Source: a virus | DNA length: 64,000 bases | IMG/VR virus record: IMGVR_UViG_3300047300_000657 | Coordinates: 3,929-67,928 of that record | Direction: 5' to 3' (one strand) | Shown: positions 1-64,000 of the stretch, piece by piece | Numbering within the stretch: the first letter of the stretch is position 1 | Layout: the number at the start of each line of letters is the position of its first letter | The notes under the pieces: generated by a model | Databases searched by the model: none | Told to the model about the DNA's origin: nothing | What the model saw: the letters and a program-made list of their open reading frames with translations, nothing else | Position numbers and translations under genes: made by a program

Positions 1-31
1 TCATTAACATAAATTGGTATATGTATTGGCA

Positions 32-373
32 TTATCCATGCCAGTCATCGAATGAAATACCACATTTACCGCAAATACCTGCGTCTCTATTTGCTGGGGT
101 TACATAAGAATGATCACAGGTATTTTGATTAGCAGTAGGATATGTTCCCTGCTCTACCCCATGTGATGCATTGTTAATTGTGTATGGCGGGTATGTTCCA
201 ATAGTCCATTGTGTTGATGGGCTAGTTGTTGTAGTTGTATCTAGCTTAAACTGATAAAACTCTTTAGCAGTTTCATATCCTGCACGATATGCAGCATCTA
301 ATGCATCTTTAACTTGTTTAACTTGATCTTGTGTTAGACCCTCTGGGTTAAAAATAATAATTGGTGAATTCAT
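32..373 (-). CDS. hypothetical protein, C-terminal Cys/His motif
   Basis: 113-aa ORF with AGGAGG RBS; CDH...CGKC near the C-terminus. Confidence 0.7.
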   Translation of the reverse strand: MNSPIIIFNPEGLTQDQVKQVKDALDAAYRAGYETAKEFYQFKLDTTTTTSPSTQWTIGTYPPYTINNASHGVEQGTYPTANQNTCDHSYVTPANRDAGICGKCGISFDDWHG

Positions 374-423
374 TTTGCCTCCTAATAATTAAGTATACAA
401 TATTAGAGGCAGTTTGGCAATAG

Positions 424-1014
424 TTAAGGTTGTGGAAGAATTGCGTCGTCAAACTGTGGGAATAAAGGGTTGGCATCACCATTTATAAATGTTCTAATTT
501 TTTCAGCTAACAACATATCGTCTATATTTAACTCTAAATAACTATTCTTTTTGCCATCAAAGAATGTTCTAACTTTTGTCAGATGTCTATCGTAAATTAC
601 TCTTAGCTCTGCATCTGTTAAGTCTTGAATTTTTTTCTTACCCGTGGCAGCATAGATGTTGCAGTAGGCTTCCTCAAATATATAAGGATCGCCTTCGTGA
701 CCTCTAGCCTCTTGAATTCTTTTCATTGAGGTAACCCATTTATCTTGAGTTCTAGTTATATTGATAAATTTTGCATCTGGGTACTTAGCGTATAGCTCTT
801 CGAATATAAAACAATTTGGTATATCTAAATAAGCATCAGTTTTTGGAATACTTTCAAAGTGGTCTAGTATTCCTTTTAGGTCCTCGCTAAAAGTTCCAAG
901 TGGAATATTTGAAAAATCATAAAAATGGGTTACCGATAGCCCATGTCGTCTTAAATACTCAGCAAGAGACTGAGTTGCGTTTCTACCTAAACTAACACCA
1001 AATACTTTTGTCAT
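424..1014 (-). CDS. sulfotransferase-family P-loop protein
   Basis: N-terminal KVFGVSLGRNATQSL and YPDAKFINITR...W..S, typical of the Sulfotransfer_4-like family. Confidence 0.65.
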   Translation of the reverse strand: MTKVFGVSLGRNATQSLAEYLRRHGLSVTHFYDFSNIPLGTFSEDLKGILDHFESIPKTDAYLDIPNCFIFEELYAKYPDAKFINITRTQDKWVTSMKRIQEARGHEGDPYIFEEAYCNIYAATGKKKIQDLTDAELRVIYDRHLTKVRTFFDGKKNSYLELNIDDMLLAEKIRTFINGDANPLFPQFDDAILPQP

Positions 1015-1042
1015 AATACTTATTATTATACCAATCTATGCG

Positions 1043-1168
1043 TTATGAGGCTGATGGGAATACAAAATGATCTTCGCATACCTCTACAACCTCGTAATCT
1101 TTTTCTACAAGGTCTACTGACCCTCCATATAGGGCCTCTTTATCACAATAAAAACAAGGAGTAACCAT
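1043..1168 (-). CDS. 41-aa CxxC...CxxH micro zinc-finger protein (not in ORF track)
   Basis: hand translation MVTPCFYCDKEALYGGSVDLVEKDYEVVEVCEDHFVFPSAS; preceded by GGTATAAT. Confidence 0.6.
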   Translation of the reverse strand: MVTPCFYCDKEALYGGSVDLVEKDYEVVEVCEDHFVFPSAS

Positions 1169-1175
1169 AGCTATA

Positions 1176-1403
1176 TTATACCTCAAAATCTTCTGGACCG
1201 TTTTTTATTCTTTTCCACGCTCCCCACTCGTCAGGAGAATCCATGCCTATATATTCTTGTCCTGTTTCTAAATCTATTAATAACCATTTCCCTGGGGCTT
1301 TAGTATGTATGGTAAGATTAACAGCTTTATCATAAGACTCAACCTCAGCACCCTGATACATCTTAGGTAAAAATTTATAAACGTTATTTATTAATTTTCT
1401 CAT
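1176..1403 (-). CDS. hypothetical protein
   Basis: ORF track; start trimmed to a likely ATG. Confidence 0.6.
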   Translation of the reverse strand: MRKLINNVYKFLPKMYQGAEVESYDKAVNLTIHTKAPGKWLLIDLETGQEYIGMDSPDEWGAWKRIKNGPEDFEV

Positions 1404-1890
1404 TTTTTGTATATAAAAAATTATTTTGATCGTCAAAAACATTTATTCGATCAAAAACCCCTTCATTGTATTTTTCGGGACCATACTGAATGACCCCACT
1501 TTTTTCTTCAACTGTATAATAAAAATTATACATAGAAAAGCCGTCGCTATTAATATCGCTGTTTGAGTAAGGAGCTCTAAGATGGTCGATAATTAAATCT
1601 AAGTCTCCTACATAGCCATTTACTTGTGCATAAAAATGTATTTTATCTTTGTTTATTTTAACAATAATATCTGCATTTGTTAATTTCATTGAGATTAAAT
1701 CAATCTCAACAAGCGTTCCTAAATAATTATCATGAATTACATTATTATGTCCAAAATCGCACTCATGTCTTTTAGAATACTGAGACAATCCCAAAAGAAC
1801 ATTATGTATATAGGCGTTTGATATTCCTTCTGGTACGTCTCCATAAATGTTTATTATGGTTTTAATACCTTGCTTGTAATCGTGACTCAT
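1384..1890 (-). CDS. hypothetical protein
   Basis: ORF track; start trimmed to the ATG overlapping the upstream stop. Confidence 0.6.
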   Translation of the reverse strand: MSHDYKQGIKTIINIYGDVPEGISNAYIHNVLLGLSQYSKRHECDFGHNNVIHDNYLGTLVEIDLISMKLTNADIIVKINKDKIHFYAQVNGYVGDLDLIIDHLRAPYSNSDINSDGFSMYNFYYTVEEKSGVIQYGPEKYNEGVFDRINVFDDQNNFLYTKNEKINK

Positions 1891-2939
1891 ATTAAATCCA
1901 AACAGCTGTTGATGTCTCTCCACAGATCGTCTGGGTCTTCGCAACCTATTGATAATCTTATTAGTGTTTCTGGAACAATATGGCTCTCAAGTGGCCAGCG
2001 CCGTCTTCTTTCCCACAAAGATTCAACTCCGCCTAGACTTGTTGCGTTAGCTATTAGTCTTGAAGATGAGCAAATTTTTTCAGAATCTTCTGGAGTTCCA
2101 TATATGTCAAAAGAAATCATAGCACCAAAACCTGGGTAATATACTTCTTTAACTAAGCTATGATTCTTTAATTCTTTAACTATTTTTTTAGCTGTATCTT
2201 GAGCCTTATCAAACCTCATGGGAAAAGTTCTTATTCCTCTTAATGCAAGAAAAGCTTCAAATGGTTGCATTATAGTTCCGCCAATCTTTCTTTCAAACTC
2301 TATAAGGTCATAAAGCTCTGAATTATTGGTTGATACTGATCCGCCAAGAACATCAGTGTGCCCTGCAAAATACTTTGAGACAGAATTTATTGATATATCT
2401 GCACCTAAATCTAGTGGGACTTGGTTTATGGGCGTAGCAAATGTATTGTCTACTACGACAATAACATTATTTCTTTTTGCTGATTTAATTAGTCTTTCTA
2501 TGTCTGCTACCTGCAACATTGGGTTTGTTGGACTTTCTATCCATAACATCCAAGCCTCTTCTAAATTTCCTAAAACTTCTCCAGTGTTTGCTATATCAAC
2601 AAATACCGCATCAATCTTATCAGATTTATCTAGCTTGTTTAATGTTGCATTTACTCCAGCGTATCCCTGATTTGATGCTACTATTTTTGCACCGACAGGA
2701 GCTAGATTTAAAATTGCTTGTGTTGCTGACATGCCAGAACTAAATGCTAGTGTTCTTCCTTTTTCTAAAGAAGCTATTACTTCTTCTAACGAAGAGCATG
2801 TATCGTTACCATATCTGCCATACCCTATATCTCCGCCTGCGTGATATGATGAGTTTAATGATACGGGTGTATTAATCGGTCCATCATTGTTTTTTTCAGG
2901 ACGGCCTTTTGAAATTACTTTTGTATATATTGATGTCAT
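1887..2939 (-). CDS. metB: PLP-dependent trans-sulfuration enzyme (cystathionine gamma-synthase/lyase family)
   Basis: YGRYGN, FSSGMSA, ESPTNP, VVDNTF, SKYFAGH (PLP lysine), SLGGVES, RLSIGCED motifs. Confidence 0.85.
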   Translation of the reverse strand: MTSIYTKVISKGRPEKNNDGPINTPVSLNSSYHAGGDIGYGRYGNDTCSSLEEVIASLEKGRTLAFSSGMSATQAILNLAPVGAKIVASNQGYAGVNATLNKLDKSDKIDAVFVDIANTGEVLGNLEEAWMLWIESPTNPMLQVADIERLIKSAKRNNVIVVVDNTFATPINQVPLDLGADISINSVSKYFAGHTDVLGGSVSTNNSELYDLIEFERKIGGTIMQPFEAFLALRGIRTFPMRFDKAQDTAKKIVKELKNHSLVKEVYYPGFGAMISFDIYGTPEDSEKICSSSRLIANATSLGGVESLWERRRRWPLESHIVPETLIRLSIGCEDPDDLWRDINSCLDLI

Positions 2940-3577
2940 TTTATCATCTTTGAATGATCAAATATAAAAGATGGAAGTACATAGCGTACTGGACCCTTTG
3001 CTACTGTACGTACTCCATGCTCATATTCTTCTGTTGCTGGGAATATCATTGCTGCACCAGCTGGGGGGGTTATCTCTATTCCTTTGTGAGAAAAAAATAA
3101 TTCTCCTTTATTGTAATCATCATTTATATATGCGACACAAGCCCAAACATGTCTAACATCAGCCTTGTCATCATAATGAGCTTTTAATTCAGTTCCGTCG
3201 TACATTCTTTGTAACGTGCCAAAGCTTCTAAAATCAAATCCGCAGTCTGGTTCAAAAAATGAACCTACTCTACTTGCAAGTATTTGAACCAAACTTGTCT
3301 TGCCAGATAAAGATAAAACTTTATCATCCCAATTTTGTGTTACTTCAATGCCAGCTGCTTTAAAATCTCTTTTGCCCGTAAGCTCTTCTGCTCTATCTTC
3401 TAAATGCTTTGTGTAATGTTGATGTTGAGCCCAGTCTTCTGCTTGAGCATTATCAATTATGCTCCACATTTCAGATATTTCTTTTTCTGTTAAAAAGTTT
3501 TCTACCATGTAGATGTTTGGGTCTAGCTTAGTTACACTATACCCTTGTGACTCAATAAGATTTATGTTTACGCTCAT
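2936..3577 (-). CDS. 2OG-Fe(II) oxygenase (prolyl-4-hydroxylase-like)
   Basis: HYD...YINDDY.GGE-like...HGV...R facial-triad pattern. Confidence 0.85.
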   Translation of the reverse strand: MSVNINLIESQGYSVTKLDPNIYMVENFLTEKEISEMWSIIDNAQAEDWAQHQHYTKHLEDRAEELTGKRDFKAAGIEVTQNWDDKVLSLSGKTSLVQILASRVGSFFEPDCGFDFRSFGTLQRMYDGTELKAHYDDKADVRHVWACVAYINDDYNKGELFFSHKGIEITPPAGAAMIFPATEEYEHGVRTVAKGPVRYVLPSFIFDHSKMIK

Positions 3578-3609
3578 TATATTCTTTCTAATTATAGTTG
3601 AAGGACGCT

Positions 3610-3693
3610 CTAAAAAGAATCTAGGACCTCATCGATCCTGTCATCCAAATTAGGATAATGCTCTTTAGAGCAATCCCCACAACTTTTACACAC
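3610..3693 (-). CDS. 27-aa MCxxCGxC micropeptide (not in ORF track)
   Basis: GTG start overlaps upstream TAG; MCKSCGDCSKEHYPNLDDRIDEVLDSF. Confidence 0.55.
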   Translation of the reverse strand: MCKSCGDCSKEHYPNLDDRIDEVLDSF

Positions 3694-3887
3694 TATACTT
3701 TTTTTCTGCCAGTTTTCTTTGGCGGACGTGGAGCATTTGAAGTTTCTCTACGAATACCATGTTTGTTGGTATCAATTTTTATTCCAGATCTAAATCCATT
3801 TTGTTTTGGATTTTTTCTAGTTGCTTCACGACTTGTTACTGCGCCTGATGGTTGGCTTGGCAATGGTGCTGGTGTTCCGTCTGACAT
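3693..3887 (-). CDS. small basic hypothetical protein
   Basis: 64-aa ORF, start/stop overlaps on both sides. Confidence 0.7.
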   Translation of the reverse strand: MSDGTPAPLPSQPSGAVTSREATRKNPKQNGFRSGIKIDTNKHGIRRETSNAPRPPKKTGRKKV

Positions 3888-4033
3888 TAGTCTGGATCTA
3901 CCATTCCTTCCGCTGCCTCATGAGCTGCAGACTCTTCTGCTCTCTCATTCATACCATTAGAAACATCCATCATGTTAATTGATGACATCCCCATCTGGCT
4001 TCCAACGCTTTCGCAACCGCATTCAACGCACAT
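3887..4033 (-). CDS. 48-aa MCxxCGC micropeptide (not in ORF track)
   Basis: MCVECGCESVGSQMGMSSINMMDVSNGMNERAEESAAHEAAEGMVDPD; TAATG coupling to the next gene. Confidence 0.7.
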   Translation of the reverse strand: MCVECGCESVGSQMGMSSINMMDVSNGMNERAEESAAHEAAEGMVDPD

Positions 4034-4035
4034 AA

Positions 4036-4197
4036 TTACTTACCGCCGTTGCCTACGCCTGAACCATCTTGTGATGATTTATCTGCAGCAGGAAATGCTG
4101 ACTTTGGAGCCTCAGTGTAATTTTCTGTAGCCCATGGTGATGATCCTGCTGGCTTTGCAGCTTCAAATCCTCCACCGTTTATACCGTTTGTTGTCAT
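4036..4197 (-). CDS. 53-aa Gly/Ala/Ser-rich peptide (not in ORF track)
   Basis: MTTNGINGGGFEAAKPAGSSPWATENYTEAPKSAFPAADKSSQDGSGVGNGGK; AGGAG RBS and upstream GATATAAT. Confidence 0.75.
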   Translation of the reverse strand: MTTNGINGGGFEAAKPAGSSPWATENYTEAPKSAFPAADKSSQDGSGVGNGGK

Positions 4198-4243
4198 TTT
4201 TTTCTCCTATAGGTTTATATTATAAGCGGATCTAGAATACCGC

Positions 4244-4348
4244 TCACTCATCAATTATATCATTTAGTTGATTAGAATCTGGCAAAGGCTCTTCTCTTGA
4301 CTCGTTTCCAGGTCCGATATGGTCAGCACAACCGCATATCCAGCACAT
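4244..4348 (-). CDS. 34-aa MCxxCGC micropeptide (not in ORF track)
   Basis: MCWICGCADHIGPGNESREEPLPDSNQLNDIIDE; ATG overlaps the radical SAM stop (TAATG). Confidence 0.65.
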   Translation of the reverse strand: MCWICGCADHIGPGNESREEPLPDSNQLNDIIDE

Positions 4349-5337
4349 TATTCTCCCCAAATTGCAGCTGAGCATTTTGTACACATATTAGAATATGCTT
4401 CTTTGATGGCTTCCTGCCTCTTTTGTCCATTCCAAATTTCTTTTAATGTTTCTTTATTTGTATTACCAAACACGGTTTCAAAATCAAAATCAGCACAACA
4501 TATAAATAAATCTCCGTTTGGATTAACATGAATCCAATTTTCTGTTCTGCTTCTATAGCCTATACCGCCATTGCAGCCTATGACCCTGCTGCCCTTTGTT
4601 TTTAAATATTTATTAATAGCATTTGTTTGGCTAATAATGCCTACGTCTTCTAAATGTCCTGCCCTATCATATAAATTATTTGCAGTCCAAGTCTTTAAGC
4701 CTGGGAATAATTTTTTAATTCTTTCATCTTCTTGCACCAAAGATCCAGTTTTATCATCCATGTCCATTTTGGGAGCATTTTCTAAAAGATCTAACCACCC
4801 TCCATTTTTTGTTAAAGAAGATTCGTTAACACCATTTATCATTAATACAATTTTTTCTGACTCTACAAAATCATTTAGTTGTTCCATTGCATAGGAAACA
4901 TTAGACACCATCTTATCAAACAGCTTCGGATTCATTTTAACATACTTTGCCCATGTATCCTTATCACCTGATGGAATGTTTAACAATATTCCATGTATAA
5001 CATCTTTATTCTTTACCATGATATCAACTTTAGATTTTGTTAAAGCTACGCCATTTGTTAGAATGTTTATTCTAAAATTATATTTTTTATATACATCAAA
5101 CATTTTTTCAAAATTCTTATATAAAAGAACTTCGTTATAGTTTGCTGTATATATTAAGAATAAATTAGGATCAACAAAGTCTCCTTTGCCCTCATGCAAC
5201 TGTTTTAAAATGTTATCTAGTTCGTCCAGGGGCATCTCTCTTCTGGCTGATTCTGGATTACCCTCATATGAAACTGGACAAAACCAACAGCCAGCATTGC
5301 ACAAGCCGTTGACATCTATCTGAACGCCTTTAATCAT
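4348..5337 (-). CDS. radical SAM protein with C-terminal SPASM/twitch domain
   Basis: CNAGCWFC (CxxxCxxC); C-terminal GC...NGDLFICC...FGN...EIW...CTKC. Confidence 0.9.
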   Translation of the reverse strand: MIKGVQIDVNGLCNAGCWFCPVSYEGNPESARREMPLDELDNILKQLHEGKGDFVDPNLFLIYTANYNEVLLYKNFEKMFDVYKKYNFRINILTNGVALTKSKVDIMVKNKDVIHGILLNIPSGDKDTWAKYVKMNPKLFDKMVSNVSYAMEQLNDFVESEKIVLMINGVNESSLTKNGGWLDLLENAPKMDMDDKTGSLVQEDERIKKLFPGLKTWTANNLYDRAGHLEDVGIISQTNAINKYLKTKGSRVIGCNGGIGYRSRTENWIHVNPNGDLFICCADFDFETVFGNTNKETLKEIWNGQKRQEAIKEAYSNMCTKCSAAIWGE

Positions 5338-5451
5338 TTATGCCCTACATTTATTATACCAACAATGATCGCATACAAATTTTTGATCTGTTGTTGAAAT
5401 CTTTGTTGCAATATTTTTGCAACCCTCTATCTCACAATTACTTTTTGACAT
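5338..5451 (-). CDS. 37-aa Cys-rich micro-protein (not in ORF track)
   Basis: MSKSNCEIEGCKNIATKISTTDQKFVCDHCWYNKCRA, abutting the radical SAM start. Confidence 0.55.
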   Translation of the reverse strand: MSKSNCEIEGCKNIATKISTTDQKFVCDHCWYNKCRA

Positions 5452-5551
5452 TAATTTTCTTTCTTAATGTCCACACTGGTATTGATGTTGGTGTATCTTG
5501 CAACTCATACCCAAGCATTTTTGAAATAAACTTTAGCAGTTTTATTCTCAT
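5438..5551 (-). CDS. 37-aa hypothetical peptide (not in ORF track)
   Basis: MRIKLLKFISKMLGYELQDTPTSIPVWTLRKKINVKK; fills the gap with overlaps. Confidence 0.45.
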   Translation of the reverse strand: MRIKLLKFISKMLGYELQDTPTSIPVWTLRKKINVKK

Positions 5552-5769
5552 TTAATCTTAGAGCCAAACTTATTCCAGGCTCTTTCATGTAAAAAGAAAC
5601 CAAACATTTCACATAAGGTGTATATAATTGCAAATGATCCAGCGTACTCCCAATGAGCTTCGCCAGTAATTGCTTTTTCAAAAAAATAAACTAATGTTCC
5701 AACAAACAATATATGTACTGCTGGCCAAGTGATCGACTTGTATATGCTTTTTTTGCTGCTATCTGTCAT
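5548..5769 (-). CDS. DUF2061-like small membrane protein
   Basis: KSITW...two TM segments...HERAW motif. Confidence 0.75.
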   Translation of the reverse strand: MTDSSKKSIYKSITWPAVHILFVGTLVYFFEKAITGEAHWEYAGSFAIIYTLCEMFGFFLHERAWNKFGSKIK

Positions 5770-5915
5770 TCTGACTCCTCAATTTTTCTTGCTACAAACC
5801 TAAGAACTTCCCTAGGTCTCCACTCAGGTGGCAATTCTAAATCTTTAAATGAATCTATTATTCTTTTTTTATAAGCTTCTTTATAAAGCTCAAAAGCTTT
5901 AAAATCTTCTTCCAT
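5766..5915 (-). CDS. 49-aa hypothetical protein (not in ORF track)
   Basis: MEEDFKAFELYKEAYKKRIIDSFKDLELPPEWRPREVLRFVARKIEESE; leaderless TAGAAT promoter; ATGA overlap. Confidence 0.6.
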   Translation of the reverse strand: MEEDFKAFELYKEAYKKRIIDSFKDLELPPEWRPREVLRFVARKIEESE

Positions 5916-5940
5916 AACCTAATTCTATCATTTATATAAT

Positions 5941-5972
5941 AAAGGGGCAAGACCTAAGTCCTGCCCCTTTAT
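5941..5972 (-). terminator. intrinsic terminator after the surface-protein gene
   Basis: AAAGGGGCA...TGCCCCTTT hairpin with T-tract. Confidence 0.75.
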
Positions 5973-5981
5973 TTAACTTAA

Positions 5982-7058
5982 TTACTTAAGTGTGGCTACC
6001 TTAGCCTTTGGATTGGCCTTGTTCCACTTTGCAGCAAGTGCATTAAATGCCTTCTTTACTGCAGCAAGAGCAGCAGCATTATCAGCGTTTGCCTTAGCGA
6101 TAGCAGCATTAGCAGTTGCGAGATCAGCAATAGCCTTAGCGGTTTCCGCCTTTGACTTTGCTAGTTCTGCATCAGCAAGAGCCTTTGCATCAGCAAGAGC
6201 CTTTGCGCCTGCAGCCTTCTCAGCAGCAAGTTGTGCTACAACGGTAGCAAGTTCTGCATTCTTAACAGAAAGTTCTGATGCAAGATCACGAACTGTAGCA
6301 GTCTTAACAACAACACCAAGTGGTGCTGAAAGACCAGTTACTGCAGTAGCAACTGTAGCAGTTGCAATAATGGTAACTGTACCAGATGCAGGAAGTGTTA
6401 CATCCTGTGTCTTTGTACCCAAAGTTGCTGTAGCTGTGTCAGTTGTTAATGAGTATGTTGTTGAAGCAGTTGGTGTAACGTACTGAAGGCTAATTGATGC
6501 TCCGCCCTTAGCGTTTCCAAATACGTCATAACCAAGTACCTTGATTGTTGAAACAGTTCCAGCAGCCCCTGATGTTGGAGCATCTAGAGCAATTGTATTA
6601 AGTGCTCCTGCTGTACCATTAAAATAGTAAACTGTTGTATTACCAGCAACCGTTACAGAAACTGTTCCTGCAGCAGTCGAAGTTGTAAATACATATAGAT
6701 CAGCAGTGGTACCTGTACCTGTGCTGATTGATGCTGATGTTGAACCAGCTGATGCTGTTACTGGTGCTGCAACTGTTGCAAGAGCAGTAACAATCTTACC
6801 GTTAGTTACGGAAGCAGTTACAACTGTTCCTGTATCTAAACCTGTAAGGGCAATCTTAAGAGCATCTGCAGAATCTACAGAGTTATCTGCAGGAACTGGA
6901 AGTGCAATTGCAGTTGCTGCTGTTGTACCAGCAGTTGCAGGTGCTGAACCGCCAACCGTGAGGGTTGTTGATACTGCAGCACTTGCAGGTGTTGCAACAA
7001 GTGAACTCAAGGTAATGGCTGCAACCACACCAAGAGCGATTTTCTTAAATGACTTCAT
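5982..7058 (-). CDS. secreted Ala/Thr-rich cell-surface (S-layer-like) protein
   Basis: signal peptide MKSFKKIALGVVAA...ASA; beta-rich A/T/V body; C-terminal Ala/Lys coiled coil. Confidence 0.7.
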   Translation of the reverse strand: MKSFKKIALGVVAAITLSSLVATPASAAVSTTLTVGGSAPATAGTTAATAIALPVPADNSVDSADALKIALTGLDTGTVVTASVTNGKIVTALATVAAPVTASAGSTSASISTGTGTTADLYVFTTSTAAGTVSVTVAGNTTVYYFNGTAGALNTIALDAPTSGAAGTVSTIKVLGYDVFGNAKGGASISLQYVTPTASTTYSLTTDTATATLGTKTQDVTLPASGTVTIIATATVATAVTGLSAPLGVVVKTATVRDLASELSVKNAELATVVAQLAAEKAAGAKALADAKALADAELAKSKAETAKAIADLATANAAIAKANADNAAALAAVKKAFNALAAKWNKANPKAKVATLK

Positions 7059-7105
7059 TTAATTTATTTCTCCTTAATAATCTGCCTCATTTTGAGCGCA
7101 GAATT

Positions 7106-7276
7106 CTAATCTAGTTCCCAAACACGTATCTGAAAACTGCATGGATCTCCGCCTTGATTCCATTCATATTCTTCTTCATCGGTCATTGGCGGACCTTCAT
7201 GAGTATTACAAAATACATCTGAGATCCAACCTTTGTCGAATCCATATTTCATCCACTCATTAAAATTTAAATCCAT
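7106..7276 (-). CDS. 56-aa hypothetical protein (not in ORF track)
   Basis: MDLNFNEWMKYGFDKGWISDVFCNTHEGPPMTDEEEYEWNQGGDPCSFQIRVWELD. Confidence 0.65.
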   Translation of the reverse strand: MDLNFNEWMKYGFDKGWISDVFCNTHEGPPMTDEEEYEWNQGGDPCSFQIRVWELD

Positions 7277-7572
7277 GGCTTAAGCTCCTCTAAAAGCTTA
7301 TGCTTTGGCATAGCACCAATCACTGTATGAACTGGTTGACCATTAGTAAATAGTACCATAGTTGGTATAGATTGTACAGAGTATTCGGCAGTTTTCACAG
7401 TATTCTCATCAACATTTAACTTACCGACGAGTACGGTTCCCTCTGAATCTATTTCTTGAAGGATGGGGAGCATGATTTTGCATGGCCCACACCATTCAGC
7501 CCAAAAATCAACCAAAATATTTCCATCAAAGTTTATCACTTGGTCAAAATTTTCATCATTCAGCGTTAGCAT
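7267..7572 (-). CDS. trxA: thioredoxin
   Basis: VDFWAEWCGPCK active site and SIPT motif; start trimmed to MLTLND. Confidence 0.95.
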   Translation of the reverse strand: MLTLNDENFDQVINFDGNILVDFWAEWCGPCKIMLPILQEIDSEGTVLVGKLNVDENTVKTAEYSVQSIPTMVLFTNGQPVHTVIGAMPKHKLLEELKPWI

Positions 7573-8053
7573 ATTTATCCTTATGTGTAGGCCAGTAGTA
7601 CTGGCATCGTTCGCAGCAAGGCTTGTTGTTTGGATCATTTACAGATGATGCAAATTCTGCATAATATACTGGATCCTTGCGATACAAGTTTGCTTTGTGT
7701 GTTGCGTTAACACGTTTAATTGTTGTTGGGTTAATTGCCCAACGTGGGGTTTCATCTCCCCACATAAGTGATTTGCGGTCACGAGATAGTGACTCTAAGT
7801 TTGCTTTATTCTTATCTGTTTTGATGCCACGCATGTCTGCTAATACAACTGCAGTCATAGCATAACGATAAAGTTCTGCTTCTGCACCTTCCCACATTAG
7901 GACAGCTGGGTGGTTGCGCCAAGCATTTGACTTAGAGTTACCAGTTAGGATGTTAAGTATCTGATAACATTCTAATATTTGTTTGTTGAGACGCTTGCTA
8001 TCTAATGCGTCAAGACTATTACGTTTAGCTGGAAAGGGTAGAAATGTTTGCAT
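7556..8053 (-). CDS. pyrimidine-dimer DNA glycosylase / endonuclease V-like (actinobacterial MQTFLP family)
   Basis: MQTFLP...LD.KRL.KQ..E...HPAV.MW.G...H..NL.RKDP..Y...YYWP. Confidence 0.85.
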   Translation of the reverse strand: MQTFLPFPAKRNSLDALDSKRLNKQILECYQILNILTGNSKSNAWRNHPAVLMWEGAEAELYRYAMTAVVLADMRGIKTDKNKANLESLSRDRKSLMWGDETPRWAINPTTIKRVNATHKANLYRKDPVYYAEFASSVNDPNNKPCCERCQYYWPTHKDKYANAE

Positions 8054-8084
8054 GTGCTTATCCTATCAAATAATGATGAGCAGG

Positions 8085-8309
8085 TCAAGCCTGCTCATCA
8101 TTATTTCCTTTAAGTTCTTCTGCAGCATCATTAAAACGCTTCATAAAATTTTGAATAATGAACACAGTTGTTTCATGTGCATTTTTTGACATTGCGCTAA
8201 ATGCTTGCTGATTTCTTTCAGCTTCTGGAAGAGCAGCGGACCACTTGTTGTATAGGTCTGTTGCTACTTCAACAATTATTGCTTCTAGAACTGTTTGCTG
8301 ATTATCCAT
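8085..8309 (-). CDS. hypothetical protein
   Basis: 74-aa ORF overlapping the upstream stop. Confidence 0.65.
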   Translation of the reverse strand: MDNQQTVLEAIIVEVATDLYNKWSAALPEAERNQQAFSAMSKNAHETTVFIIQNFMKRFNDAAEELKGNNDEQA

Positions 8310-9441
8310 TTAATTTTGCCATCCATATCGCCTTAGTTGTTGCAAGTTTATCTGCTGCTGCTTTTACAGTAGCATCATATTCTGCTTGCGCTGCTGCAAT
8401 TGCAGCATTTATTTCCGCTTGTAGGGCAGCCTTTGCTGCAGCATCTGCTGCAGCTTTTTGTGCTGCTAATTCTTCTGGAGTTGGTCCAGTTGGCGCAGTT
8501 GATGTAACTACTGGAGCAGGCCCACTCATAGCCTTATCTAAACTAATTAGCTTAGTAAATGTGCCCTGACGACCACGTGTTGGTACTGCTGTTGATGACA
8601 TCAAGTCTAGGATTTGTTTATGACCATACCCAAACTTAGACTTAATCTGAAGATAAATTGCTGCTGCAACCTGAGTAGCAGAAGAAGATCCAATTACATT
8701 CTTAACTACGTTACCTGGGCCAGCAACTGACCACTGCCCACGAGCAAAGAAGTCTAGCGTAGAATCATAATTTGAAGCGACTGCGATTTCTCCAATAGAG
8801 TCTGTGTGTCCAACAGAAACTGAATTTGTTAAACATCCTGGCCAATCTAGTCTCTGATAGTCTCTTCCATTTCCAGCTGGGAAAAATACTGGGATACCGT
8901 TTTGGTCTAAAGCATTGATCATATTGTATGTATTACTTTGATACTTAGGGCAATAATCTGTGCCGACAGCACCTAGGATATGATGACCCTGAGACATTGT
9001 TACCGCCTGAATGTTGTACTTAGAAGCATTTTGATTAACCCATTGTAATGCAGTAGATACTGTAGGGTCTACAGCAGTTGCAATTCTTGCACCAGTTTCA
9101 GTGCTTGGAATAATACGAATAAAAACAACATTAGCATTTGGGTTCTGCATTAAAAATGTAGATGTCATTTGTGTGCCGTGATCAAATCCATTAAGACTAA
9201 TTAGATTTGCAGGCATACTTGCTGCACCAGGTCCTTCTTGAAATAAAGAACCATTTGGGCATGCACCTTTTTGCAAAATGCATACCTCTTGAATAATTTT
9301 TCCCTGAAATGCAGGAAGAGACGTATCAATTGCTGTATCAAGAATAGCAACTGTAGGAGTAGCAGAATCCGCCTTTGCTACTGTATATGATGGCACAACA
9401 AGTGCCACTAGAGTTATTAGTGTTGTTAGCTTTTTGTTCAT
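8302..9441 (-). CDS. secreted subtilisin-like S8 serine protease
   Basis: signal peptide; AILDTAID, HGT, AGN and GSSSA motifs. Confidence 0.85.
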   Translation of the reverse strand: MNKKLTTLITLVALVVPSYTVAKADSATPTVAILDTAIDTSLPAFQGKIIQEVCILQKGACPNGSLFQEGPGAASMPANLISLNGFDHGTQMTSTFLMQNPNANVVFIRIIPSTETGARIATAVDPTVSTALQWVNQNASKYNIQAVTMSQGHHILGAVGTDYCPKYQSNTYNMINALDQNGIPVFFPAGNGRDYQRLDWPGCLTNSVSVGHTDSIGEIAVASNYDSTLDFFARGQWSVAGPGNVVKNVIGSSSATQVAAAIYLQIKSKFGYGHKQILDLMSSTAVPTRGRQGTFTKLISLDKAMSGPAPVVTSTAPTGPTPEELAAQKAAADAAAKAALQAEINAAIAAAQAEYDATVKAAADKLATTKAIWMAKLNG

Positions 9442-9471
9442 GCCTTAATTCTACTAAATATTAGCAGAATG

Positions 9472-9642
9472 TCAAGAGTTTTTCTGTATTTTTTTATACC
9501 ATTTGCCTGAGTCTAACTCAGGCGGGGTAACCATTCCCTGTGACTCTAATAAGTTAGTTATTGTCATTTGCATTAGCTCCATGATCATTTCCATGCGCTG
9601 GACGCTAAGCTCAAGTTGACGTAAACGTTCTGATTTTCTCAA
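9472..9642 (-). CDS. hypothetical coiled-coil protein
   Basis: ORF track; TTG start overlaps the upstream stop. Confidence 0.55.
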   Translation of the reverse strand: MRKSERLRQLELSVQRMEMIMELMQMTITNLLESQGMVTPPELDSGKWYKKIQKNS

Positions 9643-10001
9643 TTTGCTTCCTTGTCTATTGGTGTTGGGGCTGTTGCTATGCTTCCGCAATTAGCACATT
9701 CCATATCTAAAAAATAATTTGCTATCTGATAGTCATCAAAACAAACCTTTAGATTCCATACGTCGCATCCGCATGCACAAACATGTGTTGGCGTTCCTCT
9801 TAGGTCCATTGCATGACTGTAGTCCTGTGGCCTAAAAAATAGCTTTCTTGCTTTTTGATCCGCTTCTTCAAACTGGCGTTCTTGACGAGCTTCTTCCTCT
9901 AAGTTAATGTAGTATAACCCAAAATCATAACGCTTTCTAAAATTGTTGTATAAAGCTGATGATATAATTCCTACAAAAATCCATCCCAAGAACTTTTTCA
10001 T
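9639..10001 (-). CDS. membrane-anchored zinc-ribbon protein
   Basis: N-terminal hydrophobic helix; CACG...CANCG. Confidence 0.65.
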   Translation of the reverse strand: MKKFLGWIFVGIISSALYNNFRKRYDFGLYYINLEEEARQERQFEEADQKARKLFFRPQDYSHAMDLRGTPTHVCACGCDVWNLKVCFDDYQIANYFLDMECANCGSIATAPTPIDKEAN

Positions 10002-10016
10002 AAAATAATTATACCA

Positions 10017-10574
10017 TTATACTTGAATGTATGTAAATGGTGGCGCAACTGCCATATTAAACTCACTTGCTGCTTCTAATGCAGCTTTTAATCTAAGCTT
10101 AGGATTCTTCTGATTTTTTGTTGCATATAATGCTCCAAGTGCAACCTGACCACCGCTTCCCTCTGCCATGAAGTTAAAAACATTTTCTCCTACATGAAAG
10201 TCTTCATCTACGGTAAAGATTCTACCCTCAACTCCTACGATAAAGATTCCACCCGTATCTTCTTCTGAAGAAGACCCAATGCTTCCGTAACCGTTATCTT
10301 TGAACGCTTGCTTAACTGAATCAATAAACTTGGTTCTCATAAATTTGTCTAACCCAGAGTTTGTTTTCGTTGGAGTGTACTTTGGTGGTGTCCAGGAATA
10401 CTGCAAGATTTGACCCATGCGAAATGAATCTGTGAATGCAATTCCGTATTGTCCAACTTTAAAGCACTTTGGTTCTTTACGGGACAGGATCCATCCAGTT
10501 TTGTCATCTGATGCTGCATGGTCTGATCCCATGTACACCACACCATTTTGAGCAATAGCTACGATACAGGTCAT
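10017..10574 (-). CDS. Ntn-hydrolase, proteasome-beta/HslV-like protease
   Basis: N-terminal MTCIVA (Thr nucleophile), GSD, EGSG...ALGAL. Confidence 0.8.
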   Translation of the reverse strand: MTCIVAIAQNGVVYMGSDHAASDDKTGWILSRKEPKCFKVGQYGIAFTDSFRMGQILQYSWTPPKYTPTKTNSGLDKFMRTKFIDSVKQAFKDNGYGSIGSSSEEDTGGIFIVGVEGRIFTVDEDFHVGENVFNFMAEGSGGQVALGALYATKNQKNPKLRLKAALEAASEFNMAVAPPFTYIQV

Positions 10575-10606
10575 GGTTCTAGTATACTAAATAAAAAATT
10601 AAAGTG

Positions 10607-10921
10607 CTAGTCTTCTAAATTTTCAGCGTGAATTTCAAGGTGCGTGAGCTTAACTAAGGTTTCTTCAAGCTCAGACCTTACGGAAATTAATTCCTGCAGG
10701 GCTTCATAATATTTACCCTTCCATTCATCTAAATCTTTTTCTAATTTATAGAGTTTTATTTGCAGATCTTTTAATTCTAATTTAAGATCAGATTGAGCTT
10801 TTTCTTCTGCTCTTTTTAACTCTATTGATTTAGCTTTTTTTTGATTATAAAAAGCAGTAACAAGTCCGCTCAGCAATGACGCAGAGATTGTTAATATAAT
10901 CTGTGTGGAAGTTATATTCAT
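10607..10921 (-). CDS. membrane-anchored coiled-coil protein
   Basis: N-terminal TM helix plus heptad repeats. Confidence 0.65.
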   Translation of the reverse strand: MNITSTQIILTISASLLSGLVTAFYNQKKAKSIELKRAEEKAQSDLKLELKDLQIKLYKLEKDLDEWKGKYYEALQELISVRSELEETLVKLTHLEIHAENLED

Positions 10922-10951
10922 GGTATATTAATTATACCCTAATAATGATTA

Positions 10952-11188
10952 TTAAACTAATAATTCAGAGGCAGTTATTTCATCTCCGTGATACTTCTTT
11001 TTCATAACAAATTCTTTAACAGCATCTGAACCATTTTGTCTTCCAGCCAATATTACAACCCATCTAGGCTCAAATTTTGAAGTATGGCAAGTTTCGCACA
11101 TTAATAAATTAATTGGAAGTAGCTGTGACTTCTTTACAGATAGCTGATTTTTGCTTTTATTACATGAATAACAAAGAACTTTTTCCAT
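10952..11188 (-). CDS. zinc-finger hypothetical protein
   Basis: CYSC...CETC. Confidence 0.7.
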   Translation of the reverse strand: MEKVLCYSCNKSKNQLSVKKSQLLPINLLMCETCHTSKFEPRWVVILAGRQNGSDAVKEFVMKKKYHGDEITASELLV

Positions 11189-11496
11189 TATTTTTTTCTC
11201 CCAGTGGTCGCTGGAACTCCTTCAAGCTCCACTCTTACTCCATATGATTCCAATATGTTTTTTACCATTTCTATATATTCTATTATTTTTACCTTTAATG
11301 ATCCATCGTATTGAATAAAATTATCTTCATAAAGCCTTATTGCAAGGAACTCAGGATACTTAACTATATCCATCTTTAAATTTCCCGCTGGTTTATTTAA
11401 TTCTCTTATCTTTTTAGCCATTTCTTTTGTATAAAATACTGGCTTGTTTGGCTCCCCAGTCCATTGATTTATTCCATACTTAAAGTGATCTGCCAT
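11188..11496 (-). CDS. hypothetical protein
   Basis: 102-aa ORF coupled to neighbours. Confidence 0.7.
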   Translation of the reverse strand: MADHFKYGINQWTGEPNKPVFYTKEMAKKIRELNKPAGNLKMDIVKYPEFLAIRLYEDNFIQYDGSLKVKIIEYIEMVKNILESYGVRVELEGVPATTGRKK

Positions 11497-11797
11497 GTTT
11501 TACTTTCAACTCTTTCCACACTGCCTTTGTTTTGTGTGCGTTTCTAACTTTATCTGACGAGCCAGAGTTTAGGTAAATTCCTCCCCAAACACCATAGCTG
11601 CTGTCTGATACTCCAGCGTCATAGCAAATATCTATTACTGGGCATGACAAACATGCATTGTCTATACTTTTTGCTATATTGATATCGGATTCATACTTAT
11701 CAAAAAATAAATTTGTGTCCATGCCCTTGCATAAAGCAAAATCATACCATTTTGCATCATCTTCATGGATGTTTAGATCATTTAAAATACTTGACAT
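11480..11797 (-). CDS. whiB: WhiB-family Fe-S transcription factor
   Basis: W...ALC.G.D..LFF...C..CPV...C...YGVWGG. Confidence 0.93.
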   Translation of the reverse strand: MSSILNDLNIHEDDAKWYDFALCKGMDTNLFFDKYESDINIAKSIDNACLSCPVIDICYDAGVSDSSYGVWGGIYLNSGSSDKVRNAHKTKAVWKELKVKHGRSL

Positions 11798-12008
11798 ATT
11801 TTTTAGGCAACTTCCATATACCTTGATCGTTTACAATTACTTTTTCAGATATACCCCAAGAGTTTCTAAACATTCCATGTTTATCTGTATAAGCATTAGG
11901 ATTATTTTTCCATATAATTAAATCGTAATTGTCCCAAAAAGATTCTTGGTTTTTATTTTGAAATCTTTTGATGAAGACTTCAACTCCTTGCATCGTTAAA
12001 TTAAGCAT
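11778..12008 (-). CDS. hypothetical protein
   Basis: 76-aa ORF downstream of a TTGACA/TATAAT promoter. Confidence 0.7.
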   Translation of the reverse strand: MLNLTMQGVEVFIKRFQNKNQESFWDNYDLIIWKNNPNAYTDKHGMFRNSWGISEKVIVNDQGIWKLPKKYVKYFK

Positions 12009-12078
12009 TTTACCCTGTCTAATAAGTCCGCCTAATTAGTAATATAATTATACACCAATTAGGCGGAGCCTGTCAATA

Positions 12079-12222
12079 CTATTTTTTATTTATTTTAACA
12101 ATATTAACTTTTTTAATTTCATCATCAACATTAAAGATATCGTTGACATAATCAACTGCATCTTCAGCACTAAATGCTTCGACTTCTATGTCTACATCTA
12201 GTTTAATGCGATACTTGTCCAT
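12079..12222 (-). CDS. 47-aa hypothetical protein (not in ORF track)
   Basis: MDKYRIKLDVDIEVEAFSAEDAVDYVNDIFNVDDEIKKVNIVKINKK. Confidence 0.6.
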   Translation of the reverse strand: MDKYRIKLDVDIEVEAFSAEDAVDYVNDIFNVDDEIKKVNIVKINKK

Positions 12223-12224
12223 GT

Positions 12225-12803
12225 TTATTTTTTCTTAGCTGGAGCCTTTTTAACTGGGGCAGCTTTCTTTGCTGGGGCAGCTTTCTTTGCTGCTGCTTTA
12301 GGGGCTGGAGCATCCCAATCTGGACGAGCTACTGCCATTACTAGGCTATATGCTCTTTTCTTTTTATAAACTCCATCGCCATTAGCCTGGCTTCCCTTTT
12401 TATCTCCAGAAGTATTTCCTTCATATGTGATCAAGTTTTTTCCATCATTAGATACAACAATACCTACGTGCTCAGTATCTGTTGGGTTCTTGTCAAAATT
12501 AAAGAATACAACGTCACCTGGCTCTGCCTGTCCAATAGGAACAATTCTCTTATTCTTTGCAAACCATTGAGCTCCCGCATCACATGAAGCAAAACCTTTT
12601 TTTGTTGAAGCTGCAACAAGATGAACTAGTCCTGCGTCATCAAAACATCCTGATACAAACATTGCACACCAAGGCTGGTGGTTTAGGCCGTAACGTTTAC
12701 CAAAAATAGTATCGTTGTTTGGTCCTTCTGAATACCCTTCATCAGCATATTTCTTTGCTGCTGCTAATACTTTTATAGCATTTGGGTGTCTGGTCTCTGC
12801 CAT
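12225..12803 (-). CDS. CHAP-domain cell-wall hydrolase (endolysin) with PAKK-repeat tail
   Basis: PWCAMFVS, PGDVVFF, HVGIV, EGNT; start trimmed to the ATG behind AGGAG. Confidence 0.88.
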   Translation of the reverse strand: MAETRHPNAIKVLAAAKKYADEGYSEGPNNDTIFGKRYGLNHQPWCAMFVSGCFDDAGLVHLVAASTKKGFASCDAGAQWFAKNKRIVPIGQAEPGDVVFFNFDKNPTDTEHVGIVVSNDGKNLITYEGNTSGDKKGSQANGDGVYKKKRAYSLVMAVARPDWDAPAPKAAAKKAAPAKKAAPVKKAPAKKK

Positions 12804-12868
12804 TTTATCTCCTAATATATTACTTTCCTTGCATGCCAAGGTATAGGACTATTATAGCATTTAATCGA

Positions 12869-13159
12869 CTAGTTTGAAGCTTTTTTATCTACGGCTGTAA
12901 ATGCTGCATTAATTTCTTCAATAGTTAATTTTCCATCATCTAAAAATCCACGTGCCAGTTTTTCAACTACTGAGGCAACACCAAGAGTTCCAGCCAATAT
13001 TACGGCTTTGGCTGTGCTAATTCCCACAACTGCTCCCGCTCCAATAACTGATAGTCCTGATGCTGCAAATACTGCAACAATTCTAGCAAGAATATTGTTT
13101 ATGCTTGCTATTGCTCCTCCACCAACATGTGTGGGCTCTTCAATATTTTTCTTTGCCAT
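12869..13159 (-). CDS. small membrane protein, holin candidate
   Basis: hydrophobic helices; directly upstream of the endolysin. Confidence 0.55.
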   Translation of the reverse strand: MAKKNIEEPTHVGGGAIASINNILARIVAVFAASGLSVIGAGAVVGISTAKAVILAGTLGVASVVEKLARGFLDDGKLTIEEINAAFTAVDKKASN

Positions 13160-13160
13160 T

Positions 13161-13328
13161 TTATTCCTCCTTATTTCTTATTGGATAAGTTACAATCCAT
13201 GCAATAAATGTACATACAATTGCATAACCTACCACTGTTTTAGCAGAACCATCTAGAACAACCCAGGCAATAAACATGCCAAGAAGTGTCCATAACTGGT
13301 CTATCATATCTTTGAGTAGTTTTACCAT
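13161..13328 (-). CDS. 55-aa two-TM membrane protein (not in ORF track)
   Basis: MVKLLKDMIDQLWTLLGMFIAWVVLDGSAKTVVGYAIVCTFIAWIVTYPIRNKEE. Confidence 0.7.
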   Translation of the reverse strand: MVKLLKDMIDQLWTLLGMFIAWVVLDGSAKTVVGYAIVCTFIAWIVTYPIRNKEE

Positions 13329-15511
13329 CTTTCATTCCTCCTTGAACCACCAGAATTTGTTCCACTTGCTGATCCACCGCCAGACGGAGCACTTGGTGCC
13401 CCTCCACCAGTAGTCAAACCTACAGCATTTAATGCTGCTCCTGTTGCAACTACAGTTGCCACAACCATCTTGGTCGCCTCTTCTCTTTCTTCTGGAGTCA
13501 TGTCTGCCCCAATACTTCCAAGCGCTGCTAATGCTGCACCTGGATCAGTTAATGCTGTTGCTAATAATGCTCCTGGATCTTGAACTAATTCAACGTTTGC
13601 TGCCACCTCAGCGGTAATAATAAGTGGGTTACCACTTTCGTCAGTACGAATTTCCACTGGTGTTGCTGGTGGCAGATCAGAATAAGAGACTCCAGATGCT
13701 TGAACTTGCGCTGCTGAGATTGATTCCCCTGGCTTAAGATTTGCTACCAAAGATGATACGACTTCTTTAATTTCTTCTTTAGATAATTCTTTTCCTGCTT
13801 TGGCTTCTTCTGTTAATTTATCTAATCTTTCTTGTTCCGCTTTTGCAGCATCTTCTTCTGCCTTGGTTTTGGCTGCTTCTTCTTTTGCTTTGGCTTCTTC
13901 TTCAGCCCTTTTTTCTTCTAATGCTTTTGCCTCTGCTTCAGCCTTTGCTTTATCTTCTGCTTCTTGCTTAGCCTTTGCTTCTGCTTCCTCCGCAGCCTTT
14001 AACTCTGCTTCCAAACGTTCTGCTTCAGCCTTAGCCTCAGCATCTGCTTTTGCCTTAGCCTCTTCCTCTGCCTTTTTAGCAGCCTCTTCTGCAGCAATTC
14101 TTTCTGCCTCTAATCTTTTTGCTTCTTCTTCAGCAGCAATTCTTTCTGCCTCTGCTTTTGCTGCAGCCTCTGCTGCTGCTTTTGCTTCTGCTTCCGCTTT
14201 TGCTTTGGCTGTTTCAGCAGCAATTCTAGCCTGCTCTGCTTCATAGGCTTGTTGTGCAGCAACTCTTGCAGCCTCTGCTGCTATTGCTGCTTGCCTAGCA
14301 ATCTCTGCCTGTCTTGCTGCTTCTGCGATCCTTGCTCTTTCTGCTTCTTCTGCAGCAAGTGTTTGAGAAACAACTTCTTGTGCTGACGCTACATTATTAT
14401 TCATTACTGCCACTGCAGCCTGTACTACTACCACTGCATTTGTTAGGTTTTCTTGAGCAGTTGTTAAGTTTTGTTGTGCTGTTGTTAGGTTTTGTTGTGA
14501 GGTTTGTAAATCATTGTTAAGTATTTGTAAGGTTTGCTGTGCAACCTCAAGGTTTGTTTGTGCTGCCTGAAGTGTTTGAATTTGTTCTGGTGTTGCACTA
14601 GATGTGTTGAACTCAGATCCTGGAATTAATACCCAGCCCGTACCTGTATTTTTATACAAGGAGACATTTGCTCCTCCACCATTTTCATAAAACCATAGTA
14701 TAAAATCTTTACCTATTCCTGCAGTAGTTTGAACTCCTACGACAGACCCCCCGCCACCTTTGTCATACCAATCATTTATTACAAGCTGATTGTCTAAATA
14801 TAACCTTACCCCATCATCTGCTGGGGCATGAAGATACGTTGTTCCTGTATAAGTTGGTGTCCAAATGCCTTCCCATTTAACTTGAAAATCTTCAGGGTAC
14901 GTATTGGCTGGACCACCACCGCCCCACTGTTCATTAATTCCATTTGTATCAGTAGTGGTAGAAACTACCTGACCTGCACCTAGTGGAGGTGCATTATTAT
15001 ATCCAATATCTTGATAGACGGTGGCCGTTAAACCAGGGCTGGTGTTTGCTTCGACTACTGCAGTTGCAGATTCTACAACCTGTGTTTTGTCTACAACAAC
15101 TGCTGTCTGCGAGTCTACTGCTGTCTGAGAAACCTGTACATTTTCTTGTGCCACTTGAACTGAAACAGTTGCACTACCAACTTGTATAATAACTGCAGTA
15201 GCACTATCTACTGCTGCTTGAGCTTGAGAGATAGAATTTTGAGCTTGCTCAATAGTGGCTGTGATAGTCTCTGTAGGACTTGCTATGGCTTCCGCTTGAA
15301 CCTGTATTTGCGCTGTTGCTGTTTCAGCTTGATCGATTGCACTCTGTGCTGTTTCAATAATTACTGACGGTGTTGCAGATGTAACTGTAGAGCTATCAGA
15401 TGGAGATACCTGTACAGTTATTTCATCACTAAAAGACTGTTCTGGTGGGATAAAGAATAGCCAGCCTATTACAAAAAGGCTGAATAAAGCTAACTTTATC
15501 TTTCTAGTCAA
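13322..15511 (-). CDS. PA14-domain surface protein with long Ala/Glu/Lys coiled-coil stalk
   Basis: signal/TM N-terminus; EDFQVKWEG...ADDGVRLYLD...INDW...YENGGGA; AEAE repeats. Confidence 0.85.
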   Translation of the reverse strand: MTRKIKLALFSLFVIGWLFFIPPEQSFSDEITVQVSPSDSSTVTSATPSVIIETAQSAIDQAETATAQIQVQAEAIASPTETITATIEQAQNSISQAQAAVDSATAVIIQVGSATVSVQVAQENVQVSQTAVDSQTAVVVDKTQVVESATAVVEANTSPGLTATVYQDIGYNNAPPLGAGQVVSTTTDTNGINEQWGGGGPANTYPEDFQVKWEGIWTPTYTGTTYLHAPADDGVRLYLDNQLVINDWYDKGGGGSVVGVQTTAGIGKDFILWFYENGGGANVSLYKNTGTGWVLIPGSEFNTSSATPEQIQTLQAAQTNLEVAQQTLQILNNDLQTSQQNLTTAQQNLTTAQENLTNAVVVVQAAVAVMNNNVASAQEVVSQTLAAEEAERARIAEAARQAEIARQAAIAAEAARVAAQQAYEAEQARIAAETAKAKAEAEAKAAAEAAAKAEAERIAAEEEAKRLEAERIAAEEAAKKAEEEAKAKADAEAKAEAERLEAELKAAEEAEAKAKQEAEDKAKAEAEAKALEEKRAEEEAKAKEEAAKTKAEEDAAKAEQERLDKLTEEAKAGKELSKEEIKEVVSSLVANLKPGESISAAQVQASGVSYSDLPPATPVEIRTDESGNPLIITAEVAANVELVQDPGALLATALTDPGAALAALGSIGADMTPEEREEATKMVVATVVATGAALNAVGLTTGGGAPSAPSGGGSASGTNSGGSRRNERW

Positions 15512-15580
15512 CTGAGTTGACCTCCTAAGTAAAACAATATTTTTGTTTACTTAGTAATTATATCAGAATGTTAGTTTAAA

Positions 15581-15763
15581 CTACTTAGGATTATCTGTTT
15601 TATAAAACCCATTACCCTTAAACTGTACGCCAGTCGGTGTGTAGTGTCTACTCATTTCTTTGCTACAATTTTCACAAATTTGTGTTGGCCTATATTCTGA
15701 TATAGACATTGTAATAGGTATTATCTTATCTGTACACTCACATTTAAACTCGTATACTGGCAT
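15581..15763 (-). CDS. FmdB-family zinc-ribbon protein
   Basis: MPVYEFKC...CENC...FKG.GFY.TD. Confidence 0.85.
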   Translation of the reverse strand: MPVYEFKCECTDKIIPITMSISEYRPTQICENCSKEMSRHYTPTGVQFKGNGFYKTDNPK

Positions 15764-15966
15764 TACTTTCTTCCCCACTGAATATAATTCCAACCACGCT
15801 CATGTGCGTAGTAAATGAATATTTTAACCACTGTTTCCCAAAATGCAATTGCTCCTGAAAGAGTTGCATTTCCAGTAAGAACATAAGCAACAATAAAAGA
15901 TGATAGGGTTCCCCATATACGATAGCTCATTGCTTTTGCAAAAGATCTAGCTTTTGTTACTGTCAT
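15763..15966 (-). CDS. DUF2061-like small membrane protein
   Basis: RSFAKAMSYR...YYAHERGW. Confidence 0.8.
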   Translation of the reverse strand: MTVTKARSFAKAMSYRIWGTLSSFIVAYVLTGNATLSGAIAFWETVVKIFIYYAHERGWNYIQWGRK

Positions 15967-16169
15967 TCTTTACCCCACGACACCGAGTTCCATATTCTTT
16001 CATGGTAGTAGTAACAAACAAAATTAACTGCATTAGTTATGACTGTTGCCATTGTAGCCATATTTATGTCTTTGCTTAAGGCATAGAGAGTTATAAATGT
16101 TGTTAATAAAGCAATTACTCTCCATGTCATTGATTTAGCAAATGATCTTTTTTTAGAGACCTTCATCAT
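15963..16169 (-). CDS. DUF2061-like small membrane protein
   Basis: RSFAKSMTWR...YYYHERIW. Confidence 0.8.
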   Translation of the reverse strand: MMKVSKKRSFAKSMTWRVIALLTTFITLYALSKDINMATMATVITNAVNFVCYYYHERIWNSVSWGKE

Positions 16170-16240
16170 CTATATCCTCTTTAAACCAGTCTGAGTACAG
16201 TCGTGCTTCTGCATCTGCAATTTTATTGTCTAAAAATATA

Positions 16241-17002
16241 CTAAATACCCAATTCTTTACGCTTTTCAGTAGCGCTAATAGCATGAATTTTTTCCCCCAA
16301 ATCTATTTGTTCAATCTTGTATCCTACATCACGACCATAGACAATGTTTGTAATATTAGGTAGCCTTAAAACCATTGCTTGTTTCATAAAATCATCTTTA
16401 TCAATATAACCCTTTACCTGATCAAATGTAAGAGGATCCTTCTCACTGGTATTATATGTATTACGAACTCCAAGAAGAACTTGATTTGTTCGCTTACCAG
16501 CTTCTTTATACAAAGCATGATGACCTTCGTGCCATGGTTGGTATCTACCAAGCATGAGTGTTGTTGGGGCAGACCAATCATGGAGACCAAACTGATTAAT
16601 GATTGTTGATGCTTTTTGATCAGGGTCAAGCAAATGGCTTGGAAACCCAATATCATATTCAGACGGCTCTTCAAACATCTTATTTGTATCTTCAAATCTT
16701 CCTTGTTGAATTGTATACATGTAAACAAGAATGTCAGGTTTACCAAATGCCTCTCTTGTTTCTTTTGTTGGGCATACAAAATCTACAATTACTGGAGCAA
16801 CTCCCTGATTGGCAATAAGTCTTGCCATTTCTCCCATACGTCTTGCTTGCTCAATTCTATCTTCTTTTGTAAATCCTAAATCTGAATTTACTGTAGCACG
16901 AACTTCATCTGCGTTTAGATGAATTGCATTAATTCTTTCTTTTAAAGCTTTAGCAAGAAATGTTTTGCCAGAACCTGGTAGTCCTATAATTTGTATGATC
17001 AT
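16241..17002 (-). CDS. cysC: adenylylsulfate-kinase-like P-loop domain fused to an HxGH nucleotidyltransferase domain
   Basis: GLPGSGKT, LNADEVR...DLGF..EDR; C-terminal GRYQPWHEGH and ISAT. Confidence 0.75.
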   Translation of the reverse strand: MIIQIIGLPGSGKTFLAKALKERINAIHLNADEVRATVNSDLGFTKEDRIEQARRMGEMARLIANQGVAPVIVDFVCPTKETREAFGKPDILVYMYTIQQGRFEDTNKMFEEPSEYDIGFPSHLLDPDQKASTIINQFGLHDWSAPTTLMLGRYQPWHEGHHALYKEAGKRTNQVLLGVRNTYNTSEKDPLTFDQVKGYIDKDDFMKQAMVLRLPNITNIVYGRDVGYKIEQIDLGEKIHAISATEKRKELGI

Positions 17003-17020
17003 TTAAAATCTTTCTGTTTG

Positions 17021-17098
17021 GTGAGCAGTTTATTCACATGCTCAGGTGAATCCTAAGGCGTAACTATTGCCCGTGTCTCTCCGAACTCGGATCGACAC
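17021..17098 (-). ncRNA. structured leader RNA with H-type pseudoknot upstream of the cysC-like gene
   Basis: GTGTC/GACAC + TCCGA/TCGGA hairpin; ATTCAC/GTGAAT stem whose loop GAGCA pairs with downstream TGCTC; own GGTATAAT promoter. Confidence 0.55.
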
Positions 17099-17110
17099 TA
17101 TAATTATACC

Positions 17111-17524
17111 CTACTTGATTTTAATTGTCTTTGGCTTTTTTTCTTCTGGAATATCGTATTTAAGGACAACCTTTAAAATACCATTTTCCATATTTGCAGA
17201 ATCGACATACATGTGCTCATCAAGTCCAAATTGCCTTACAAATTTTCTTGCAGCAATACCCTTGTGAACATAATTTGATTCATTAACAACGTCTTCCTTG
17301 ACGCCCTCAATGATTAATTTACCATCTTCTTCAGTCACATGAATTTGATCTTTTTCAAACCCTGCAACTGCTAACTCAACAAGAAAAGTTTCCTCGTCAA
17401 GCCTAATTGTGTTGTATGGCGGATATGTATCTGTTGTAGTCGAATGTGCTAATCTAGACATTAGCTGATCTGCATTAATAAAAAATGGATCTCTAAATAG
17501 ATCCATAGCAAATGATGTTACCAT
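17111..17524 (-). CDS. hsp20: small heat-shock protein Hsp20 (IbpA-like)
   Basis: YPPYN, ELAVAGF, HKGIAARKF.R.F, ENGIL. Confidence 0.95.
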   Translation of the reverse strand: MVTSFAMDLFRDPFFINADQLMSRLAHSTTTDTYPPYNTIRLDEETFLVELAVAGFEKDQIHVTEEDGKLIIEGVKEDVVNESNYVHKGIAARKFVRQFGLDEHMYVDSANMENGILKVVLKYDIPEEKKPKTIKIK

Positions 17525-17580
17525 TTTATTCCTCCTTTAAGCGAATAAATTAATTTACGGGCCCCGTACGGCAACCCACA
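17525..17580 (-). promoter_or_regulatory. ROSE-like RNA thermometer in the hsp20 5' UTR
   Basis: TTTATTCGCTT pairs with AAGGAGGAATAAA; UCGCU opposite the SD; preceded by a 5' hairpin. Confidence 0.6.
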
Positions 17581-17609
17581 TATATTATACACCCAACAGG
17601 CAAAGCCTG

Positions 17610-18224
17610 TCAATTAATTAAATCTAAAATTAAAGTGGCTCTTGGTTCTAGGGTGACCACCTTATGAATCAATCCTGACGGCAAATATATGACATCCCCT
17701 GGATTTAAAATATAAGATTCATATTCATTTACAAGATGGTCTAAAGGCTCACCAAACTTTCCCTCAATACCGACACTGTTATATATTCTATATTCAACCT
17801 TACCAACGCACTGCCAAGACACCACATCGTGATCGTCCTTGTGAGCAGCGTACTCATACTCGTTTCTGTTCCCTACAAAATTCATTAATGCTTTTATATG
17901 CCAACGCTGATCTTTTATTAAATTATAAACCATTTCTAACAATTGTTTTGTCTGAGGAAATAGGTTGTTCTTCATATCAGATGTAACTGCACTATGATAT
18001 TGCGGATCTAGTTTTCCAGTAAATGCTATATCTGTTTGATAGGGACCATTTTTTACAAATACATCAACTTTTGGATTGTTCTCTTTATTTGGATTATTGT
18101 ATTTATGGTTAAGTCCATTTATAAAATCTTCCCACCCTGGTACATCTGGTATGGAATTTTTCATATATATACATGAAATATTTTTTTCAGCATCCTTAAA
18201 ATCATTTAGAGGTATAGCTATCAT
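17610..18224 (-). CDS. JmjC/cupin-family Fe(II)/2OG oxygenase
   Basis: HKDDHDV..WQ..G...; L.PGD.IYLP.G..H.V. Confidence 0.85.
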   Translation of the reverse strand: MIAIPLNDFKDAEKNISCIYMKNSIPDVPGWEDFINGLNHKYNNPNKENNPKVDVFVKNGPYQTDIAFTGKLDPQYHSAVTSDMKNNLFPQTKQLLEMVYNLIKDQRWHIKALMNFVGNRNEYEYAAHKDDHDVVSWQCVGKVEYRIYNSVGIEGKFGEPLDHLVNEYESYILNPGDVIYLPSGLIHKVVTLEPRATLILDLIN

Positions 18225-18631
18225 TTATTTTCGCTGCTTTTTCTTGCCTTGACTAAGATTGTAAAATCTTTTACCTTTGTGTCACCCATATAAGACCATG
18301 CGTATCCATGTTCAATCATCATTTCGTTAATTGATTTTTCAGAACCATCCAGGTAAATCCAGCCCAGTATTCTTCCGTATTTTTCTGTAGAGTCTGGCAA
18401 TTCTGTTTTAATCAAAATTTCTTTGGCGTCTTGAATATTCTTTTTTAAATATTCTTTTGACTCTAGCCCTAAAGTTTTTTCAAATTTATCGGATGTTCTT
18501 GATTCTGGAGTATCAATTCCCGCAAGCCTTACTCTTTTTGACAAAGATATATCAAAACCTAAATCGATATCAACATCTATCGTGTCTCCATCCACAACTT
18601 TTAAAAATTTTTTAACTCTGTATTCGTACAT
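18221..18631 (-). CDS. thermonuclease (SNase-like)
   Basis: VDGDTID, RVRLAGIDTPE, KYGRILG. Confidence 0.92.
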   Translation of the reverse strand: MYEYRVKKFLKVVDGDTIDVDIDLGFDISLSKRVRLAGIDTPESRTSDKFEKTLGLESKEYLKKNIQDAKEILIKTELPDSTEKYGRILGWIYLDGSEKSINEMMIEHGYAWSYMGDTKVKDFTILVKARKSSENK

Positions 18632-18639
18632 TTTTCATC

Positions 18640-19692
18640 CTATATTCTACTATTTGACTCTACCATGGATTGCGGTGAGACTTTTATAAATCTTGCATCT
18701 CTACGTAGAGACATTAGGTCTTCTGATCCGCAATAAGACATACCGCTTTTTATATTATTTATGAGCTGCTGTATAGAATCTTTTACAGAGCCTTTACTTT
18801 TTATTACAGCTTCAGCTCCTTCTATATGCAGCCTGTCTGCTGGAACATTTGCACCTTCTATAGTTTGAATACCACGAGAAGCCAGTCCTCTGAATATCAA
18901 ATTTCCATCTTTATCTTTTTCACATTCATCATGACCTGCAAAAAAATTACCCATCATGATAGCGCTTGCTCCAGCTGCAAGGGCTTTGACGGCATCCCCA
19001 TTATTTTTTATTCCTCCGTCTGACACTATTCCATTTATTGAATATTCTTTTACTCTTTCATATATATCAATTACTGAGGATAAAACTGGTTGTCCAAACC
19101 CAGTAACAACTCTGGTTGTACAAGCAGCTCCGCCACCAATACCTACACGCACAGAATCTGCACCAGCATCCATGAGGTCCCTGTATGCTTCAAAAGAAGA
19201 AACGTTTCCTGACATTATGTGTATGCTAGAAGGACAAATACCCCTAAGATCTTTTACTGCAGATATTGCGGTATCTGTATGTCCAAATGCGGTATCTATT
19301 AGGATTATCTTAACGCCAATAGAAACAATTTTATTTATTAGATCCGCATCTGACGCTTCATTATTACTTATAGAAAATCCTACACGGTTGTGATATGGAT
19401 TGTTTCGCATTTGATACTCAAGTTGCTCAATTCTTTTTTCTAATGGCATAAACCTATGAATAAATGCAACTCCACCTGCTTCTGTTACTTCTTCAATCAT
19501 TTTATTACTATTAATAAATTCCATTGGTGCGGTCATAAAAGCATTATATAATTCTATAACACCGTCTGGATTATTTGGGTTACCCAATAAACTTTTAATA
19601 GTTATATTTGATCTACTTTTTATGTTTGATCTAGATGGAAGCAGCAGAATGTCATCAAAACATACGTTGCTGACTGTAGTGTCTAGCTGCAT
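18640..19692 (-). CDS. guaB: IMP dehydrogenase / GMP reductase family
   Basis: FDDILL.P, ID.A.GH, VGIGGGAACTTR, SDGGI...GD..KALAAGA, SGMSY.G. Confidence 0.88.
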   Translation of the reverse strand: MQLDTTVSNVCFDDILLLPSRSNIKSRSNITIKSLLGNPNNPDGVIELYNAFMTAPMEFINSNKMIEEVTEAGGVAFIHRFMPLEKRIEQLEYQMRNNPYHNRVGFSISNNEASDADLINKIVSIGVKIILIDTAFGHTDTAISAVKDLRGICPSSIHIMSGNVSSFEAYRDLMDAGADSVRVGIGGGAACTTRVVTGFGQPVLSSVIDIYERVKEYSINGIVSDGGIKNNGDAVKALAAGASAIMMGNFFAGHDECEKDKDGNLIFRGLASRGIQTIEGANVPADRLHIEGAEAVIKSKGSVKDSIQQLINNIKSGMSYCGSEDLMSLRRDARFIKVSPQSMVESNSRI

Positions 19693-19695
19693 GAA

Positions 19696-20175
19696 TTAAT
19701 CCTTTAATGATTTCCATGGGTTTGGTGGTAGCTTTAGGCTTGATTGCAAGAACCAATCCCACTCTTGATGCTGTCCAAGTCTATTTGATAAAAATTGAAC
19801 AAGCCCATGCTCTCTATGTACAATTGCTTGCTCTACTAAAATCTTAATATCTTCAATAATTCTTTGATTAATTGGAACAAGATGTTGAGCCATTTCTACT
19901 CCACAGTATGTAGCAGGCTTTACATTTCCCAATGTTTGATTAGCAGTAAACTCTTCTAGAGTATACGGAGCTTCTCCATTTAATCTTCTTAGCCATACAG
20001 AAACCTCGTGTACAGCATTTTCTGCATCCTTATAGATTTCTTCATATATAATTCTTGACTGTCTCATTAAGACAGACTCTGTATTCCAGTGGAATCCGTG
20101 CACTAGGTGTGCGAACACTACTGAGTTTGCTTGAAATTCCTGTAGCGATTTTATTAGTTCTTTTTGTTTTACCAT
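19696..20175 (-). CDS. dps: Dps/ferritin-like protein, degenerate ferroxidase site
   Basis: HGFHWN present; later canonical H/D/E ligands substituted. Confidence 0.75.
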   Translation of the reverse strand: MVKQKELIKSLQEFQANSVVFAHLVHGFHWNTESVLMRQSRIIYEEIYKDAENAVHEVSVWLRRLNGEAPYTLEEFTANQTLGNVKPATYCGVEMAQHLVPINQRIIEDIKILVEQAIVHREHGLVQFLSNRLGQHQEWDWFLQSSLKLPPNPWKSLKD

Positions 20176-20978
20176 TGTCTTGTTTCTCCCCATGTCTTTT
20201 GTTTTCCAAACATACCGTCTAACCTTCTTTGATTTTGTACAAAACCTCCAGTTACGGCGTGAGCTAATTTAAATAGATCTGGTATCAAAAGGTCTCCCTT
20301 CTGCCAGCGGTGCACTTTTCTAAATTCAGTATCTTCCCAAACTATTTTAGTTACCTTAACATTTAGCTCTATAAATCTTTTATTATCTTCCTCTGATGGC
20401 TCTCTACCATCAAATTCAACCAAGCGAATTGGAAGATACCCGCCTAGATGTGTTCGTAAGGTTTTTTCATTTGTAATCCAATGCCTCTTTACATAATCAA
20501 ATCTTACATTACTACCATCTTTTTTTATACCTTCAACTCTACATTTATCTAAAAAATCTGTTTCATTTTTATCTAAGCGATTATATAGGTCTGCCATATC
20601 ATAAAAACATGTATTGCCCGTGTCGTAATCGCAATCAAACTGAGTCATATTCCATGTGGAACCGTAAAAAGAATCATTCTCGTACTCTACCCACTCTACA
20701 TGCCAGCCCAACATCCATTCATCTTTTGTTGCAATTGTTGGACCCTTCATGTGCTTGTGATGGTCTTCAATATAATCAGATTTTGATGTATCTTTTGAGT
20801 TAGGATACCATCCTAGTAGGTCTCCAAAAATATGCATTATATCTTGCTGCATTGCAAAATCAGCATGAACATTTCTAAATGCAATTATTTTTTCATCTAA
20901 AAATTTTTGCTTATAATAATTAAGATTGTTTTTTATAGAGTCCATTCCTGGGAACTCAATGACCTCAACCTCTTGCAT
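20169..20978 (-). CDS. TauD/TfdA-family dioxygenase
   Basis: WHVE, GNT.F.DM..LY, H.W..GDLLI.D....H...R. Confidence 0.8.
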   Translation of the reverse strand: MQEVEVIEFPGMDSIKNNLNYYKQKFLDEKIIAFRNVHADFAMQQDIMHIFGDLLGWYPNSKDTSKSDYIEDHHKHMKGPTIATKDEWMLGWHVEWVEYENDSFYGSTWNMTQFDCDYDTGNTCFYDMADLYNRLDKNETDFLDKCRVEGIKKDGSNVRFDYVKRHWITNEKTLRTHLGGYLPIRLVEFDGREPSEEDNKRFIELNVKVTKIVWEDTEFRKVHRWQKGDLLIPDLFKLAHAVTGGFVQNQRRLDGMFGKQKTWGETRQW

Positions 20979-20989
20979 ATTTTTCCGTT

Positions 20990-21439
20990 CTAGTTAATTG
21001 TTTGTTTTAAGCTTGCTTTAAGCCACCACTGCCATTTTTTATGGCTATCTTGTCTTTCAGAAATAAAATTAGCTAGGCCTTGATCGCCTGCTTGTGTCGC
21101 TGCATTGAATAATGTTGCTAGGTCATTCAGCATTATTTCATTTGCATCAAATAAAATTTTTGTCATTGATATTGGAGAATTGCTTGGCGTTAAAGTTTCT
21201 CCCATTGTTTGATTTACAATGAGCTGACTTAGTGTATATGGTGCCTGAGCATCAAATTTTCTTATCCATTCAGATATTGTATCTATTGTTCCATCAATAT
21301 CTTCATAAATTTTGCCAAAGAAATCGTGGTACTGTGTAAACAATGGGCCCTCTACGTTCCAGTGAAACCCATGTGCTGCACTAGCCATCACAAAGGAGTT
21401 GGCCTGCCATCTTTTTAGCAAATTTATTAATTGTTCCAT
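20990..21439 (-). CDS. dps: Dps DNA-protection / ferritin-like protein
   Basis: HGFHWNVEG..F..YH.FF..IY......D...E.IR; HKK..W.L. Confidence 0.9.
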   Translation of the reverse strand: MEQLINLLKRWQANSFVMASAAHGFHWNVEGPLFTQYHDFFGKIYEDIDGTIDTISEWIRKFDAQAPYTLSQLIVNQTMGETLTPSNSPISMTKILFDANEIMLNDLATLFNAATQAGDQGLANFISERQDSHKKWQWWLKASLKQTIN

Positions 21440-21463
21440 TATTCTAGTATACCATTTCTATTA

Positions 21464-22126
21464 TTAAACTGTTGGGTCTGTTGCGGTTGTTTTAGGCATC
21501 ATGATTCCTTCTGCCCATTGCTTTCTTAAATCTTCTTGAGCCCCATAAACTGATTCCTTTTGAGCCTGTAAATCTTCATCATAAACAGAGTCTGCAAAAT
21601 CAAAAGAGCACATCATTGTATATCTGTCTCCTCCAAGGATTTCGGTGACAGCATGTACGTTATCGATACCTACTCCAAAAACTACAACATTACCCTTGGT
21701 TGGTTTGATCCCTATCTTATGATCTCTAAAAGTTAATTTGCCACCGTCGTAACTATCATTTAAATATACTATGGCAACAAGTTTATTTTCTTTCCATGCA
21801 TTTGGTGTGCCATCAAGCTCTGCATTATCAGCATGATCTGCTGCCCATGCACCAGGGGTCCATTTATGTGTACTTAGCGTTAAAGGTTTTAGTTTTTTCC
21901 CAAATACTTCTTCTGCAAGCTTATGCATTTTATCTTTAGCCTGAAAAACTAATTCTTTGCCTTTACCTTCATTTGATTTTTGTCCAGAGATTGTGTACAT
22001 GCCTGGAAAACAGGAGAGCATCCAGTCGTCTAAACTATTCCAATATGATACAAAATTATCACATTCTTCTTGAGTAAAGACGGCTGAATACTCAACCACA
22101 TCTTCTTTATGTATTATTTTTTCCAT
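21464..22126 (-). CDS. 2OG-Fe(II) oxygenase (prolyl-4-hydroxylase-like)
   Basis: HAD...YLND.Y.GG.L.F...HAV.....G.RYT. Confidence 0.88.
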   Translation of the reverse strand: MEKIIHKEDVVEYSAVFTQEECDNFVSYWNSLDDWMLSCFPGMYTISGQKSNEGKGKELVFQAKDKMHKLAEEVFGKKLKPLTLSTHKWTPGAWAADHADNAELDGTPNAWKENKLVAIVYLNDSYDGGKLTFRDHKIGIKPTKGNVVVFGVGIDNVHAVTEILGGDRYTMMCSFDFADSVYDEDLQAQKESVYGAQEDLRKQWAEGIMMPKTTATDPTV

Positions 22127-22141
22127 AATACAATTATACCA

Positions 22142-22654
22142 TCACGCTGATAGGATCTTGGACAAAGCGTTAATGGTTGCTGCAATTCTGCCGATATCTC
22201 TTAATTGTTCTACAGAATATCCCTCTTCTTTTAGGGTTTCATAATGCGCTTTAACGCAAAAATGGCACTTACCAATAATGGATGAGGCTAAACAATAAGC
22301 CTCAAATTTTGCTTTTGTTGTTCCACCATGTGAGGCTATGGCATTCATTCTAAGCTGTGCAGGCAAACCTTTAAGGTTTGCATCGTCTGCCATTTCAAGG
22401 AATGGGTACCAAATATTATTTTGAGCCATGATAGATCCAGCTGTCAGGGCTGCATTTTTTTCAACCTCATCTGATGCATTTGCTACAATAAATGTTAAAA
22501 GTTTAGAATTTCCTGTAGCAAATGCTGCTGCAATTGAAAGATAAGTGGCATGCTCTGGATCAATAGTTGATCTATTAATTACTGCATCAAGATTCAACTT
22601 AATATCTTTAGCATATTCTGGAAGAGAATCCTTAAGCTGGTCTACCCATGACAT
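22142..22654 (-). CDS. ahpD: alkyl hydroperoxide reductase AhpD
   Basis: LPEYAKD.KLNL; MA.NN..Y; CHFCV..H; coupled to ahpC. Confidence 0.92.
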   Translation of the reverse strand: MSWVDQLKDSLPEYAKDIKLNLDAVINRSTIDPEHATYLSIAAAFATGNSKLLTFIVANASDEVEKNAALTAGSIMAQNNIWYPFLEMADDANLKGLPAQLRMNAIASHGGTTKAKFEAYCLASSIIGKCHFCVKAHYETLKEEGYSVEQLRDIGRIAATINALSKILSA

Positions 22655-23229
22655 TACAGTGTTTCCCCGCCCAAAGGTCTATTGCAGGCACAAAGTTCTC
22701 CTGTTTGAAGAGCATCTAAAACTCGCAGTGCTTCTTCTGGATTTCGTCCGACATCAAGGTTGTTTACAGTAACGTGTTGAATAATATTGTTTGGATCAAC
22801 AATAAATGTAGCACGTAAAGCAACTCCTTGAGGAGTAATAATACCTAGCTGGTCAGCAAGTCCAGATAAAGATCTGTCATTTTCTTCATCGTAAGACCAT
22901 CCACGAATTTGATCAGCAAACATCCATGAGTTTGTTTTCTTCAAATCTTCGTGTGCGTTTCTCCATGCAATCTTACAAAATTCATTATCAGTTGATCCTG
23001 TTAGAAGTACTGCATCTCTGTCTTCAAAATCTTTTGCAAGCTTATCGTACGCAACAATTTCTGTTGGGCATACAAATGTAAAGTCCTTTGGATAGTAAAC
23101 AATTACTTTCCACTTTCCAGGGAATGAGTTTTCTGTTAATGTTTCAAAAACATCATCAGAAGAATCAAGTCTCCCTGGTTTTACTCCGACGACAGCAAAG
23201 CCGTCAATCTTATCTCCGATTGTCTTCAT
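22654..23229 (-). CDS. ahpC: peroxiredoxin AhpC
   Basis: YPKDFTFVCPTE, RATFIVDP, GRN..E.LR.LDALQ..ELCAC. Confidence 0.95.
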   Translation of the reverse strand: MKTIGDKIDGFAVVGVKPGRLDSSDDVFETLTENSFPGKWKVIVYYPKDFTFVCPTEIVAYDKLAKDFEDRDAVLLTGSTDNEFCKIAWRNAHEDLKKTNSWMFADQIRGWSYDEENDRSLSGLADQLGIITPQGVALRATFIVDPNNIIQHVTVNNLDVGRNPEEALRVLDALQTGELCACNRPLGGETL

Positions 23230-23268
23230 TTATTCTCCGTTGTTAAGAACTATATACACATATAGTTG

Positions 23269-23340
23269 TAGCCCTACAGGGAATTGAACCCTGCTTTACA
23301 GGTTGAAAACCTGTTGTCCTGACCACTAGACGATAGGGCC
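23269..23340 (-). tRNA. tRNA-Glu(TTC)
   Basis: cloverleaf; ACAGG-TTTTCAA-CCTGT. Confidence 0.9.
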
Positions 23341-23350
23341 ATAAGTATTA

Positions 23351-23379
23351 ATTTTACTATTTTAAAATATGATTGTCAA
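23351..23379 (-). promoter_or_regulatory. promoter for tRNA-Glu and ahpC
   Basis: TTGACA-17 nt-TAAAAT. Confidence 0.65.
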
Positions 23380-23456
23380 TGGTGCTCCATGTAAGACTTG
23401 AACTTACAACATCCAGATTCTAAGTCTGGCGCCTCTACCAATTGGACTAATGGAGC
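23380..23456 (-). tRNA. tRNA-Leu(TAG), short variable loop, encoded CCA
   Basis: CCAGA-CTTAGAA-TCTGG. Confidence 0.88.
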
Positions 23457-23460
23457 CTTG

Positions 23461-23531
23461 CTCTTCCCCCTGGATTCGAACCAAGATTGCCTGAGCCAAA
23501 ATCAGGAGTCCTACCGTTGGACGAAGGAAGA
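23461..23531 (-). tRNA. tRNA-Gln(TTG)
   Basis: CCTGA-TTTTGGC-TCAGG. Confidence 0.88.
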
Positions 23532-23532
23532 A

Positions 23533-23623
23533 TGGCGGAAGGTGGGAGAGTCGAACTCCCAAGGGCTTTAACACCTCGACTGTTTTCAAGACAGCTGCCG
23601 TCGCCAATCGGACTTGACCTTCC
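23533..23623 (-). tRNA. tRNA-Ser(TGA), encoded CCA
   Basis: GCTGT-CTTGAAA-ACAGT; long variable arm. Confidence 0.9.
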
Positions 23624-23627
23624 TTAG

Positions 23628-23707
23628 TGCCACACCTTGGGATCGAACCAAGCATGTCTTAGACGACGGATTTACAGTCCGCTGCCCCACCCTGGGGCTT
23701 GTGTGAC
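23628..23707 (-). tRNA. tRNA-Tyr(GTA)
   Basis: GCGGA-CTGTAAA-TCCGT; variable arm. Confidence 0.88.
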
Positions 23708-23709
23708 GG

Positions 23710-23780
23710 GGTGACCTGTGGGAATTGAACCCACACGTGCTGGACCACAACCAGCCGCTCTACCATTGAGCTAAGGCCAC
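23710..23780 (-). tRNA. tRNA-His(GTG), no encoded G-1
   Basis: GCTGG-TTGTGGT-CCAGC; C73. Confidence 0.9.
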
Positions 23781-23782
23781 GG

Positions 23783-23855
23783 TGGAAACAGTAGGAATCG
23801 AACCTACGACATTCTGTGTGTAAGACAGACGCTCTACTCTCTGAGCTATGCTTCC
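23783..23855 (-). tRNA. tRNA-Val(TAC)
   Basis: TCTGT-CTTACAC-ACAGA. Confidence 0.9.
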
Positions 23856-23859
23856 TGAG

Positions 23860-23932
23860 TCTGATTAGAAGGACTTGAACCTTCGGCCTCCTGCTCCCAA
23901 AGCAGGCGTTCTACCAACTGAACTATAACCAG
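23860..23932 (-). tRNA. tRNA-Pro(TGG)
   Basis: CCTGC-TTTGGGA-GCAGG. Confidence 0.9.
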
Positions 23933-23933
23933 G

Positions 23934-24005
23934 CGAAGACGGTAGGAATCGAACCCACTCCAGGAGGTTTGGAAGCTCCTGTGCTAACCATTACACTACG
24001 TCGAC
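23934..24005 (-). tRNA. tRNA-Trp(CCA) with acceptor- and anticodon-stem mismatches
   Basis: GGAGC-TTCCAAA-CCTCC; G73. Confidence 0.75.
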
Positions 24006-24006
24006 G

Positions 24007-24079
24007 AGCCCAATATCAGATTCGAACTGATGACCCTCCGCTTACAAGGCGGATGCTCTAGCCACTGAGCTAATCGGGC
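24007..24079 (-). tRNA. tRNA-Thr(TGT)
   Basis: TCCGC-CTTGTAA-GCGGA. Confidence 0.9.
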
Positions 24080-24096
24080 GGTGATCTTACGATCAG

Positions 24097-24168
24097 TGGG
24101 AAATCTAGGAATCGAACCTAGTACTTATGTTCTTCAGACATACGCTTTACCTTTTAAGCTAATATCCC
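24097..24168 (-). tRNA. tRNA-Phe(GAA)
   Basis: TATGT-CTGAAGA-ACATA. Confidence 0.87.
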
Positions 24169-24169
24169 G

Positions 24170-24243
24170 TAGAGATAAATGGATTTGAACCATTGACCTT
24201 CTGTGTATCAGACAGATGCTCTAACCAACTGAGCTATACCTCT
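24170..24243 (-). tRNA. tRNA-Ile(GAT)
   Basis: TCTGT-CTGATAC-ACAGA. Confidence 0.9.
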
Positions 24244-24244
24244 G

Positions 24245-24318
24245 CACCCAAAACAGGATTCGAACCTGTGACCCTCTCGTTCGTAGCGAGATGCTCTATT
24301 CCGCTGAGCTACATGGGT
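24245..24318 (-). tRNA. tRNA-Arg(ACG)
   Basis: TCTCG-CTACGAA-CGAGA. Confidence 0.88.
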
Positions 24319-24320
24319 AT

Positions 24321-24359
24321 AAACAAAAATCGGGCTAAATTTTTCAATTTGCCCGATTT
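24321..24359 (-). terminator. intrinsic terminator (attenuator) immediately 5' of tRNA-Arg(ACG)
   Basis: AAATCGGGC-loop-GCCCGATTT followed by TTGTTT. Confidence 0.75.
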
Positions 24360-24382
24360 GGTTTTATATATATAAAACTATT

Positions 24383-24475
24383 TCAGACAACACTTCCAAT
24401 AAACCAGACTGTTGACGGTAGCACAAAATGCCCACGTTGAGATGTGGTCTGATATGATCGAAGTGTTGCTTTCAT
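24383..24475 (-). CDS. 30-aa leaderless leader peptide of the distal tRNA block (not in ORF track)
   Basis: MKATLRSYQTTSQRGHFVLPSTVWFIGSVV; ATG 7 nt after the -10 box. Confidence 0.65.
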   Translation of the reverse strand: MKATLRSYQTTSQRGHFVLPSTVWFIGSVV

Positions 24476-24482
24476 AGTGTAT

Positions 24483-24511
24483 ATACTACCATTTCTTTTT
24501 TATATGTGCAA
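24483..24511 (-). promoter_or_regulatory. promoter of leader peptide / distal tRNA block
   Basis: TTGCAC-17 nt-TAGTAT with extended TGG. Confidence 0.65.
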
Positions 24512-24512
24512 G

Positions 24513-24596
24513 CGGAAGATACAGGATTCGAACCTGTGCTCCTTTCGGATTGCCTCTTTAGCAAAGAGGTGAGTTAGGCCACTGCTCTAATCTTCC
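24513..24596 (-). tRNA. tRNA-Ser(GCT)
   Basis: CCTCT-TTGCTAA-AGAGG; long variable arm. Confidence 0.88.
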
Positions 24597-24597
24597 G

Positions 24598-24672
24598 AAG
24601 CGGAGGTGGGATTTGAACCCACGACCTAAAGCTTATGAGGCTTCCGAGCTAACCAAACTGCTCTACTCCGCA
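24598..24672 (-). tRNA. tRNA-Met(CAT), initiator-like
   Basis: T1.T72 mismatch, A11-T24, GAAGC-CTCATAA-GCTTT. Confidence 0.8.
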
Positions 24673-24673
24673 G

Positions 24674-24747
24674 CGATCCATATCGGACTTGAACCGACGG
24701 CCTCTACCGTGACAGGGTAGCGCTCTAACCAACTGAGCTAATGGACC
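24674..24747 (-). tRNA. tRNA-Asp(GTC)
   Basis: CTACC-CTGTCAC-GGTAG. Confidence 0.92.
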
Positions 24748-24927
24748 ATGTGTGAGCAATGTATTGACTAGTACATTCTCACCGACTCTTTTCTTCAACA
24801 CCTGCGAGTAACAGCAACTGTGTGTCATTGTCATACACTAAAGGCAGAGTTAATGCCGTCACCAATTCGGGGCTGGTCCTACATATCTTATTCACGATTG
24901 ATATAACCGAGTGTTAGTCACTACACT
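24748..24927 (-). ncRNA. candidate ~180-nt structured ncRNA between tRNA-Gly and tRNA-Asp
   Basis: six or more hairpins; complementary terminal loops TGACTA/TAGTCA; no credible ORF. Confidence 0.55.
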
Positions 24928-24928
24928 G

Positions 24929-24999
24929 AGCGAATAGTCAGAATCGAACTGACGCCACCTACTTGGAAGGAAGGAGCACTACCATTATGCAATATTCGC
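24929..24999 (-). tRNA. tRNA-Gly(TCC)
   Basis: CCTTC-CTTCCAA-GTAGG; T73. Confidence 0.87.
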
Positions 25000-25013
25000 A
25001 ATATTTAATTTTG

Positions 25014-25085
25014 TACCTGCGGTTAGAATCGAACTAACACCCTCTTAGTTATGAGCCAAGCGAACCACCATTGTTCTACGCAGAT
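25014..25085 (-). tRNA. tRNA with CAT anticodon (elongator Met or Ile2)
   Basis: CTTGG-CTCATAA-CTAAG. Confidence 0.8.
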
Positions 25086-25089
25086 AAAG

Positions 25090-25162
25090 CTGGTCTGGCA
25101 GGTCTCGATCCTGCGACATCCGAATTAACAGTTCGGCGCTCTACCAACTGAGCTACAGACCA
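25090..25162 (-). tRNA. tRNA-Asn(GTT)
   Basis: CCGAA-CTGTTAA-TTCGG. Confidence 0.9.
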
Positions 25163-25166
25163 TAAG

Positions 25167-25238
25167 CGCCCCTAGAAGGATTCGAACCTCCGACCAAACG
25201 GGTAGAAACCGTTGACTCTTCCGCTGAGCTATAAGGGC
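25167..25238 (-). tRNA. tRNA-Arg(TCT)
   Basis: AACGG-TTTCTAC-CCGTT. Confidence 0.87.
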
Positions 25239-25251
25239 TTATTAGTATACA

Positions 25252-25536
25252 CTATTCTTCTAATTCTATCAAGCCTAATTCTTTAGCTACTCTTTTACCT
25301 TCTTCGCTTAATTCCATGTGTGCTTCTAAGTTTTCATCATATTCGATATCAAGTAAACCTTTTTCAAATAAATCAACGAGTGTTGCATCTACAAAGCTTG
25401 TGTGCGCTTCCCACAACTCTGGTGCAATTTCTTGAGCAATTGGATCTATTGTAAATATAAATTCGCCACTTTCATCTACGCCAGAAACTTTAATGACACC
25501 CATGTCGATGTACATATTTAGAAGCTCGTCGTCCAT
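25252..25536 (-). CDS. acidic hypothetical protein
   Basis: 94-aa ORF with AGGAGG RBS right after a tRNA. Confidence 0.75.
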   Translation of the reverse strand: MDDELLNMYIDMGVIKVSGVDESGEFIFTIDPIAQEIAPELWEAHTSFVDATLVDLFEKGLLDIEYDENLEAHMELSEEGKRVAKELGLIELEE

Positions 25537-25548
25537 TTATTCCTCCTG

Positions 25549-25622
25549 TGCGCCAAGTAGGACTTGAACCTACGATTACCGAATTATGAGTTCGGGGCTT
25601 TAACCAACTAAGCTATTGGCGC
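25549..25622 (-). tRNA. tRNA with CAT anticodon (Ile2 or Met)
   Basis: CCGAA-CTCATAA-TTCGG. Confidence 0.87.
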
Positions 25623-25646
25623 TTAGTTTTGTTAAGTATAATATAT

Positions 25647-25883
25647 TTAAATGTCCTTGTCAATAGTAGTTTCAACAGCTTGTTGAACATACTCAGAAAA
25701 ATGTTTTCTTATGCTACCCATAGGCCTTTTGCCGTATGAGTTCCATAATCTTTTATATTCAATAATATTGTAGTATGTTGTTGGACATACCACATCTCCA
25801 TTATACTCTTTCATTACTGTTGGTAGTGGAACATGCTTTGTGCAACATTTACATGCTTTTGCTTGCTCTTGGTATTCACTCAT
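25647..25883 (-). CDS. hypothetical protein
   Basis: 78 aa; CKCC..H...CP; ATGA overlap with terminase. Confidence 0.7.
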   Translation of the reverse strand: MSEYQEQAKACKCCTKHVPLPTVMKEYNGDVVCPTTYYNIIEYKRLWNSYGKRPMGSIRKHFSEYVQQAVETTIDKDI

Positions 25884-27679
25884 AGTATCTGCATCCTGTC
25901 CATTGATTCTCTTAAATGTTCTGGCATTTTTGGTGGCCTAATCATGTTGTAATGATGAGTTTCTCCGTCTGCCTTTCCAAAATCATCTTCAAGAGATATT
26001 GACTCATATGTATGTATGTTTATCTCTTGATTCAAATCTGGCCTTGTTCTGCTAATTGCATTAAATATAGATCCGCATACTGCGTCTGCAAGGTCTTTAG
26101 AACCCTTTCTTGGGTGATCTACTTTATCCCTCATAATTTTTAACTGCAATAATTCATCAATAAGCAAAGGAATATACGGACCAGATAATCTTTCTTCTAA
26201 TACAACCATCGCCATGTCGTCGTAATGTTTTTTTGCTACTGATAAAATTTCTGTATTAATCCCGTACTGTTTAAGTTGCTGCATCATGTCATGAGAGTTC
26301 CATCGGTCAAATGTACATATTCTAATTTTAAACCCTGCAGTTCTTAGTGCAAGAATATAATCTTTTACTTCTGTAAAGTCTACAGATTTGTCTGGTGTTG
26401 GAGTCCAATATCTGACTGCATCAACCTCTACAATTGGTGCTGGTTGAGAATACGAATCAGTCACTTTTACATTAACCCATTTTTGAACATGTGCAAGGGA
26501 TACTGCACAATGGTCATGTTTTTGTGCAAGGTCGACATGTATAAAATATTCTTTATCTGGATCTGGAGCAAACCATGGTTCAAGTCTGCCAAACGAATCT
26601 ACTGCTAAAGCTGTGTTGTTAAAAGCTTTTTCAATCTTCTCACGTGATTTAAAGAAAGCATCAATCATTTCAGGAGGCATACAGGCAAATCTACCTAATG
26701 CGTCTGGCATATTTTTATAAAATTCAACTTTGTAATCTTCAATTTTTTTAGTAGGGTTTACTTCCCAAGAAGGTCTTTTAACTGCATATACTTTAGGTAT
26801 AGCATAAGATATTATATGGTCCTCTTCCCACTCAACAACTACCTCGTTTCCTGGGGTACCGTCTGGAAGATCCTCGTCCATTTTTAATGTAGCAACTCTA
26901 ATAATTGTTTCTTTGTCTGCTATAACTGAATCATAAAATTTTTGAATAGGATCATTTTTAAAACGAGGGAAGGAAAGCAGTATAACTTTGCCGTAATCTG
27001 GAAAACGAGAAATTACTGATGCACGATACATATCATATATAGCATCAGCTGTTTTTGCCTGATCGTGTCCTGTTGTGTTCTCGATTGCAAATCCTGAAAT
27101 TTCATCAAGGATTACAGCAATAACGTTATATCCTTCCCAAGCTTCTCTTTGAGAGTGACCTGAGTGTACTGTTATGCTCTTATCAAATTTAATTTCTGAA
27201 GCTTTTGCTTCATACTTACCTACAAACCATGGACATCTGTCAACACGTGTTTTAAATCCTTTAAAGAAAACATTGTTTGCTTGTTGTGCGTTAATAGCAA
27301 TATTTAGAATATCGATTGTATCGCCTGGTGGTTTTCCATAGTAGGTTGCTGGATCTTTTAAACATAACAAAAGATAAACCATATACGATACTGAAATAGT
27401 AGCCGTGTAGTCTTTTCCAGAGCCCTTGCCAAGCTGAGCAATTACTTCATTGCATGTTTGCTTAAACATGCGCTTTCCCTCTTCTTCTCCGAACAGTTTA
27501 ACCAGGGTTGATTCTTTATATATCTGAGAAGACTTTTCAATAAGAGTATATTGGTAATCAGATAAAGGGGGAAGTCCTAAATAGTCTGGGCTTGTTACAA
27601 ATGTACGTAGATCTACTGGACGTTCATCAAATTCTTCACCGTCTAATATATCTATAAAATCATTAAAACTAAGACTCAT
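25880..27679 (-). CDS. terL: terminase large subunit
   Basis: GKGSGKD Walker A, ILDE Walker B, HVDLA..HD, FDRWNS, DHP..GSKDLADA. Confidence 0.92.
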   Translation of the reverse strand: MSLSFNDFIDILDGEEFDERPVDLRTFVTSPDYLGLPPLSDYQYTLIEKSSQIYKESTLVKLFGEEEGKRMFKQTCNEVIAQLGKGSGKDYTATISVSYMVYLLLCLKDPATYYGKPPGDTIDILNIAINAQQANNVFFKGFKTRVDRCPWFVGKYEAKASEIKFDKSITVHSGHSQREAWEGYNVIAVILDEISGFAIENTTGHDQAKTADAIYDMYRASVISRFPDYGKVILLSFPRFKNDPIQKFYDSVIADKETIIRVATLKMDEDLPDGTPGNEVVVEWEEDHIISYAIPKVYAVKRPSWEVNPTKKIEDYKVEFYKNMPDALGRFACMPPEMIDAFFKSREKIEKAFNNTALAVDSFGRLEPWFAPDPDKEYFIHVDLAQKHDHCAVSLAHVQKWVNVKVTDSYSQPAPIVEVDAVRYWTPTPDKSVDFTEVKDYILALRTAGFKIRICTFDRWNSHDMMQQLKQYGINTEILSVAKKHYDDMAMVVLEERLSGPYIPLLIDELLQLKIMRDKVDHPRKGSKDLADAVCGSIFNAISRTRPDLNQEINIHTYESISLEDDFGKADGETHHYNMIRPPKMPEHLRESMDRMQIL

Positions 27680-28211
27680 TAACTACCTCTGAATGAAGTA
27701 CTACTGGCTCTACTATACCAGTTATTTGTGAAAGCCTTTTAGCAACCTCTAATTTACAATGAGAACATTGGGCAGTTACATCTTTTAAAATTCCAACTAA
27801 TATCTCTTGCTTCTTTTCGTTTTCTGCCATTTGAGCAGCAAGCTCTGTATTTTCCAAAACGCCTACAGACTGAAGCATTGCAATTCTTTTTGTTTCAATA
27901 TCTGCAATTAGCTTTAAAGCTGTTGCCTTTACATTCAGGGCATCTTGTATATCAGCCTGCTGAACAGTTTTCCACGCTTCATTAATAAGCATCGCATAAT
28001 GCTGATCTGCGCCAGAGATGGCTTCTCTTGCTCTGTCTTTAATATTATTATCGTTGTGTACAACAGATTTCCATTCGTCGATCAACTCGACAACTTCTTT
28101 TCTGGTCAACCCTGTGAGGGTGGCAATCTGAGTTGCTGAGTTGCCCTTAAGCAATTCCTCAACAACCTTATTCATGCGGTCAAAATGGACCGACGGCTCA
28201 ATTTCGCTCAT
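27669..28211 (-). CDS. putative terminase small subunit
   Basis: N-terminal HTH (SATQIATLTGLTRKEV), helical; directly upstream of terL. Confidence 0.6.
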   Translation of the reverse strand: MSEIEPSVHFDRMNKVVEELLKGNSATQIATLTGLTRKEVVELIDEWKSVVHNDNNIKDRAREAISGADQHYAMLINEAWKTVQQADIQDALNVKATALKLIADIETKRIAMLQSVGVLENTELAAQMAENEKKQEILVGILKDVTAQCSHCKLEVAKRLSQITGIVEPVVLHSEVVNES

Positions 28212-28243
28212 ATGTTATATTATAATCCTAGTTGACTAAAAAA

Positions 28244-28576
28244 TCAACTCGATTGCAAATTGGCAATTTTTAATAATATTAAATATCCAATCATGTCATC
28301 AATATCATTATCCCCTGCAAAACCTGAACCATTCTTAATCCTATTAATCTTATCATCAATACGGATCTTAATTTGCTCTTGATTGTCCGCCTGAGAAAAT
28401 ATACGAATTGGACTAAGAGCTGAATCTCCATACGATATGTTCTTTTTAATTAACATCTCTGCAATTTCAAGACACTGCCTAATAATCTTTTGTCCTGAGG
28501 GAGCATCTGTTGCCATTAGCTGAAGATCAGTTATCCAAGCTTGGTATCCGCCGTCTTTGTTTGGGTATCCTATCAT
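28244..28576 (-). CDS. nucleotide-modification-associated domain 1 (DUF1599-like) protein
   Basis: KKN..YGDS...RI.DK..RI...D..GY..L. Confidence 0.65.
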   Translation of the reverse strand: MIGYPNKDGGYQAWITDLQLMATDAPSGQKIIRQCLEIAEMLIKKNISYGDSALSPIRIFSQADNQEQIKIRIDDKINRIKNGSGFAGDNDIDDMIGYLILLKIANLQSS

Positions 28577-28722
28577 TATCGCCTCCTAATTAATTGAAAA
28601 CTTTCTAAGTATCTTTGTATGGTCATAGCAGATACATTGCATTCTTTTGCAATTTCTGTAACTGTTTTTTTCTGTACTACATACCTTCTATATAGCCACT
28701 CTTTACTTTGATATAACTTCAT
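28576..28722 (-). CDS. 48-aa HTH DNA-binding protein (not in ORF track)
   Basis: MKLYQSKEWLYRRYVVQKKTVTEIAKECNVSAMTIQRYLESFQLIRRR; coupled on both sides. Confidence 0.75.
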   Translation of the reverse strand: MKLYQSKEWLYRRYVVQKKTVTEIAKECNVSAMTIQRYLESFQLIRRR

Positions 28723-29285
28723 CGCTTTGTTAGAACCTCATTTGCATAATATGCAATGCCAAAAGAATCTGCAACATCAAAGTCGTCTAACGCAAGATTA
28801 TATTTTTTATTAAAGTAATCCGCCGTTCTTTGTTTACGCATGTTTCTTAATTGGTTTTTATACCAGGAATCGGCATATCCTGGATGTGCTAATCTTATTG
28901 CAGACTTCTCATCTTTTGTCGGATTCTTGTTGCCAATGTGCGCCTGCCACGAGGTAGGGCTAATTGTAATAACCTTAGCACCAGTAGACATAAGCTCAGC
29001 AATAACAACTCCATAGACATAAGACAATTTTATCACAGCATCAGGTGATCTGACAAGTACCGCTCCCTCAACCGCTATATAATCTGATTTTAACTCATCT
29101 AACATTATTGACATTTTGTTTTTAGCGTCATATATCTTTTCATAGATATCTGCACCCTCAATATTTATCTTACCCCATTTTAAAGGAATATTATTTTCAA
29201 GCAAACAAAAAGCTATTGAATTAGTTGACGCATCTATTCCTAAAACACGGTATGCTTTAGTTTTAATTAGCTCGTTTAATCTCAT
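28719..29285 (-). CDS. ruvC: RuvC-like Holliday junction resolvase
   Basis: VLGIDAS, IAVE, D.AD..GIA. Confidence 0.85.
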   Translation of the reverse strand: MRLNELIKTKAYRVLGIDASTNSIAFCLLENNIPLKWGKINIEGADIYEKIYDAKNKMSIMLDELKSDYIAVEGAVLVRSPDAVIKLSYVYGVVIAELMSTGAKVITISPTSWQAHIGNKNPTKDEKSAIRLAHPGYADSWYKNQLRNMRKQRTADYFNKKYNLALDDFDVADSFGIAYYANEVLTKR

Positions 29286-29550
29286 TAATCAGCGCCTCCA
29301 ATTTAGATTTAGATTTTGATTTTGACTGCTGCTCACATTTATAACAAATCTCTACCCCGTTATATCTGCTAAGCTTAGCTTTACATTTTTTACAATTTCT
29401 TACAGCACCGTTTTTAATAGCTTTTTTCTCATAATACTTTTCCATTATTCTTTTGTTTGTTGCAATTCTGCAACATTCGTCAGAACAATATTTTTGATTG
29501 TGAGTTTTTGGCTCAAAATCAATTCCGCAATCTTTATTAATACATATCAT
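29263..29550 (-). CDS. Cys-rich zinc-binding protein
   Basis: C....C...F.P....QKYCS..C; CKKC...CYKC. Confidence 0.7.
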   Translation of the reverse strand: MICINKDCGIDFEPKTHNQKYCSDECCRIATNKRIMEKYYEKKAIKNGAVRNCKKCKAKLSRYNGVEICYKCEQQSKSKSKSKLEALINEIKRAN

Positions 29551-30338
29551 AGTGCTGGCACCTTATACAATTCAATCTGAACTGTTCCTGTTGGTGTATC
29601 CTTTGCGTAACATTGCTTTTTAATTGGGCAGTATGTACAGGGCATTTTTGATTTAGTAGCCCCAGCTGGTCTCATGGGAAGGTCGCCATCTTTAAAATTG
29701 TCATAGACTTCCTGCATCCATAGGAATAAACCTTCTATGATCTCTTTATTGCTATCATTCATTGAAATTGGAATTATTAAAATCTCTTGTGTGTTTTTAT
29801 TTTCATACAAGAAAAAACCTTCTTTAGCATTTTTAAGCTTCATATAAGTTAACAACTGTAATTTATGATTAGCTGATGGCTTCATTTCAGCCTGCCTAGT
29901 ATCCCAGACCTCTTGCTTAGCAGTTTTAATTTCGCCAATCACGGTTTCACCGTCGTATTCCATAATAAGATCTATGAAGCCACGAATCGGCGGATACTCA
30001 TTAACAATCTCTTCTTCTTCACGAACAAACTCTGGCATGGTTGCAATAAGCTTCTGCAATCTTTCATGAGCCTGTGTTCCTTGAGCCATGTTAGCGACTG
30101 CGACTGCATCATTATCATCAATAAAAACAGCACCACTAAATGCCATATACCAATATCTTGGGCAGTTGCCGTGACCATAACCAAGTGAGCTTGGACTGAA
30201 AGACTTTTTTATCATCTCTCCATCAGCTCTTTTAGTGTTACGATATGACTCATCAAGAAGCTGTGCAAATTTTTCTGGATCAAAAAACTTACCAGTATGT
30301 TTTTTAAATTTAAGATTTTTAACTATGTCTCTAGCCAT
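29547..30338 (-). CDS. Cas4-like PD-(D/E)xK exonuclease
   Basis: CPR, GT..H, G.ID, EIKT, QL..YM, C.YCP....C. Confidence 0.85.
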   Translation of the reverse strand: MARDIVKNLKFKKHTGKFFDPEKFAQLLDESYRNTKRADGEMIKKSFSPSSLGYGHGNCPRYWYMAFSGAVFIDDNDAVAVANMAQGTQAHERLQKLIATMPEFVREEEEIVNEYPPIRGFIDLIMEYDGETVIGEIKTAKQEVWDTRQAEMKPSANHKLQLLTYMKLKNAKEGFFLYENKNTQEILIIPISMNDSNKEIIEGLFLWMQEVYDNFKDGDLPMRPAGATKSKMPCTYCPIKKQCYAKDTPTGTVQIELYKVPAL

Positions 30339-30495
30339 TAGTAAACCTAAATACTATGTCAGCTCCTAACCAGATCCCAACAATTCCCATAACTGCTGGA
30401 AAGTACGGAGGTGCTGGTACTGGTAACTTAAATGCAGCAAAAGCTCCGCCTAAAATTGCTCCTGTTAATGTAGAAAGTAATATGTCTTTTATCAT
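30331..30495 (-). CDS. XapX/DUF1427-like small membrane protein (not in ORF track)
   Basis: MIKDILLSTLTGAILGGAFAAFKLPVPAPPYFPAVMGIVGIWLG; PVPAPP...G+.G+.LG signature. Confidence 0.75.
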   Translation of the reverse strand: MIKDILLSTLTGAILGGAFAAFKLPVPAPPYFPAVMGIVGIWLGADIVFRFTNG

Positions 30496-30833
30496 TATGA
30501 ATTGTACCTAACGACATACTTAAGTGCATCTACAAGTTTGTCTATGGACTCCTTTACTGAATAATAAACGTTTTTCTTGTTATTGTTTACTGTTCCAGCC
30601 TTGTCTTTTGCAATAGTGGAGTAATAAGATGCAAGAACAGCAAACTTGGTTGACATTGCCTGAAGCTCCATAATCAACATTGGTGCTTTTGCAGAAGGCA
30701 CATCTGGATTCATTAATAATTTTACTACAATTGCAAGAGCTTTATCAAGGTGTTCATCCCCCATAAACTCATGCATGTCATTAAACTCAGTAATATTACT
30801 AATAAGCTCAAGAGTATTCTTATCTTCTGTCAT
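30495..30833 (-). CDS. hypothetical protein
   Basis: 112-aa helical ORF. Confidence 0.75.
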   Translation of the reverse strand: MTEDKNTLELISNITEFNDMHEFMGDEHLDKALAIVVKLLMNPDVPSAKAPMLIMELQAMSTKFAVLASYYSTIAKDKAGTVNNNKKNVYYSVKESIDKLVDALKYVVRYNS

Positions 30834-30920
30834 CTTTTTCCTTTCTATCTATCATATCTATAAATAAACCCAATGGGTATCCCACCATAAAGCCTATGCA
30901 TAATCCAAAAATTAATGCTG

Positions 30921-31223
30921 TCACTGATTCTTCTCCCAAAATTCAATTAGCTCTTCTAGTACAGCCCATTCAATAATTCCTAGTCTAACCTTAGACTCAT
31001 CGCCTATGATTATCTTTAAAGCTGGGTGCATGTCTCTGCTAACTTTAAATGTATCTGTGCAAATTTTTGCCCAGACATCTTTGTTCAGATTAAAAGACTT
31101 TGATGCTTCCTTATAATCAACAACAAATTGATTCCATTTAGCATCTCCCTTTTGATAATCTCCTCGTCCGCTATTTTTTTGTGCCTTAGCTCCGTCTCTT
31201 TTAACTTCTGATCTTTCTGACAT
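30921..31223 (-). CDS. putative Holliday-junction-resolvase-like nuclease
   Basis: E......A....NSG.G..KGD......D.K pattern. Confidence 0.6.
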   Translation of the reverse strand: MSERSEVKRDGAKAQKNSGRGDYQKGDAKWNQFVVDYKEASKSFNLNKDVWAKICTDTFKVSRDMHPALKIIIGDESKVRLGIIEWAVLEELIEFWEKNQ

Positions 31224-31414
31224 TATCCAACCCTGTGTTCATTTCTATGTCCGTCTGGACATGTCCAAAACAAAAGCATTTGATCTGGATCCCACCAGGC
31301 TTCCGTGGTGTCCTTGTCGCATTTTGAACAAGGTTTCTGGCCTTCTATTTTTTGAGCATTTACTGGAATCTTAACATCAGATTCTTTTTTAAAGAACTCA
31401 TCAATATTTGGCAT
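31223..31414 (-). CDS. small zinc-binding protein
   Basis: CSKC...W.C..GH. Confidence 0.7.
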   Translation of the reverse strand: MPNIDEFFKKESDVKIPVNAQKIEGQKPCSKCDKDTTEAWWDPDQMLLFWTCPDGHRNEHRVG

Positions 31415-32405
31415 TTATATCACTAGACAAAGTATTTACAACATCAGGATTCTCTTTAAGATATTGAACTGCCTTTGCCCTTCCCTGTAAACGTTCTCCG
31501 TTTACAGTATACCAAGCTCCGCCCTTTTCAACTATGCCACACATTTCTGCAACATCCAATGTCTCACCAACTTTATCTACTCCCAGGGATTCTCCTTGAT
31601 AGTAGAAGTCGTACTGTCCTGAAAGATTAGGGGGGCCGAGCTTGTTGTAATCAATAATCCAATTGACAGGTCTGCCAACTCGTTGTTCAATGATTTTGTC
31701 ACCAACTTTAACGCCCGCTTTAATCGCATTAGCTTCAGCTTCTGAAGACCATAGCTTAATGACCGTGGAAGAGAAGAACTTAACTGCCATACCCCCTGTC
31801 GGAATATGGGAGGCATGCATAGATCCAAATTGGTTTCTTTGCTGTGAGATGAGAACCAGTAGTGTGTTTTTGTTTGCATAATTTAACATCTTGACTGCGT
31901 GAGTCATATCCTTTGCTTCAGCGCCGATTTGCTTTGTATCTTGCAAATCTTTTAATTCATTGCCATCTTTTTCAAAATAAATTGCTGGAAGTAATGCTGA
32001 AATAGAATCTACAACAATAATATCTACTTCCGCTTCCATTAATTTTGTTGCAACATCAACCATGTCATTTACTGTTTTGGCTGGTGAGTAAATAAGGGAA
32101 GTTGAATCTACTCCTAAAGACTCCGCCCATTCAGCAGAGTAAGAATGCTCAGCATCAATCCAAGCGCATGTCTTGCCATTTTTTTGTGCTTCTGCAATCA
32201 TCTGTAAACAAAAAGAAGACTTTCCAGCAGACTTATTTCCCCAAATTAAAACTTGTCTACCAAAGCCAAGTCCGCCCTGCAAAGCAAAGTTTAGGCCAAT
32301 ACTTGGTGTTGGTTGCTTTTCAACAACTACATTTTGCGCTGACTGTACTCGTGCTCTTGTTTTTGGATCTAGCTTTGATAGTATATCATCTATCAACATT
32401 GTCAT
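31401..32405 (-). CDS. recA: RecA/UvsX-like recombinase
   Basis: GNKSAGKS, WIDAEH, IVVDSI, TGG.A.KF, GAWY...QG. Confidence 0.93.
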   Translation of the reverse strand: MTMLIDDILSKLDPKTRARVQSAQNVVVEKQPTPSIGLNFALQGGLGFGRQVLIWGNKSAGKSSFCLQMIAEAQKNGKTCAWIDAEHSYSAEWAESLGVDSTSLIYSPAKTVNDMVDVATKLMEAEVDIIVVDSISALLPAIYFEKDGNELKDLQDTKQIGAEAKDMTHAVKMLNYANKNTLLVLISQQRNQFGSMHASHIPTGGMAVKFFSSTVIKLWSSEAEANAIKAGVKVGDKIIEQRVGRPVNWIIDYNKLGPPNLSGQYDFYYQGESLGVDKVGETLDVAEMCGIVEKGGAWYTVNGERLQGRAKAVQYLKENPDVVNTLSSDINAKY

Positions 32406-32435
32406 TTTATCTCTTTCTTTTGTATTATTATAGCA

Positions 32436-32792
32436 TTAAAAACGGTTGCCGTGAAGTGCTGGTCGACCTTTATTCTTTTCTACCTTTTGAAATAAAATTT
32501 CATCAAGACTATGTTCAATTTGATTTGTGTCACGCATTGCTGCATATAGATCTAGAAGTCTAATAACTATATCTGCCATTTCTTCTACAACTTCTTGAGA
32601 CCCCTTGTCTTTACGGATAGCCTCCAAAACTTCAGTAACTTCCGAATGTACGAGAGCAAGTTTATTACCAATTTTGTCATAGTTAATTTCTCCATCCCAA
32701 AATCCCTTTTCAACAGCTGTCTCATGTAAAATTGCTGCAAGGGCATCTAGCCCATAATCTGTTAATAAAGTAATATCGTCTTGTCTACTCAT
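32436..32792 (-). CDS. MazG-like nucleotide pyrophosphohydrolase
   Basis: HSEV.E.LEA.R...EE.AD..IR.LD...K..KN..RP..HG. Confidence 0.85.
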   Translation of the reverse strand: MSRQDDITLLTDYGLDALAAILHETAVEKGFWDGEINYDKIGNKLALVHSEVTEVLEAIRKDKGSQEVVEEMADIVIRLLDLYAAMRDTNQIEHSLDEILFQKVEKNKGRPALHGNRF

Positions 32793-32979
32793 CGCTATCC
32801 TTTAAAGAAAATACAAAAGAAGTCCCATCTTCATTTACACTAACAACCAACTCTGAGTTTGGAACATCTGAAAAGAATCCAACGGGGATCTCTACTTTCT
32901 TAACTTGCTGCAAAACCCCAATTAAAATTTTATTTGGGTTTAATGATTTAAAATATTCCTCTAGTGGGATATCTTCCAT
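32785..32979 (-). CDS. hypothetical protein
   Basis: 64-aa coupled ORF. Confidence 0.6.
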   Translation of the reverse strand: MEDIPLEEYFKSLNPNKILIGVLQQVKKVEIPVGFFSDVPNSELVVSVNEDGTSFVFSLKDSDE

Positions 32980-35900
32980 TACTTTATCTCCTTTATATTT
33001 AAAGTGCCGTCGTCTAATTTAGACAAGACTGGCTTACATTTCATTCCTTCTCGCATTCTTGCAAGCGTTTGCTTGTACATTGTCGGGAAAGCAATTGCTC
33101 TAATTAATTCTTTATCTTTATTAGTCATAACAATATGGCTCATTGTCTTTCCTGCCTTTGTTTGGTATGGAGTAAAATTAATTACCATATATTCGTCTTC
33201 GGACAGATCGTATTGCTTTTGATAAAGATACTTAACAAATAAATCTTCTGAATCTGGATTAATATCACTAACCTTTACGTAACGTGATATTCTGTTGTCT
33301 CCTACCAAGATGAAGTACATTTGTCCTGGCTCAATTTGTGTTTGCTCATTGTGGAATAAACCAATTGAACCAGTTTCATCTACGAGCTCTACTCGTGCCC
33401 AACCAGTTCCCCTCTTAATTGATTTAACCATTCCAAACATCACAAATGACCCTAGGTCATCAAAATCTTCAATGGGTCTAGCTTGCGCTTTAATTCTAGG
33501 AGGAATTCCATCAAGATTAAAAGCTGGTATGCCTAAATACTCATAGTAATTATCTTTTTCATTACCGCTTCTTTCATTATCTTTAAATGCACAACCGCCA
33601 ATAGAATTGAGTGCTTGTATAGCACGGCTATTAATTCCAGATCCCTTTTTAGAGGCAACCTCTGTAAACTCAGCATAGCTTTTAAATGGACGTGCATCAA
33701 TAATTTTATTTGCAATGTTATCTGAAATATATTTAACTTCAGCAAGTCCAAATCTAATTGCATTATCTTTCAAAGAAAAATAAACATCTGACTCATTAAC
33801 GTGTGGCAAAAGAACCTTTAAGCCTAGGCGCTTTGCTTCAATTAAATATTCTGTTCTTGCATCTTTATCATTTTCGTTTTTAAGAACTGAAAACATGAAT
33901 TCAAGAGGATAATAGGACTTAAGCCAAGCAGTATAATAACTAAGCATAGAGTAAGCAACAGCATGGGAGCGGTTGAAAGAATAACCAGCATGAGCCTCAA
34001 ACATATGCCAAAGCGTCTCCGCTTGTTTTTTAGAAATGTGTTTTGAAGCACCATCAATAAATTTATCCTTGAACTGGTCAAACTCTCTTGCATCTTTTTT
34101 CTTACCAATAATCTTACGCACCTTATCGGCTTCGGACCAAGTCATCCCTCCTAGGTGTACGCATGCTTGCATAACCTGCTCTTGATATATGATAACACCA
34201 TACGTATTCTCTGTAAAAGGCTTCATGATTGGGTGGGTATATGTAATATCTTGTTGACCCTGCTTACGCTTAATGTATGAATCACCGACAGTCTTCATAG
34301 CTCCTGGACGGACTAAAGCATTAGATGCAGCAAGATCTTCAAATTTGTCTACACCCATCTTAATCAATAGGTTTGTGTAAGGCGTTGCTTCTGCCTGAAA
34401 GATTCCCTTTGTATATCCTTCATTTAACATCTTGTAAACATTTGCATCATCTAAAGGAAGTTCAGATAAATTAATATCTCTACCAGTTCTTTCTTTAATT
34501 GACTTTAATGTATCTGAAATAACAGACAAAGTCTTTAGACCTAGTGCATCAAGTTTAATCAAACCGATATCTGCAACTGTATCCATGTCGTAAGCAACAA
34601 CAGGAATACGCCCAGAGACTTTGTCCTGAGCATCTTCTCTAGATTCGACTGGAGCATATTTTCTGATATCATCTTTTGCAACTACTACACCTGCAGCATG
34701 TACGCCAACAGAACGAATTCTCCCACGTAGCCTCTCTGCAAGCCAAATAACCTCAGGGTATTTAGCCCTGAACTCTTTTGTATTTGGTGACTCCATAAAG
34801 TCTTCAAACGTATCAACTTGCTTTAATGCTCTATTTACATCCTGTAGTGGAACCATAAATACACGAGCAGCATCACGCACAACACCTTTATCCTTAAAAT
34901 AAGTAAATGTAGAAATAGATGCAACGTGCTTAAACTTCTTCTTTAAATAATCTTTTACTTCTTTGCGACGGCGATCTTCAAAATCTGTATCAATATCAGG
35001 AAAGTCGTTACGTTCTGGATTAATAAATCTAAAAAACAAAAGGTCATATTTAATTGGATCAACATCAGTAATTCCCAATGAATAACAAACTAGAGATCCA
35101 GCTGCAGATCCTCGACCTGGGCCAACCTTGATATTATTATCTTTAGCCCAGTTAATCATGTCTGCAACCACAAGAAAATATGAGGCAAATTTCTTATCCT
35201 TAATTACAGACAATTCTTCATTAAGCCTGTCAGTATAGACCTCGTTCTTGTCTAGACCTAGTCTTTTAAGGCCCTCAGAGGCCATTTCAGACAGTTTCTT
35301 GTCAGCATTGGTCTTTGGTACAGGGAGAAGGTCTAGATTGCTGTTAAAATCGTATTCTCCAATTTTATTGGCTATCTCTACCGTGTTTTCATAAATGTCT
35401 GTTCTGGTAATTCCAACCTCATTAAAGTCTGCCTCAATTTCTGCACGACTTTGAATAAATAAATTGTAATCTTGAAATGAAATCTTTCTGTCTGGATAAA
35501 GATAGTTAAACCTATCTAACATATCATTCATATTTCGTGACATCTCAAAGTCTGCATCTTTATCCATCTTTGGATTTGTCGACAAAATAAGCATAGCTTC
35601 TTCTAAAACCTTATCTTCGCCTTTAGCAAAGTGAGCATCTCCAGTTGCTACCGCCTTAATTCCTAGCTCATCTGCAAGCTCAAGAAGCTTTAGATTTATT
35701 TCTTCAGGGTTGTGTGACTGAACCTCAACATAAAAATCTTCACCGAAAGTTTTCTGAAAATCTTTGAGAACCATTTTAGCTTCAGAAAATTCGCCCCTTT
35801 CGATAGCCTTAGAAATAAGACCGTTAAGACATCCAGAGAGTACAATGATGCCTTCCGCATATTCTTTTAATACCTCTCTATCAATACGTGGCTTATGATA

Positions 35901-36248
35901 AAAGCCTTCGTTCCATGCAATTTCTTGTAATGTGTTTATGTTTGACAGACCTACTTTATTCTTAGCAAGAAGGATGATGTGGTTGTAAGCTTGAATTGAT
36001 TTATCTGTTTTTGAAGACTTGTCAAATCTATCTGTTGGAGAAATGTATGCTTCTACGCCGAGGATAGGCTTGATGCCTAATTCTTTTGCTGCTATTTGCA
36101 TATCACGATGTGAAGACAATGTTCCATGATCTGTAATTGCAATTGCAGTTTGACCAGCATCTAGCGCTGCTTGGCATAGTTCTCGTGGAGAATTTAATCC
36201 ATCCATTAAACTATAATAACTATGTACGTGTAGGTGTGTGAAACTCAT
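32979..36248 (-). CDS. dnaE: DNA polymerase III alpha subunit (DnaE-type)
   Basis: PHP HLHVHSYYSLMDG, TDHG, GPGRGSAAGSLV, PDIDTDF, YSFNRSH. Confidence 0.96.
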   Translation of the reverse strand: MSFTHLHVHSYYSLMDGLNSPRELCQAALDAGQTAIAITDHGTLSSHRDMQIAAKELGIKPILGVEAYISPTDRFDKSSKTDKSIQAYNHIILLAKNKVGLSNINTLQEIAWNEGFYHKPRIDREVLKEYAEGIIVLSGCLNGLISKAIERGEFSEAKMVLKDFQKTFGEDFYVEVQSHNPEEINLKLLELADELGIKAVATGDAHFAKGEDKVLEEAMLILSTNPKMDKDADFEMSRNMNDMLDRFNYLYPDRKISFQDYNLFIQSRAEIEADFNEVGITRTDIYENTVEIANKIGEYDFNSNLDLLPVPKTNADKKLSEMASEGLKRLGLDKNEVYTDRLNEELSVIKDKKFASYFLVVADMINWAKDNNIKVGPGRGSAAGSLVCYSLGITDVDPIKYDLLFFRFINPERNDFPDIDTDFEDRRRKEVKDYLKKKFKHVASISTFTYFKDKGVVRDAARVFMVPLQDVNRALKQVDTFEDFMESPNTKEFRAKYPEVIWLAERLRGRIRSVGVHAAGVVVAKDDIRKYAPVESREDAQDKVSGRIPVVAYDMDTVADIGLIKLDALGLKTLSVISDTLKSIKERTGRDINLSELPLDDANVYKMLNEGYTKGIFQAEATPYTNLLIKMGVDKFEDLAASNALVRPGAMKTVGDSYIKRKQGQQDITYTHPIMKPFTENTYGVIIYQEQVMQACVHLGGMTWSEADKVRKIIGKKKDAREFDQFKDKFIDGASKHISKKQAETLWHMFEAHAGYSFNRSHAVAYSMLSYYTAWLKSYYPLEFMFSVLKNENDKDARTEYLIEAKRLGLKVLLPHVNESDVYFSLKDNAIRFGLAEVKYISDNIANKIIDARPFKSYAEFTEVASKKGSGINSRAIQALNSIGGCAFKDNERSGNEKDNYYEYLGIPAFNLDGIPPRIKAQARPIEDFDDLGSFVMFGMVKSIKRGTGWARVELVDETGSIGLFHNEQTQIEPGQMYFILVGDNRISRYVKVSDINPDSEDLFVKYLYQKQYDLSEDEYMVINFTPYQTKAGKTMSHIVMTNKDKELIRAIAFPTMYKQTLARMREGMKCKPVLSKLDDGTLNIKEIK

Positions 36249-36308
36249 GTCGCTATTCTACTAAATAGATCAGGGGCAGTCAATAGACTGCCCCTTCTCA
36301 TTTTAGAT

Positions 36309-36980
36309 TTACCAGTCTACGCTGCTTGATGAAGCATCTGATTCCTCAGCAGGTGCACCTTCTCCTGCAAAAAATGCTTCTTGTTCTGTATAAGGCATAT
36401 CACGAACTGCAGACTCTTCAAGCTTATAAAGCTCCAAACCTGATGCATCAAATGGAGTTTCATCTTTTGCAAGAGGAATAATTGTATAGCTTGTATCTGT
36501 CTTCATTCCTGAACGCTTAATACGCCACATAAGGTTTGTAATTGAACCCATTTCTCCAGCGTATTCGATTAGTGTAGGTGTTACTGTCTTACCACTTGAA
36601 CCTTGTGAAAGAATTGCAACATAAGGTTCTTCTTTACCATCATCTACTAATACATTAATATAGAGTCGTGATCGACCCTTCCATCCCGCCTTGTAATCTT
36701 TGCGGTGTTGTTCACATCCAAAACACTTACCCTGATCATCCATCGAACATAATGCTTTACGACGATAATCTTTTGGATTTGTATGCTCTACTGCAATAAA
36801 ACCGAGACCTTGCGCCTCGTTATAATTTGGTGAATCTGGATCAAGCTCCTGAAGAAAACGAATCTTAATGCTTTCTCCGTCTTCAAGCTTTACCCAACGA
36901 CCTTTTGTGCCGTCGCCACTTGATGCTTGTGGCTTATCCATAACCTTGTTTAGGTCTTTTAGTCCTTTTACGATACCCAT
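36309..36980 (-). CDS. single-stranded DNA-binding protein (gp32-like)
   Basis: IKIRFL, Cys/His Zn ligands, KR.G..TDT.Y, acidic tail ending DW; between primase and polymerase. Confidence 0.75.
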   Translation of the reverse strand: MGIVKGLKDLNKVMDKPQASSGDGTKGRWVKLEDGESIKIRFLQELDPDSPNYNEAQGLGFIAVEHTNPKDYRRKALCSMDDQGKCFGCEQHRKDYKAGWKGRSRLYINVLVDDGKEEPYVAILSQGSSGKTVTPTLIEYAGEMGSITNLMWRIKRSGMKTDTSYTIIPLAKDETPFDASGLELYKLEESAVRDMPYTEQEAFFAGEGAPAEESDASSSSVDW

Positions 36981-37034
36981 TTTTTTCTCCTAGTTTATAG
37001 TTGACGGTGTATATCCGTCTGTGTCTTTATTATA

Positions 37035-38033
37035 TCACGAATGCCAAGATTTATATTCAATATCTGAAACAGCGTTATTGATACAAATCTTAATCTCTTC
37101 GTCTGTCATGTCTCCTGCATCTTTTGCATCGTGAGGATATATCTTACCATATTCGTAAGAAGACCACAAGATGTCTTTATTGCGTAGCTTGTCAGCAATT
37201 GCTGAGCCAAGCTCTCTTCCTGCTAAATCAGCATCTGTCATTATTATAATTCTGTTAAAGTATTTATTTAATAAAGCATGCTGTTCTTTAGACAAGAATC
37301 CTCCCAGTGTTGCTACAACATTAGGAAAACCTGCTTGATGAATTCTTATTGCATCAAAGTTAGACTCAACAACAATAACGTTTCCACCAATCTTTTTTGC
37401 ACGATGAACATTAAATAATGTTTTGCTTTTTGGCAAGTCCGTGCTATTTTTAAAAGTTTTGCCCTCAATAGATCTTCCAACAATTCCGATTGGGATACCG
37501 TCAGGACTATGAACTGGAGTAACAACCATTTTCATGTTGTCTGAATACCCTAATTCAAAATATTTCATAGTGTCAATATTTATTTTTCTTGAAAGCAAAT
37601 AGTTTTTTGCATCTTCATTTTGTGCAAGATCAAGATGTAGTCTGTATATTGTGTCATATGAAAACTCTTTAAACTCTGGCTTATCTTCCATCATTGATTG
37701 GAGCATTTCATCAAAACCGTCTAGCGACTCCTGCCCTTTTGCAGATATTAGTCTAAGAGCTTGAAAATTATTTTTACCAGAAACTCTTCTTACCAACTCG
37801 ACTAATGATCCAGATTCTCCACATGCAGGGTTATAGCAAAGCCATGCTCCAGACAATTTGCTTATGCAGCAGCTTGCGCTGTGTCTATTTGAATGAAAAG
37901 GGCAATAGAACATAAGGTCGTCGCCAGGCTCACTTGTTATGTCCAACCCTAGTTCTTTTAGGATTGATTTAATTTGGCCTGGTGCGTACTGCGTGGAAGT
38001 AACTTGCCTTGCTGTATTCCCTCGTATTGCCAT
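37035..38033 (-). CDS. dnaG: DNA primase (CHC2 zinc finger + TOPRIM)
   Basis: CPFH...C...C; VVES.FD; D.D.AG; KD.GD. Confidence 0.92.
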   Translation of the reverse strand: MAIRGNTARQVTSTQYAPGQIKSILKELGLDITSEPGDDLMFYCPFHSNRHSASCCISKLSGAWLCYNPACGESGSLVELVRRVSGKNNFQALRLISAKGQESLDGFDEMLQSMMEDKPEFKEFSYDTIYRLHLDLAQNEDAKNYLLSRKINIDTMKYFELGYSDNMKMVVTPVHSPDGIPIGIVGRSIEGKTFKNSTDLPKSKTLFNVHRAKKIGGNVIVVESNFDAIRIHQAGFPNVVATLGGFLSKEQHALLNKYFNRIIIMTDADLAGRELGSAIADKLRNKDILWSSYEYGKIYPHDAKDAGDMTDEEIKICINNAVSDIEYKSWHS

Positions 38034-38263
38034 GACTTCTTCTTTCCTACGTAGATGCCATATATTGACATCTTAAAAAACCATTCATCTTTATCAGACA
38101 CATATTCTACAGTCCAAACTGGGTCCATGTCAAGAGCTCTTACGTAACCCCTGTCCCGCATCTGCACCTCTAATGTGCGTTCATTTAAATCCCTAATAGA
38201 CAAAGCTTTTGAATCATCTATAAACTGTCCATCTATACAAAATCTTTTAATTGCCTTGTGCAT
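37958..38263 (-). CDS. hypothetical protein
   Basis: 101-aa ORF between helicase and primase. Confidence 0.65.
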   Translation of the reverse strand: MHKAIKRFCIDGQFIDDSKALSIRDLNERTLEVQMRDRGYVRALDMDPVWTVEYVSDKDEWFFKMSIYGIYVGKKKSWQYEGIQQGKLLPRSTHQAKLNQS

Positions 38264-39488
38264 CGCTAAACGGATTCTCGTAAATTTCTTTCACAATACC
38301 TCTGTTGATGTCCCAGTCTAAATAGAAATTGAAATCGTTACCGTGTCTATTTTTTCTAGATATGACCTCAATCATATTTGTATTTGGGTATCTGTGAATT
38401 GCCATAGCCATATCAGCATCGTACTCGATTGCTTTTGACCACGCCACCTGACTCATCATTGGTGGATTATCTTGATCTGAAATATCATCAGCTGTTGCAG
38501 CAGTAATATCAATTACTGGAATATTGTTTGCAACAGCAAGCAATTTAAACTCACGAGAAATATTTCTGTTTCGCTCAACTTCAGAATTACTTCTCTTGTT
38601 ATCATTAAAAAGTTGATGATAGTCTAAGATTACAAGATCTGGTTTGTGCTGATCAATTTTACCTTGAACAGTAGCTGGAGTAACCTCAGCAGTTCCTTCA
38701 TTTGAAATAAGGATAAAACTATTTTTACCCTCAAACTTTTTCTTTCCCCAAGACTTAAAGTCATCAATATTAATGTCACCCTTAGACAAATCACTTGCCT
38801 TAAATAAACCTGAACCCATCATGGTATAAATGCGATCACGCATATTTTCTGGAGACATTTCTAGAGAAATAATCATTGGCTTAAATCCTTGTTCCCAGGC
38901 CTTACATGCCAAATAGGAAGTGAACCATGTCTTACCACGGCCTGGCCAACCAATAGCTACAATAAGGTGCCCTGGTGCCATTCCAGTTGGATATGCTTTA
39001 TCAATTGCTTGAAAGCCAGTCAGGATTCCTGGGCTTCCACCCATGATTGCTGATCGTTCTTTTACTGACAAGAAATGATTTTCTGCAGACTCAATATCAA
39101 TAATGTCTAAGTCTCTTACGTTATTTGTAAACTTACTAAGGGTAGCAAGCTTGCTTTGCATTTCAGCAAGAACACGAGCAGCTGCATCTTCTTTTAATGC
39201 AGAACCACTTTGAAGAATAATTGATTTAAGTCTGTTAGATAGGTACTCGTTCTTAAGCTTGTCTAGATAATAGCCTGTCTCACCTTTAGTTTCAACAGCC
39301 TCAAAATCTTTAAACTTTTCAATTAAAACGCCCGCCTCTGGTACAGCTTTGAACTTATAGTAATATGACTTTAGTCCGTCCCAGATATCTCTGTGTGACG
39401 TAAATATCTCATCAACATTATCTGCAAGTAGTGTGCTGATATCTTTATTTTTGCAAACTGCAGATATTAGTTCTGCTTCTGTATTCAC
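38247..39488 (-). CDS. dnaB: DnaB-like replicative helicase
   Basis: GWPGRGKT, SLEM, LDY.QL, IEYDAD, KNRHG. Confidence 0.93.
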   Translation of the reverse strand: MNTEAELISAVCKNKDISTLLADNVDEIFTSHRDIWDGLKSYYYKFKAVPEAGVLIEKFKDFEAVETKGETGYYLDKLKNEYLSNRLKSIILQSGSALKEDAAARVLAEMQSKLATLSKFTNNVRDLDIIDIESAENHFLSVKERSAIMGGSPGILTGFQAIDKAYPTGMAPGHLIVAIGWPGRGKTWFTSYLACKAWEQGFKPMIISLEMSPENMRDRIYTMMGSGLFKASDLSKGDINIDDFKSWGKKKFEGKNSFILISNEGTAEVTPATVQGKIDQHKPDLVILDYHQLFNDNKRSNSEVERNRNISREFKLLAVANNIPVIDITAATADDISDQDNPPMMSQVAWSKAIEYDADMAMAIHRYPNTNMIEVISRKNRHGNDFNFYLDWDINRGIVKEIYENPFSDAQGN

Positions 39489-39805
39489 TGGTCTCCGCCC
39501 TCTACCATCTCTTTAGTTTCTTTTAACAACCTTTGTCTGTTAAGTCTATCACGATCTATTTCTTTTTTTAACGTATCCATTTTGTCAAAGTTATAAAAGA
39601 AAAACTGAAGTGGATGACCATTTTTATTAATTACAAAATAGTATTCTAGCAACTCTTTTGCTCTGTCAAAACCTACGCTATCAATAACATCTTGCATAGC
39701 CCATTTTTCTCTAAACTTATTCATTGTTGGAACCTTGTTATATTTATCTTTATATAAATTTGAGTACAATGAAAGTAGCACGTAGGGCTCTTTATTATTT
39801 GCCAC
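39485..39805 (-). CDS. hypothetical protein
   Basis: 106-aa coupled ORF. Confidence 0.7.
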   Translation of the reverse strand: MANNKEPYVLLSLYSNLYKDKYNKVPTMNKFREKWAMQDVIDSVGFDRAKELLEYYFVINKNGHPLQFFFYNFDKMDTLKKEIDRDRLNRQRLLKETKEMVEGGDQ

Positions 39806-39998
39806 GCTTGAGCTCTTCTTCTACTTCTTGAGTCTTTTCAATAAGTTTATTTTCTACAAAGTTATAGACTCTTTCTGTTGCAGCATCAACAGTTTCTCCT
39901 TGGCGTACATCATCTTCAATGCCAACACCTATCTTAATACTTTCATAGTTACCAAGATTTCTTGTAAAAGAAAGATCTACCTTAACTCTTGTTGTCAC
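39795..39998 (-). CDS. hypothetical protein
   Basis: T.NLGNYES motif common in phage proteins. Confidence 0.75.
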   Translation of the reverse strand: MTTRVKVDLSFTRNLGNYESIKIGVGIEDDVRQGETVDAATERVYNFVENKLIEKTQEVEEELKRGK

Positions 39999-40105
39999 TT
40001 ATGTTCCGCCTTTCTATGTCTATTTAACGTATCGTGTGCAAATATGCCTGACCGTACTTCTATTTCTTTTTTACAAACTTCACAAATAACTACTTTGCTT
40101 GCCAC
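39995..40105 (-). CDS. 36-aa C2H2-like zinc-finger peptide (not in ORF track)
   Basis: MASKVVICEVCKKEIEVRSGIFAHDTLNRHRKAEHK; overlaps both neighbours. Confidence 0.65.
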   Translation of the reverse strand: MASKVVICEVCKKEIEVRSGIFAHDTLNRHRKAEHK

Positions 40106-40587
40106 TAGTCCGCCTTCCAAACTGGTACAAATCCGTTCTCTGTCTTAGTATACAATATAATATTGTTTTTGAGAATAGCCTGCAACTCAGTTTTTGAAGG
40201 AACATTTTTTGAATGTCCTGAATCTAATATATGTTCGTGTATGTCATAAATGTTTTTATGACTAAACATATATCTAAACCATTTGTGATTATCTTGTTTA
40301 CCTATGGGATATATTATTGATGGAGTCAAAACCTTTCCTTCAATAATATAATCCTGTATGGTAACCCTATGCTTATTTAATATTTCAGAAACTTCTAAGA
40401 TAGAATAAGCTTTTTCCATATTCTTTTTTACTTGAGAATATGAATACAAAACTCTTTTTCTGTCTGGATAGCACCAGGCAACAAGTTCGTCTTTTGATCT
40501 AGAAGCTTTTAATACTTTATGTATTTTTTCATTTAAGAAGAAATACTGTAAGCTTTTTTGGTTTGTGTTTCTTTTTCGTCTAGCCAT
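40105..40587 (-). CDS. HTH DNA-binding protein
   Basis: YSILEVSEILNKHRVTIQDYI. Confidence 0.7.
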   Translation of the reverse strand: MARRKRNTNQKSLQYFFLNEKIHKVLKASRSKDELVAWCYPDRKRVLYSYSQVKKNMEKAYSILEVSEILNKHRVTIQDYIIEGKVLTPSIIYPIGKQDNHKWFRYMFSHKNIYDIHEHILDSGHSKNVPSKTELQAILKNNIILYTKTENGFVPVWKAD

Positions 40588-40724
40588 TTTCCAAACCTAC
40601 TCGATTCCTTATTAACCATCCATCTTTTACCGCACATGATACAAAATAATTCCATGTGTAGCATTTGTGAAAATACTCTATCTACAAAAACACGGCCATT
40701 ACATTTTTGGCATCTCATCATCAT
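40533..40724 (-). CDS. zinc-ribbon protein
   Basis: CQKC.G...C..CG. Confidence 0.7.
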   Translation of the reverse strand: MMMRCQKCNGRVFVDRVFSQMLHMELFCIMCGKRWMVNKESSRFGKWLDEKETQTKKAYSISS

Positions 40725-41521
40725 ACACTAAACACCTTCCCGTCAACTACGCATGAGTAGTCTGGTGAAATATGAATCATTTGAATATGAGGGTAATCAT
40801 TTACAATATGTGCAACGGCAAATCCCTTTTGCCAATCGTGATGCTGTGTGTATTTCATTCCGTCGGATTTCTCATCACACATGTGTCCGATTTCATATCC
40901 ACGAAGCGTTTCTCCCTCGCCATTATTTCTAAGCTCATAAGTTACCATATGCGAAGCAATTCTATGTGAATGTCCTCTAATTAAAGAAATCTGCATATCT
41001 TCCATGTCCTTTCTTGCAGATCCAGTTGCTGCAATTGAAAGTCCGTGGTGTACGTGAATGTCACCAAATCTACGCTTAGGTAATTCGTTGTAATAGATGT
41101 ATTCATACCCTAATGAATCAAGTGACCACAAAGATTCTGGTGTTACGTCTTTAGCGTAGTCTGGTAGCTTTTTATCAATGTAATCAAATATTCGAATATC
41201 GTGATTTCCTAAAGCAGAAAATAACTGTGCGTCTGGAAGCATCTCTCTAGTTTTAGTATAAAAATCTCTTGCTCCTTTTGCCTCATGTCGCATCATAGGG
41301 ACAATAAGGTCACGGCTATCATCTTTATGAAGCTGCATAAATTCTGCTGAACGACCTTCAGTATACTTACTGTAACAAGCCTGATCGTCTGTATCTCCCA
41401 AATAGTCTACGACGTCTGGTTTAAACCACTTCATGACTTTAAACCATAGCTCTATGGCTTTGTCATCCTGATACGGAAACTGCTGATCGGATGATAACAT
41501 CCATTTTAAATCGTTTGACAT
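40721..41521 (-). CDS. calcineurin-like metallophosphoesterase
   Basis: SD.Q, LGD..D, GNHD, HHG, GHSHR. Confidence 0.88.
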   Translation of the reverse strand: MSNDLKWMLSSDQQFPYQDDKAIELWFKVMKWFKPDVVDYLGDTDDQACYSKYTEGRSAEFMQLHKDDSRDLIVPMMRHEAKGARDFYTKTREMLPDAQLFSALGNHDIRIFDYIDKKLPDYAKDVTPESLWSLDSLGYEYIYYNELPKRRFGDIHVHHGLSIAATGSARKDMEDMQISLIRGHSHRIASHMVTYELRNNGEGETLRGYEIGHMCDEKSDGMKYTQHHDWQKGFAVAHIVNDYPHIQMIHISPDYSCVVDGKVFSV

Positions 41522-41540
41522 TTACTTCCTCAAAATATAC

Positions 41541-41605
41541 AAAAAGTCACGAGGTCGTGACTTTGGTGCTACACGTAAGTGTAGCATATTAAAAAACTGT
41601 GTCAA
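41541..41605 (-). promoter_or_regulatory. replication-module promoter with palindromic -10 and immediate hairpin/terminator
   Basis: TTGACA..TACACT; TGCTACAC/GTGTAGCA; AAAGTCACGA/TCGTGACTTT-TTG. Confidence 0.6.
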
Positions 41606-41610
41606 TAGGT

Positions 41611-42051
41611 TTAGCTTACTGGTGTTCCAGCAGCAAACAAAATAAACTTTACTGATCCTGCAGTTGCACCCGCTCCTGATCTTATCTCATAAGACATAGA
41701 TGTTTCATCTACGCTAATAATGACAGGATGGACACGTAATACTGTTTCTGCTTGACCGCTTGTTCCTTTTACTTGAATCCAGCATGCTGGTGCAGCTGTA
41801 AACGCCACTGGAAAAGTCCATGTTCCACTTGCAGATGGCTTGTTTGTTGGCTTAACTGATTTTGAAACTTCTTTAGATATAACAGTATTTGCACTTTTAA
41901 TAACTGTTGTTTCATTTGTATTTGTAAGTGAAACTACGCTAGAAGATTCGCCCTTTGCAATTAAGTTAATATTACTTACTATTGTTTTTAATAGATCTGC
42001 TGTAACGGGATCCCCGTCATTAATCTGCATTGGGTCAATTGTTATTGCCAT
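41611..42051 (-). CDS. small virion/tail-associated protein
   Basis: beta-rich; TFPVAFTAAP motif; end of tail module. Confidence 0.6.
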   Translation of the reverse strand: MAITIDPMQINDGDPVTADLLKTIVSNINLIAKGESSSVVSLTNTNETTVIKSANTVISKEVSKSVKPTNKPSASGTWTFPVAFTAAPACWIQVKGTSGQAETVLRVHPVIISVDETSMSYEIRSGAGATAGSVKFILFAAGTPVS

Positions 42052-42054
42052 TTA

Positions 42055-42204
42055 TTACTCCTTGTTATCTTCTTGCTTTTCTGCTAGAGCATTTGCTAAA
42101 CTTGTTATTTCTGCACGAAGAACTGCAATATGTGTCTCATACTGTGAGACTAACTGCCCAATTCTTTCTTGTAATGCTTGAATAACTAATTCTTGTTTTT
42201 CCAT
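42055..42204 (-). CDS. small coiled-coil protein
   Basis: MEKQELVIQALQERIG; RBS AAGGA. Confidence 0.65.
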   Translation of the reverse strand: MEKQELVIQALQERIGQLVSQYETHIAVLRAEITSLANALAEKQEDNKE

Positions 42205-42238
42205 TATATTCCTTTTCTCTATATTGTATATAATACCA

Positions 42239-45082
42239 TTAAGCTCCGATGGCGTCAAGTCTTTCTGTAAGGTTATCAATCTTGTTTGATATCTCTTGAA
42301 TAGCCAACGTTAGTACTGCTGTTAATCTATCGTATGCCAAACCTTCTGTTTCTCCAAGGGTGTTGTAGTTAACAAGGTCTTTCAATATCTCTATTTCTTC
42401 TACATCTTCGGCTATCAAACCAGTTATCAGTGGTCTTACTGTTTCATAGCCTGGGGTATCATCAATATCCTCTTCTTGAACCTTGTAAGAAAACTTAACA
42501 GGCTTTAATAGATTAACCGCATCTAAATATCCCACATTTGTTATTTCAGAAATATTTTCCTTATAACGTCTGCTAGAAGATGAAACTCTAATATAGCCAC
42601 TTGAATCCTGAACAAGAGCTGTTCCTGTTCCTGTTCCTAGTGTATTAGCATAAATTCTTCCATTAGATAAAAATACGGTGTATGGCTGCTGCCCAGTGAC
42701 GTTTGTTATTGTATCGCTTCCGCCATGACCCATAAATACTCTACCGCTAGTTCTTACGTCATTCCATCTGTACGCAGTTGTTCCAAGGTCAATATTTGGT
42801 GATCCAGGCATGTATGGGTAGCAGTGTGATGTCCATCCACCAATAGATGTATTTTTAAACCCTATTGACCCAACAACTAATCCTGTGACTCCGCTTAAAG
42901 ATCCTGCAGTATCTAAATATTGTGATGTATCTGATGCTGTATTTGCAGTTACTCTACCATCAAAGCTTCCAGATGCTGCGCTTAGAGTTCCAGAGAATGT
43001 TGCGCTACCGCTTGAAGATATAACAAATGTAGTTTTTGTTCCGTCATAGGCTGTCATACCAGCGGAGTTTAACATTAAATATGCGCCAGTTGGTGTGGTG
43101 TTTCCATTTGATGGATTAATTGTAAATGTACCGCTACGAATCACAATTCCATTTGAAGTAATTGATGTAATTTGATTACCCGTTGTAGCTATTGCATAAC
43201 CACCAGCTTCTAGTTTTGTGCTTAAGGCTGTAGTTGTTGCATAAGTAGTATCTGTTCTTTGAGTCCAGGTAGAGCCTGTCCATGTTTTTAAAATATTTCC
43301 ATTGGCTGTGTCTATCCATATATCTCCAGCCTTAGTCGCTGTTGGAGTTGTTCCTTGTACAAATATAGCATTTTTAGTTGCAACACTAGTATTTAATGTA
43401 GTTGATGTAACATAGTTATTTTCGACAGTTGTAAGACGTGTATTAAGTGCTGTTGTTGTATTTGTTGTAGCATATCCATCAATTGATGATCCAGTAAATA
43501 CGGCTCCTGTTGCATACAGCACACCTGCTTTTGTTACTCTAAACGGAGCATTGGCAGCCGTTTGGCTTCCAACCCATAGTCTATAAGTTGCGTCGGTAGA
43601 GCTAAGCTTTACAATAGAAGCCAGTGTGCCTGTTGTATCACCTAAAGTTATGTTTCCGCTGGAGTCTAATATTGTTCCATTTTTAGAAATAGAACCTGAT
43701 GTTTGAGAAGTTCCTTGAATATTCCATCCACCAATATATCCGCTTCTTGCATCTAATGCGCCTGTTGCTGATGCTACTGAAAATACCTGGTTGTTACTAG
43801 AGTCATATGCAAATAAACCAGCAGAGTTCATTCTTACCCTTGCGCCAGAGTCTGGTGATGTTCCTGCAAATATTGTTCCTGTTGTTACTTGTACATTTCC
43901 AGTAAACACACCGCCAGTTGCATTTATTTTTCCTGTTGTATAAAGATCTGATCCATCCCAATACAAAAATGCAGTTTCGCTTCCAACTCTAAATTGACCA
44001 GTATTGAGCCAGTAGTTGTGTCCCAAATTTGTTGTAGATTTATTTAAAATTATTCCACTATACGTACCGTTTGTCATGCTTGCTGTAGTGGTAGTAGAGG
44101 TATTTATGTTTTGGCTAATGCCCGTTCCTATTTTAAATAAGTCTGCTGTTTTACCGCCTATAGAGATTATAGATTTTAGTTGTGCCCATGCATCCGCAGG
44201 CATGGTTGAGTCAACTATTGGACCAACTGTTCCTGACTGCGGTGATGCCCATGATATTGCATTGTAAGGGCTCTTTGATGTTACCTGCCAATAATACAAA
44301 GTGTTTGGAATTAATCCAGTAATTGTAAATGTTGTAGTTGCTTTTCCTTCAACCTGACCGTATTCCCAAACTGGATTTTGTGTAGTTGCTGGATTTTGAG
44401 TAGTCCACCTAATCACATACCCTGATGTGTTGTTGTCTGTTTTTGCTGTCCATGAAGCAGTAATTCCTGCTTTAAATCCAGTTACATCTCTTGAATCAAG
44501 GAAGCCAGAAACCGATGCTCCAGTAGGTGCAGTTGGGGCAGTAGTTGTATCTGGATCTGCGTTTTGAGGAGTTACTGGGCCAGCTATAACATCACTCTTA
44601 TTTGCATCCTCCCACTGGTCTCGTGTACGTATTTTAACCCATCGTGGGGCAAAGTTTGAAGTTGGTATCGTTACTGCGGAAGATGTTCCAGTATAAACTA
44701 TATATTCTTCTCCTGCAAAACTTCCTGTTAAACTTTCAAAAATAATTATGTCTGCATGTTCGCTGCCCGCTGGTATTGTAAATTTGATTCCGTAAGATTT
44801 TACAGATGCAGTTAAAACAACATCTGTAACTGGAAGTGTTTTATTTGGAATATCAAAAGTTGTTTGTAGCCATGGTGACAGACCGCTATATGAAATTTTT
44901 TTAGTCTCTGGATCTTCATATGAATATGCTGCTGCAATTTGATATCTCTTGTATGCAACAAGAGGCAAATCAATTGTGTCAGTAAAAGAATTAGCACTTG
45001 TTGCTGCTGCAGCATTAGCTGCATCTGCAGCCGTATTCTGCAGATCTGGAGCAACAGGTTCATATCCTTTATAGTTTGGCAT
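42239..45082 (-). CDS. tail fibre / receptor-binding protein with FN3 domain and C-terminal S74 chaperone
   Basis: FN3 (ITGLIPNTLYYWQV); SSRRYKENI...L.PV.F.YK...GLIAE...L..AIQE. Confidence 0.85.
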   Translation of the reverse strand: MPNYKGYEPVAPDLQNTAADAANAAAATSANSFTDTIDLPLVAYKRYQIAAAYSYEDPETKKISYSGLSPWLQTTFDIPNKTLPVTDVVLTASVKSYGIKFTIPAGSEHADIIIFESLTGSFAGEEYIVYTGTSSAVTIPTSNFAPRWVKIRTRDQWEDANKSDVIAGPVTPQNADPDTTTAPTAPTGASVSGFLDSRDVTGFKAGITASWTAKTDNNTSGYVIRWTTQNPATTQNPVWEYGQVEGKATTTFTITGLIPNTLYYWQVTSKSPYNAISWASPQSGTVGPIVDSTMPADAWAQLKSIISIGGKTADLFKIGTGISQNINTSTTTTASMTNGTYSGIILNKSTTNLGHNYWLNTGQFRVGSETAFLYWDGSDLYTTGKINATGGVFTGNVQVTTGTIFAGTSPDSGARVRMNSAGLFAYDSSNNQVFSVASATGALDARSGYIGGWNIQGTSQTSGSISKNGTILDSSGNITLGDTTGTLASIVKLSSTDATYRLWVGSQTAANAPFRVTKAGVLYATGAVFTGSSIDGYATTNTTTALNTRLTTVENNYVTSTTLNTSVATKNAIFVQGTTPTATKAGDIWIDTANGNILKTWTGSTWTQRTDTTYATTTALSTKLEAGGYAIATTGNQITSITSNGIVIRSGTFTINPSNGNTTPTGAYLMLNSAGMTAYDGTKTTFVISSSGSATFSGTLSAASGSFDGRVTANTASDTSQYLDTAGSLSGVTGLVVGSIGFKNTSIGGWTSHCYPYMPGSPNIDLGTTAYRWNDVRTSGRVFMGHGGSDTITNVTGQQPYTVFLSNGRIYANTLGTGTGTALVQDSSGYIRVSSSSRRYKENISEITNVGYLDAVNLLKPVKFSYKVQEEDIDDTPGYETVRPLITGLIAEDVEEIEILKDLVNYNTLGETEGLAYDRLTAVLTLAIQEISNKIDNLTERLDAIGA

Positions 45083-45083
45083 A

Positions 45084-46034
45084 TTAGAAATTTAATCCTA
45101 GTCTGTATTCAATATCCATTTGCTTACCTAATGTTTTAGTTTGAGGGTTAGAAAGAACTGACCTGCTTATTAAGCCGTAGTCCATTCTAAAACTATCTTC
45201 ATCGTTAATTCTTAGCCCATCAAATAACACAGTTGAGCTGCTTGTTCCATTTGCTTTTACGCCAACAGAAATTTTTATTATCTCTTTTGATGGAGACCCA
45301 GCATTAAATCCGTATGTGTTATCGTACACATCTTTTAACGTAATACTATTAAGCTTATTTCCTGGTGAAGTTGCATCAAATCTTATCTCATAATAATCAA
45401 CATCTGAACTATACAGTCTAATAAATGTATAATCTAGATTTGAATCAGTTTGTCTATACGCTAATGTTAAGCTATCGTTTGATCCATACCCTATTAAATC
45501 AAGGAACGTATTATAAGAGTATTCTTTTATTGCACCCGCTACAGATGCAACAGTCATCCATGAGGAGCCGATTGGTGGAACTGGATCTACCGCCAATGTA
45601 GGTAAGTTGCCTTCGCTGTCAAACCACTCTGTTCTATTTTCAAATGTAGAAATAATTTTGCTTTGATAGTCGGTTGTCCCAAATGTTATTGATGGGAATA
45701 GTCCAACCTCGTTAATAACTCCTGACGCATCAGTTGGCAATGTAGTCTTATAAATAACACCGTACGATGTTGATCCGTCTACTGTACTTGTTTGAATATC
45801 AATGCTCTGAGTGTTTGCTTGAGATCTGTAAAATTCAAATTTAAGCTGTGTGTCATTAACACTTGGAGCTGTTGTCCCTATTCCAATGGCTATATCTTTT
45901 TTATCATTTCCATTAAGTCCAGCAAGCGCTTGTGTTATATATCTTTTACCAAATTTGGTAATTAAATTTGATTCTCTGTATATCTCTTTGCCGTCTTCAT
46001 AAAATATATATGTTCCATTAATATTATTGGCCAT
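45084..46034 (-). CDS. minor tail protein
   Basis: NLIT..G, IAIG.GT...DT.L..E..R, I.EVGLF. Confidence 0.7.
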   Translation of the reverse strand: MANNINGTYIFYEDGKEIYRESNLITKFGKRYITQALAGLNGNDKKDIAIGIGTTAPSVNDTQLKFEFYRSQANTQSIDIQTSTVDGSTSYGVIYKTTLPTDASGVINEVGLFPSITFGTTDYQSKIISTFENRTEWFDSEGNLPTLAVDPVPPIGSSWMTVASVAGAIKEYSYNTFLDLIGYGSNDSLTLAYRQTDSNLDYTFIRLYSSDVDYYEIRFDATSPGNKLNSITLKDVYDNTYGFNAGSPSKEIIKISVGVKANGTSSSTVLFDGLRINDEDSFRMDYGLISRSVLSNPQTKTLGKQMDIEYRLGLNF

Positions 46035-46371
46035 AAAGTTTAACTCCTTTTACTGCTTCCCCTACGTGATTTTTTACATTTACTGTAAATCTCACAAAAT
46101 CATTTCCGTTGCCGTCTCTTATTTTTTCTGATTTAACTATAGTTATATCTGATAAAAATGGCGCTTCAAGATTAACCTCTTCCCCAGATGTTGTATCGTC
46201 TGAGGTATCGTCTTCATCGTCTCCGTCACTTTGAGCAACATCTTTACTTTTTGCATATAAAGAATCGCCCTTAATGACTGTAACAAATTCAGGCTTTAAT
46301 ATATCAATAAGAGGATCGCCCTCTTTTAATATATATTTAGCTTGACGCACATATTTACTTTGATCTGACAT
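46024..46371 (-). CDS. hypothetical tail-region protein
   Basis: 115 aa; leaderless TAGAAT promoter. Confidence 0.65.
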   Translation of the reverse strand: MSDQSKYVRQAKYILKEGDPLIDILKPEFVTVIKGDSLYAKSKDVAQSDGDDEDDTSDDTTSGEEVNLEAPFLSDITIVKSEKIRDGNGNDFVRFTVNVKNHVGEAVKGVKLYGQ

Positions 46372-46388
46372 AATTACATTCTACCATT

Positions 46389-49300
46389 TCATCCAGTATA
46401 AATCGACCTTGCTTTTACCTTAGTGACCCCGCTTAAATCTGAAGGTGTAGAAGTCTCGATAACCACATATTTACCTGCCGATTGGCCCGCTGGCACTGAA
46501 TCCTCAGAAGAATATATTCCGTTTGAAGGATATGATACCTCTACAACATCTCCTATCTCTATAAGAGGGTTAAAGAATGTATCTATTTCAACTACCCTTT
46601 GTTGCTTTGACCATTGCTTTCTAATCCAATCGTGCAACGCTTTGGCTTCTGAATCTTTTTGAATCCAAGTCGAATCAAATGCGATACCTTGTTTTTTATC
46701 TTCTTCGGATATAGAAGAATCAATATATTCAAAAGCATCTTTGGTCTGAACATAGTCCCCAATGACTGTAAATCTTTTTTCTGTGCCGTCTGACAAAGGT
46801 GTAAACGCACCACTATTATTCATGACAAAAACATCTGCTGTAAAAGAATCAAGAGATTTTCCAACAACTGTAACATTTGGGTTTAATATTGTTTGTGTAA
46901 ATTTTGGAAATCCTGGGCTAGAATATCTAAATGTAATTCGCTTTAGTTCTCTTGCTACTGGGCCAAACTCTCTCATCCAAATAGGTTTTGAAACTGCTGC
47001 AGAACCTGAGAATAGGAAATCTGAAAAATATTTAACTATCTTTGAATTAATTCCTAAAAAGCCTTTATATGGATCGTATGATACATCTTTTGCAAAATCA
47101 GAATCTGTAATAGATGTAGCATAAACAAAGTCAAATGAAGTTGCACCTTGCATTGAGCACAATGCAAGCTTGTTTGTAATTTCTAACGGTGAAGAATCTT
47201 TAACTATAAATCTTGTACCATTAAATAAAATTTTAAATACGTTAACTGTGCTACCGCCAGTTGTAACTCTTGCTACCTTTATGTCTACCTTATACAGTTC
47301 TCCGCCATCGATACCAGTTATTGGTGAAGCTCCGTCGCTTGTTTGAGTATCGCCGAGCTCTTTAAATTCACCATTTACAATTTTGTACATGGTGATGTCT
47401 TTATAGTTTTTTTCTTTTGTGACATTTTGCGTGGTATTAATTTGTAAAACATATCCGCTAGTGTTATCTGAATTTAAACAAAATGCGACCCCACCTTTTG
47501 TTCTTTGTTCTCCAGTGTCCTGACCTGCTGCTGTTTTGAGCAATGGGAAATACATGCTGGTTCCTATAGCAAAATACTGCGGTGTTGCAACCGTATAGTC
47601 TGGAGATATAGTATTTGGAGAAACCATTGTGTATTTTTTGTTATCTGTATATACATACGTAGATACACCATTTGCATCAGTAGATGTTGTCTTTTGTGTA
47701 TTCGGTGCAAATATTGTCATCATTGTTCTTGGAACATCTAAAGCAAAATTAACGCCAAATGCGTTGTTAGAAGCAAGAATGTCATCTAGTGTAAATTTTG
47801 TATTATCCACTGAAGAAGATTTTGTTGTCTCGTCTAATATTCTTGCAGTCCATTCTGCCTTTAAGCTAGGAATATTTACTTCGTGTGCAACTGGTGCAGG
47901 CAATACATTAAAAGCATTTCTTGTTTTAATTCTATATTCAAACTCTGGTTTGAATGAATTTGGCTGAGATAGGCCCTCCCACTTGCTTACATCTGCATCA
48001 GAAGTTATCCATCTATATTTTACCGCTCCTGTATCCGCATCTTTATACTGAAATTTAATTGCATCATATTCTATAATTTCTTGATTGATAACCAGATATC
48101 CAGCAAATGAATTAAGTTTTGTTTCGTATCCCGCCACCACTACTGGCTTTAAACTAATTACCCCTAACGGCGCAGCGCCAGATCCATTTAAATCTGGTTG
48201 CGCTGGAGCGGAAGCTGGTAATGTTTGTTGCAAAGAGGCTGCTCCTAAAATAATTATTGGTGCATCATAAAGAGGATCAGAGTTTTGAAAATAAGAAGAA
48301 GATAGTCTTGGAGAATACATTACCTTAACTGACTTTACGCTAGGAACGTCTATTGAGCTTAAACTTATTATGTTTGCTAAATTTAAACCATTTTGAGAGT
48401 ATCTAAATTTAAAATCTGATGTTCTGCTTCTAAATATGTATTCTCTAGTATAAAATTGCAAAATGTTGTTTTCATCAAAAGTAGCAATCATTTGTGTGTC
48501 TTTGCACAAATCCTGTATATGATCCCATACTGTTTTGCCTGGATCTGTGTACCAGTAGTACGGTCTAATGCTTGAAGAATCGGGATCGGCTGAATTAAAA
48601 TTGTAATTGGTAAATCCTATAGAGTCCAGCAATCTTCGTACAATTGCCTGTGATGAAGCATCCTGAATAATAATATCTGGAGGAAAAATTTCTTGTAGCT
48701 CTTTTGCTCCATCCTGAGCTTGAATTGTTGCAGTTCCAAATTCATCTACAGAATACTCTGTCATAAAAAATGTTCCCTGAGAAATCTTATCAGACCCTAT
48801 TTTAAAAAATGGAAACACCATTACATCTTTATAAAATGTTGTTTTGTTTGAATCAAAATAATTATTTGTTTTATCATATAAAACAAAAGATTTATCAAAA
48901 TAATTTAAAGTAATATTTGCAAGATTAGATGTAACTAGTCCAACTGGGACTACACCGCTTGGCTGATCTGAAGCAGTTTTTGTTGTTTCAAAAAACGTTA
49001 AGTCTGCAGATACATCTCTTACATACCTACCAGATATCTCTATTAATCCAACATATCCTCCAGCTATCGTCACACTGTTTATCTCAAGAGTTAGTTTTGT
49101 AATAATAATTGGAGAGCCTGGTGTCGTAAATTCATTTGTAGACCACGATGTTCCGTTATAGTAAAGGTATAGCATTCCATTTGAAGGAATTGATGCTGTT
49201 GAGTTTGTTGCAAGCGTCACCTGTCCTGCAGATGTTGTTGCCTTTAATGACCATGTAGCTGGTAAACCATGTGAGCTTTCAAACTTAATTGCAACTTTAT

Positions 49301-49760
49301 TAATAGCAGCATTTTTGCCTGATGGATAATTTACATCTACTATACAATTAGATAAAGCTGTACCTACTGCCTTAGGAGTTATCCAGTATTTATATGATGT
49401 CTTTACTCCAGGGAAATACATTCTTGTATTAAACTGCTTGTCGGCAGAATACATTATTGTATTTTGAGCACTTGGATCTCCTAATACAAAATACTGAACA
49501 CCCGATTTTTTTGGCCTTCTTGGTTCAATAATTGATGTAAGTGGAAATAACTTTGTAAATGGCTGATAAACACTTCCGTCGTCTGCTGTTTTTACAACAG
49601 TAAGGTTTCCTGCTGGATTGTCTGCAGTACCTGATGGTCCACGTACCGTGACTCCATCTATTAAATCATTCATGTTATATTCTAACCAGCATCCAGACTG
49701 GACTGAGATAGTATCTGATTGATTTATTAGGTCTAAAGTTGATTGGCTAACAGATATCAT
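46389..49760 (-). CDS. large minor tail (baseplate hub-like) protein
   Basis: position after the distal tail gene; FDE...L.F..R and NPLIE.GD.V motifs. Confidence 0.75.
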   Translation of the reverse strand: MISVSQSTLDLINQSDTISVQSGCWLEYNMNDLIDGVTVRGPSGTADNPAGNLTVVKTADDGSVYQPFTKLFPLTSIIEPRRPKKSGVQYFVLGDPSAQNTIMYSADKQFNTRMYFPGVKTSYKYWITPKAVGTALSNCIVDVNYPSGKNAAINKVAIKFESSHGLPATWSLKATTSAGQVTLATNSTASIPSNGMLYLYYNGTSWSTNEFTTPGSPIIITKLTLEINSVTIAGGYVGLIEISGRYVRDVSADLTFFETTKTASDQPSGVVPVGLVTSNLANITLNYFDKSFVLYDKTNNYFDSNKTTFYKDVMVFPFFKIGSDKISQGTFFMTEYSVDEFGTATIQAQDGAKELQEIFPPDIIIQDASSQAIVRRLLDSIGFTNYNFNSADPDSSSIRPYYWYTDPGKTVWDHIQDLCKDTQMIATFDENNILQFYTREYIFRSRTSDFKFRYSQNGLNLANIISLSSIDVPSVKSVKVMYSPRLSSSYFQNSDPLYDAPIIILGAASLQQTLPASAPAQPDLNGSGAAPLGVISLKPVVVAGYETKLNSFAGYLVINQEIIEYDAIKFQYKDADTGAVKYRWITSDADVSKWEGLSQPNSFKPEFEYRIKTRNAFNVLPAPVAHEVNIPSLKAEWTARILDETTKSSSVDNTKFTLDDILASNNAFGVNFALDVPRTMMTIFAPNTQKTTSTDANGVSTYVYTDNKKYTMVSPNTISPDYTVATPQYFAIGTSMYFPLLKTAAGQDTGEQRTKGGVAFCLNSDNTSGYVLQINTTQNVTKEKNYKDITMYKIVNGEFKELGDTQTSDGASPITGIDGGELYKVDIKVARVTTGGSTVNVFKILFNGTRFIVKDSSPLEITNKLALCSMQGATSFDFVYATSITDSDFAKDVSYDPYKGFLGINSKIVKYFSDFLFSGSAAVSKPIWMREFGPVARELKRITFRYSSPGFPKFTQTILNPNVTVVGKSLDSFTADVFVMNNSGAFTPLSDGTEKRFTVIGDYVQTKDAFEYIDSSISEEDKKQGIAFDSTWIQKDSEAKALHDWIRKQWSKQQRVVEIDTFFNPLIEIGDVVEVSYPSNGIYSSEDSVPAGQSAGKYVVIETSTPSDLSGVTKVKARSIYTG

Positions 49761-50218
49761 TATACCTCTTCCAAAGATATACTGACGTCCCAAAATTCTT
49801 GTGGAGTTGTTATGCCGTGGTCCTTAACATTTCTTTTTGTCATGGTCATTGAGAAAGATGCAAAAAATGCTGTAAAAATTTCGTCTCTTCCAGCAACGCC
49901 GTTATATGAAATCTTTACCTTAAATGAACCTTTACCTTTATTTAAATAAAAAGATCTTAAGTCTTCTGCTCCGTACCCGCCATCGACGGTCATTGTTGTG
50001 TAAGATGGAAGAGTATTCCATGATGTCGATATTGCTTTTTTGTCTGCAATATAAAGCTTACGCAATGATCCATTTGCCATTCGTTGGGTCTGCTCATGAC
50101 GATACGGATCTAAACTTATTGGGGCTCTATTATGCTCTGAAAGCTTTTGCCACGTTGGTGTAGAGGTTGACGATGTGTCAATATATAAAGCTGAGCCTAC
50201 TGGTAATACTAATGTCAT
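49760..50218 (-). CDS. distal-tail-like minor tail protein
   Basis: follows tape measure; RMANG.LR...K; C-terminal LEEV. Confidence 0.7.
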   Translation of the reverse strand: MTLVLPVGSALYIDTSSTSTPTWQKLSEHNRAPISLDPYRHEQTQRMANGSLRKLYIADKKAISTSWNTLPSYTTMTVDGGYGAEDLRSFYLNKGKGSFKVKISYNGVAGRDEIFTAFFASFSMTMTKRNVKDHGITTPQEFWDVSISLEEV

Positions 50219-53200
50219 GATCTCTTCACCCTTATATTTTTAGATTCACCAATCATCATCTTATTTGATTTTGATGCATTTTGAAAAACATCTATTGCTG
50301 CTGCTTTAGCCATGCTGATTAATTGAGCTTCATTCATTCCATCTGTAGCGTGAATATGTTGTTCGTATACCATATTACCATACTGTTGTCCTGATTGTCC
50401 AGTCGCCATTAAATTAGAATTCTTTATATCAAACCTCGGACTTGCATAAGGTACTGAAGATATATTTGGAATGACCATATTTTGATAAATGGCTTCCATA
50501 CCTCTGTCACCAACAATTGTTAACTTGTTTGGATCAATCTTCTGTAAACCATATCCAGCCTTAACTACTGGTACATTCCATCCAGTTGATGACGATGCAT
50601 TTCCAGAGATCTTCCATTCTTTGCCCGACTTATCCTTAAATTTTGTTCCTACTGTTAAAGGAATTCCAGCGTTATTCAAACTCATTGGGCTTACAGAACT
50701 TGTTGTTGTTTTTGAGGTTCCAAATCCTACAGTTGTTGATACAACAGAAGAACCTATTGATTTAACGCCTCCAGATTGAGGCATATCTACTTTTTTGCCG
50801 TTGATATATATATCGCCAGAACCCATTTGAATTCCATTTTTTTCTAGTCCTGCTGCAATTGATGCTGCAATTCCGTTCTTTGGATCTGTCATTAAATCTA
50901 AACCTGATTGAACAGCTGTCTTACCCTTGCTTCCTGGAACTACGGTTACTCCGCTTCCTGGAGTGTATGTTACTGTTGAGCTAGTAGCACCTTGCCCAGC
51001 CGTAGTCTTGATTCCTGCACCTCTAGCTGCTGCCTCAACTCTAGTTGCTTGTTTTTGAGCTTCTTTTGATGACTTTACATATTCTTCTAGTGTCATGCCA
51101 GCTGCTGCTGCATTAACAGCAAGTGCTGTCATTGCGTTGTTTACTTCATCAATCTTCTGTTTTTCTTTTGCAATCTTGTCATTTAGCTTTGCTAAACCTT
51201 CTCCAGCTAAGGCTGCTGCGTCACCCATCTTTTCTTGTGCAGCATTGATTGCATCAATCTTAGCCTGTAAAGGTTTATTTGCAGCATCTCTTGCATTCTC
51301 AATAGCTGATCTTTGAGAATTGTATTGCATCTCTTTCTGGATACCCTGCATATCAAGAGATAGTTGTTGGGCTTCTGCAGTATTTCCAGTTGCTACTGCT
51401 GCTTCGTATGCAGCTCTCTTCTTTTCAAGTTCTCTGGCAAGGTCTCCCTCTTGTTTTGCAAGGTCAAGAGCCTTTAGTCTTGATTCAGCAAGTTTATTAT
51501 TTAAATCAATTTGTTTTTGTAGTGATCTTAATTGATCTCTTGTGTTAATCTGTTGTTGTACAGAAGCACCCTTTTGAGCAGCAATTAATTTCTTTTGTTG
51601 TGCAGTAAGCTTTTCTAAATAATCATAATTGGATTTTAATAATCCTTCTTTATTTTTTGTTTCAACAGATGAACTAACGCTATTTGCCATCGCAAGAAGA
51701 GCTGCTGTTTGTTTAGCATTTAATTCTGAAAGATCACCGCTGTAGCCCTTTGCCTGCAATCTAACTTTTTGCCATAGGCTCAGAACTGTATCTTGGGTAC
51801 TAGCAAATTTTCTAATTAATGGGTTTTGTTTAGCTAACTCATTAATTGTTTCTTGTGTAATTTTTGCGCCAGAGCCCTTAGCTTTATTTATTTTTTCTGT
51901 TAGCTGTTGTTCTGCTTGAAGCTCTGTTAATACCTTAGTATTTCCAGTCTTGTCTTTTGCAGCAGCTTTTCTGCTTTTTGAAATAATATCTTGAACAGCA
52001 GTATCCATTGCTGTCATTGATGTTTGAACTGCGCCAGCGCCTTCACGTCCGCCCTGTCTTGCAGATCTTGAGTAGTTTGAAACGGATGAAACTGCAGCTG
52101 ATGAGGCATCAACAATCTTAGTAAACTCTGGGCTACTTACAGTTGCAAGTAAAGCGCTTGCAGATTGTTTTGATACTTTAAACATTGCATATATCTTTTT
52201 AGTAGCTTCTTCTGAACTCATTCCTGCAGCTATAAATTGATTTTTTAAATCAACGGCAACATTTTTTAAGTTTTTGTCACCCTTGGTTTGATTGATAAGC
52301 TTAATCTGGTCAGCAAAAACATCTTTGACTTCTTTTTTGAGCTTCTTGTACTCTTCAATGGTCATCTCTATTGGTTGATTTGCAGACATTAGGCTTTCAT
52401 AAATTAGTTGATTTTTTTCTCTTAATGCCTGTGCAGATTCAACAACAGATTTCATGGCTGCATTATAATCTTTAAACTTAAGTCCTGCTTTTTGTGCAGC
52501 ATCTGCAGTTAAAGAATACTGAGTCATTCCAATTCTTAAATGTTCATTATGGTCTCCCCAACGCTTTATTCCTATAGCCAAAGCAGCAGTTACTCCAGCT
52601 ATTGCTAAACCTGCTGGGTTTATCAGCATTGGTAGCTTGCTTAATAGACCACCCATTCTTCCAAGCACTCCAGCAAATTTTCCACCGTTTGCACCTAAGG
52701 AAGCAAGCTTTGTAGACATCTTTTCCATTCCAGGTAGTGGTTTTGTAATTGCAGATTGATTTGAGAAGAATGATCCATTCTCCATTCTTGGTCCTTCTAA
52801 ATTACCTGAACGTTTCATTGTAGGCATTGATGCACCAGCAAATGGTATTCCACCAAGCAGTGTTGAAAGAAGCATGCCTCCCATCATTCCGCCCATATCT
52901 CCGCCAACCTTTGAACCTAATGATGATCCTAATGGGAATCCCACTGAAGATAATACTCCAGACATGAGCATCTTTCCTATTACTCCGCCCATTCCATAAC
53001 CCACTGGGCCTCCATTATTGAATCCAAACATCTGTTGTCTTACCTTCTTAGTTGATGGAGTCCAACCCTTAGCATCCCAACTCGTATACTTTTCTCTAAG
53101 AATTTTTCTATCAATTTGTGAAAGTCTTTTATCTCCACTTGCTAATGTAGAACGTGCTGCTTGTCTTATCATTAGATCTAAAGTTTCTGGCTCAACCGCT

Positions 53201-56200
53201 CTTAGTAATTGCCCCTTGTCGTTCTTCATATATCCGTAAGGCATTTCTTGATTTAGCGCCTCTGCAAGATAGTTATACATTAAGTTTTGACCACGTGGTG
53301 TTAATCCTGATGATCCAAATAGTTTTCTACCCATTCCAAGACTTAAAGACTTAACTCCCCAAGGAGCAGACTGGAATGATGATGAAGCCTTTTCTCCAGT
53401 AGGACCGAAGCCAGCACCTATGTTTTTCATTAAAATTGATTTGGTTAGCGGACCACCGCCACCAAAATTCATATACCCACCTTTATTTGCAAGAACAAGT
53501 CTTCTACCTGGTGGCATAATCTTCCATTTTTTATTTTGAGTAATTGCTTCTAAAAGCATATTTAAAGCATTACGCTGTTCCTTGCTTGCTAAAGTAGGTT
53601 TAGATTTTGCAAGTTGTGCAGCTGATTTAAATTTTGTATCGTGAGCAAGAGCTGTTGCAATATCATCAACAGTAACCATGCCCTTCATTCCAGCTTTTTC
53701 AATCATTCCGTTAAGAGATGCTATTGCATTTTCTCTTGTAAGGTGAACAATGTCTGGCATTAGACCCTTTTGATCTAATCTATTCATTAATGAATTAAGA
53801 TTGTTTGGAATAACAGCTGCAACACCAAAGAATCCTCTGGAACCCTTTCCTTCAATAGTTCCTCTTCTTCTTACGTGTCCTCTAACGCTACCATTTAAAT
53901 AAGGCACTCCAGCTGAATTTACTCCGCCTGTTTTTGGAATTGATTCAACTGCATCTTTAACGTTAGCAAAATCTGGAGACTTTAACATTAAAGATCTAAT
54001 CTTATTAAGATTTCTATTTAATGCAGTACTTCTTGCAACAGATTGCTTTCCAGCTTTTACATCGAGTCTTAGCTTTTGTTCTCCGCCCAATTTTTCTTCA
54101 AGCATGTCTGTTTGACGCTGTCTAATTCTAACAAATGACTCAAGGTTTCCACGAGCACCCTTATTTGCTTGATCCCAGTTAGCAGTTGCTGTTCGCAGAG
54201 CTTCTTTTGGATCCATATGGTCTGCAAGTTCTGCAGCATCAAGCATAATCATTCTCATACGAATATCATCTTCGTATTGAGGGTTATTTATAAAGTCCAT
54301 GTACTGCTTTAGCTGATCACGCCAGTACGCTTTATTTTCTACCTTGGGGGCAGGATTTCCATAACCAAATTTATTGTATATAACTTTTCCGCCACCTGAG
54401 TATCCGTAGTTTGCAGCATCTACTGCTGCAAATAATGCAGGGTTCTGCTGTATCTTTGGACCAAATACGGTTTCACCTGGAGTAAGCATTGCATCTACTT
54501 TGCCTCCAGAGTTAAATGTGTACTTTGCTTGATCTACTAAATCTTTATTTGCTGGATCCATTGAGGCTGCTTGATTAAGAACATACCCACCAAGTGGCAC
54601 TTGACCCATTCTATCATCATAGTTAATTGATGTAGGGCCAGACACTTTAGTTTTTCCTGGGCCGAATGTCTCTACGCTGCCACCAGAGTTGTACCTACGC
54701 ATATTCTTTGGAACAGTTGTTTCAATACTAAACCCTCCGCCAGATGTTCTGACTCCTAAGTTTCTAGCTATTTCGTCTACTAGTTTTGAAGTATCACTCT
54801 TATGGAATAATTCCTTCATGTTGGATTTTCCGCCTGGGCCAACTACTGGTTGTGTTGTCAAAGGAACTGTTGTCAGATTTATTGTTCTGCCCATTCCAGT
54901 TGCAATTTGTGTTGCAGTTTCTGCCATCATAGCTTCAACTACAGCATTTAATTCCATAATTTTTACACGTGCTTGATCAACAGTCATCTTACCAGCTTGA
55001 AGCTCTTTAACAATTAAAGAAGATTCTTGTGCAGCAAGAGCTGTTAATTCTTGCATCTTTGGCAACATTGCTTGATATGCATCAGATAATGAAGCTGTTA
55101 TTGTTCCAGTTGCAGCTACTTCTGTTTTTAATAATGCTATTTCTTGTTGGCTTTGTGTTGCAATTGCAGCTGTCATAGCATGCCATTTAGCTGCCTCATC
55201 TGCTACAACTCCAGTGCTTACTCCTCTAATAGATGTAAGGCCAGCGACGTGTGGTAGCTCTCCCTGCATATACATTTGAGGGTTTTTGCCAATTCTAACA
55301 TTTACTGGTCCTGGACCTGGAACTGTTCCAAAAATTGTTCCTGGCTGTTGTGATTGAGCTGGAATCATATGTGACATTTGTCTTGAATAAGGTTGTCCAA
55401 TTAATGGGTGATTCTTATCAGCAATTCTTTCACCTATGACTGCTCTTTCAGCTGGACTTTGTACTAATGGGTTGCCCGCCATAGTATTGAATGTTTGAGA
55501 TACTGCAACACTAGAAGATAATGCTTTATCCTTTAATACATCAAAAGATTGAGCTAAAGACTCAACAGCAGTTTTTAATGTTGCTGTTGCTTTTGCGTCG
55601 TTATAAAATGATTGCTCTAATAATGAACCTGCTTTAGATGCAGCCATGATTTCTGGTGTAAGTAACTTGAACCCATCTCCGCCTCTAAACAGATTCTTTA
55701 AATGGAATACTCCCTTAATTACGTAACCAAAGAAGTTGCCAAGTACACCCGTAAGCATAATAAGTGGACCAGCTAATGCTGTTAGTCCTCCCATAAGTGT
55801 CAAAAGATTTTTAACTGGCCCTGGAAGCTTGTCTACAAACTTTACGATTCCATCAATTGTTTGCAAAACAAATGTATTAATTTTTAAGAAAGACTCGCCT
55901 ACAGCTGCAAGATCAGCTTTAACTGTTTCTAATGCTCTTCTATACTTACCAGAGGCTGATTCAGTCATTGCTGATAATTCTCGTGCTGATATGTTTGCAA
56001 GATCTGTTGTACTTGCTTTCATTAGGTCAATAACCTGTAATGTTTGAGATCCCTCTTTGCCCAAGTTCTCAAACAAAGCAGACATTCTTGCGTATTGGAA
56101 CTTTCCAAATAACTGCTCAATTGCTCTGGACTTGCTTAATGGATCTAGTGTGTCTAGTGCTGCTTGCAAATCAAGAATAGTTTGTGTAAGATTTCCTGCA

Positions 56201-57417
56201 TTTTTATTAACGATGCCTGACAAGTCTATACCCATGTCATTAAACATTCCTATTGCAACTTTTGTTGGGTTGATCAAAGAAGCCATTGCTGACTTAATTG
56301 CGTTTGCTCCTTCTGCTGCGTTAACTCCGCCTTCTTTCATAGCTGTAAGATAAAGAGCTAAATCTTTTATATCTCCGCCAAGTGATTTGACTACTGGACC
56401 AGCTTTTGGAATAGCTTCAACTAAATCTGCAAGAGATGTAGATGTTTGGTTTTCAACTGCGTTAAGGAAGTCAATTGACTGTGTTAATCCTTCTGTATTT
56501 TGTTTAAATGCAGTTTGAATAGCAAGAGTTGCTTTCATCGCTTCTTGTCTATCAACTTCACCCAATACTGCTAATCTCGTTGTTTCAGCTGTTGATGATA
56601 TTAAGTCTTTTCCTTCTTTACCCGTTGCAGCTATATCCGCTGCAAGAGCAATAGTATCCCTATATGAAACTCCATAGGCAGATGCTAATTCTTTTGCAGT
56701 ATTTTTTACATCTTCTCTAACTTGTGCAAGCTGTTCTTGTGTTGTTGCACCTAGTCCGCCGTAAACCTTTGTTAATCTTACAAGTTCTGCATCTGCTTCT
56801 CTAAATGCTTTTGAGGCAGCTGCACCAAATGCTGCCATAGGGACTGTTAATCCTACAGTTAACTGACGACCAGCCCACTGTGTATTTTTACCCCAGTTAA
56901 TAAGTTGGTTTGCACCATCTTGCATAACTTTATTAAGAATTGCAGCTTCTTGTCTTGCTAATGCTGTTTTGTTTTTAATTGTGTCCAGGCCTTGGGCAAC
57001 GTGAACATTGTATTGCATAAGTCCCTGAGCATTTTTACCCAGTGGCTGGAGAATTGCATTCTCCATTAAAACTTGTTGTTTTGCTAAATCTTTGACTAAA
57101 GAATTAGTTTTTCGTGCATGTCCTTGCCAAGTGTTAAAGTACTGGCTTAGCTTCATTCTGCCAGAATCTAGGTTCTTTCCAAACTTATCTACGTCTGATG
57201 TTAGAGTAACAAAGTGTGTTGAAAATTGCCCAGTTGATCGTAATGTTTCTGCAAATGAACGATTCATTATACCTATCTGATTAGATAGGTTTTTGTTAAG
57301 GCCGATTGTTGTAGTTTGAAGCTTTATGAGTTCGGCAGTAATTGCCTGTAACTGCGCTGTTAGGCTAGAAAAATTAGCCGTCGCAGTTATGTTGGTATTA
57401 ATATGTTGCTCTGCCAA
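50215..57417 (-). CDS. tape measure protein
   Basis: 2400 aa, helical; TP901-type core (LNAVEN.T...L.DL.EAIPK); follows the tail chaperones. Confidence 0.93.
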   Translation of the reverse strand: MAEQHINTNITATANFSSLTAQLQAITAELIKLQTTTIGLNKNLSNQIGIMNRSFAETLRSTGQFSTHFVTLTSDVDKFGKNLDSGRMKLSQYFNTWQGHARKTNSLVKDLAKQQVLMENAILQPLGKNAQGLMQYNVHVAQGLDTIKNKTALARQEAAILNKVMQDGANQLINWGKNTQWAGRQLTVGLTVPMAAFGAAASKAFREADAELVRLTKVYGGLGATTQEQLAQVREDVKNTAKELASAYGVSYRDTIALAADIAATGKEGKDLISSTAETTRLAVLGEVDRQEAMKATLAIQTAFKQNTEGLTQSIDFLNAVENQTSTSLADLVEAIPKAGPVVKSLGGDIKDLALYLTAMKEGGVNAAEGANAIKSAMASLINPTKVAIGMFNDMGIDLSGIVNKNAGNLTQTILDLQAALDTLDPLSKSRAIEQLFGKFQYARMSALFENLGKEGSQTLQVIDLMKASTTDLANISARELSAMTESASGKYRRALETVKADLAAVGESFLKINTFVLQTIDGIVKFVDKLPGPVKNLLTLMGGLTALAGPLIMLTGVLGNFFGYVIKGVFHLKNLFRGGDGFKLLTPEIMAASKAGSLLEQSFYNDAKATATLKTAVESLAQSFDVLKDKALSSSVAVSQTFNTMAGNPLVQSPAERAVIGERIADKNHPLIGQPYSRQMSHMIPAQSQQPGTIFGTVPGPGPVNVRIGKNPQMYMQGELPHVAGLTSIRGVSTGVVADEAAKWHAMTAAIATQSQQEIALLKTEVAATGTITASLSDAYQAMLPKMQELTALAAQESSLIVKELQAGKMTVDQARVKIMELNAVVEAMMAETATQIATGMGRTINLTTVPLTTQPVVGPGGKSNMKELFHKSDTSKLVDEIARNLGVRTSGGGFSIETTVPKNMRRYNSGGSVETFGPGKTKVSGPTSINYDDRMGQVPLGGYVLNQAASMDPANKDLVDQAKYTFNSGGKVDAMLTPGETVFGPKIQQNPALFAAVDAANYGYSGGGKVIYNKFGYGNPAPKVENKAYWRDQLKQYMDFINNPQYEDDIRMRMIMLDAAELADHMDPKEALRTATANWDQANKGARGNLESFVRIRQRQTDMLEEKLGGEQKLRLDVKAGKQSVARSTALNRNLNKIRSLMLKSPDFANVKDAVESIPKTGGVNSAGVPYLNGSVRGHVRRRGTIEGKGSRGFFGVAAVIPNNLNSLMNRLDQKGLMPDIVHLTRENAIASLNGMIEKAGMKGMVTVDDIATALAHDTKFKSAAQLAKSKPTLASKEQRNALNMLLEAITQNKKWKIMPPGRRLVLANKGGYMNFGGGGPLTKSILMKNIGAGFGPTGEKASSSFQSAPWGVKSLSLGMGRKLFGSSGLTPRGQNLMYNYLAEALNQEMPYGYMKNDKGQLLRAVEPETLDLMIRQAARSTLASGDKRLSQIDRKILREKYTSWDAKGWTPSTKKVRQQMFGFNNGGPVGYGMGGVIGKMLMSGVLSSVGFPLGSSLGSKVGGDMGGMMGGMLLSTLLGGIPFAGASMPTMKRSGNLEGPRMENGSFFSNQSAITKPLPGMEKMSTKLASLGANGGKFAGVLGRMGGLLSKLPMLINPAGLAIAGVTAALAIGIKRWGDHNEHLRIGMTQYSLTADAAQKAGLKFKDYNAAMKSVVESAQALREKNQLIYESLMSANQPIEMTIEEYKKLKKEVKDVFADQIKLINQTKGDKNLKNVAVDLKNQFIAAGMSSEEATKKIYAMFKVSKQSASALLATVSSPEFTKIVDASSAAVSSVSNYSRSARQGGREGAGAVQTSMTAMDTAVQDIISKSRKAAAKDKTGNTKVLTELQAEQQLTEKINKAKGSGAKITQETINELAKQNPLIRKFASTQDTVLSLWQKVRLQAKGYSGDLSELNAKQTAALLAMANSVSSSVETKNKEGLLKSNYDYLEKLTAQQKKLIAAQKGASVQQQINTRDQLRSLQKQIDLNNKLAESRLKALDLAKQEGDLARELEKKRAAYEAAVATGNTAEAQQLSLDMQGIQKEMQYNSQRSAIENARDAANKPLQAKIDAINAAQEKMGDAAALAGEGLAKLNDKIAKEKQKIDEVNNAMTALAVNAAAAGMTLEEYVKSSKEAQKQATRVEAAARGAGIKTTAGQGATSSTVTYTPGSGVTVVPGSKGKTAVQSGLDLMTDPKNGIAASIAAGLEKNGIQMGSGDIYINGKKVDMPQSGGVKSIGSSVVSTTVGFGTSKTTTSSVSPMSLNNAGIPLTVGTKFKDKSGKEWKISGNASSSTGWNVPVVKAGYGLQKIDPNKLTIVGDRGMEAIYQNMVIPNISSVPYASPRFDIKNSNLMATGQSGQQYGNMVYEQHIHATDGMNEAQLISMAKAAAIDVFQNASKSNKMMIGESKNIRVKRS

Positions 57418-57423
57418 CTGTCA

Positions 57424-57789
57424 TTACTCCTTGCGGTATCCGAGTCCTGCTCCAATACCGAATCCAGCATCTGCTGCAAAATCTCCTTGTAATGATACCA
57501 CATCATCTGATCTAGCATCGATTCCAAGGGCCTTTCTTTTTATGTCATCAAAAGTTTTAGTTTCTCTGACAGGTTCATCTAGCTCAACACCTTGCAATGA
57601 TGCTAGAAACTTTCTTTCTTCCATTTCCTTATCTCTTTTTGAGTTAAGTGTTTGTAAGAGTTCTGGCATTGAAAGATTTTCTTCTAACTCCTGGTAATTC
57701 TTCCAATGTCCAAGGAGAAATACTTCTCCCTCTAAAGCGGCTAAGTCTAGATCTGACCAGCCAGAACCGCTGCCGCTGCTAGGTTTGGG
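57424..57789 (-). CDS. tail assembly chaperone, -1 frameshift extension (gpT equivalent)
   Basis: open -1 frame from CCCAAAC: PSSGSGSGWSDLDLAALEGEVFLLGHWKNYQELEENLSMPELL. Confidence 0.8.
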   Translation of the reverse strand, partial: PKPSSGSGSGWSDLDLAALEGEVFLLGHWKNYQELEENLSMPELLQTLNSKRDKEMEERKFLASLQGVELDEPVRETKTFDDIKRKALGIDARSDDVVSLQGDFAADAGFGIGAGLGYRKE

Positions 57790-58079
57790 TCGTCAAGCTT
57801 AATCCCACCGCAAACCTCAAGAATCCTATTAATTGTAGGAACATCTAATGCATCTTCTAATGCATCTCTATCTGCTACTAAATCTGGTAGCTGCTTTTCT
57901 AATGCAATTGCACATGCATCAATAAGGATATCTAAAGTTTTTTCTTCTTCTGTAACACTTCCAACTGCTTGGATTGAAACCATAAATCGTCTTAGCTCTT
58001 TAATTGAAAGAGGCTTAAGCTTAACGGTCTTGCCGTTCTGTAACGTAATTTCTTCTACGTCGTATACTGTTGTTGCCAA
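57747..58079 (-). CDS. tail assembly chaperone (gpG equivalent)
   Basis: between major tail and tape measure genes; ends DDPNL at the slippery site. Confidence 0.85.
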   Translation of the reverse strand: MATTVYDVEEITLQNGKTVKLKPLSIKELRRFMVSIQAVGSVTEEEKTLDILIDACAIALEKQLPDLVADRDALEDALDVPTINRILEVCGGIKLDDPNLAAAAVLAGQI

Positions 58080-58142
58080 TTTATCCTCCTAAGGATCGTC
58101 TCATTTATTGTATCATAATGTATTTACGAGCACAAGTAGAAG

Positions 58143-58164
58143 GCCCCCTAATTTCTTAGGGGGC
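58143..58164 (-). terminator. terminator after the major tail gene
   Basis: GCCCCCTAATTTCTTAGGGGGC hairpin, identical to 62150-62171. Confidence 0.75.
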
Positions 58165-58185
58165 CCATAAATAACTAATTAGTTA

Positions 58186-58872
58186 TTATACTGTAAGGAC
58201 ACGGTCTACGATGAATCCGTATTCCTGACCTGCGTTTGCTGAATCTCCTGATGGAAGCAAACGGAATGTTACTGGGAATGTTGTCGCTGCGTTACGAGCC
58301 AAAGAGAACTGTGACTGTTGTACAGAGAGAACACGACGTGCATAGTATACACGCTCAGTTGCTGTTGCTTCTGATGTTGGAGCTTGTCCAACTGCAATTA
58401 GCTGACGCTCTGTTGGAGCTTCACCAAGTGCACCAGCTGCAAGACCAAGCTTATCCTGTGCGGTTAGGCCTGTTCCTGTTGATGCAAGTGTTGTTGAACG
58501 CTGACCAAATACTGCAAGAACGTTCTCAAGAGTACCTTCTGCCATTTCTGTTGCGATCATAACTTCCATAGATTCCTTGAAAAGCTTAGCTGTGTCAAGG
58601 AGCTGGTCAACTGTAACAGAACCGTATGATGGGTTATATGTTACCTGAAGACCGTTGTTGGTGTAACCAACGTTTCGGTATCCGAAATCTCCTGCTACCT
58701 GATCAATGCCGTTAAGTGTTGTTGTGAAAGACTCTCCAGATACGAAAGCATAATCGCCTTGACCTGGTTCAGCATTGTCAACATAGTCAGCGTCGGTTAC
58801 GTCAATGTTTGAAATAAACAGCGGTGAAGCACCGACAAGAATATTTTTGGCATTACCTACGTTTTGTGCCAT
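58186..58872 (-). CDS. major tail protein
   Basis: NILVGA, VGYT..G...Y.P, VDQ.LD, T.MAE.TLEN, FPVTFRLLP. Confidence 0.88.
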   Translation of the reverse strand: MAQNVGNAKNILVGASPLFISNIDVTDADYVDNAEPGQGDYAFVSGESFTTTLNGIDQVAGDFGYRNVGYTNNGLQVTYNPSYGSVTVDQLLDTAKLFKESMEVMIATEMAEGTLENVLAVFGQRSTTLASTGTGLTAQDKLGLAAGALGEAPTERQLIAVGQAPTSEATATERVYYARRVLSVQQSQFSLARNAATTFPVTFRLLPSGDSANAGQEYGFIVDRVLTV

Positions 58873-58986
58873 GTTTTACTACCTCCTGTAAAATGAATAT
58901 ATATATATATTTATTTCCAAATTCAAAAGCTGGCTAGGCTTTTTTCCTCTTAGCTAATTTTAGTGTATAATTCGCTACAAAGCAAA

Positions 58987-59493
58987 CTAGTCAAATCGTC
59001 CTAGTTGACCAGTTGTCCTTGAGTATTTTACCTCTAACACTATATCTGATGCAAGGAAGCCCTGGAGCTCTTCTGAGGGCTCTGTAGGGGTGATTTCAGC
59101 CACGTATGTGCTATGGAATTTAAGCTTATCTGTAGATCTAGAAGCATTTAAATCCCTAGCAGAATCGTCCATTCTTCTAAATACGTCAATCATTAGGTTT
59201 CTAATAGTATTAATTTCGTTATAATCAATTGAATATACGGTAAATAAAATTTTGTCTGTACATATCATCCAGTTTTCTTCGTAAGATGTACTTATCTTAT
59301 CATACACAATATGTGTTTTACCACTTAAAAACTGATCCATTTCTGCCTGTTGCTGAACTGGCAAAATAGGAACAACCTCAGCAGATATACTGTCAAGGTA
59401 ATAATTAGATGGATCAATAATGTTATTGTCTACAATCTCATTCCATAGGTGTCTTCTCACCTCATACATTGCATCTATTGAATAGTCTGTCAT
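58987..59493 (-). CDS. putative tail terminator protein
   Basis: position immediately upstream of the major tail gene. Confidence 0.6.
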   Translation of the reverse strand: MTDYSIDAMYEVRRHLWNEIVDNNIIDPSNYYLDSISAEVVPILPVQQQAEMDQFLSGKTHIVYDKISTSYEENWMICTDKILFTVYSIDYNEINTIRNLMIDVFRRMDDSARDLNASRSTDKLKFHSTYVAEITPTEPSEELQGFLASDIVLEVKYSRTTGQLGRFD

Positions 59494-60284
59494 TATAATA
59501 CCCCTCCAAATTCTTTTACAAGTGCTGCGTTTGCTTCCGCCCTAATAGCATTTGGAGAAAATGAATATCTAACCTTTTTAATTGATGAAGGTGCTCCTAA
59601 TGATTTAATTATCTTTGTTCCAAATATTTGTTCAAATCCAGAATTTTTAATTGCAGAACTAACTAGCTGTCCAGAAAAATATCTTGAATAGGCAAGGTCA
59701 AATTGATTCTTAACACCGCTTCCTCCAGGTCGTTTAACCAAAACCGATGCGCCCTTAGGCATAAATACAGTTGATCCGTTCATTTCAAATACGAGTCTCT
59801 CAGCAGATTTAGGTCTTATAACAATAGGCATTCCTTTTTCCATGACGCTTGCTTTGTGTGCAAACCTATATTTATTTTTTTGCATTTTGTTTTTTGATGG
59901 TACATTTGATCTTGATAGTTTAAAATCATAATTAACTTTAAAAGAAAGTCCTGGAGCATTAATAGAAGTTAGTTTAAATAAACGAGAAGTTGGCTTTCCA
60001 ACCCTGTCCCACTCATAGACGTGGTGTAATGATCTTGGAGAAATTCTTGCTTTTGCATCTATGTACTCTCCAAACTCTTTTTCAATTTGATTAAATATTG
60101 TTGTTTTAAACAGTTGCTTAAACCCTTTATTCTGTTCAAGGTTTGCTAAAACATTTGCCTGATAATATATTAATGCAGAAACTTGTGCAACAGTGCTATC
60201 TTTAATTGGACCGCTTTGTGGTACACCAACCATCAGTCTTTCGAGACCGCTGGCTGCTTGAAGCAATGCTACATTAGATGCCAA
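59493..60284 (-). CDS. neck / tail-completion region protein
   Basis: position; HHVYEW motif; TTG start. Confidence 0.6.
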   Translation of the reverse strand: MASNVALLQAASGLERLMVGVPQSGPIKDSTVAQVSALIYYQANVLANLEQNKGFKQLFKTTIFNQIEKEFGEYIDAKARISPRSLHHVYEWDRVGKPTSRLFKLTSINAPGLSFKVNYDFKLSRSNVPSKNKMQKNKYRFAHKASVMEKGMPIVIRPKSAERLVFEMNGSTVFMPKGASVLVKRPGGSGVKNQFDLAYSRYFSGQLVSSAIKNSGFEQIFGTKIIKSLGAPSSIKKVRYSFSPNAIRAEANAALVKEFGGVL

Positions 60285-60699
60285 TTTGTTGGTTCTCCGA
60301 TCTCTTTGCACTACTGCTATAACCAATTAAGTTCCCAAATGGATCCATTATTGGTGTGGTGCCGACTATCTCAAATACTGTTGGGGTATCTGATGGGTAA
60401 TCAAGCTCAGTCCACAAATATTGTCCGTCTTTGTTTCTAATATTTGTTATTTTTTGTCTTAGGCTTAATTTATTAATTGTTCTAATTTGTAAGGTCTGTT
60501 CATTTTTGTATTTAGTATTTAATATCTGCTGATCGCTTCCTCTAACAGAAGTTGAGTTTCCAATTACAGCTTTTACGTGACAATCAATTGTTGTTGAATA
60601 ATTCCATTCACGTTTAATTGCGCCTGTATTTTCATCTTGAAGGTCAGACTGTACGTATATATCTAGCTTCATAGGAAGAACGGAGCTTACAATGTCCAT
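60274..60699 (-). CDS. putative head-tail stopper
   Basis: Q...TGAI.R.W; position after the adaptor. Confidence 0.6.
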   Translation of the reverse strand: MDIVSSVLPMKLDIYVQSDLQDENTGAIKREWNYSTTIDCHVKAVIGNSTSVRGSDQQILNTKYKNEQTLQIRTINKLSLRQKITNIRNKDGQYLWTELDYPSDTPTVFEIVGTTPIMDPFGNLIGYSSSAKRSENQQIGI

Positions 60700-61689
60700 T
60701 TAGAACGCCACCATGCCGTTAATAACGTATGGCGTTAATAACTGGTCTGCATAAAGATTGCCTGTTCCTCTGTGTGCATCTTCCATGAAGTCAAACTTCC
60801 AGTCAAATGTGCTTATTGACTTGATATACTTATTTCTCCAAGCAGAATCTTTTTCAAAGAACTGGCCAATAAGAACTATGCAGGCCTCTTCCACATTGTC
60901 TGGAACTGAACTCCATCCAAATCTGCCGTTTACTTGATATCTTGCATCTTTCTTAAATGCGCCAGAGAAACCTCTATCGTAAATCGATGGAGGAGTATAT
61001 CCGTTTGCTGAATATATGGTATTGTCATAAAAATTTTGTTTATTAACTCTTATACCAAATCCAGACTCAGATATGATCGGGTCGTATATCCAGTTACTTG
61101 TACCGTTAATTTTATCTACAAGTAATCTATCATTTTCGTAAAGCTCGTGGACTTCATGAACCTTAAACGGCATTGGAAGGATGTCTGCTCCATATCCGTA
61201 AACAATTTGTACATCATCATATAAATAAAAGAATTGAGATGTATAAATTTCAATCAGCTTTCTGGCATACTTTTCTGCCATCTGAACCTCATGATAAGTT
61301 CTATAATTTGGGTCAGACGGGTCTGATCCTAAATTTAAATCTTCCCATACATCTGAAAGATTTGCGTATGGAGTTACAACATCTGTATAGTATGTATGTG
61401 CTGCATCATTTCCATCTATTGAATATGACCATACTATTTTAAACTTTCTATTCCTTAAACAATATTCTAAAGGTATTACAATTTGATAAGAACCTATGTC
61501 TGTCTCTAGCTTTGTAGCCTCTAATATTGTTACGGGTGTGTTTGGATTAACAGTTGGATTAACCGTGTTATCCTCTGTTATATCATATACTGTTGCAATA
61601 ACGTCGTCGTTATCAGCATCAACTATTTCTCCACCCCAGAATATCTTTGTTTTTATTGGGGCTGTTTGATCTTTGTATATCTCAGCCAT
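60700..61689 (-). CDS. head-tail adaptor
   Basis: TPYA...AR..IE.YT.Q.F...G.FGW..VP..V..A...TGN..AD.LL. Confidence 0.75.
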   Translation of the reverse strand: MAEIYKDQTAPIKTKIFWGGEIVDADNDDVIATVYDITEDNTVNPTVNPNTPVTILEATKLETDIGSYQIVIPLEYCLRNRKFKIVWSYSIDGNDAAHTYYTDVVTPYANLSDVWEDLNLGSDPSDPNYRTYHEVQMAEKYARKLIEIYTSQFFYLYDDVQIVYGYGADILPMPFKVHEVHELYENDRLLVDKINGTSNWIYDPIISESGFGIRVNKQNFYDNTIYSANGYTPPSIYDRGFSGAFKKDARYQVNGRFGWSSVPDNVEEACIVLIGQFFEKDSAWRNKYIKSISTFDWKFDFMEDAHRGTGNLYADQLLTPYVINGMVAF

Positions 61690-61698
61690 TTATTTTGC

Positions 61699-62094
61699 TT
61701 AGCCGTAGAACTCCTGAACTTCTTTAGGTGTTGCTAAACGGAAGCCTCCCTCTTTATCAAAAATTTTTTGAGCATTATCTTCTGGCATTGCTACAAAAGG
61801 ATGATCCTTTGTGAAAGTATACCCTAAGATATCGTAACGCATATTTGCTCTTGTCATTCTTACCAATACTGAGTCTGCTGGAACCCCGTCCTTAACATTA
61901 AATTTAGGCAAAATTTCAATCTCCTCTGTATTTTCAGCAACATCTTTAATTGTTGCTTGGTACACGTCCCATGTGACGCCTTCTTCAGCCATCGCTGCGA
62001 TAATATCTTGCTTGTTCTTTAAGCCCTCCGTATCAACAGCAAATTCGGTTGCTATTGTCTTAAGCTCTGCTACCTTTAGTTTGTCAAATGACAT
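61699..62094 (-). CDS. head-region protein with N-terminal helix-extension-helix-like motif
   Basis: LKVAELK.IA..F.V......K.DII. Confidence 0.65.
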   Translation of the reverse strand: MSFDKLKVAELKTIATEFAVDTEGLKNKQDIIAAMAEEGVTWDVYQATIKDVAENTEEIEILPKFNVKDGVPADSVLVRMTRANMRYDILGYTFTKDHPFVAMPEDNAQKIFDKEGGFRLATPKEVQEFYG

Positions 62095-62149
62095 ATTTTC
62101 TCCTTACTCTAGGTACATTAATTATAGCATTAAGAAATTAAAATGAAAA

Positions 62150-62171
62150 GCCCCCTAATTTCTTAGGGGGC
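62150..62171 (-). terminator. terminator after the major capsid gene
   Basis: GC hairpin plus TTTT. Confidence 0.8.
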
Positions 62172-62194
62172 CTCCAATGGTTATCTTAAATTAA

Positions 62195-63244
62195 TTAAGA
62201 AGCAACCTTGACGTTCTTTACAACGACCCAAGCGTCTGCCTGCTCGATCTGAACACCAACACGAGTATACATTGTGTACTCGATTGAGTCCTTACGAGGC
62301 CAGAAGAAGCGGTAAACAGTTACGTCACGCTTGATACCAATAACTACGTTATTTGGGAATGTCAAGTGGATGTCACCGTGTGAACCTGCTGCGCCATCAT
62401 AATCACCGTTCTGTGTTTCAGGTAGAAGTGGAACTTCTACGATTGGAATACCGAATGCGTATGGTGCAACATATCCTGCTGGTCCACCAAGAACAGGAAC
62501 ATCACCACGGATGATGCCTGAAGCAATATCCTGAGGGTTAACGTTCTGAATGTTCTGTGATGTGCTGTATAGGTAATCCTGGATCAAGTTTGAACCAGAA
62601 AGGAAGCGAAGGTCTGTACGACGTTGCTTATACTTACGTGGAAGTGCCTTCAAAGCAGAATTGAATACTGCACGAGAAATGCTTGCGCCTTCTGCGTCAA
62701 CTACGTGACCATAAGACTTAGCCTTCTTCACTGCACCATCGAATGACTTGTAAAGTGCATCGCCTGTAAGTGACTCGTCACCGTTAAGGATAACATCTTC
62801 GATGTCATTTCCTGCCTGTGTAGCCATCATACGTGCAATGTGATCTTCAAGATCTGCACCTTCGATGTTGTCTTCGAGAGATTCTGTTGATAGCTCCCAA
62901 TCCATGCGAAGCTTCTTTGTTGTAAGAGAGATCTTTGAGAAAGTTACTGCGCTATTTGAAGCAGTGTTCTCGCCTTCAGATGCAAGCTTTACAAGCTTTT
63001 CTCCGACAGACATACGATCAATCTCTGTTGTATCAGCTTTCATTCGGACTGTACGTGCAACCTTACCAATTACGGTAGCGTCGAACATATAGTCTAGGAA
63101 TCTAGCTGACTGTTCTGGGTTAAGGAGACCACCATTTCCGTTTTCGGAAGCTGTGTGAACACCTGAACCACCTGTTGATGAGCCGAAGCCTGTTGACACT
63201 GTTGCGCCAGCTGCTGCAGCCTTTTCTAACAATTCATTACTCAT
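62195..63244 (-). CDS. major capsid protein (HK97-fold)
   Basis: GGLLNPEQ..RF, ELSTE.LEDNIEG, NDIED..LNGD; highly biased codon usage. Confidence 0.92.
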   Translation of the reverse strand: MSNELLEKAAAAGATVSTGFGSSTGGSGVHTASENGNGGLLNPEQSARFLDYMFDATVIGKVARTVRMKADTTEIDRMSVGEKLVKLASEGENTASNSAVTFSKISLTTKKLRMDWELSTESLEDNIEGADLEDHIARMMATQAGNDIEDVILNGDESLTGDALYKSFDGAVKKAKSYGHVVDAEGASISRAVFNSALKALPRKYKQRRTDLRFLSGSNLIQDYLYSTSQNIQNVNPQDIASGIIRGDVPVLGGPAGYVAPYAFGIPIVEVPLLPETQNGDYDGAAGSHGDIHLTFPNNVVIGIKRDVTVYRFFWPRKDSIEYTMYTRVGVQIEQADAWVVVKNVKVAS

Positions 63245-63263
63245 TTATTTTTCACCTACCCTA

Positions 63264-64000
63264 TTAGTTGAAGATTTCATTTACGGAACCGAGGAAAGCA
63301 CCGTGCCATTTTGAATTTGACTTTGTTACTACCTCTGATCGGCCAAGATCTGAGGACTTCTTAAATGCGGTTTCGCCTTCTACGGCATCTACACGCTTTT
63401 GAACACCATCAATGGTGCTCTTGATTTCTGTCACAGCTGCACTAAGTGCAGTGTGCTTTTCTGCCAGTTCTGTGATCTGTGCATTTACACTCTTGCTAAA
63501 GTTCTCTACTGTTTCTTTAATTTCTGAAACTTGAACAGCATTAGCTTCTGTTGCTTTGACCAAGGTCTCTGAGAAAAAGCCTTTTAGTTCGCCTAACATC
63601 TTTGCAAAATCAGGTTGTTCAACCTCTTCTGGTGTTTCGGCTGCTTTTTCAACGGAGTCGGCAGGAGTTGTTTCTACTGATGCAACTGCATCTTCTGAAA
63701 CGACATCAGACTTTTCAATGTCTGCTTCTACTTCAGACTTTACGTCTTCAGCGTCAGCAGGAGTTGAATCAACAGCTGCTTCTGCAACTGGTGCATCTGA
63801 TTCTGGTAGAGCTGTTTCAATTGGAGCTTCGACTACTGCCTCAGCTTCTTTGTTAACGTTAAGCTTTTCCATCTCATTACCTCCTTCTACGCTTGCCTGT
63901 TTTGCTATTTGTGTTTCAGGCAACGGTAATCTTGACTTCTGAAATGAAGCAAGAATCTTATCTATTTCTTTTGCTTTGTTTATATCTGAACTTTCTACCC
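63264..64000 (-). CDS. C-terminal part of prohead protease/scaffold (5' end outside window)
   Basis: frame is open to the window edge; acidic region plus coiled coil directly upstream of the capsid gene. Confidence 0.7.
   Translation of the reverse strand, partial: VESSDINKAKEIDKILASFQKSRLPLPETQIAKQASVEGGNEMEKLNVNKEAEAVVEAPIETALPESDAPVAEAAVDSTPADAEDVKSEVEADIEKSDVVSEDAVASVETTPADSVEKAAETPEEVEQPDFAKMLGELKGFFSETLVKATEANAVQVSEIKETVENFSKSVNAQITELAEKHTALSAAVTEIKSTIDGVQKRVDAVEGETAFKKSSDLGRSEVVTKSNSKWHGAFLGSVNEIFN

What the first reader, a model, noticed from the sequence alone, without database searches (positions are those of the whole stretch)
3610..5451. Radical SAM/SPASM enzyme surrounded by unannotated MCxxCG(x)C micropeptides
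Three sub-50-aa ORFs missed by the track share an N-terminal motif followed by an acidic tail: MCWICGCADH (4244-4348, coupled to the radical SAM stop), MCVECGCES (3887-4033) and MCKSCGDCSKEH (3610-3693). A fourth Cys-rich 37-mer abuts the enzyme start, and a 53-aa Gly-rich peptide with its own promoter sits in the middle. Established: SPASM/twitch radical SAM enzymes often crosslink Cys-containing peptides (sacti-/ranthipeptides), and N-terminal CxxCGC is the high-affinity nickel site of E. coli HypB. A 2OG-Fe oxygenase and a PLP trans-sulfuration enzyme follow. Inference: either a phage-encoded RiPP-like modification system or a family of metal-chelating micropeptides.
Basis: partly seen in the sequence, partly recalled or inferred. 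Interest (0 to 1): 0.78.

Follow-up and report, generated by a model that had tools for sequence, protein, structure and literature searches.

The report
Phage micropeptides with N-terminal Cys3 tag
A freshwater actinophage carries three real, conserved micropeptides that each begin with a cysteine motif like a known nickel-binding site; only one of them is tied to the neighbouring radical SAM enzyme.

Summary
The three ORFs are at the stated coordinates. They are the only start+CxxCGG ORFs in 64 kb, where 0.28 are expected by chance. All three are conserved and under purifying selection.

They belong to three different families.
- Family A (MCWxCGCADHxGxGN, 4244-4348) overlaps the radical SAM stop codon. 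It was found only beside this enzyme clade, in 46 of 46 contigs. Its pN/pS is 0.10.
- Families B (3887-4033) and D (3610-3693) are much larger. They lie mostly in phage contigs without the enzyme. None of 189 loci on other contigs and none of 10 large contigs holds it. Five complete genomes hold no radical SAM gene at all.

The shared motif sits at residues 2-7, as in the Ni(II) site of HypB. Sub-threshold HypB-prefix profile hits occur in 26 of 26 A and 17 of 40 B members. In two relatives the motif is fused to the 2OG oxygenase.

My best reading is a portable N-terminal metal-binding (or Fe-S-binding) tag, with peptide A as the enzyme's dedicated partner. Peptide A as a substrate remains a live rival. 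The families are in no library I searched and function is untested.

The parts
4348..5337 (-). Radical SAM enzyme with a short twitch/SPASM-type C-terminal domain, 329 aa, without an RRE domain
   Evidence: Pfam PF04055 and PF13186 are above their cut-offs. Invariant Cys in 35 homologues: C13, C17, C20, then C255, C280, C281, C319, C322. AF2 model pLDDT is 91.9. Nearest solved folds are SuiB, BtrN, DesII, anSME, BlsE, EpeE and SkfB at TM about 0.5.
4244..4348 (-). Micropeptide A (MCWICGCADHIGPGN plus an acidic tail, 34 aa), the family linked to the radical SAM enzyme
   Evidence: Its start overlaps the enzyme's stop as TAATG. The peptide is present in 29 of 30 evaluable close enzyme loci. 46 of 46 pattern hits lie in enzyme-bearing contigs. 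pN/pS is 0.10. HypB_prefix_1 gives sub-threshold hits in 26 of 26 members.
4198..4243 (-). Intergenic gap with a short inverted repeat, a TATAAT hexamer and an AGGAG ribosome-binding site ahead of the Gly-rich ORF
   Evidence: Read directly from the sequence. The promoter scan finds no full two-hexamer site here.
4036..4197 (-). Gly-rich 53-aa ORF with a conserved C-terminus (..DKSSQDGSG.GNGGK), a member of the small-gene cassette
   Evidence: Homologues lie in the same position in relatives. tblastn hits occur in 69 of 191 loci that lack the enzyme.
3887..4033 (-). Micropeptide B (MCVECGCESVGS..., 48 aa), a family independent of the radical SAM enzyme
   Evidence: pN/pS is 0.38. A profile search finds 22 cluster representatives, nearly all 30-94 aa and starting at residue 1. 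HypB_prefix_2 gives sub-threshold hits in 17 of 40 members.
3693..3887 (-). Basic 64-aa ORF (..KIDTNKHGIRRET..PKKTGRKKV), start coupled to the stop of B, a cassette member
   Evidence: Conserved in position in relatives. tblastn hits occur in 127 of 191 loci that lack the enzyme.
3610..3693 (-). Micropeptide D (MCKSCGDCSKEH plus an acidic tail, 27 aa, GTG start), a widespread family independent of the radical SAM enzyme
   Evidence: 97 unique sequences sit in very different phage contexts. pN/pS is 0.34. Weak Fer4/ferredoxin similarity of CxxCGxC.
5338..5451 (-). Four-Cys 37-aa ORF (C-x4-C ... C-x2-C, zinc-ribbon-like), its stop abutting the enzyme's start
   Evidence: 35-40 aa homologues lie upstream of the enzyme, directly or with a ferritin-like gene between, in 13 of the 18 close loci printed. 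It also occurs in loci without the enzyme.
5548..5769 (-). DUF2061 membrane protein, 73 aa, the first gene of the conserved small-gene cassette
   Evidence: PF09834 scores 34.6 bits against a cut-off of 23.1. tblastn hits occur in 71 of 191 loci that lack the enzyme.
2936..3577 (-). 2OG-Fe(II) oxygenase, 213 aa. In two relatives its orthologue carries an N-terminal MCNSCGCQG or MCTTCGCMG tag.
   Evidence: PF13640. The fused 238-aa forms are L004:4515-5231 and L078:1848-2561.
1887..2939 (-). Cys/Met-metabolism PLP enzyme (cystathionine gamma-lyase/synthase family), which travels with the enzyme and peptide A
   Evidence: PF01053, E 1.5e-82. Present in 12 of 30 and 24 of 46 enzyme-clade loci, against 2 of 191 other loci; both of those two lie on enzyme-bearing contigs.
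19696..20193 (-). Ferritin-like protein, which lies close to the enzyme and peptide A in relatives but 14 kb away in this window
   Evidence: PF00210, E 1.1e-8. Present in 24 of 30 and 20 of 46 enzyme-clade loci, against 1 of 191 loci without the enzyme and 0 of 40 loci of distant enzyme relatives.

Best explanation
The three ORFs are genuine, translated phage micropeptides from three distinct families. They share one feature: a Cys2-x2-Cys5-Gly-(x)-Cys motif at the very N-terminus, followed by an acidic tail.

I read the motif as a portable N-terminal metal-binding tag. In families A, B and C it is CxxCGC at residues 2-7. That is the position and spacing of the high-affinity Ni(II)/Zn(II) site of HypB, which uses the N-terminal amine and three thiolates. 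In family D it is CxxCGxCxxxH, the first three quarters of a [4Fe-4S] ferredoxin motif.

Families B and D belong to a cassette of small genes: DUF2061, a four-Cys mini-protein, a Gly-rich ORF, B, sometimes C, a basic protein, and D. This cassette is common in freshwater actinophages and does not need a radical SAM enzyme. B and D are therefore not this enzyme's substrates.

Family A is a paralogue recruited to the twitch-type radical SAM enzyme. It is co-translated with the enzyme and co-inherited with it. A ferritin-like gene and a C-S lyase-type PLP enzyme often travel with the pair.

The most likely role of A is a dedicated metallo-partner of the enzyme: a donor or holder of metal or an Fe-S cluster, or a redox or regulatory subunit.

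Shown: reality of the genes, conservation, co-occurrence patterns, motif identity. Inferred: metal binding, which metal, and the partner role.
For: Reality and selection.
- The three sites are the only such ORFs in 64 kb.
- Family A, codons 2-16, has pS 0.84, pN 0.084 and a ratio of 0.10 in 17 sequences found through the enzyme alone. The enzyme's own catalytic core in the same genomes has a ratio of 0.18.
- All four Gly codons are used at G6 and G12.
- The ratios for B, C and D are 0.38, 0.35 and 0.34.

Link of A to the enzyme.
- 29 of 31 close enzyme loci carry A. One of the other two is cut off at the contig end, and one (L023) has the N-terminus deleted.
- A degenerate scan for A gave 46 stretches. 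45 have the enzyme in the locus, and the 46th lies on a contig that has it.

Independence of B and D.
- The scans gave at least 119 and at least 120 stretches.
- Of 192 new loci, 1 has the enzyme. That locus and 2 others lie on known enzyme contigs.
- 0 of 10 large contigs have it; 7 of them are at least 90% complete.
- 0 of 5 complete genomes have any PF04055 gene, while the control rang in 14 of 14.

The tag is modular.
- It is fused to the 2OG oxygenase in 2 contigs and to a basic AKKAP-repeat tail in L223.
- The C-terminal half of B occurs with other N-termini, in P0129 and P0130.

Resemblance to metal sites.
- HypB's CxxCGC binds Ni(II) at picomolar affinity through the N-terminal amine and Cys2, Cys5 and Cys7 (PMC12284835, passages read).
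- HypB_prefix_1 is the only NCBIfam hit for family A, in 26 of 26 members, best E 0.0019. HypB_prefix_2 is hit by 17 of 40 B members.
- For D, Fer4_21 and Fer4 are each hit by 2 of 45 members. Clostridial-type ferredoxins align CkeCGnC to CIECGNC.

Iron and sulfur context of A.
- The ferritin-like gene is in 24 of 30 and 20 of 46 enzyme-clade loci, against 1 of 191 other loci.
- The PLP lyase is in 12 of 30 and 24 of 46, against 2 of 191.

Precedent. Marine phages that encode IscU or A-type Fe-S carriers also encode several radical SAM enzymes (PMC5332604, passage read).
Against: - No metal binding has been measured.
- Every profile hit to HypB prefixes and Fer4 is below the curated cut-off and rests on a 7-15 residue motif.
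- A and B have only three Cys. B and C lack a fourth ligand such as His.
- Adjacent tiny Cys-rich ORFs next to SPASM/twitch radical SAM enzymes are usually substrates in bacteria (recalled). The nearest solved folds include the peptide-modifying enzymes SuiB, anSME, EpeE and SkfB.
- The co-occurrence of A, the enzyme, the ferritin-like gene and the PLP gene comes from related phages. It may partly reflect shared descent rather than function. I made no phylogenetically independent test.
- The enzyme's distant relatives (35-46% identity, 40 loci) work without any such peptide. The enzyme therefore does not need A in general.
- One contig keeps an intact enzyme but has lost the N-terminus of A.
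Confidence: 0.45

Rival explanations
1. Peptide A is a RiPP-like substrate. The radical SAM enzyme modifies its conserved 16-residue N-terminal core, for example by a Cys thioether or a cross-link at the invariant Trp3 or His10. The acidic tail would serve as a follower rather than a leader. The product could itself be a metal-binding peptide.
For: - Strict co-occurrence in 46 of 46 contigs and translational coupling.
- Invariant non-Cys residues W3, A8, H10 and G12, and nearly invariant D9, G14 and N15.
- Purifying selection as strong as on the enzyme's catalytic core.
- SuiB, anSME, EpeE and SkfB are among the closest solved folds.
- Weak NCBIfam hits to peptide maturases such as rSAM_ACGX, DynA and CcpM.
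Against: - There is no RRE or leader-binding domain. The enzyme begins 12 residues before its CxxxCxxC motif.
- Only five C-terminal Cys are invariant, not the seven of a full SPASM domain (the seven-Cys rule is recalled).
- BtrN, DesII and BlsE, which act on small molecules, are equally close folds.
- The same N-terminal motif works in paralogues without any radical SAM enzyme.
- Forty distant enzyme relatives lack such a peptide. Instead they sit by glycosyltransferases in 34 of 40 loci and by P4H-like oxygenases in 20 of 40.
- A core at the extreme N-terminus is unusual for RiPPs (recalled).
Confidence: 0.3
2. The micropeptides are small zinc-knuckle-type regulators or host-takeover proteins. 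The metal is only structural. The conserved tails bind phage or host proteins, for example the co-encoded basic protein. The link of A to the enzyme is operon inheritance without shared chemistry.
For: - Each family has its own conserved tail, for example ..SRDGEAGLTLNMTATPEQ..FINE in B and ..TIDDAVD..LDS in D.
- B is coupled to a conserved basic protein.
- D sits in many unrelated phage contexts, including tail-fibre regions.
- RNA-library contigs that are near-identical to the window cover 3676-3838 and 3901-4236. DNA carry-over in those libraries is not excluded.
Against: - The motif's fixed position at residues 2-7 in all five peptide families I named (A, B, B2, C, D) and in the oxygenase fusions points to use of the N-terminal amine, not an internal knuckle.
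- Fusion to a metalloenzyme and co-travel with a ferritin-like gene are not expected for pure regulators.
- The strict A-enzyme link survives gene rearrangements. In 6 loci (L020, L024 and L027 among them) the PLP gene lies between the enzyme and A.
Confidence: 0.15
3. Split SPASM domain. The enzyme ends seven residues after its last CxxC. Peptide A would supply three further Cys in trans to ligate a second auxiliary cluster.
For: - The enzyme ends ..CTKCSAAIWGE, and A begins MCWICGC one base later.
- Five invariant Cys plus three from A would make eight.
Against: - Distant relatives end in the same way and have no such peptide.
- None of the six longer homologues I inspected is an enzyme-A fusion. 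Their extra length is all N-terminal.
- In several loci the PLP gene separates the two genes.
- C...C...CxxC fits a complete single-cluster twitch domain, as in BtrN (recalled).
Confidence: 0.05

Closest known systems
N-terminal extension of HypB ([NiFe]-hydrogenase nickel metallochaperone)
   Same: CxxCGC at residues 2-7 of the polypeptide, followed by acidic or His residues. In HypB this site binds Ni(II) at picomolar affinity through the N-terminal amine and Cys2, Cys5 and Cys7, and a short peptide of the motif also binds Zn(II) (PMC12284835, passages). The NCBIfam HypB_prefix models are the only families hit by A and the main one hit by B.
   Different: There is no GTPase domain, and none of the window proteins I scanned matched a hydrogenase or Hyp family. 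The peptides stand alone at 23-68 aa, or are fused to a 2OG oxygenase. They are viral. All profile scores are below the curated cut-offs.
Radical SAM/SPASM peptide-maturation systems (sactipeptides, ranthipeptides/SCIFF, streptide, epipeptide)
   Same: A tiny Cys-rich ORF lies directly beside a radical SAM enzyme with a SPASM/twitch-type C-terminal domain. SuiB, EpeE, SkfB and anSME are among the nearest folds.
   Different: There is no RRE, and only five invariant C-terminal Cys. The conserved part of the peptide is the extreme N-terminus. Two of the three peptides are found almost entirely without the enzyme.
Phage-encoded Fe-S assembly proteins (IscU, A-type carriers) that co-occur with phage radical SAM genes
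   Same: In both cases a phage brings cluster-handling helpers together with radical SAM enzymes (PMC5332604, passage). A-type carriers also use a CGC motif (recalled).
   Different: The peptides have no homology to IscU or IscA folds. They are 5-10 times smaller. Cluster binding is unproven.
[4Fe-4S] ferredoxin motif CxxCGxCxxxCP
   Same: Family D has C2-x2-C5-G-x-C8. It aligns to CIECGNC of ferredoxins and gives weak Fer4_21/Fer4 hits in 2 of 45 members each.
   Different: The fourth position is His12 instead of Cys-Pro. There is one motif only, at the very N-terminus of a 27-32 aa peptide. All scores are far below threshold.
Twitch-domain radical SAM enzymes acting on small molecules (BtrN, DesII, BlsE)
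   Same: The enzyme is of similar size and fold (TM about 0.5), with a C...C...CxxC pattern that fits one auxiliary cluster (the BtrN ligand pattern is recalled). The wider enzyme family sits beside glycosyltransferases.
   Different: Sequence identity is 14-16%. No substrate is known for this phage family.

Membership tests
Radical SAM superfamily (the enzyme) | CxxxCxxC cluster motif and a Radical_SAM profile match above the cut-off | tested here: met
   C13, C17 and C20 are invariant in 35 sequences. PF04055 scores 46.7 bits against a cut-off of 29.5.
SPASM subfamily (two auxiliary clusters) | Seven-Cys motif, C-x9-15-G-x4-C ... C-x2-C-x5-C-x3-C ... C (motif recalled) | tested here: not met
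   The PF13186 profile is matched at 48.2 bits. However, only five C-terminal Cys are invariant, and the protein ends seven residues after CxxC. This fits a twitch-type single cluster better.
RiPP precursor of this radical SAM enzyme | The peptide gene co-occurs with the maturase across relatives | tested here: met
   This row is for family A only. 46 of 46 pattern hits lie in enzyme contigs, and 29 of 30 evaluable close enzyme loci carry A.
RiPP precursor of this radical SAM enzyme | The peptide gene co-occurs with the maturase across relatives (families B and D) | tested here: not met
   1 of 192 new loci has the enzyme. 0 of 10 large contigs have it. 0 of 5 complete genomes have any PF04055 gene, with the control ringing in 14 of 14.
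RiPP precursor of this radical SAM enzyme | A leader-recognition element (RRE/PqqD-like domain) in the enzyme or a partner | tested here: not met
   The enzyme gives only Radical_SAM and SPASM hits plus one sub-threshold GH114_assoc hit. It has 12 residues before its cluster motif. The 9 neighbouring ORFs scanned against Pfam gave no RRE or PqqD-like hit.
RiPP precursor of this radical SAM enzyme | Enzyme-dependent covalent modification of the peptide | not testable with these tools
   This needs co-expression and LC-MS.
HypB-type N-terminal high-affinity metal site | CxxCGC at residues 2-7, so that the N-terminal amine and Cys2, Cys5 and Cys7 can bind one ion | tested here: met
   This holds for A, B, C and the oxygenase fusions: M1, C2, C5, G6 and C7 are invariant. 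Family D has CxxCGxC and does not meet it. The HypB site is described in PMC12284835.
HypB-type N-terminal high-affinity metal site | A profile match to curated HypB prefix models above the cut-off | tested here: not met
   HypB_prefix_1 is hit by 26 of 26 A members, with best E 0.0019; the window's A scores 16.3 bits against a cut-off of 30. HypB_prefix_2 is hit by 17 of 40 B members, with best E 0.033 against a cut-off of 35 bits.
HypB-type N-terminal high-affinity metal site | Attached to a HypB GTPase domain within a hydrogenase maturation pathway | tested here: not met
   The peptides are 23-68 aa and stand alone. The only fusions seen are to a 2OG oxygenase and to a basic repeat tail.
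HypB-type N-terminal high-affinity metal site | Measured high-affinity Ni(II)/Zn(II) binding | not testable with these tools
   This needs peptide titrations, ICP-MS or XAS.
4Fe-4S ferredoxin (family D) | CxxCxxCxxxCP motif and a Fer4 profile match | tested here: not met
   C2, C5, G6 and C8 are invariant, but position 12 is His rather than Cys-Pro. Fer4_21 and Fer4 are each hit by 2 of 45 members, with best E 0.0039 and 0.14.

The most novel reading that the evidence does not exclude
Freshwater actinophages encode a previously undescribed class of stand-alone 'metal-hook' micropeptides. Each carries an N-terminal Cys3 site of the HypB type, or of the ferredoxin type in family D. These peptides would act as viral metallochaperones or mini Fe-S carriers.

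One paralogue (A), together with a ferritin-like protein and a C-S lyase, would form a phage-borne supply kit for the clusters, metal or electrons of a phage radical SAM enzyme. The same tag fused in cis would load a 2OG-Fe(II) oxygenase.
Probability: 0.3. Interest if true: 0.8.

Novelty: new variant of a known kind. Interest (0 to 1): 0.62.

Why it matters
If the tag binds metal, these would be the smallest known genetically encoded metal or cluster carriers. They would also be a first case of phages bringing their own metallochaperone-like peptides. That would give a direct handle on how viruses of sulfur- and metal-limited freshwater Actinobacteria keep their metalloenzymes working.

The families are large. 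My loci alone hold 97 unique D sequences and 130 unique non-A CxxCGC sequences. They are strongly conserved and are in none of the libraries I searched, so they show how much small-protein biology gene annotation misses.

The result also has a practical use. Adjacency to a radical SAM enzyme was not enough to call a RiPP here, because two of the three peptides fail a simple co-occurrence test. Peptide A and its enzyme form a compact, cloneable pair on which the substrate and partner readings can be tested.

Tried and rejected
Chance ORFs: rejected on the shuffles, on conservation and on pN/pS.

All three peptides as substrates of one enzyme: rejected for B and D on co-occurrence.

Complex prediction of the enzyme with peptide A, two 4Fe-4S clusters and SAM: score 0.03, no verdict. 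I use it neither for nor against binding.

Enzyme-A fusion proteins: the six longer homologues I fetched of the 120 listed all have N-terminal extensions and end ..AAIWG. No fusion was seen.

Known phages:
- tblastn of the enzyme, B and D, and megablast of 7.7 kb, against 50,697 GenBank phage records gave no match.
- The major capsid protein is 55-59% identical to Streptomyces phages.
- Two of those phages, Sham and LilMartin, hold no such ORFs; the one pattern match is at control level.

Cellular genomes: the D pattern gave 4 matches in 185,579 species genomes. Two lie inside larger ORFs and are chance. Two lie on small phage-like contigs binned into MAGs.

ESM Atlas: only unnamed viral clusters.

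A PDB profile search with family A gave nothing.

Promoter scan: no promoter call ahead of the Gly-rich ORF.

RNA libraries:
- Contigs of four metatranscriptome runs touch 3676-4236 and 5567-5800.
- Two contigs of run X15 are near-identical to the window (3676-3838 and 3901-4236).
- No contig was laid on 4258-5518, which holds A and the enzyme. That is no evidence of silence, and DNA carry-over is not excluded.

Literature: five full-text searches found no description of phage N-terminal CxxCGC micropeptides in their listings. The searches were CXXCGC; radical SAM/phage/SPASM/auxiliary metabolic; actinophage/freshwater/acI/metagenomic; phage-encoded/RiPP/radical SAM/precursor peptide; and phage/small proteins/metal-binding/cysteine-rich/metagenom. 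I read passages only of PMC12284835 and PMC5332604, and no supplements. Table S1E of PMC5332604, which I did not see, lists the phage Fe-S genes.

I made no phylogenetically independent test of the co-travel of the enzyme, A, the ferritin-like gene and the PLP gene.

Recalled and not tested here:
- the SPASM seven-Cys rule and the BtrN ligand pattern;
- the ferredoxin CxxCxxCxxxCP motif;
- the CGC motif of A-type carriers;
- the NiSOD hook and the [NiFe]-hydrogenase CGxCxxxH motif, which I considered as leads only;
- bottromycin-type follower peptides;
- Met removal before Cys;
- the dependence of freshwater acI Actinobacteria on reduced sulfur.

Full report
WHAT IS THERE

The window is part of a 67.9-kb virus record. 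It is 37.6% G+C, and almost all long ORFs lie on the - strand. Its major capsid protein is 55-59% identical to those of Streptomyces phages of the Stanwilliamsviridae. It also encodes DnaE, DnaB and tail proteins. Near-identical DNA occurs in freshwater, river and estuary metagenomes of several studies. I therefore read it as a freshwater actinophage.

The region 1887-5769 is a tight run of - strand genes:
- DUF2061 membrane protein (5548-5769);
- a four-Cys 37-mer (5338-5451), whose TAA abuts the next ATG;
- a radical SAM enzyme (4348-5337);
- micropeptide A, MCWICGCADH... (4244-4348), whose ATG overlaps the enzyme's TAA;
- a 46-nt gap with a small hairpin, a TATAAT hexamer and an AGGAG site;
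- a Gly-rich 53-mer (4036-4197);
- micropeptide B, MCVECGCES... (3887-4033);
- a basic 64-mer (3693-3887);
- micropeptide D, MCKSCGDCSKEH... (3610-3693, GTG start);
- a 2OG-Fe(II) oxygenase (2936-3577);
- a Cys/Met-family PLP enzyme (1887-2939).

Only the 'own promoter' of the Gly-rich ORF is not borne out by the consensus scan.

IS IT MORE THAN CHANCE?

A start codon followed by TGY-N6-TGY-GG occurs three times in 64 kb, only at these three places. The shuffle mean is 0.28, and 1 of 100 shuffles reaches 3. The CGC form occurs twice against a mean of 0.00.

All three ORFs are conserved in related viral contigs with heavy synonymous turnover. For A, 17 sequences were found through the enzyme alone, so they are not biased by a peptide pattern. 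In these, codons 2-16 give pS 0.84, pN 0.084 and a ratio of 0.10. That is tighter than the enzyme's own catalytic core in the same genomes, at 0.18. All four Gly codons are used at G6 and G12. The ratios for B, C and D are 0.38, 0.35 and 0.34. These are translated genes.

THREE FAMILIES, NOT ONE

The relatives show at least five peptide families with the same N-terminal motif:
- A: MCW[ILM]CGCA[DS]H[IV]G[LP]GN..., 23-41 aa.
- B: MC[VIFY]ECGCE[SAT][VL]GS.TG...SRDGE[AS]GLTL.MT[AS]TPEQ..FINE, mostly 49-52 aa. The window's copy has a divergent tail.
- B2: MC.MCGCGS.., 43-68 aa.
- C: MCK[DE]CGCG...NVVT.SQIKG., 31-36 aa. The window has none.
- D: MC[KR].CG.CS[KR]EH..TIDDAVD..LDS.., 27-32 aa.

In two contigs the orthologue of the neighbouring 2OG oxygenase itself begins MCNSCGCQG or MCTTCGCMG (L004/L086 and L078; PF13640). 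One peptide joins MCKDCGCG to a basic AKKAP-repeat tail (L223). The C-terminal half of B also occurs behind unrelated N-termini, in P0129 and P0130. The motif is therefore a portable module that always sits at residues 2-7 or 2-8.

CO-OCCURRENCE WITH THE RADICAL SAM ENZYME

A search with the enzyme gave 71 viral loci. Of the 31 with 62-89% identity, 29 carry A just downstream, or after an intervening PLP gene. One (L070) ends 240 bases into the enzyme. One (L023) keeps only the tail of A (..VDVDPNQLNDIIDS) after a deletion of the N-terminus. The 40 distant relatives, at 34-46% identity, have no such ORF.

In the other direction, a degenerate scan for A found 46 stretches. Of these, 45 have the enzyme (60-77% identity over the matched part) in the locus. 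The 46th is a 1.7-kb piece of a contig that has it.

The scans for B, C and D gave at least 119, 18 and at least 120 stretches. Of the 192 new loci, one has the enzyme. That locus and two others lie on contigs already known to carry it. The other 189 show none.

Whole-contig searches support this. They found the enzyme in 0 of 10 large contigs that carry B and/or D. Seven of these are at least 90% complete and three have terminal repeats. The same search finds the enzyme in the window's own record. Five complete genomes among them have no PF04055 gene at all, while the control rang in 14 of 14 genomes.

B and D belong instead to a cassette of small genes found with or without the enzyme: DUF2061, the four-Cys mini-protein, the Gly-rich ORF, B, sometimes C, the basic protein, and D. 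D also stands alone in quite different phages of 36-50% G+C, for example between tail-fibre genes and a 656-671 aa protein.

THE ENZYME

Its Pfam hits are Radical_SAM and SPASM. The NCBIfam hits are all far below their cut-offs and are spread over many maturase types. The family is known only from phages and metagenomes, under generic names.

In 35 homologues the invariant Cys are C13, C17 and C20, then C255, C280, C281, C319 and C322. The protein ends seven residues after the last CxxC and has no N-terminal domain ahead of the cluster motif. From recall, this pattern fits a twitch-type single auxiliary cluster rather than a full seven-Cys SPASM domain.

The AF2 model is confident, with pLDDT 91.9. 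Foldseek places it equally near two groups at TM about 0.5 and 11-17% identity. One group modifies peptides (SuiB, anSME, EpeE, SkfB). The other acts on small molecules (BtrN, DesII, BlsE). The fold therefore does not decide the substrate.

The distant relatives sit beside glycosyltransferases (GlcNAc, GT2 and mannosyltransferase types) in 34 of 40 loci. They sit beside P4H-like 2OG oxygenases in 20 of 40. The family as a whole does not depend on a CxxCGC peptide.

WHAT THE MOTIF RESEMBLES

HypB of E. coli begins with CxxCGC at residues 2-7. That site binds Ni(II) at picomolar affinity in a square-planar complex. The ligands are the N-terminal amine and Cys2, Cys5 and Cys7. A short peptide of the motif also binds Zn(II) (PMC12284835, passages).

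The phage peptides have the same spacing at the same position. NCBIfam's HypB_prefix_1 is the only family hit by A, in 26 of 26 members with best E 0.0019. HypB_prefix_2 is hit by 17 of 40 B members, with best E 0.033. All of these hits are below the curated cut-offs and rest on the motif, so this is a resemblance and not membership.

D has CxxCGxCxxxH. It aligns to the CIECGNC of clostridial-type ferredoxins and gives weak Fer4_21/Fer4 hits in 2 of 45 members each.

The strict N-terminal placement across all families, including the oxygenase fusions, is what one expects if the free N-terminus takes part in binding. It is not expected of an internal zinc knuckle.

CONTEXT OF PEPTIDE A

Two further genes travel with the enzyme and A:
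- The ferritin-like gene (PF00210) is in 24 of 30 and 20 of 46 enzyme-clade loci. In many it lies next to the enzyme. It is in 1 of 191 loci without the enzyme and in 0 of 40 loci of distant relatives. In the window it lies at 19696-20193.
- The Cys/Met PLP enzyme is in 12 of 30 and 24 of 46 enzyme-clade loci, against 2 of 191 other loci. Both of those two are on enzyme contigs.

The window also carries several sulfur-related genes: thioredoxin, APS kinase, a sulfotransferase and a TauD-family dioxygenase.

Marine phages that encode IscU or A-type Fe-S carriers are reported to carry several radical SAM genes as well (PMC5332604, passage).

These loci come from related phages. I did not test independence on a tree, so the co-travel is suggestive only.

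MOST LIKELY MECHANISM

I commit to the following. The N-terminal Cys3 motif is a metal-binding tag, or possibly an Fe-S-binding one. Phages use it both in cis, on the oxygenase, and in trans, as micropeptides. B and D act independently of the radical SAM enzyme. Their conserved tails probably dock them to specific partners; the basic protein coupled to B is a candidate.

A is a paralogue dedicated to the twitch-type radical SAM enzyme. It is made with the enzyme from one message. It serves as a metallo-partner: a donor or holder of metal or cluster, or a redox or regulatory subunit.

My sub-estimates are:
- real and conserved genes, about 0.97;
- B and D independent of the enzyme, about 0.9;
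- metal binding, about 0.7;
- A as partner rather than substrate, about 0.5.
This gives about 0.45 for the whole statement.

The main rival, at 0.3, is that A is a leaderless substrate whose N-terminal core is modified by the enzyme. The two readings could also combine, as a matured metal-binding peptide.

The complex prediction gave no verdict. It is reported only under Tried and rejected.

COMPARISON AND NOVELTY

The enzyme is a member of the radical SAM superfamily with a SPASM/twitch-type domain. It belongs to no curated subfamily.

The peptides work like the HypB N-terminal site, or like a ferredoxin motif in D, but they are members of neither family. They have no G-domain, no Cys-Pro and only sub-threshold scores.

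Pfam, NCBIfam and PHROGs gave no match above a curated cut-off. GenBank phages gave no match for the enzyme, B or D, which were the parts searched. The ESM Atlas holds A and B only as hypothetical viral proteins. The listings of five literature searches showed no description.

I rate the finding as a new variant of a known kind: N-terminal Cys-rich metal sites, and small metal-binding proteins. The families themselves are newly recognised, large and phage-restricted.

Interest is 0.62. The sequence-level facts are robust, and the pairing of A with its enzyme is directly testable. The chemistry, however, is still inference.

LIMITS

- The pdb_via library was unavailable.
- Family A was too short for the large protein search.
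- The B and D scans are lower bounds.
- RNA-library contigs cover parts of the cassette, but they show neither translation nor that the uncovered parts are silent.

Noticed in passing
window 424-1014, 1887-2939, 7267-7638, 16241-17002, 20169-20978: A marked sulfur theme among the phage's accessory genes: Sulfotransfer_4, a Cys/Met PLP enzyme, thioredoxin, APS kinase and a TauD-family dioxygenase. This may relate to hosts that depend on reduced or organic sulfur (recalled for freshwater acI Actinobacteria).
   Followed up: partly
L029-L063, L065, L066, L068, L069, L071 (distant relatives of the enzyme): The wider phage radical SAM family (34-46% identity) sits next to GlcNAc-type, GT2 or mannosyl transferases in 34 of 40 loci. 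It sits next to P4H-like 2OG oxygenases in 20 of 40, often beside structural genes. This could be a protein or glycan modification module. Its substrate is unknown.
   Followed up: partly
window 10952-11101 (-): Another conserved 49-aa ORF that begins MCETCH... It has close homologues in L113, L108, L076 and L074 (MCETC../MCKSC..EPRW..ILAGRQ.G). It has no Pfam hit.
   Followed up: no
L234:12004 (-), L250:977 (+); L084, L154, L180, L225, L227, L302: Two further small families share the N-terminal theme. One is MCTQCGCAD...PPYGKG, 43-61 aa. The other is MCNKCGM..ENIEYWDNHQTMSD..VWCA., 30-32 aa.
   Followed up: no
L023:2330-2620 (same contig as L226): One relative keeps an intact enzyme but has lost the N-terminal CxxCGC part of peptide A. 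Only ..VDVDPNQLNDIIDS remains in frame.
   Followed up: yes
window 3676-3838 and 3901-4236: Contigs of a metatranscriptome run (X15) match these stretches with one differing letter each. They cover the start of D and part of the basic ORF, then most of B and the whole Gly-rich ORF. DNA carry-over is not excluded.
   Followed up: partly
window 5982-7058 (-): A 358-aa Ala/Thr-rich protein with a signal-peptide-like N-terminus (..ATPASAA) and a conserved C-terminus (..KWNKANPKAKVATLK). It precedes the small-gene cassette in relatives too, for example L001, L002, L316 and L317. It has no Pfam hit.
   Followed up: no
P0129, P0130, P0138: The C-terminal module of B (..SRDGESGLTL.MTSTPEQTRQFINE) occurs behind unrelated N-terminal regions. 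In P0138 the N-terminal half of B is joined to a fragment that looks like a 2OG oxygenase. This could be domain shuffling or an assembly artefact.
   Followed up: no
window 18640-20193 (-): The ferritin-like gene and an IMPDH/GMP-reductase gene are adjacent here. They are one gene apart at most in relatives where they lie within about 2 kb of the enzyme.
   Followed up: partly

What the first reader, a model, noticed from the sequence alone, without database searches (positions are those of the whole stretch)
24319..24511. Candidate tRNA-depletion-sensing attenuator gating a 12-tRNA phage operon
Seen on the minus strand: promoter TTGCAC-17-TAGTAT, then a leaderless 30-codon ORF (MKATLRSYQTTSQRGHFVLPSTVWFIGSVV), then an intrinsic terminator ending a few nt before tRNA-Arg(ACG). 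The leader offers classic alternative pairings. 1:2 is GCAACACTTC..ATCAGAC with GTCTGGT..GAAGTGTTGT. 2:3 is GTCTGGTTT with the terminator 5' arm AAATCGGGC (9 pairs, 3 G.U). 3:4 is the terminator. The peptide contains codons readable by all 12 tRNAs behind the terminator (Arg CGA/CGT, Ile, Phe, Thr ACA, Trp, Pro, Val, His, Tyr, Ser TCA, Gln, Leu CTA). It has no Asp, Asn, Glu or internal Met, whose tRNAs lie upstream or, for Glu, behind a separate TTGACA/TAAAAT promoter. Established: trp/his-type attenuation, and host anticodon nucleases that phage tRNAs can compensate. Inference: a multi-amino-acid sensor that turns on backup tRNAs only when ribosomes stall. Caveat: the Trp/Phe/Ile codons lie inside segment 2, so stalls there would not antiterminate in the simple model.
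Basis: partly seen in the sequence, partly recalled or inferred. Interest (0 to 1): 0.92.

Follow-up and report, generated by a model that had tools for sequence, protein, structure and literature searches.

The report
Conserved leader-ORF attenuator before phage tRNA block
A short promoter, 30-codon reading frame and terminator sit directly in front of a block of phage tRNA genes and recur in three related phages, with a codon set that matches the tRNAs behind it, so it may be a switch that makes tRNAs on demand.

Summary
The promoter, 30-codon ORF, long 1:2 hairpin and terminator 2 nt before tRNA-Arg(ACG) are all present as described. The window is an uncultured phage of about 37% GC; its terminase is closest to those of Streptomyces and Gordonia phages.

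I found three homologues of the leader (L162, L163, L167). Each sits directly in front of the same Arg(ACG)-led tRNA block, although the upstream tRNA differs. All four keep:
- the promoter, with TTG and the -10 TA...T invariant;
- an ATG 6-7 nt after the -10, the leaderless geometry that four long genes of this phage also show;
- the reading frame, including an in-frame 3-nt deletion;
- the outer helix, with 2 compensatory pairs;
- the terminator.

Every downstream tRNA has a cognate codon in every leader (12/13, 12/12, 12/12, 10/10). This occurs in 1 of 1619 windows of real ORFs. In L167, tRNA-Tyr and tRNA-Leu(TAG) lie upstream of the leader, and its peptide has no TAY or CTR codon.

A different antiterminator, the stop-codon region pairing with the terminator's 5' arm, is available in all four.

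Function is untested. I put a ribosome-mediated attenuator at about 0.45. Sensing of host tRNA cleavage is pure inference.

The parts
24506..24511 (-). -35 hexamer TTGCAC, starting directly after the 3' end of tRNA-Ser(GCT)
   Evidence: Read. TTGCA is invariant in 4 of 4 homologues. In all four the module begins exactly here, whatever tRNA lies upstream.
24483..24488 (-). -10 hexamer TAGTAT, 17 nt after the -35
   Evidence: The homologues have TATTAT, TATACT and TATGAT. T1, A2 and T6 are invariant and the middle positions vary. Other promoters of this phage have TAGAAT or TAGGAT.
24383..24475 (-). Leaderless 30-codon ORF plus its stop codon (MKATLRSYQTTSQRGHFVLPSTVWFIGSVV*)
   Evidence: Start, stop and frame are kept in 4 of 4, including an in-frame 3-nt deletion in L167. 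Window versus L163: 7 of 8 differences fall at third codon positions (p = 0.0026) and pN/pS is 0.12.
24457..24469 (-). 5' arm of the outer 1:2 helix (transcript nt 7-19)
   Evidence: In the MFE. The helix has 13 pairs with 98.1% of cells paired, 2 compensatory pairs, 2 G.U-to-G-C changes and 1 broken cell.
24387..24400 (-). 3' arm of the outer 1:2 helix (transcript nt 76-89), covering the last codons of the ORF
24383..24390 (-). 5' strand UUGUCUGA of the alternative antiterminator proposed here (AT'); it includes the stop codon and overlaps the 1:2 helix by 4 nt
   Evidence: It pairs with 24349-24356. 32 of 32 cells are paired in the 4 sequences, and 2 one-sided changes keep their pairs. 7-8 of 8 pairs form in all four when nt 1-30 are masked and the 3' arm of the terminator is absent; only 4 of 8 form without the mask. 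This is inference and is not above chance on energy.
24361..24378 (-). Small A/U hairpin GUUUUAU-loop-AUAAAAC between the ORF and the terminator
   Evidence: In the MFE of all four sequences. The stem is invariant and the loop has a 1-nt indel.
24327..24359 (-). Intrinsic terminator hairpin (9 + 5 pairs, one bulge, GAAA loop)
   Evidence: -15.2 kcal/mol in the window and -14.8 to -15.2 in the homologues. 3 of 41 columns vary, counting the U-tract.
24319..24326 (-). Rest of the U-tract (UUGUUUAU), ending at the base before tRNA-Arg
   Evidence: Invariant in 4 of 4.
23380..24318 (-). Block of 12 tRNA genes: Arg(ACG), Ile(GAT), Phe, Thr(TGT), Trp, Pro(TGG), Val(TAC), His, Tyr, Ser(TGA), Gln(TTG), Leu(TAG)
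   Evidence: ARAGORN and Rfam. The same block, 84-91.5% identical over Arg to His, follows the leader in L162, L163 and L167.
23268..23379 (-). Separate promoter TTGACA-17-TAAAAT and tRNA-Glu(TTC); not part of the controlled block
   Evidence: In L162 the same promoter is present without tRNA-Glu. No leader has a Glu codon.

Best explanation
The 193-nt spacer is the 5' control region of the Arg(ACG)-led tRNA block. It has its own promoter, which starts transcription at or next to the A of an ATG. The resulting leaderless 30-codon leader ORF is followed by an intrinsic terminator that every transcript must pass to reach the tRNAs.

I propose ribosome-mediated attenuation.
- With no ribosome, or once the ribosome has left, the strong 1:2 helix (about -27 to -33 kcal/mol) holds the ORF's 3' end, the terminator forms, and transcription stops 2 nt before tRNA-Arg.
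- A ribosome that lingers in the ORF opens 1:2. The last codons plus the stop codon (UUGUCUGA) can then pair with the terminator's 5' arm (UCGGGCAA) across the small A/U hairpin. That delays the terminator and lets RNA polymerase run into the tRNA block.
- The leader holds at least one codon for each tRNA of the block. Slow decoding of any of them would therefore raise synthesis of the whole block, which is demand-driven feedback.

Shown here: the parts, their conservation, the leaderless geometry, the rarity of the codon cover and its tracking. Inferred: translation of the ORF, the antiterminator pairing, and any response to tRNA supply.
For: **Linkage to the block.** There are four members (window, L162, L163, L167). 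In each the module starts at the -35 right after a different upstream tRNA (Ser, Glu, Glu, Tyr) and ends at tRNA-Arg(ACG) of the same block. A covariance model finds no further copy in the other 162 loci. There is one copy per record in the three records that could be searched.

**Promoter.** TTGCA, the 17-nt spacing and TA...T of the -10 are invariant while the middle -10 positions vary.

**Leaderless design.** Of 10 TTG/TAnnnT promoters lying 0-39 nt before the ATG of the window's 80 long minus-strand ORFs, 4 have the -10 exactly 6-7 nt before the ATG (binomial p = 0.001). The leader has the same geometry.

**Coding signal.** Window versus L163 has 8 differences, 7 at third codon positions (p = 0.0026), and pN/pS is 0.12 (Fisher p = 0.004). 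L163 was also recovered by ORF-independent patterns. The 3-nt deletion in L167 is in frame.

**RNA structure.** The outer helix has 2 compensatory pairs. These change the amino acids (L5S, S28D) but keep the pairing. The 64-nt stretch from after the stop codon to tRNA-Arg is 90.6-100% identical, against 84-91.5% for the tRNA block.

**Codon cover under strict wobble.** Downstream tRNAs with a cognate codon number 12/13, 12/12, 12/12 and 10/10. Upstream tRNAs number 2/6, 3/8, 3/9 and 6/12. Full cover of the 12 occurs in 1 of 1619 real-ORF windows and in 1-2 of 778 ATG-started windows.

**Tracking in L167.** The ORF has diverged by 24-25 nt yet still covers all 10 downstream tRNAs. Neutral simulation gives P = 1.1-1.8% for that. 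His and Phe are kept through swapped positions. TAY and CTR codons are absent, and the homologues of tRNA-Tyr and tRNA-Leu(TAG) lie upstream (P = 12%; joint P = 0.2-0.3%).

**Antiterminator AT'.** All 32 cells are paired. 7-8 of 8 pairs form in all four sequences only when segment 1 is masked.

**No other route.** There is no room for a promoter between the terminator and tRNA-Arg (2 nt), and the scanner finds none there.
Against: - There are no expression, 5'-end, 3'-end or ribosome data. The one read-laying run held DNA contigs only.
- There are only four members, and three of them are close. L162 was found with a pattern that demands a conserved peptide, which is ascertainment bias.
- The differences private to L167 fall 8/7/7 over the codon positions, and its pN/pS against the others is 0.72-0.77 and not significant. 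That lineage therefore gives no coding signal.
- Other frames of the spacer are about as open as the ORF, with stretches of 24-51 codons.
- In every full-length fold, with a ribosome mask at any codon, the terminator still forms. AT' is weaker (-10.8 to -12.3 kcal/mol against -15) and its energy is not above chance: 15% of shuffles give an equal duplex. It has no compensatory change.
- Each tRNA is represented by only 1-4 codons, with no runs as in the classical attenuators.
- A stall at mid-ORF codons (about 13-22, which include His and Pro in the window) need not open 1:2. This is my own estimate of ribosome geometry.
- Relatives also have terminators abutting tRNAs behind a manA RNA, so a terminator in front of tRNAs is not unique to this element.
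- The codon coincidence was the reason the finding was picked from a very large scan, which weakens its p-value.
Confidence: 0.45

Rival explanations
1. An autonomous small gene cassette ('moron' layout: promoter, leaderless 30-aa peptide gene, terminator) that travels next to the tRNA block. The peptide has a function of its own. The tRNAs are made by whatever read-through the terminator allows, and the codon match is coincidence.
For: Promoter, ORF and terminator form a complete unit. There is purifying selection on the peptide among the close members, with pN/pS of 0.12. Relatives show that terminators can abut tRNAs behind another element, manA RNA. The codon coincidence is what drew attention to this spot in the first place.
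Against: Full cover of the 12 tRNAs occurs in 1 of 1619 real-ORF windows. It is kept in L167 despite 24-25 substitutions (P = 1-2%). Helix-preserving double changes alter the peptide. L167 shows no constraint on amino acids. The stretch from after the stop codon to the tRNA is at least as conserved as the tRNAs themselves. No small-protein relatives turned up: the search gave 2 hits, both long repetitive proteins.
Confidence: 0.2
2. A translation-coupled attenuator that does not read the 12 tRNAs individually. It might report general translation capacity, or the nascent peptide (conserved ...VPS.VW.IG.V) might arrest the ribosome in response to some other signal.
For: It has the same architecture as the best explanation. 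18 of 29 residues are identical in L167 and cluster in two blocks. There is purifying selection in the close members. Each tRNA has only single codons, which would make a weak sensor.
Against: It leaves unexplained the full codon cover, its retention through swapped His and Phe positions, and the loss of Tyr and CTR codons in L167.
Confidence: 0.15
3. A non-coding structured RNA (a long hairpin, a small hairpin and a terminator) made from its own promoter or released by RNase P. The open frame is incidental.
For: The fold has z = -5.35. There are 2 compensatory pairs. Other frames are similarly open. L167 shows no codon-position bias. Structured RNAs do occur in these arrays: manA in relatives and a 180-nt spacer in the window.
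Against: Window versus L163 has 7 of 8 differences at third positions (p = 0.0026). The ATG, the stop codon and the frame are kept, with an in-frame deletion. The ATG sits at the leaderless distance from the -10, as in four long genes. There is no Rfam match at E up to 1 in the window or up to 0.1 in the homologues.
Confidence: 0.1
4. A junction relic left when a foreign tRNA block was inserted, with no function.
For: The block and spacer are absent from 160 loci of relatives. These include three loci whose downstream gene is 98% identical yet which carry only 5 tRNAs.
Against: The element is conserved in four phages, with a maintained promoter, frame, helix and terminator.
Confidence: 0.03

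Closest known systems
Multivalent leader-peptide attenuators of enterobacterial amino-acid operons (ilvGMEDA: Leu/Val/Ile; thr: Thr/Ile) and the trp/his type (recalled knowledge, not read here)
   Same: A promoter-proximal short ORF, a strong upstream helix, a terminator just before the structural genes, and a possible alternative pairing that overlaps the terminator's 5' arm. More than one amino acid is represented in the leader.
   Different: The controlled genes are tRNAs, not biosynthetic enzymes. There are 10-12 specificities with 1-4 scattered codons each instead of runs. The mRNA is leaderless. The element is in a phage. The antiterminator is unproven.
Leader peptides in front of trpE, leuA, ilvB and aroF of Corynebacterium glutamicum
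   Same: They are proposed ribosome-mediated attenuation in an actinobacterium. PMC3890552 (passages read) says these leader peptides were detected by RNA-seq and are possibly involved in attenuation. The likely host phylum of this phage is the same.
   Different: They serve amino-acid biosynthesis operons and are single-amino-acid sensors. That their transcripts are leaderless is my recollection and was not seen in the passages read.
manA RNA motif (Rfam RF01745), a candidate cis-regulatory RNA
   Same: In L167, L163, L003 and L162 a manA RNA lies inside the tRNA array and is followed by a terminator that abuts the next tRNA. This gives the same 'leader plus terminator plus tRNAs' layout in the same phage group.
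   Different: It is a different sequence and fold with no conserved ORF. The leader studied here has no manA match.
T-box riboswitches
   Same: A leader RNA that couples tRNA status to a terminator/antiterminator choice.
   Different: T-boxes bind uncharged tRNA directly, have conserved specifier and T-box sequences, and control aminoacyl-tRNA synthetase and amino-acid genes. No Rfam T-box match was found here.
Phage tRNAs as a counter to tRNA-targeting host defences (PMC10264068, PMC11555353, PMC12409363; only the search listing and the start of each abstract were seen)
   Same: This is the biological setting in which a sensor of tRNA shortage would pay off.
   Different: Those works concern the tRNAs themselves. 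I saw no description there of regulated transcription of a phage tRNA block.

Membership tests
Ribosome-mediated (leader-peptide) transcription attenuator | A short ORF in the transcript between the promoter and the structural genes, conserved as an ORF | tested here: met
   The frame, ATG and stop codon are kept in 4 of 4, with an in-frame deletion. Third-position bias is 7 of 8, p = 0.0026. pN/pS is 0.12. L167 on its own shows no bias.
Ribosome-mediated (leader-peptide) transcription attenuator | An intrinsic terminator between the leader ORF and the first structural gene | tested here: met
   The hairpin is -14.8 to -15.2 kcal/mol and has a U-tract ending 2 nt before tRNA-Arg in 4 of 4.
Ribosome-mediated (leader-peptide) transcription attenuator | An antiterminator pairing that excludes the terminator and is itself excluded by an upstream helix | tested here: inconclusive
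The alternative AT' has 32 of 32 cells paired and forms only when segment 1 is masked. It has no compensatory change and its energy is not above chance.
Ribosome-mediated (leader-peptide) transcription attenuator | A leader peptide enriched in codons of the regulating amino acid(s), usually as runs | tested here: not met
   There are no runs, only 1-4 scattered codons per tRNA. What is seen instead is complete cover of the downstream tRNA set.
Ribosome-mediated (leader-peptide) transcription attenuator | Read-through rises when the cognate charged tRNA is scarce | not testable with these tools
   This needs reporter or Term-seq experiments.
Leaderless mRNA | Transcription start at or within 1-2 nt of the start codon, with no Shine-Dalgarno sequence | tested here: inconclusive
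   The -10 ends 6-7 nt before the ATG in 4 of 4, the same geometry as four long genes. No 5'-end data are available.
T-box riboswitch (RF00230) | A match to the covariance model (specifier loop, T-box sequence) | tested here: not met
   No match in the leader at E up to 1 in the window or up to 0.1 in L162, L163 and L167.
manA RNA (RF01745) | A match to the covariance model | tested here: not met
   No match in the leader. The matches lie elsewhere in the arrays of the relatives.
Rho-independent terminator | A G+C-containing hairpin directly followed by a U-tract | tested here: met
   The simple scanner missed it because its loop limit is 8 nt and it does not extend the stem through the bulge.

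The most novel reading that the evidence does not exclude
The leader peptide is a many-channel sensor for the very tRNAs it controls, with one or a few codons per tRNA of the block. Slow decoding of any of them switches the whole backup tRNA block on, whether the cause is codon mismatch with the host, phage-induced loss of host tRNAs, or a tRNA-cleaving defence. The codon repertoire of the leader co-evolves with the tRNA content of the block, as in L167. This would be the first leader-peptide attenuator of tRNA genes, and a self-tuning tRNA supply circuit in a phage.
Probability: 0.35. Interest if true: 0.9.

Novelty: new variant of a known kind. Interest (0 to 1): 0.8.

Why it matters
Why phages carry large tRNA sets, and when they use them, is still debated. 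The candidate reasons are codon compensation, replacement of degraded host tRNAs, and escape from tRNA-targeting defences.

A cis-acting switch that reads the decoding speed of exactly the codons served by a tRNA block would show that at least some phages make these tRNAs on demand. It would give a compact, portable sensor of tRNA availability. It would also extend leader-peptide attenuation from amino-acid operons to tRNA genes.

The claim can be tested directly with a 200-nt reporter construct.

Tried and rejected
**Searches for homologues that found nothing**
- Megablast and blastn of the array and spacer against cultured phages gave tRNA matches only.
- blastn (word size 7) of the spacer against 80 and then 160 loci of relatives found nothing.
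- These exact or IUPAC patterns in viral contigs had 0 hits: a 38-nt stretch of tRNA-Arg, the terminator arms with N15 between them, and a degenerate pattern for the C-terminal peptide.
- A 20-nt terminator pattern in genome contigs gave 6 hits. All were chance 20-mers with no tRNAs and no further similarity.
- The N-terminal degenerate pattern gave 3 hits, of which 2 (L164, L165) were unrelated.
- The 22-nt tRNA-Arg pattern gave 3 hits, of which L166 is an unrelated phage without the leader or the block.
- Covariance model R1 found only the four members in 167 sources. The weak hits (21.1 and 20.5 bits, E 0.03-0.04, opposite strand or A/T-rich) were not followed up.
- The peptide search of 1.84 billion representatives gave 2 long repetitive proteins, which are not relatives.

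**Other steps that led nowhere**
- The thermodynamic switch test: the terminator forms in every masked full-length fold. I do not count this as decisive, because classical attenuators are kinetic; that point is recalled knowledge.
- Sequencing runs: 14 DNA runs from several studies hold half or more of the sampled words of the 1-kb stretch.
- The four laid DNA runs carry near-identical copies of the leader: records 5, 13, 20 and 29 have 2, 1, 5 and 0 other letters. This shows the leader is not an assembly artefact but gives no variation to use.
- A 201-nt contig in X10 joins tRNA-Leu(TAG) to the end of tRNA-Ser(GCT). With only 28 letters on its shorter side, I treat it as too weak to use.
- Streptomyces phage Gilson: a 29-aa ORF between tRNAs has a Shine-Dalgarno sequence, no U-tract terminator and no codon match. 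It is not an analogue.
- Earlier scan notes held nothing on this element in other DNA.
- Literature: no paper in the listings describes leader-peptide attenuation of tRNA genes. Only listings and abstract starts were seen, plus passages of PMC3890552. Supplementary files were not consulted.
Full report
**What is there**

The window is part of an uncultured-virus record (67.9 kb, about 63% complete) with about 37% G+C. Its large terminase (25880-27679, minus strand) is 60.6-62.5% identical to those of the best-matching cultured phages, all Streptomyces phages, and many Gordonia phages also match. An actinobacterial host is therefore likely; this is inference.

Directly downstream of the terminase lies an array of 21 tRNA genes on the minus strand. 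The finding is the 193-nt gap between tRNA-Ser(GCT) and tRNA-Arg(ACG).

- TTGCAC, 17 nt, TAGTAT, 7 nt, ATG;
- a 30-codon ORF;
- a long helix joining the start and end of the ORF;
- a small A/U hairpin;
- a 9+5-pair hairpin with a U-tract that ends 2 nt before tRNA-Arg.

The transcript folds much better than shuffles (z = -5.35, 0 of 200 shuffles as good). Twelve tRNAs follow, then a strong separate promoter and tRNA-Glu.

**Is it more than chance?**

The claim that the peptide has a codon for each of the 12 tRNAs holds under strict wobble rules, and it is rare:
- 1 of 778 (strict) or 2 of 778 (generous) ATG-started stop-free 30-codon windows of the window, the ORF itself included;
- 1 of 1619 in-frame 29-codon windows of the phage's long ORFs;
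- 0.14-1.2% of stop-free shuffles of the ORF.

It is -7.6 kcal/mol, and 52% of shuffled upstream sequences pair with the terminator arm at least as well. It never forms in folds with ribosome masks or truncated 3' ends.

**Relatives**

160 loci around homologues of the terminase and of the gene downstream of the array have very different and mostly small tRNA arrays. None has the spacer. Three loci whose downstream gene is 98% identical carry only five tRNAs. The spacer plus block is therefore a cassette that only some members of this phage group carry.

Pattern scans then found three homologues:
- L162, via a degenerate peptide pattern in metagenome contigs;
- L163, via a degenerate N-terminal pattern, and independently via a tRNA-Arg pattern and a terminator pattern;
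- L167, via the tRNA-Arg and terminator patterns only, so free of any ORF bias.

In all three the element starts at the -35 directly after the upstream tRNA (Glu, Glu, Tyr) and ends at tRNA-Arg(ACG) of the same block. The leader therefore belongs to the block and not to what lies upstream.

**What is conserved (alignment A1)**

*Promoter.* TTGCA, the 17-nt spacing, and T1, A2 and T6 of the -10 are invariant. The middle -10 positions vary (TAGTAT, TATTAT, TATACT, TATGAT).

*Start.* The ATG follows the -10 by 6 or 7 nt in all four. Four long ORFs of the window (165-1089 aa) have the same promoter-to-ATG geometry. That is 4 of the 10 promoters found 0-39 nt before an ATG (p = 0.001). Leaderless mRNAs therefore look like normal practice in this phage, and the lack of a Shine-Dalgarno sequence is no objection.

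*ORF.* Start, stop and frame are kept, and L167 has an in-frame 3-nt deletion.
- Between the window and L163, 7 of 8 differences lie at third codon positions (p = 0.0026), and pN/pS is 0.12 (Fisher p = 0.004).
- Against this, the differences private to L167 are spread 8/7/7, and its pN/pS is 0.72-0.77 and not significant.
- Other frames of the spacer are about as open as the ORF.

*RNA.* The outer 1:2 helix has 13 pairs with 98.1% of cells paired, two compensatory double changes and two G.U-to-G-C changes. The compensatory changes alter the peptide (L5S, S28D), so in L167 the helix is kept at the cost of the amino-acid sequence. The stretch from after the stop codon to the tRNA is 90.6-100% identical between members, at least as conserved as the tRNA block itself at 84-91.5%.

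**Codon content tracks the tRNAs**

Under strict wobble, every tRNA behind the terminator has a cognate codon in every leader. The counts are 12 of 13 in the window (the exception is tRNA-Glu, which has its own promoter), then 12 of 12, 12 of 12 and 10 of 10. Upstream tRNAs are covered 2 of 6, 3 of 8, 3 of 9 and 6 of 12.

L167 is the informative case. Its block lacks tRNA-Tyr and tRNA-Leu(TAG), whose homologues (84% and 91% identical) lie upstream of the leader. Its peptide has no TAY and no CTR codon. Yet, after 24-25 substitutions in the ORF, it still covers all ten remaining tRNAs. His and Phe are kept through swapped positions, and a new CAG codon matches its tRNA-Gln(CTG).

In a neutral simulation, keeping all ten has P = 1.1-1.8%, losing both Tyr and CTR codons has P = 12%, and the two together have P = 0.2-0.3%. 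This test was made after the finding was selected and so is free of the selection effect. It rests on one lineage and a simple null model.

**Mechanism**

A different candidate, which I call AT', is the last codons plus the stop codon (UUGUCUGA) pairing with the core of the terminator's 5' arm (UCGGGCAA) across the small A/U hairpin.
- It is paired in 32 of 32 cells, and two one-sided changes in L167 keep their pairs.
- It forms with 7-8 of 8 pairs in all four members when the first 30 nt are masked and the terminator's 3' arm is not yet made. Only 4 of 8 pairs form when 1:2 is free to form.
- The energies are -27 to -33 kcal/mol for 1:2, -10.8 to -12.3 for AT' with its hairpin, and about -15 for the terminator. 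This is the order expected of a kinetic trp-type switch; the comparison is recalled knowledge.

AT' is nevertheless my inference. Its energy is not above chance, it has no compensatory change, and in full-length folds the terminator always wins. Stalls at mid-ORF codons might not open 1:2.

**Context**

In relatives, a manA RNA motif (Rfam RF01745: 62.1 bits in L167, above the gathering score of 55.2, and 51.0-54.2 bits in L163, L003 and L162) also sits inside the tRNA arrays. It is followed by a terminator that abuts the next tRNA. This cuts both ways. It shows that a terminator in front of tRNAs is not unique to the leader. It also shows a second candidate cis-regulatory leader in the same position in the same phage group.

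**Verdict**

A ribosome-mediated attenuator whose leader reads the codons served by the block is the best single explanation. I put it at about 0.45.
- Shown: the parts, their conservation, the leaderless geometry, and the codon cover with its tracking.
- Inferred: translation of the ORF, the antiterminator, and the response to tRNA supply.

Rivals are an autonomous small-peptide gene (0.2), a translation-coupled switch that senses something else (0.15), a non-coding RNA (0.1) and a relic (0.03).

The link to host anticodon nucleases is speculation. The background papers on phage tRNAs and tRNA-targeting defences were seen only as listings.

Noticed in passing
L167:4965-5148; L163:6505-6682; L003:4466-4643; L162:3214-3395: manA RNA motifs (Rfam RF01745; 62.1, 54.2, 53.6 and 51.0 bits against a gathering score of 55.2) lie inside phage tRNA arrays. 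Each is followed by an intrinsic terminator that abuts the next tRNA (Gly or Asn), and the terminator stems differ between copies. This may be a second kind of leader-plus-terminator control of tRNA genes.
   Followed up: partly
window ATGs at 36248, 28211, 9441, 8053 (minus strand): Four long ORFs (1089, 180, 379 and 165 aa) have TTGAC-like -35 and TAGAAT/TATAAT/TAGGAT -10 hexamers ending 6-7 nt before the ATG. Leaderless mRNAs therefore seem common in this phage.
   Followed up: partly
window 24748-24927 (minus strand): A 180-nt gap between tRNA-Gly and tRNA-Asp has no ORF of note and no Rfam match at E up to 1. It has no blast match to the relatives' spacers that I looked at.
   Followed up: no
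L003:5259-5387 and L014:11971-12098: A conserved spacer of about 128 nt directly after tRNA-Leu(TAG) occurs in two relatives and is clearly homologous between them. It looks like another unassigned structured RNA in the arrays.
   Followed up: no
window 25244-25272 (minus strand): The promoter TTGATA-17-TATACT ends 5 nt before the mature 5' end of tRNA-Arg(TCT) at 25238. Transcription would therefore start at or next to the first base of the tRNA.
   Followed up: no
L003:5132-5183: The 52-nt gap between tRNA-Ser(GCT) and tRNA-Leu(TAG) holds an extended -10 (TGATATAAT), followed by a hairpin CCTAACA...TGTTAGG plus TTTTT that abuts tRNA-Leu. This is a promoter followed by a terminator-like hairpin with no ORF.
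   Followed up: no
window 23341-23379 versus L162:5112-5140: The same promoter (TTGACAATCATATTTTAAAATAGTAAA...) follows tRNA-Leu(TAG) in both. tRNA-Glu lies behind it only in the window; in L162, L163 and L167 tRNA-Glu lies upstream of the leader. The arrays are reshuffled in cassette-like steps.
   Followed up: partly
L162, L163, L167 leaders: L167 is a mosaic. Its promoter is 94% like that of L162, the stretch from after its stop codon to the tRNA is 100% like L163, but its ORF is only 69-71% like any of the others. This points either to recombination with an unsampled lineage or to fast change of the ORF.
   Followed up: partly

What the first reader, a model, noticed from the sequence alone, without database searches (positions are those of the whole stretch)
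24748..24927. ~180-nt multi-hairpin RNA with possible kissing loops, between tRNA-Gly and tRNA-Asp
Neighbouring tRNAs are mostly only a few nt apart, yet this gap is 180 nt with no credible ORF. Minus-strand stems: AGTGT/ACACT, ATATC/GATAT, ACCAG/TTGGT, GGCA/TGCC, GTGT/ACAC, TGC/GCA and GTGAG-AATGTA/TACATT-G-CTCAC. The first loop (TGACTA) is complementary to the last loop (TAGTCA). Loop ACTC can pair with GAGT, and CCGA with TCGG. Inference: tRNA processing would release it as a discrete compact RNA. Large structured RNAs (GOLLD, ROOL) and theta ribozymes are known beside phage tRNAs, but I do not recognise this one.
Basis: partly seen in the sequence, partly recalled or inferred. Interest (0 to 1): 0.75.

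Follow-up and report, generated by a model that had tools for sequence, protein, structure and literature searches.

The report
New folded RNA in phage tRNA arrays
The 180-base gap between two phage tRNA genes is one copy of an uncatalogued, seven-hairpin non-coding RNA that lake phages carry as a movable cassette inside their tRNA gene arrays, and its function is unknown.

Summary
The gap at 24748-24927 (minus strand) is real, non-coding and conserved. On its own it looks like chance: its folding energy equals that of shuffles (z 0.03), and 160 loci of related phages lack it.

Motif scans then found 16 distinct copies. One further partial variant came from a public run.

All copies are 174-181 nt. 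Each starts 0 nt after a tRNA (17/17 places). The flanking tRNAs differ, and there is one copy per record (6/6).

Covariation supports hairpins H2, H4, H6 and H7. There are 18 pairs with changes on both sides against 12.2±1.4 in shuffles, and 86 such cells against 26.9 (0/500). H3 and H5 re-form with different letters.

The two complementary loops (TGACTA/TAGTCA) are almost invariant, but nothing shows that they pair.

There is no Rfam match, no tRNA shape and no conserved frame. It is not homologous to T4 rnaC/rnaD, the closest precedent by position.

Expression and release are untested.

The scan has an unchecked first-reader note (e1-6041448) of a probable family member on another genome.

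The parts
24748..24927 (-). The whole element E (180 nt). It fills the gap from tRNA-Gly to tRNA-Asp.
   Evidence: The covariance model R1 scores it at 176 bits.
24910..24927 (-). H1: AGTGT/ACACT stem with loop AGTGACTA, at the very 5' end.
   Evidence: All 5 pairs are kept in 16/16 copies. The only changes are to G.U, in 3 pairs. This stretch was not part of any retrieval pattern.
24915..24920 (-). H1 loop letters TGACTA, complementary to the H7 loop.
   Evidence: Intact in 15 of 16 distinct copies; L220 has A>G, which gives G.U.
24882..24905 (-). H2: TATATC/GATATG stem with a 12-nt loop.
   Evidence: 4 of 6 pairs change on both sides across copies.
24861..24877 (-). H3: ACCAG/TTGGT stem with loop CCCCGAA.
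   Evidence: RNAfold draws a hairpin in 16 of 16 copies, with different stem letters and a CGAA-type loop. It is weak in L233 and L231 (3 pairs, -0.8 and -1.5 kcal/mol). The register shifts between copies, so it was not counted by column.
24842..24858 (-). H4: (C)GGCA/TGCC(T) stem with 7-nt loop TTAACTC.
   Evidence: 5 of 5 pairs change on both sides. RNAalifold also recovers it on the structure-blind alignment A5.
24820..24838 (-). H5: GTGT/ACAC stem.
   Evidence: A hairpin re-forms with other letters in 15 of 16 copies; L233 has no predicted stem. GAGA/TCTC replaces it in the public-run variant.
24802..24814 (-). H6: CTGT/GCAG stem with invariant loop TACTC.
   Evidence: Pair 116-124 occurs as A-U (13 copies), G-C (2) and C-G (1).
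24752..24782 (-). H7: 11-bp terminal hairpin GTGAG-AATGTA/TACATT-G-CTCAC with loop CTAGTCAA. ACAT and then tRNA-Asp follow.
   Evidence: 8 of 11 pairs change on both sides. It is also recovered on A5.
24765..24770 (-). H7 loop letters TAGTCA.
   Evidence: Intact in 14 of 16 copies; L218 has TTGTCA and L224 lacks the last A.
24928..24999 (-). Upstream tRNA-Gly(tcc). E starts 0 nt after it.
24673..24747 (-). Downstream tRNA-Asp(gtc).

Best explanation
The gap is a gene for a structured non-coding RNA of about 178 nt, here called E. It belongs to a family not found in Rfam 15.

Shown:
- E folds into seven hairpins.
- It lies on the tRNA strand.
- It occurs once per phage record.
- It behaves as a cassette. 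It always begins directly after a tRNA and nearly always ends directly before the next one, but the tRNAs on either side differ from phage to phage.

Inferred:
- E is transcribed as part of the tRNA operon.
- It is cut out by the enzymes that trim the neighbouring tRNAs: a 3'-end nuclease after the upstream tRNA and RNase P at the downstream tRNA.
- This would leave an RNA whose 5' end sits in hairpin H1 and whose 3' end sits in the long hairpin H7. That arrangement would shield both ends from exonucleases, so the RNA could persist and act in trans.
- Its nearly invariant unpaired letters (the H1 loop, the H7 loop, GTAGG) are the likely working surface. They may bind each other (kissing loops) or another molecule.

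By position E is the counterpart of phage T4's species 1 and 2 RNAs (rnaC, rnaD), whose roles are also unknown.
For: Homologues:
- 17 places hold 16 distinct sequences, scoring 105-203 bits with model R1.
- The next best hit in 222 sources scores 15 bits.

Covariation on the model-fitted alignment A4:
- 98.8% of cells are paired, against 86.0% in shuffles.
- 18 pairs have changes on both sides, against 12.2±1.4 (0/500 shuffles reach this).
- 86 such cells, against 26.9±4.3 (0/500).
- Slid controls give 1-5 pairs.

Structure-blind MAFFT alignments agree:
- A3 has 11 pairs against 6.8±1.5 (2/500).
- RNAalifold on A5 recovers H4 and H7, with 11 covarying pairs.

Strand: G.U pairs occur on the tRNA strand, for example U.G in 14 of 16 copies at the base of H2 and G.U in 9 of 16 in H7. 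They would be mismatches on the other strand.

Not coding:
- No frame is open in all copies.
- The public-run variant has indels of -1, -1, -1 and +2.

Cassette behaviour:
- E starts 0 nt after the upstream tRNA in 17/17 places.
- It ends within 1 nt of the next tRNA in 15/17.
- Upstream tRNAs: Trp 6, Asn 4, Glu 3, Leu 3, Gly 1.

Copy number: one copy in 6 of 6 records, one of them a complete 112,951-bp genome.

Spread: the first 50 nt are identical between the window and phages whose terminase is only 55-56% identical.

Precedent: in T4, rnaD (119 nt) and rnaC (139 nt) directly follow tRNA-Arg. A passage of PMC3014915 says their roles are unknown.
Against: - There is no RNA evidence at all, so transcription, ends and stability are inferred.
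- The single-sequence fold is no better than shuffles (z 0.03).
- E is absent from all 160 loci of the window's closer relatives, so it is dispensable.
- In L225/L228 a small ORF follows E, not a tRNA. RNase P therefore cannot always make the 3' end.
- Flush packing is the rule for everything in these arrays, so flushness alone says little.
- Copies were retrieved with exact motifs. The invariance of positions 26-50, GTTGCT, TACTCG and AGAGTC is therefore partly by construction.
- A4 was fitted to the model's structure, which favours paired cells.
- The 16 sequences are related, so the shuffle counts are not probabilities.
Confidence: 0.55

Rival explanations
1. E is a cis-acting processing module for the upstream tRNA. 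It would be a self-cleaving ribozyme, or a structured trailer that recruits a nuclease, and it would cut at its own 5' junction to make the tRNA's 3' end. That is the role postulated for HDV-like theta ribozymes of gut phages.
For: - The junction with the upstream tRNA is the one constant: 0 nt in 17/17 places, while the downstream side is free in L225/L228.
- The first 20 nt are almost invariant and were not part of any retrieval pattern.
- Many unpaired letters are conserved.
- Passages of PMC10879173 postulate tRNA 3'-trailer processing for theta ribozymes.
Against: - No ribozyme family of Rfam matches at E<=10.
- H1 closes after an 8-nt loop, so an HDV-like P1/P2/P3 nesting starting at +1 cannot be drawn (sequence).
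- Other tRNAs of the same arrays mature without such a module.
- At 180 nt with seven helices, E is large for a self-cleaver.
Confidence: 0.15
2. E is mainly a selfish or recombination-driven cassette. Its conserved ends would serve its movement between tRNA arrays at the DNA level, and the RNA fold would be secondary.
For: - The distribution is patchy. E is absent from 160 loci of close relatives but present in phages with 55-56% terminase identity, with an identical 5' 50 nt.
- It has five different upstream and six different downstream neighbours.
- A second family (fam1) behaves the same way.
Against: - There is one copy per record.
- No encoded protein and no terminal repeats or target duplication were noticed at the junctions.
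- Compensatory changes and strand-specific G.U pairs indicate selection on an RNA fold.
Confidence: 0.1
3. E is functionless spacer DNA, a decayed tRNA pair or a small ORF.
For: - The fold energy equals that of shuffles.
- A 38-codon GTG frame lies at 24779-24895.
- 180 nt is roughly the length of two tRNAs.
Against: - Covariation in four helices.
- No tRNA-model hit in the gap at E<=10, and ARAGORN finds none.
- No frame is open in all 16 copies.
Confidence: 0.03

Closest known systems
Phage T4 species 1 and species 2 RNAs (rnaC, 139 nt; rnaD, 119 nt)
   Same: - They are small non-coding RNA genes set in a phage tRNA cluster, on the tRNA strand, abutting a tRNA: rnaD starts 1 nt after tRNA-Arg and rnaC 6 nt after rnaD.
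- Their size is similar.
- Their function is unknown (passages of PMC3014915 and PMC9697503).
   Different: - There is no sequence or structure likeness. Model R1, with filters off, finds nothing on rnaC/rnaD; the best hit in the 5-kb T4 stretch scores 4.9 bits and lies elsewhere.
- The T4 RNAs are shown by Northern blot to accumulate. E has no expression data.
- E moves between different tRNA neighbours.
GOLLD and ROOL RNAs
   Same: - They are structured RNAs of phages and prophages, often near tRNA islands, with unknown function (passages of PMC12286853).
- Conserved hairpin loops in them form kissing loops, some between copies of the RNA.
   Different: - No Rfam match.
- E is 180 nt, whereas many GOLLD RNAs exceed 800 nt (passage of PMC12286853) and ROOL is called 'large' there.
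- E lies inside the array, flush with tRNAs on both sides.
HDV-like theta ribozymes of gut phages
   Same: They are associated with phage tRNA genes, and the authors postulate that they process the tRNA's 3' trailer (passages of PMC10879173).
   Different: - No HDV-family match.
- The fold is a row of seven hairpins, not a nested double pseudoknot.
- Cleavage is untested.
fam1, a second uncatalogued cassette found here in the same arrays
   Same: - It is 149-173 nt and fills whole inter-tRNA gaps between many different tRNA pairs.
- It has strong covariation: 24 of 37 predicted pairs.
- It lies next to E in L171 and L208.
   Different: - It is unrelated in sequence: no blastn or nhmmer link.
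- It is more common: 58 places and 35 distinct sequences.

Membership tests
Any Rfam 15 family | The covariance-model score reaches the family's gathering score. | tested here: not met
   Only tRNAs pass in the window. No match of any family lies inside 24748-24927 at E<=10. Nothing matches on the E strand of four other copies at E<=5; one opposite-strand match at E 3.5 partly overlaps E in L224.
T4 rnaC/rnaD-type stable RNAs | A non-coding gene embedded in a phage tRNA cluster, abutting a tRNA, on the same strand. | tested here: met
   for E; for T4.
T4 rnaC/rnaD-type stable RNAs | Homology of sequence or fold to rnaC or rnaD. | tested here: not met
   R1 on the T4 tRNA region with filters off finds no hit on 1909-2172 of L162.
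T4 rnaC/rnaD-type stable RNAs | It accumulates as a discrete stable RNA during infection. | not testable with these tools
   The one read-laying run used assembled contigs only, and none from the RNA run covers E.
tRNA or decayed tRNA | A cloverleaf detectable by ARAGORN or Rfam RF00005. | tested here: not met
HDV-like (theta) ribozyme | A position directly 3' of a phage tRNA. | tested here: met
   0 nt in 17/17 places.
HDV-like (theta) ribozyme | A nested double-pseudoknot core detectable by the HDV-type models. | tested here: not met
   No such match at E<=10. H1 closes after 8 nt.
HDV-like (theta) ribozyme | Self-cleavage at its own 5' end. | not testable with these tools
   This needs an in vitro assay.
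GOLLD/ROOL | A match to the Rfam model and a large size. | tested here: not met
   E is 180 nt.
Small protein gene | A reading frame kept open across homologues. | tested here: not met
   The longest open stretch changes frame from copy to copy. The public-run variant has frame-breaking indels.

The most novel reading that the evidence does not exclude
E is a new kind of tRNA-end-processing ribozyme. It would be a seven-helix RNA that cuts the transcript at its own first nucleotide to free the upstream tRNA's 3' end. The invariant 5' hairpin H1 would be docked into the core through its loop-loop contact with H7. This would do the job postulated for theta ribozymes with an unrelated fold. A second bold reading that the data do not exclude is that the H1 and H7 loops pair between molecules, giving RNA-only dimers or chains like small versions of ROOL/GOLLD assemblies.
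Probability: 0.1. Interest if true: 0.85.

Novelty: new member of a known kind. Interest (0 to 1): 0.62.

Why it matters
Phage T4's two small RNAs in its tRNA cluster are still described as being of unknown function (passages of PMC3014915, 2010, and PMC9697503, 2022).

This finding suggests that such RNAs are not a T4 oddity. Uncultured lake phages, whose terminase is closest to that of Streptomyces and Gordonia phages, carry at least two, and probably four, unrelated families of 120-180-nt structured RNAs as interchangeable cassettes in their tRNA arrays.

E comes with a covariation-supported fold and two invariant complementary loops. That gives a concrete object for probing, cleavage assays and pull-downs, and a covariance model for annotating these gaps in viromes.

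Tried and rejected
Searches that found nothing:
- Single-sequence folding gave no signal on either strand.
- INPHARED phage records gave only two chance matches, at E 2 and E 7.
- 80 terminase-relative loci and 80 loci found through the downstream 191-aa gene hold no copy by nhmmer or blastn.
- Three exact patterns from the 3' half of the window copy found nothing: the H7 pattern and a 22-mer in viral contigs, and a 20-mer in metagenome contigs. That part varies between copies.
- The family's 3' motif has 0 matches in 185,579 prokaryote genomes.
- A search of 161 loci for H7-like hairpins with a TAGTCA loop found none beside tRNAs.

Readings rejected or left open:
- There is no sigma-70-like promoter or terminator on the minus strand inside the gap.
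- Decayed tRNA and small ORF are rejected.
- The long-range helix 4-13 with 108-117 that RNAalifold proposes is pairable in 98.8% of cells. It shows only one-sided changes and none on both sides. Part of it was fixed by my retrieval pattern. It clashes with H6, which does covary; L225 has a U-C mismatch there where H6 keeps C-G. I keep it as a possible alternative fold.
- ACTC/GAGT is invariant in 16/16 copies, but both sides lay in the retrieval pattern, so it says nothing.
- TCGG/CCGA is paired in 89.8% of cells with no covariation.
- My first count of ACTC/GAGT was mis-indexed by one (helix 6) and should be ignored.

RNA data: contigs of the metatranscriptome run X20 lie on the flanking tRNAs but not on E. 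This is no evidence either way.

Literature: searches found no description of this family. Supplements were not seen. PMC7549688 (GOLLD in Mycobacterium tRNA arrays) is not held, so I know it only from a reference list.

Full report
WHAT IS THERE

On the minus strand the window carries 21 tRNA genes between 25622 and 23268, mostly 0-4 nt apart. tRNA-Gly(tcc) ends at 24928 and tRNA-Asp(gtc) starts at 24747. Below, positions 1-180 count along the minus strand, so window position = 24928 minus position.

THE SINGLE SEQUENCE LOOKS LIKE CHANCE

- The minimum free energy is -42.4 kcal/mol. 200 dinucleotide shuffles give -42.5±4.1 (z 0.03), and 99 of 200 fold as well. The plus strand is no better (z -0.47).
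- No Rfam family matches inside the gap, even at E<=10.
- Public phage records hold nothing similar.
- There is no promoter-like or terminator-like site on the minus strand in the gap.

CLOSE RELATIVES LACK IT

- The window is part of a 67,928-bp IMG/VR record rated 63% complete.
- Its terminase is 62% identical to those of Streptomyces phages of about 128 kb.
- 80 loci with terminases 81-93% identical hold no copy by nhmmer or blastn. Neither do 80 loci found through the 191-aa gene downstream of the array.
- The arrays of these relatives vary greatly. Phages whose 191-aa gene is 98% identical carry 5 tRNAs where the window has 21.
- Homology to the nearest relatives stops exactly at the tRNA borders.

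FIRST HINT OF A HOMOLOGUE

- Fourteen public DNA runs from 7 studies hold most of the stretch nearly unchanged. One of them may be the window's own source.
- Laying four runs showed that run X11 holds a second contig covering 24781-24907 with 17 substitutions and four indels (+2, -1, -1, -1; table 8 sums this contig as 18 other letters and 5 gaps).
- In that contig, 29 other letters and a tRNA-Gly-like start replace hairpin H7 and tRNA-Asp.
- Rebuilt in a script, 107 of 129 columns are identical.
- GTGT/ACAC becomes GAGA/TCTC. GGCA/TGCC stays intact among changed neighbours.
- The replaced end again forms a hairpin: outer stem GTAAG/CTTAC and inner stem AGAAC/GTTCT, with the same loop CTAGTCA.
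- The net indel of -1 breaks the 38-codon frame listed.

FINDING THE FAMILY

- Other gaps in relatives' arrays fall into families. A scan with the core of one of them (fam1) brought in 56 stretches.
- Two of these also hold a copy of the 180 nt (nhmmer E 4e-19 and 1e-18).
- A 25-mer from positions 26-50 then found five viral contigs and three metagenome contigs.
- A degenerate motif of the 3' half found ten more loci.
- A covariance model (R1) scores 17 places at 105-203 bits.
- In 222 sources the next best hit scores 15 bits.
- The 17 rows are 16 distinct sequences of 174-181 nt.

CONTEXT

- The element starts 0 nt after the upstream tRNA in 17 of 17 places.
- It ends within 1 nt of the next tRNA in 15 of 17. 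In L225/L228 a short ORF of about 80 codons follows instead.
- Upstream tRNAs: Trp 6, Asn 4, Glu 3, Leu(tag) 3, Gly 1.
- Downstream tRNAs: Leu(tag) 5, Ser 3, Gly 3, Glu 2, Asp 1, Val 1.
- There is one copy in each of 6 of 6 whole records, one of them a complete 112,951-bp genome with terminal repeats.
- Four of five such records encode a terminase only 55-56% identical to the window's. Yet positions 1-50 of their copies are identical to the window's, or differ by one letter.
- So the element is patchily spread across distant phages and missing from near ones.

STRUCTURE

On the model-fitted alignment A4 (16 distinct rows), I counted 41 pairs: H1, H2, H4, H6 and H7, plus the loop-loop and ACTC/GAGT contacts.

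| Measure | Observed | Shuffled | Shuffles reaching it |
|---|---|---|---|
| Cells paired | 98.8% | 86.0±0.8% | 0/500 |
| Pairs with changes on both sides | 18 | 12.2±1.4 | 0/500 |
| Cells with changes on both sides | 86 | 26.9±4.3 | 0/500 |
| Covariation score | 0.424 | 0.166 | 0/500 |

Sliding the 3' partners by 1-3 columns leaves 1-5 such pairs.

By helix:
- H2: 4 of 6 pairs covary.
- H4: 5 of 5.
- H6: 1 of 4, seen as A-U, G-C and C-G.
- H7: 8 of 11.
- H1: only three pairs change, each to G.U.

A4 leans towards the model's structure, but two structure-blind MAFFT alignments agree:
- A3 (7 rows) has 11 pairs with changes on both sides, against 6.8±1.5 in shuffles (2/500).
- RNAalifold on A5 (16 rows) recovers H4 and H7, with 11 covarying pairs.

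H3 and H5 shift register between copies, so I folded them copy by copy. RNAfold draws an H3 hairpin in all 16 copies, though it is weak in L233 and L231 (3 pairs, -0.8 and -1.5 kcal/mol). H5 forms a hairpin in 15 of 16; L233 has no predicted H5 stem. The stem letters differ, and the H3 loop is of the CGAA type.

G.U pairs lie on the tRNA strand, so that strand is the one under selection. No reading frame is open in all copies.

CAVEAT ON CONSERVATION

The copies were retrieved by exact motifs. The invariance of positions 26-50 in one group, and of GTTGCT..TACTCG.AGG..AGAGTC in the other, is therefore partly by construction. H1 with its loop (positions 1-20) and the H7 loop were in no successful pattern, so their conservation is a real observation.

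THE LOOP-LOOP IDEA

- TGACTA is intact in 15 of 16 copies and TAGTCA in 14 of 16, while the H7 stem takes many different sequences.
- The changes seen are A13>G (L220, still G.U with T158), A159>T (L218, a mismatch) and a lost A163 (L224).
- No change on both sides exists, so pairing is neither shown nor refuted.
- A rival partner for positions 4-13 is 108-117, which RNAalifold prefers. It is pairable in 98.8% of cells and also shows only one-sided changes. It excludes H6, which covaries.
- I rate the kissing contact at about one in three.

WHAT IT IS MOST LIKELY

E is a stand-alone structured RNA gene that uses the tRNA operon as its expression and processing platform. Trimming of the neighbouring tRNAs would release about 178 nt with a hairpin at each end. 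This is inferred from position only.

- The closest known case by position is phage T4. There rnaD (119 nt) and rnaC (139 nt) follow tRNA-Arg directly, and their roles are unknown.
- E is not their homologue.
- It is not a tRNA, a GOLLD/ROOL RNA or an HDV-like theta ribozyme by any model tested.
- A processing role in cis, including self-cleavage at the tRNA junction, stays open. The upstream junction is the one constant feature, and theta ribozymes set a precedent for such a role.

WIDER PICTURE

- fam1 occupies 149-173-nt gaps (one of 313 nt) between many different tRNA pairs, at 58 places with 35 distinct sequences.
- 24 of its 37 predicted pairs covary.
- It too has no Rfam match.
- Two more gap families recur.

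These phage arrays therefore carry several unrelated RNA cassettes.

Earlier notes of this scan point the same way on other genomes:
- e1-6041448 is an unchecked first-reader note of a ~160-nt RNA between tRNA-Trp and tRNA-Leu that shares short words with E.
- e1-5786791 reports a ~250-nt RNA in lake-phage tRNA arrays.

VERDICT

Release of the RNA and the kissing loops remain untested. E is a new family of a known kind.

Noticed in passing
L014:11546-11697, L082:1180-1352, L160:6094-6261 and 55 further places in L163-L217: A second uncatalogued structured RNA cassette (fam1). It fills gaps of 149-173 nt between many different tRNA pairs. There are 35 distinct sequences, and 24 of 37 RNAalifold pairs change on both sides. 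Rfam finds only tRNAs in three of its loci.
   Followed up: partly
L003:5259-5387, L014:11971-12098, L160:6337-6460; and L014:12171-12330, L160:6533-6696: Two more recurring inter-tRNA elements: about 128 nt after tRNA-Leu(tag), and about 160 nt between tRNA-Trp and tRNA-Ser. The first ends in a 12-bp hairpin that shows a compensatory A-T to G-C change.
   Followed up: partly
window 23268-25622 compared with L082, L083, L099: Phages whose 191-aa flanking gene is 98% identical carry 5 tRNAs where the window has 21. Arrays in this clade are rebuilt tRNA by tRNA, with homology breaking at the tRNA borders.
   Followed up: partly
window 24927-25001, in RNA run X20: An 852-nt contig of a metatranscriptome run holds a tRNA-Gly identical to the window's, with 0 differences. 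There it is followed by different sequence and preceded, 243 nt upstream, by a tRNA-Met-like gene.
   Followed up: no
window 25252-25536 (minus strand): A 94-codon ORF sits between the first tRNA-Met and tRNA-Arg(tct). A gap of 300-342 nt stands at the same place in many relatives, and 26-45 of the 80 relatives' loci match this stretch by blastn. It has no PHROG match.
   Followed up: no
window 24319-24511: This is the other large gap of the array, with a 30-codon ORF. An earlier follow-up of this scan (e1-6168534) read it as a leader-ORF attenuator. None of my 160 relatives' loci matched it by blastn.
   Followed up: no
L225:2582-2760 and the 290 nt downstream on that strand: Here the element is followed by a TATAAT-like box, a purine-rich stretch and an ~80-codon Cys/His-rich ORF before the next tRNA, instead of by a tRNA.
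   Followed up: partly
about 20 terminase loci, e.g. L002, L010, L014, L051, L056 (opposite strand, upstream of the terminase gene): A recurring hairpin CTCTGTA-TAGTCA-TAGCAGAG carries the same six loop letters as H7. It probably lies in a coding region and was not examined.
   Followed up: no
window 25548-25622 and other tRNAs, plus strand: Rfam family RF04354 (Plastid-ycf2 5'UTR) scores up to 64 bits, just under its threshold of 65.7, on the strand opposite the phage tRNAs. The model seems to recognise antisense tRNA.
   Followed up: no
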